IMG/VR virus record: IMGVR_UViG_2547132417_000009
Length of the DNA stretch: 5,726 nt
DNA from: a virus
Taxonomy: Duplodnaviria > Heunggongvirae > Uroviricota > Caudoviricetes
Reading direction: 5' to 3' (one strand)
This document shows positions 1 through 5,726 of the stretch, in pieces. The notes below the pieces were generated by a model that was not told the origin of the DNA, made no database searches, and saw nothing but the letters and a program-made list of their open reading frames with translations. Numbering within the stretch: the first letter of the stretch is position 1; every line of letters starts with the position of its first letter. The translations under genes and the position numbers were made by a program.

Positions 1-289
1 TGGCTGGGTGGAAATCGACAACAACATCGCAGAGAACGCCTTACGGGGAGTGGCCGTAGGCCGGAAAAACTGGATGTTCGCGGGTTCCGACAGCGGTGGT
101 GAACATGCGGCGGTGTTGTACTCGTTGATCGGCACATGCCGTCTGAACAATGTGGAGCCAGAAAAGTGGCTGCGTTACGTCATTGAACATATCCAGGACT
201 GGCCGGCAAACCGGGTACGCGATCTGTTGCCCTGGAAAGTTGATCTGAGCTCTCAGTAAATATCAATACGGTTCTGACGAGTCGCTTAC
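1..289 (+). mobile_element. Right end of an IS66-family insertion sequence (3' end of transposase gene plus terminal inverted repeat)
   Basis: The translated C-terminus (..EIDNNIAENALRGVAVGRKNWMFAGSDSGGEHAAVLYSLIGTCRLNNVEPEKWLRYV..LLPW) is the conserved C-terminal signature of IS66-family TnpC transposases. The element ends ..CGCTTAC at 283-289, the reverse complement of the GTAAGCG terminus typical of IS66-family inverted repeats; the same GTAAGCG appears at 5366 as a left end. The exact boundary is uncertain by a few bp. Confidence 0.75.
2..259 (+). CDS. tnpC: IS66-family transposase TnpC, C-terminal fragment (5' end lies outside the window)
   Basis: The open frame runs from the window edge to TAA at 257-259; the Met at 8 in the ORF track is internal, not the real start. 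The translation carries the conserved IS66 TnpC C-terminal motif (NWMFAGS..GGE.AA..YSLIGTC.LN..EP..WL..V...I.......LLPW). Confidence 0.75.
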   Translation, partial: GWVEIDNNIAENALRGVAVGRKNWMFAGSDSGGEHAAVLYSLIGTCRLNNVEPEKWLRYVIEHIQDWPANRVRDLLPWKVDLSSQ

Positions 290-365
290 TAGTGAGTTGT
301 ATCTATTTATTTTCCAATAAATACAATTGGTTATGTGTTTTTAGGTGGGGCGATCGTGAGGCAAA

Positions 366-394
366 GAAAACCCGGCGCTGAGGCCGGGCTTTTA
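366..394. terminator. Bidirectional intrinsic (Rho-independent) terminator downstream of the 345-aa gene
   Basis: GC-rich stem CCCGGC (371-376) / GCCGGG (383-388) with a 6-nt loop. On the minus strand it is followed by TTTTCTTT and on the plus strand by CTTTTA, with an A-run before it. It lies 17 bp beyond the TAA (411-413) of the minus-strand gene. Confidence 0.7.
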
Positions 395-410
395 GGGCGG
401 GTTGATGCTC

Positions 411-1448
411 TTAACACCCTTTAATGGGAGTTGAGATACGAGATATCATTGCTGATTCAATTATCCCACTTCTGACTTTATAGTCACCAAAAAGAGAAAT
501 TGAATCAGAAAGTTTCATGCTTTCATAAAGAAGGTCTGTTTCGTCTTTATCTATAAAATCAGTAACAACATAAGCAGGGAAGGTATAATCAGTGCCAACC
601 TTTTTGCAAGTTACTGTCAGCTTTCCATCTGATTTTTTAATGCCTTCAATTTCAACTTCTTCTGTAAGTTCTTTGTTGGAAAGTTTCTCACGTGGGTTTC
701 TTATCATTTCGGCAATATCACGCTTATCTAATTCGATCTTTGCCATACCATTAAACTCTACTCTGTCAGCATCTGAGACGCCTTTCAACACCCCAACCAC
801 AGCATTTGAAGTATGGGATTGAATTCCCTCTGAAATCTCCCTCGCAGCTGCTGTGGCAGTATGAGCAGAAAGAACTTCAACCATGCCATCTTTAAGCAGT
901 CTCATTTGCTCAGTTTGGCTGTTGGTGTCGTTGAGGCCTTCATCAATCTCAAGTTGCTTCATTTTTTCTATATGGCGATCTTTTTGTCTCGACTTTATCA
1001 GCCAAGCCCCAGTAAGGATCAGCGATATGAGAACGAGACATATAGCTTTCTCTGTTCCAGTCATACCTTGTGTTGACCTCTCAAATGCAACACCAAATGA
1101 ATCAATTACATCCTTTATAGCAACAAGTAGGTCAGTACAGCCAGGCTCAACTTTAAAAATTATCTCAAGCTCTTTTCTATCACTGTCTTTCAAATGCTTG
1201 AGATTATCCGTTCCTCGCCTTACAAGCATAAACGCTTTATAAAGTTCGGTCTGAAACTCGCACATACCTTGAGCTAAAGAGGACGGTATCGTCCCATTAT
1301 ACCGGTCTGGATCACCATAAATCTTGAAACTTACGTGGTTAACAAAATCAATTTTAATGTCATTGATAGATATTTGCTGACCTTTCTGAACTCTTTCTAA
1401 AAACTCTGAAACGTCGCTTAATGATGAGATATCAATTTGATTGTCCAT
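411..1448 (-). CDS. Hypothetical 345-aa single-pass membrane protein in the rexA/rexB position; candidate prophage exclusion or abortive-infection protein
   Basis: Long minus-strand ORF. I place the start at the ATG at 1446-1448 (MDNQIDISS..), 22 nt downstream of the cI stop; the longer 374-aa ORF would overlap cI by 65 nt. Residues ~134-152 (KAICLVLISLILTGAWLIK, nt ~993-1049) form one hydrophobic helix flanked by charged residues; the N-terminal ~130 aa and C-terminal ~190 aa are hydrophilic, with a charged, possibly coiled-coil stretch after the helix. No nuclease, kinase or NTPase motif recognised. It is AT-rich compared with the flanking lambda genes, ends at a strong terminator, and sits downstream of and on the same strand as cI, as rexAB does in lambda. 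Confidence 0.7.
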   Translation of the reverse strand: MDNQIDISSLSDVSEFLERVQKGQQISINDIKIDFVNHVSFKIYGDPDRYNGTIPSSLAQGMCEFQTELYKAFMLVRRGTDNLKHLKDSDRKELEIIFKVEPGCTDLLVAIKDVIDSFGVAFERSTQGMTGTEKAICLVLISLILTGAWLIKSRQKDRHIEKMKQLEIDEGLNDTNSQTEQMRLLKDGMVEVLSAHTATAAAREISEGIQSHTSNAVVGVLKGVSDADRVEFNGMAKIELDKRDIAEMIRNPREKLSNKELTEEVEIEGIKKSDGKLTVTCKKVGTDYTFPAYVVTDFIDKDETDLLYESMKLSDSISLFGDYKVRSGIIESAMISRISTPIKGC

Positions 1449-1470
1449 ATCTTTTCTCAATGTTATTGTG

Positions 1471-2187
<717 letters not shown>

Positions 2188-2190
2188 TTA

Positions 2191-2260
2191 AATCTATCAC
2201 CGCAAGGGATAAATATCTAACACCGTGCGTGTTGACTGTTTTACCTCTAGCGGTGATAAT
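2191..2260. promoter_or_regulatory. Lambda right operator/promoter region: OR3 (2195-2211), OR2 (2218-2234), OR1 (2242-2258); PRM on the minus strand, PR on the plus strand
   Basis: OR3 TATCACCGCAAGGGATA and OR2 TAACACCGTGCGTGTTG match the canonical lambda operators exactly. OR1 reads TACCTCTAGCGGTGATA, one base different from the canonical TACCTCTGGCGGTGATA. PRM -10 TAGATT (revcomp of 2191-2196) and -35 TAGATA (revcomp of 2214-2219). PR -35 TTGACT (2232-2237) and -10 GATAAT (2255-2260). cro Shine-Dalgarno AGGAGG at 2275-2280. Confidence 0.9.
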
Positions 2261-2275
2261 AATTGCATGTACTAA

Positions 2276-2485
<210 letters not shown>

Positions 2486-2492
2486 ATAACAC

Positions 2493-2524
2493 CGCTCTTA
2501 CACATCACAGCCCTGAAAAAGGGC
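2493..2524 (+). promoter_or_regulatory. nutR antitermination site (boxA 2493-2500, boxB hairpin 2510-2524); the Rho-dependent tR1 region follows, up to cII
   Basis: boxA CGCTCTTA and boxB GCCCTGAAAAAGGGC (5-bp stem, A-rich loop) are the canonical lambda nutR elements, located between cro and cII as in lambda. tR1 is inferred from position only; Rho-dependent terminators have no reliable sequence signature. Confidence 0.85.
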
Positions 2525-2584
2525 ATCCAATTAAACCACACCTATGGTGTATGCATTTATTTTCATACATTCAATCAATTGTTA

Positions 2585-2630
2585 TCTAAGGAAATACTTA
2601 CATATGGTTCGTGCAAACAAACGCAACGAG
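2585..2630 (-). promoter_or_regulatory. PRE (promoter for repressor establishment) with CII-binding TTGC-N6-TTGC repeat
   Basis: On the minus strand, 2613-2626 reads TTGCGTTTGTTTGC (TTGC N6 TTGC), the CII recognition motif flanking the PRE -35 region. It overlaps the 5' end of cII on the opposite strand, as in lambda. Confidence 0.8.
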
Positions 2631-2897
2631 GCACTACGAATCGAGAGTGCGTTGCTTAACAAAATCGCAATGCTTGGAACTGAGAAGACAGCGGAAGCTG
2701 TGGGAGTTGATAAGTCGCAGATCAGCAGGTGGAAGAGGGACTGGATTCCAAAGTTCTCAATGCTGCTTGCTGTTCTTGAATGGGGGGTCGTTGACGACGA
2801 CATGGCTCGATTGGCGCGACAAGTTGCTGCGATTCTCACCAATAAAAAACGCCCGGCGGCAACCGAGCGTTCTGAACAAATCCAGATGGAGTTCTGA
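2604..2897 (+). CDS. cII: CII transcriptional activator (97 aa)
   Basis: The translation from the ATG at 2604 (MVRANKRNEALRIESALLNKIAMLGTEKTAEAVGVDKSQISRWKRDWIPKFSMLLAVLEWGVVDDDMARLARQVAAILTNKKRPAATERSEQIQMEF) matches lambda CII. The upstream in-frame ATG at 2544 in the ORF track is an artefactual extension. Confidence 0.95.
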   Translation: MVRANKRNEALRIESALLNKIAMLGTEKTAEAVGVDKSQISRWKRDWIPKFSMLLAVLEWGVVDDDMARLARQVAAILTNKKRPAATERSEQIQMEF

Positions 2898-2919
2898 GGT
2901 CATTACTGGATCTATCAAC
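2843..2919 (-). ncRNA. oop: oop antisense RNA (about 77 nt) overlapping the 3' end of cII
   Basis: Minus-strand intrinsic terminator: stem CGCUCGG / CCGGGCG with loop UUGCCG (plus coordinates 2850-2869), followed by UUUUUUAUU (2841-2849). Its position relative to cII and O matches lambda oop. The 5' end (~2919) is placed by lambda collinearity, not read from a promoter. Confidence 0.6.
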
Positions 2920-2929
2920 AGGAGTCATT

Positions 2930-3829
2930 ATGACAAATACAGCAAAAATACTCAACTTCGGCAGAGGTAACTTTGCCGGACAGGAGCGTAATGTGGCAGA
3001 TCTCGATGATGGTTACGCCAGACTATCAAATATGCTGCTTGAGGCTTATTCGGGCGCAGATCTGACCAAGCGACAGTTTAAAGTGCTGCTTGCCATTCTG
3101 CGTAAAACCTATGGGTGGAATAAACCAATGGACAGAATCACCGATTCTCAACTTAGCGAGATTACAAAGTTACCCGTCAAACGGTGCAATGAAGCCAAGT
3201 TAGAACTCGTCAGAATGAATATTATCAAGCAGCAAGGCGGCATGTTTGGACCAAATAAAAACATCTCAGAATGGTGCATCCCTCAAAACGAGGGAAAATC
3301 CCCTAAAACGAGGGATAAAACATCCCTCAAATTGGGGGATTGCTATCCCTCAAAACAGGGGGACACAAAAGACACTATTACAAAAGAAAAAAGAAAAGAT
3401 TATTCGTCAGAGAATTCTGGCGAATCCTCTGACCAGCCAGAAAACGACCTTTCTGTGGTGAAACCGGATGCTGCAATTCAGAGCGGCAGCAAGTGGGGGA
3501 CAGCAGAAGACCTGACCGCCGCAGAGTGGATGTTTGACATGGTGAAGACTATCGCACCATCAGCCAGAAAACCGAATTTTGCTGGGTGGGCTAACGATAT
3601 CCGCCTGATGCGTGAACGTGACGGACGTAACCACCGCGACATGTGCGTGCTGTTCCGCTGGGCATGCCAGGACAACTTCTGGTCCGGTAACGTGCTGAGC
3701 CCGGCCAAACTCCGCGATAAGTGGACCCAACTCGAAATCAACCGTAACAAGCAACAGGCAGGCGTGACAGCCAGCAAACCAAAACTCGACCTGACAAACA
3801 CAGACTGGATTTACGGGGTGGATCTATGA
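2930..3829 (+). CDS. O: Replication initiator O protein (299 aa)
   Basis: Translation matches lambda O. RBS AGGAG at 2920-2924. The gene contains the ori-lambda iterons. Its stop overlaps the P start codon (ATGA at 3826-3829). Confidence 0.95.
   Translation: MTNTAKILNFGRGNFAGQERNVADLDDGYARLSNMLLEAYSGADLTKRQFKVLLAILRKTYGWNKPMDRITDSQLSEITKLPVKRCNEAKLELVRMNIIKQQGGMFGPNKNISEWCIPQNEGKSPKTRDKTSLKLGDCYPSKQGDTKDTITKEKRKDYSSENSGESSDQPENDLSVVKPDAAIQSGSKWGTAEDLTAAEWMFDMVKTIAPSARKPNFAGWANDIRLMRERDGRNHRDMCVLFRWACQDNFWSGNVLSPAKLRDKWTQLEINRNKQQAGVTASKPKLDLTNTDWIYGVDL
3278..3405. repeat. ori-lambda: four ~18-20 bp iterons (3278-3363) followed by an AT-rich unwinding region (~3376-3405)
   Basis: Four tandem direct repeats, each an internal dyad of the form ATCCCTCAAAACGAGGGA (TCCCTC..GAGGGA), beginning at 3278, 3298, 3322 and 3345. 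They are followed by TATTACAAAAGAAAAAAGAAAAGATTATTCG. The arrangement inside the O coding sequence is the classic lambda origin. Confidence 0.9.
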
Positions 3830-4527
3830 AAAACATCGCCGCACAGATGGTTAACTTTGACCGTGAGCAGATGCGTCGGATCGCCAACAACATGCCGGAA
3901 CAGTACGACGAAAAGCCGCAGGTACAGCAGGTAGCGCAGATCATCAACGGTGTGTTCAGCCAGTTACTGGCAACTTTCCCGGCGAGCCTGGCTAACCGTG
4001 ACCAGAACGAAGTGAACGAAATCCGTCGCCAGTGGGTTCTGGCTTTTCGGGAAAACGGGATCACCACGATGGAACAGGTTAACGCAGGAATGCGCGTAGC
4101 CCGTCGGCAGAATCGACCATTTCTGCCATCACCCGGGCAGTTTGTTGCATGGTGCCGGGAAGAAGCATCCGTTACCGCCGGACTGCCAAACGTCAGCGAG
4201 CTGGTTGATATGGTTTACGAGTATTGCCGGAAGCGAGGCCTGTATCCGGATGCGGAGTCTTATCCGTGGAAATCAAACGCGCACTACTGGCTGGTTACCA
4301 ACCTGTATCAGAACATGCGGGCCAATGCGCTTACTGATGCGGAATTACGCCGTAAGGCCGCAGATGAGCTTGTCCATATGACTGCGAGAATTAACCGTGG
4401 TGAGGCGATCCCTGAACCAGTAAAACAACTTCCTGTCATGGGCGGTAGACCTCTAAATCGTGCACAGGCTCTGGCGAAGATCGCAGAAATCAAAGCTAAG
4501 TTCGGACTGAAAGGAGCAAGTGTATGA
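3826..4527 (+). CDS. P: Replication protein P (DnaB helicase loader, 233 aa)
   Basis: Translation matches lambda P. The start is translationally coupled to O (ATGA overlap) and the stop overlaps the ren start (ATGA at 4524-4527). Confidence 0.95.
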   Translation: MKNIAAQMVNFDREQMRRIANNMPEQYDEKPQVQQVAQIINGVFSQLLATFPASLANRDQNEVNEIRRQWVLAFRENGITTMEQVNAGMRVARRQNRPFLPSPGQFVAWCREEASVTAGLPNVSELVDMVYEYCRKRGLYPDAESYPWKSNAHYWLVTNLYQNMRANALTDAELRRKAADELVHMTARINRGEAIPEPVKQLPVMGGRPLNRAQALAKIAEIKAKFGLKGASV

Positions 4528-4814
4528 CGGGCAAAGAGGCAATTATTCATTACCTGGGGACGCATAATAGCTTCTGTGCGCCGGACGTTGCCGCGCTAAC
4601 AGGCGCAACAGTAACCAGCATAAATCAGGCCGCGGCTAAAATGGCACGGGCAGGTCTTCTGGTTATCGAAGGTAAGGTCTGGCGAACGGTGTATTACCGG
4701 TTTGCTACCAAGGAAGAACGGGAAGGAAAGATGAGCACGAACCTGATTTTTAAGGAGTGTCGCCAGAGTGCCGCGATGAAACGGGTATTGGCAGTATATG
4801 GAGTTAAAAGATGA
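4524..4814 (+). CDS. ren: Ren protein (96 aa)
   Basis: Translation matches lambda Ren; position immediately after P. Confidence 0.9.
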   Translation: MTGKEAIIHYLGTHNSFCAPDVAALTGATVTSINQAAAKMARAGLLVIEGKVWRTVYYRFATKEEREGKMSTNLIFKECRQSAAMKRVLAVYGVKR

Positions 4815-4839
4815 CCATCTACATCACTGAGCTAATAAC

Positions 4840-4871
4840 AGGCCTGCTGGTAATCGCAGGCCTTTTTATTT
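4840..4871 (+). terminator. tR2-type intrinsic terminator between ren and ninB
   Basis: Perfect 8-bp stem AGGCCTGC (4840-4847) / GCAGGCCT (4856-4863) with an 8-nt loop, followed by TTTTATTT. This is the position of lambda tR2. Confidence 0.8.
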
Positions 4872-4887
4872 GGGGGAGAGGGAAGTC

Positions 4888-5328
4888 ATGAAAAAACTAA
4901 CCTTTGAAATTCGATCTCCAGCACATCAGCAAAACGCTATTCACGCGGTACAGCAAATTCTTCCAGACCCAACCAAACCAATCGTAGTAACCATTCAGGA
5001 ACGCAACCGCAGCTTAGACCAGAACCGAAAGCTTTGGGCTTGCCTTGGTGACGTCTCTCGTCAGGTTGAATGGCATGGTCGCTGGCTGGATGCAGAAAGC
5101 TGGAAGTGTGTGTTTACCGCAGCATTAAAGAAGCAGGATGTTGTTCCTAACCTTGCCGGGAATGGCTTTGTGGTAATAGGCCAGTCAACCAGCAGGATGC
5201 GTGTAAACGAATTTGCGGAGCTATTAGAGCTTATACAGGCATTCGGTACAGAGCGTGGCGTTAAGTGGTCAGACGAAGCGCGACTGGCTCTCGAATGGAA
5301 AGCGCGATGGGGAGATCGGGCTGCATGA
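4888..5328 (+). CDS. ninB: NinB (Orf-family recombination mediator, 146 aa)
   Basis: Translation from the ATG at 4888 (MKKLTFEIRSPAHQQNAIHAVQQILPDPTKPIVVTIQERNRSLDQNRKLWACLGD..) matches lambda NinB. A purine-rich RBS (GGGAGAGGGAAG) lies upstream. The ORF-track start at 4870 is a TTG extension. Confidence 0.9.
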   Translation: MKKLTFEIRSPAHQQNAIHAVQQILPDPTKPIVVTIQERNRSLDQNRKLWACLGDVSRQVEWHGRWLDAESWKCVFTAALKKQDVVPNLAGNGFVVIGQSTSRMRVNEFAELLELIQAFGTERGVKWSDEARLALEWKARWGDRAA

Positions 5329-5369
5329 CTATCAAATCAAATACGCCAGCACACGACAAGGACTGGTAA
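5325..5369 (+). pseudogene. 5' remnant (14 codons) of the nin gene following ninB (ninC position), cut by the IS66-family insertion
   Basis: The ATG at 5325 overlaps the ninB stop (ATGA), the usual coupling in the lambda nin region. The frame reads MTIKSNTPAHDKDW and then hits TAA at 5367-5369, which lies inside the IS terminus GTAAGCG (5366-5372). Confidence 0.6.
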
Positions 5370-5726
5370 GCGTAAAGCCAATGCCGTCTGTAACACCTGC
5401 TCCTTGCAGACTAAATTAGAGCTCCTTCTAAATTAGACGGAGTTCTATTGATGGATAAACCTACAGACTGGCGCTCCGGAACCCGCCGGATATTTTCTAA
5501 TGAATTTAAACTTCATATGGTTGAACTGGCTTCGAAACCAAATGCCAATGTTGCACAACTGGCCCGGGAACATGGCGTTGATAACAACCTGATTTTTAAA
5601 TGGCTACGCCTCTGGCAAAGAGAAGGACGTATTTCTCGTAGAATGCCTCCAACTATTGTAGGCCCTACAGTATCACAATCTTTTCCGGCCTCTCCGACTC
5701 TGGTTCCAGTGGAACTTATCGACACC
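5366..5726 (+). mobile_element. Left end of an IS66-family insertion sequence (terminal inverted repeat plus start of tnpA), continuing beyond the window
   Basis: It begins GTAAGCGTAAAGCCAATGCCGTCTGTAACACC. This shares GTAAGCG and scattered downstream positions with the reverse complement of the right end at 261-289 (GTAAGCGACTCGTCAGAACCGTATTGATAT), the imperfect inverted-repeat pattern typical of the IS66 family. It is followed by a tnpA-like ORF. Confidence 0.7.
5451..5726 (+). CDS. tnpA: IS66-family accessory protein TnpA (orfA), N-terminal part; 3' end outside the window
   Basis: The ATG at 5451 has GGAG about 8 nt upstream. The frame stays open to the window end (92 codons: MDKPTDWRSGTRRIFSNEFKLHMVELASKPNANVAQLAREHGVDNNLIFKWLRLWQREG..), which explains its absence from the stop-bounded ORF track. 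It has an HTH-like N-terminus and sits first after the left inverted repeat, as expected for IS66 orfA. Confidence 0.65.
   Translation, partial: MDKPTDWRSGTRRIFSNEFKLHMVELASKPNANVAQLAREHGVDNNLIFKWLRLWQREGRISRRMPPTIVGPTVSQSFPASPTLVPVELIDT

Follow-up and report, generated by a model that had tools for sequence, protein, structure and literature searches.

Which gene stands beside the repressor of a lambda-immunity phage when rexA and rexB are gone, how it came to be there, and what it may do for the lysogen are the questions raised by the 5,726-nucleotide stretch of viral DNA analysed here (the window). Its cI repressor gene (1471-2184, minus strand) has lambda immunity, as seen from the ORF list, the comparison with lambda and the immunity of phage mEp332, which is shared with lambda (PMC3442831). 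Downstream of cI lies a swapped cargo cassette of 1,086 bp (389-1474, minus strand), delimited by lambda comparison and by composition, which replaces lambda 35825-37230. Our best explanation of the whole is a cassette in the slot between cI and the terminator t_imm, predicted to be expressed in the lysogen and perhaps carrying an anti-phage function. We give this reading a probability of about 0.6.

The window from 290 to 5365 is 99.5% identical to mEp332 (EF120456.1, gene mEp33204; complete genome PV340541.1). There is no mismatch up to 1660, so the cargo gene is identical and its protein 100% identical. The organisation is also the same, with t_imm, cargo, cI, pRM/OR, cro and cII. Unlike in mEp332, IS66-family elements interrupt the fragment at either end of the window, which lacks the pL/N side as well as all that follows ninB.

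Boundaries of the cassette

Homology to lambda is found by blastn only at 290-388 and 1475-5328 of the window. The similarity ends at 388|389 and restarts at 1474|1475, and the lambda segment replaced in between consists of rexB, rexA and the rexA-cI spacer (1,406 bp, 40.9% G+C). Positions 290-388 correspond to lambda 35730-35824 at 95% identity (blastn). They contain the lambda-like spacer from oL to t_imm (290-362, minus strand, lambda 35730 onward), which lies outside the swapped cassette, and t_imm itself, the intrinsic terminator of the cI operon (363-388, minus strand). The terminator is made of the hairpin CCCGGCCTCAGCGCCGGG and the following UUUUCUUU; it was located by sequence comparison, by RNA folding (-20.4 kcal/mol, z=-2.65) and from the mEp332 record EF120456.1, where it is annotated as 'Timm'.

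On its left (distal) side, the cassette begins directly at the first base of the t_imm hairpin. At the other boundary, lambda homology reaches into the final Gly codon of cI as far as its second base; the gene ends with GGT TAA here versus GGC TGA in lambda. Since the homology stops inside this codon, the cI stop codon arrives with the cargo. The original prediction had taken 290-1470 as the extent of the insert and proposed an alignment against lambda and other lambdoid genomes for the exact junctions. The alignment yields both junctions to the base and corrects the extent: position 290 is the point where an IS66-family element ends and lambda-like sequence starts, and the true cargo is 389-1474.

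Four phages share these two break points, and their cargoes differ: lambda carries rexBA, ev099 an NYN-domain gene, 2G7b an annotated hypothetical gene, and ev017 a DUF1828 gene together with a hypothetical gene. The junctions ...GAGACGTTTGG| and |CCCGGCC...GCCGGGTTTTCTTTGCC are common to the window and these four phages, and a pattern for finding the slot flanks would be ...GAGACGTTTGG on the cI side and CCCGGCC[N5-6]GCCGGGTTTT on the t_imm side. Despite the differing cargoes, the stretch 290-388, which includes the spacer between oL and t_imm, is 92-98% identical in ev099, 2G7b and ev017. Furthermore, PhiR12_2 combines a different cI and a 42%-identical homologue of the cargo gene with the same t_imm downstream. 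It is almost certain that the anatomy is that of a cassette swap, with the cargo in a fixed lambdoid slot running from the last codon of cI to the first base of t_imm. On these alignments, cassettes are evidently exchanged between phages with base-exact boundaries. The exchange would most likely proceed by homologous recombination in the conserved flanks, which are the C-terminal domain of cI at one end and the stretch from t_imm to oL at the other. With boundaries common to at least five unrelated cargoes, the slot is easily mined for lysogen-expressed accessory genes.

Base composition of the slot

The cassette has a G+C content of 38.5%, compared with 45.4% for cI, 48.3% for the lambda-homologous backbone (1475-5328) and 53.4% for P. 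It differs significantly from cI (Fisher test, p=0.003) and from the backbone (p=8e-9). The proposed check of G+C and codon usage in 411-1448 against the lambda genes also gives a significant difference: GC3 is 0.324 in the cargo gene, 0.441 in cI (p=0.004) and 0.504 in the pooled backbone (p=3e-9), and the synonymous-codon distance of the cargo from the backbone pool has a z of 6.0. The backbone itself is heterogeneous, because cI (2.9), O (4.4) and P (3.2) deviate in codon usage too. The two hand-counted samples of the original prediction, 0.34 G+C at 1081-1180 and 0.56 at 4141-4240, are exact, and its statement that the insert is more AT-rich stands as a significant difference. "Much more" does not, as the samples are extremes of the window and the true gap is about 7 points to cI and about 10 to the backbone, not 22.

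The switch had also been called sharp and placed within a few bases of the cI stop codon. The placement agrees with our analysis, in which the 200 bp on each side of 1474|1475 have 33% and 50% G+C and the best two-segment change-point within 389-2184 falls at 1475-1480, at the homology junction. The sharpness is less secure, since 49 of 500 shuffles reach the same likelihood and the step is weakly supported as a change-point. One could regard it as a plain local fluctuation in a mosaic and broadly AT-rich immunity region, where OR, cro and nutR are as AT-rich as the cassette (39%, 42.8% and 34.7% G+C), the strongest step of the lambdoid part is found within O (at about 3417), and every backbone gene departs from the pooled codon usage. 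We consider this very improbable, given the significance of the whole-segment tests, the position of the change-point no more than 5 bp from an independently defined junction, and a low G+C common to all cargoes of the slot. On the left-hand side, the change-point analysis of 1-1474 places a step at about 236; it arises because the end of an insertion element at 1-289 has 54% G+C.

AT-richness is a property of the slot and its gene pool and is not specific to the present replacement. The rexBA segment of lambda, at 40.9% G+C, lies well below the lambda backbone (p=1e-6) and does not differ significantly from the new cargo (p=0.23), so composition cannot separate foreign cargo from rex. The cargoes measured in the slot have 38.5, 40.9, 41.0, 34.8, 39.5 and 40.1% G+C. 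Among homologues of the cargo gene in Yersinia, Morganella, Pantoea and others, 8 of 10 loci show a G+C 4-12 points lower than that of the flanking DNA. The low G+C mirrors the AT-rich accessory gene pool that supplies the slot cassettes. It marks the entire slot, rexAB included, and is useless for telling new cargo from old. The compositional observation alone adds little: the replacement of rexAB is already on public record for mEp332, and the slot is a recognised exchange point. According to PMC8585504, which cites Degnan et al. 2007, the cI-N interval is a hotspot of mosaic diversity, and the abortive-infection genes rexAB and bstA lie there too.

Predicted co-expression with cI

The stop codon of cI is separated from the ATG of the cargo gene by a spacer of 22 nt (1449-1470, minus strand), versus 112 nt between cI and rexA in lambda. 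The terminator scan predicts no minus-strand site between cI and the cargo gene, and the same scan also missed t_imm. Predicted promoter sites are no more numerous than in shuffled sequences, hence no internal promoter is claimed. The region with pRM and oR3-oR2-oR1 (2191-2258, no strand assigned; coordinates inferred by shifting those annotated in EF120456.1 by -1347) is 96% identical to lambda. From the short gap without a predicted terminator, and by analogy with lambda, the cargo gene is probably co-transcribed and co-expressed with cI. It would be transcribed from pRM (and pRE) along with the repressor, and its product would be made continuously in lysogens. Genes immediately left of cI are thought to be carried on the cI transcript (PMC12315714).

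The cargo protein

The cassette holds one gene of 345 codons (411-1448, minus strand; ATG at 1448, TAA at 411-413), taken from the ORF list and matched to PHROG 6191, a family without assigned function. The match (E=6.3e-116) covers residues 1-344 on profile positions 4-337 of 338, and the start codon is fixed by the alignment of homologues. An AlphaFold2 model from a 140-sequence alignment reaches a pLDDT of 90.7 and was used here; a run with 11 sequences gave a pLDDT of 60 and was not. The predicted protein comprises an alpha/beta domain (residues 1-125), a hydrophobic helix (about 135-151), long helices (171-223) and a C-terminal OB fold (about 229-339). The last of these superposes on known five-stranded beta-barrel OB folds, and the matches include periplasmic and toxin B-subunit domains, for instance those of SilF, YgiW and subunits S4/S5 of pertussis toxin. 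Nucleic acids, sugars, metals and proteins are all among the ligands of OB folds, and therefore the fold does not name the ligand of the cargo protein. No catalytic motif is conserved in the family. The fold search of BFVD returned two uncharacterised phage proteins only, and an Rfam search of the window gave no match.

A single 19-mer exceeds a Kyte-Doolittle value of 1.6; it reaches 2.09 in the cargo protein, and the segment stays above 1.5 in 91% of the relatives. Across the family, the counts of Lys and Arg on its two flanks are balanced (2.3 vs 2.5). In the cargo protein itself the C-terminal flank is the more basic side, so that the 130-residue N-terminal domain would lie outside the cell without a signal peptide. 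Hence the helix may not be a conventional membrane anchor. Weak PDB profile matches to the N-terminal regions of MotB, Tom20 and PBP5 (E 0.016-0.4) are confined to the hydrophobic helix and the next helical stretch and were read as compositional.

Profile searches with the cargo protein gave no Pfam match at E<=1, no NCBIfam match and no PADLOC-DB 2.0 match. The 140 relatives have no consistent family match in Pfam, NCBIfam or PADLOC; against PADLOC-DB 2.0 they give scattered matches only, with at most two members per model and E>=1e-4.

Two identities for the protein can be weighed against these results. The gene might be a strongly diverged rexA or rexB homologue, or a fusion of both, that drifted in sequence and composition. 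It has the position, strand and operon of rexAB, a membrane-type helix as in RexB, and a G+C near that of rexAB (38.5 vs 40.9%). However, hhalign of the family profile gives a probability of 0.2% against RexA and 0.1% against RexB, and RexA is absent among the top PDB fold matches listed. A single ORF with one hydrophobic helix also stands against a soluble RexA and a polytopic membrane RexB. The diverged-rex reading is effectively refuted already. That the cargo was swapped in, as originally proposed, is borne out by homology, that is by the junctions, the other phages and the RexA and RexB profiles, and not by composition.

The other identity comes from database labels. GspM, a component of type II secretion, is a single-pass inner-membrane protein, and the one hydrophobic helix of the cargo protein would be compatible with such a component. 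For the mEp332 gene, EF120456.1 gives the name 'conserved hypothetical protein', whereas PV340541.1 has 'T2SS GspM containing protein'. The latter label also appears in the PhiR12 GenBank record, which like PV340541.1 is from 2025; the other records examined name the gene 'hypothetical protein'. Our searches do not support the GspM label. The Pfam search at E<=1 leaves no T2SSM match in the cargo protein, nor is there one in the 140 relatives; GspM is absent among the fold matches listed, and no type II secretion gene lies near the cargo homologue in any locus examined. A GspM-like component is thus an extremely improbable identity.

Relatives and their genomic context

The cargo family is large and uncharacterised. 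Its cluster representatives number at least 810 and come from many bacteria, and its members often lie just downstream of prophage repressors. In prophages whose immunity and replication modules are unrelated, homologues directly follow an HTH_3 + Peptidase_S24 repressor. Repressor-adjacent examples are found in Yersinia, in Morganella (with a DUF3024 gene in between) and in PhiR12_2, and a 29%-identical member starts 34 nt past its repressor. Further members are near a TIR_2 gene, a Cap4 nuclease, ParE/Phd or AbiEi_2. Some are solitary chromosomal genes among housekeeping genes (LptFG, DegQ/DegS-type proteases). This association with repressors and defence genes comes from about a dozen sampled loci and is not a statistical survey. 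The search for related loci with close alignment returned one Pantoea locus. For mEp332, mEp33204, UTI89_C5141, WP_001507092 and PhiR12, no functional study was found in the literature.

Possible function in the lysogen

Of the functions considered, the likeliest for the cargo is that of a single-polypeptide superinfection-exclusion or abortive-infection factor, which would guard the lysogen against other phages. We put an anti-phage function at no better than even odds. A possible, speculative mechanism would be that a membrane-anchored protein recognises a phage-derived ligand by its OB domain, whereupon entry is blocked or the membrane disturbed. The protein would then be a functional analogue, not a homologue, of the RexA sensor and RexB membrane pair. 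Still more tentative, and somewhat short of even odds, is the proposal that the 345-residue product founds an undescribed class of single-gene prophage anti-phage proteins, membrane-anchored and with an OB fold that detects some component of a phage during entry or replication, whereupon the protein stops the infection or makes the membrane collapse. If this were true, one polypeptide would do the job of RexA and RexB, in a family absent from Pfam, NCBIfam and PADLOC.

Alternatively, the gene could be a lysogen-expressed accessory ('moron') gene with a non-defence role, such as envelope conversion, host fitness or virulence, or tuning of the lysis-lysogeny decision. Fine-tuning of this switch has also been reported for RexAB. 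The lack of similarity to known defence proteins, the solitary family members among housekeeping genes and the match of the OB fold to SilF, YgiW and pertussis-toxin domains would agree with such a role. We regard it as less likely than a defence role. The slot is chiefly known as a site of abortive infection genes (rexAB, bstA; PMC8585504), several members have TA, Abi, TIR or Cap4 genes in their vicinity, and a linkage to unrelated repressors would fit genes that need to be active in the lysogen for its protection.

Known systems resemble the putative anti-phage cargo to different degrees. Lambda rexA-rexB has an identical slot with identical boundaries, from the cI stop codon to t_imm, on the same strand and presumably on the same pRM/pRE transcript, and it also shares the low G+C and a membrane-type component. 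It differs in having two genes rather than one and no similarity in sequence or fold. BstA of the Salmonella prophage BTP1 is, like the cargo, the product of one gene that directly follows the prophage repressor and has its own terminator behind it; BstA is expressed in the lysogen (PMC8585504), as predicted for the cargo. As in the cargo family, this position is kept across prophages with different repressors. In contrast to BstA, the cargo family has no Pfam domain match. We know of no self-immunity element for the cargo family. P22 SieA, lambda SieB, HK97 gp15 and lactococcal Sie2009 are membrane-anchored superinfection-exclusion proteins, encoded by prophages near the immunity genes and expressed in lysogens. 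The cargo would resemble them in its putative membrane-spanning helix, its predicted expression in lysogens and its site near immunity genes, and there is no sequence match between them in Pfam, PHROGs or PADLOC. The cargo protein is larger than the Sie proteins and has soluble domains, including the OB fold, on both sides of the helix. The family is a reasonable and cheap candidate for a phage-defence screen.

Flanking IS66-family elements

The first 289 bases are the 3' end of an IS66-family (ISCro1-like) element on the plus strand, with the C-terminus of its transposase in ORF 8-259 (Pfam PF03050 and PF13817, DDE_Tnp_IS66) and a right terminal inverted repeat ending ...GTCGCTTAC at 289. Megablast gives matches to copies of 'IS66-like element ISCro1 family transposase'. 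The end at 289 is aligned with another copy of the element, with lambda and with mEp332; by direct alignment, the IS66 similarity that reaches 301-324 is due to chance. The junction of this element with the lambdoid part was not found in phages, plasmids or complete E. coli genomes. The element lies 73 bp past t_imm. The lambdoid fragment may be a dead prophage remnant, in which case the cargo gene need not be under selection here. At the other side, the left end of a second IS66-family (ISEc43-like) element (5366-5726, plus strand) has the inverted repeat GTAAGCGTAAAGCC... from 5366 and a first small ORF from 5451. The lambdoid fragment stops at this element, which cuts short the methyltransferase gene located downstream of ninB. 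The terminal repeats of the two elements thus enclose the fragment, with ...CGCTTAC ending at 289 and GTAAGCG... beginning at 5366.

Junctions of the replacement

The window carries immunity and replication genes of lambdoid type; ORF calls together with database matches place the cargo gene (411-1448, minus strand), cI (1471-2184, minus), cro (2285-2485, plus), cII (2604-2897, plus), O (2930-3829, plus), P (3826-4527, plus), ren (4524-4814, plus) and ninB (4888-5328, plus). Blastn against lambda gives matches only at 290-388 (lambda 35730-35824) and 1475-5328 (lambda 37231-41084), which sets the replacement junctions at 388/389 and 1474/1475. In the transcription direction, cI ends with ...GAGACGTTTGG followed by T TAA in the window and by C TGA in lambda. 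Lambda homology thus extends through base 2 of the final Gly codon, and the stop codon of cI is part of the cargo. At the distal end, homology restarts with the opening base of the t_imm hairpin, CCCGGCCTCAGCGCCGGGUUUUCUUU (-20.4 kcal/mol), which is labelled Timm in the record of phage mEp332 and in lambda lies directly 3' of the rexB stop codon. The cassette is therefore 389-1474 (1,086 bp). It takes the place of lambda 35825-37230, 1,406 bp comprising rexB, rexA and the 112-nt rexA-cI spacer. The original prediction of a swapped-in cargo instead of a diverged rex is borne out, since lambda homology is absent across 389-1474 and the encoded protein is unrelated to RexA or RexB; a RexA or RexB homologue is rejected. 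The proposed left edge at 290 is in fact the IS66/lambda junction.

The identical two break points, to the base, delimit four other cargoes from the conserved flanks: rexBA in lambda, an NYN-domain gene in phage ev099, an annotated hypothetical gene in 2G7b and a DUF1828 gene with a hypothetical gene in ev017. Phage PhiR12_2 has an unrelated cI, a 42%-identical cargo homologue and then the same terminator. No microhomology is seen at the junctions beyond the conserved flanks. In ev099 (570-600) and PhiR12_2 (4537-4560) the t_imm hairpin reads CCCGGCCACCGAGCCGGG, not CCCGGCCTCAGCGCCGGG; the stem is retained and the loop altered, which indicates two terminator alleles across cargo types.

Base composition of the cargo and of the slot

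A sharp compositional break had been proposed from hand counts of 1081-1180 and 4141-4240. Recomputation returns exactly the same values (0.34 and 0.56), taken at a low spot of the cargo and in the most GC-rich gene of the window. The whole cargo (389-1474) has 38.5% G+C, compared with 45.4% in cI, 39.0% in the OR region, 42.8% in cro, 34.7% in the nutR spacer, 50.7% in cII, 48.3% in O, 53.4% in P and 48.3% in the lambda-homologous backbone (1475-5328). Its AT-richness is significant against both cI (Fisher p = 0.003) and the backbone (p = 8e-9), and its GC3 of 0.324 is below that of cI (0.441, p = 0.004) and of the backbone (0.504, p = 3e-9). When synonymous codon choice is tested by resampling, the cargo lies farthest from the backbone pool (z = 6.0). 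Since cI, O and P likewise depart from this pool (z = 2.9-4.4), the "lambda backbone" is not homogeneous. The significant AT-richness of the cargo therefore stands, but with a contrast of some 7-10 points instead of 22. A two-segment change-point over 389-2184 is best placed at 1475-1480, with 33% versus 50% G+C in the 200 bp on either side and a likelihood equalled in 49 of 500 shuffles. The left-hand step (change-point near 236) is produced by the insertion sequence with 54% G+C. Within the phage DNA the strongest step falls in O, near 3417, and exceeds that at the cargo junction; the 5' half of O is AT-rich and its 3' half GC-rich.

The lambda rexBA segment, at 40.9% G+C, does not differ significantly from the new cargo (p = 0.23) and is well below the lambda backbone (p = 1e-6). 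Six measured cargoes range from 34.8 to 41.0%, and at 8 of 10 loci in Yersinia, Morganella, Pantoea and other hosts the cargo homologue lies 4-12 points below the flanking 10-12 kb. Low G+C is thus a trait of the accessory gene pool filling the slot between the last cI codon and t_imm. It would appear with rex in place too, and composition alone is non-diagnostic for a new cargo versus rex.

The cargo protein and its possible role

The start of the cargo gene at 1448 is set by the N-termini of homologues; a longer ORF extending into cI is an ORF-caller artefact. The 345-aa protein has no match in Pfam, NCBIfam or PADLOC and matches end to end PHROG 6191, a family of unknown function. A word-indexed search found 11 clusters of homologues, all in Enterobacterales, while an exhaustive profile search (E<=1e-3) gave 810 representatives of 50%-identity clusters, for the most part full length and of 310-360 aa. 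No consistent family match is found among 140 aligned relatives, and the GenBank label 'T2SS GspM containing protein' is unsupported. The AlphaFold2 model from this alignment is confident (pLDDT 90.7, pTM 0.85) and predicts an alpha/beta N-terminal domain (aa 1-125), helices (131-165), two long helices (171-223) and a beta-rich C-terminal domain (229-339). Residues 135-151 (AICLVLISLILTGAWLI, mean KD 2.09) align with a hydrophobic segment in 91% of relatives, and flanking charges favour no single topology. The few conserved residues (G45, Q66, L86, G103, M129) are structural, and none suggests catalysis.

The cargo gene begins 22 nt after cI with no predicted terminator in between, so that expression from pRM in lysogens would be the natural reading of the sequence. 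In Yersinia, in Morganella, in the E. coli PhiR12 phages and for a 29%-identical member, the gene is directly downstream of an HTH_3 and Peptidase_S24 repressor, at loci differing in cI type and replication module; the Morganella locus has a DUF3024 gene separating the two. Other family members are solitary or near TIR_2, Cap4 nuclease, ParE/Phd or AbiEi_2 genes. The slot has been described as a mosaic hotspot housing the abortive-infection genes rexAB and bstA (PMC8585504; see also PMC12315714). Repressor linkage, defence-gene neighbours and these known contents favour a single-polypeptide exclusion or abortive-infection factor, to which we assign a probability of about 0.45-0.5. Such a protein might combine a membrane anchor with an OB sensor. 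The main rival, another accessory role expressed in lysogens, is considered less likely.

An identical copy of the Yersinia homologue (GCA_020531725.1, 6001-7023) stands beside two DinI genes and a tail-tip gpJ gene and not behind a repressor, so that this cargo also occupies another accessory-gene location. In Yersinia and Morganella prophages an opposite-strand ORF of 65-69 aa (minus strand; 7074-7283 at two loci, 7050-7247 at a third), with no Pfam match on record, lies immediately downstream of the cargo homologue, before N.

Known relatives and flanking IS66 elements

The exact sequence is already public as the mEp332 immunity region (EF120456.1, annotating Timm, mEp33204 as 'conserved hypothetical protein', cI, pRM and operators) and complete genome (PV340541.1), and the replacement, as stated, is already known. 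mEp332 was isolated in Mexico and has lambda immunity (PMC3442831). About 620 E. coli contigs encode the exact cargo protein, in every case annotated as hypothetical, and cargo plus cI is present in at least 18 complete E. coli genomes (11 matching 290-1600, at least 7 more 363-1600).

Phage DNA is limited to 290-5365, which shares 99.8% identity with a prophage of E. coli PCP06101 and 99.5% with mEp332 (PV340541.1). This 5,076-bp fragment, from the cargo to ninB, lies between two IS66-family ends that share one orientation: an ISCro1-like transposase 3' end with its right-end inverted repeat (1-289, ...GTCGCTTAC to 289) and an ISEc43-like element (5366-5726) with its left repeat GTAAGCG... 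from 5366 and first ORF. Collections of phages, plasmids and complete E. coli genomes contain no match to either IS-lambdoid junction. Either a prophage remnant or a segment bounded by IS elements that retains immunity, cargo and replication origin could account for the fragment. The left junction 289/290 corresponds to lambda 35729/35730, which places the left element between t_imm and oL3, some 85 bp from the latter by mEp332 numbering. Should pL and N persist beyond this element, the length of the inserted IS would add to the oL-oR spacing used in CI looping; should they be absent, the leftward operon would be lost from the fragment. On the right (5325-5365), the gene next after ninB in mEp332, which encodes an N6-adenine methyltransferase, is truncated by the IS66 element about 40 bp past its start. 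Relative to the window, PV340541.1 (~6255-6680) has a 1-nt indel near window position 2787, and its annotated cII is 426 nt long and overlaps O; this may reflect an error of sequencing or annotation in the record.
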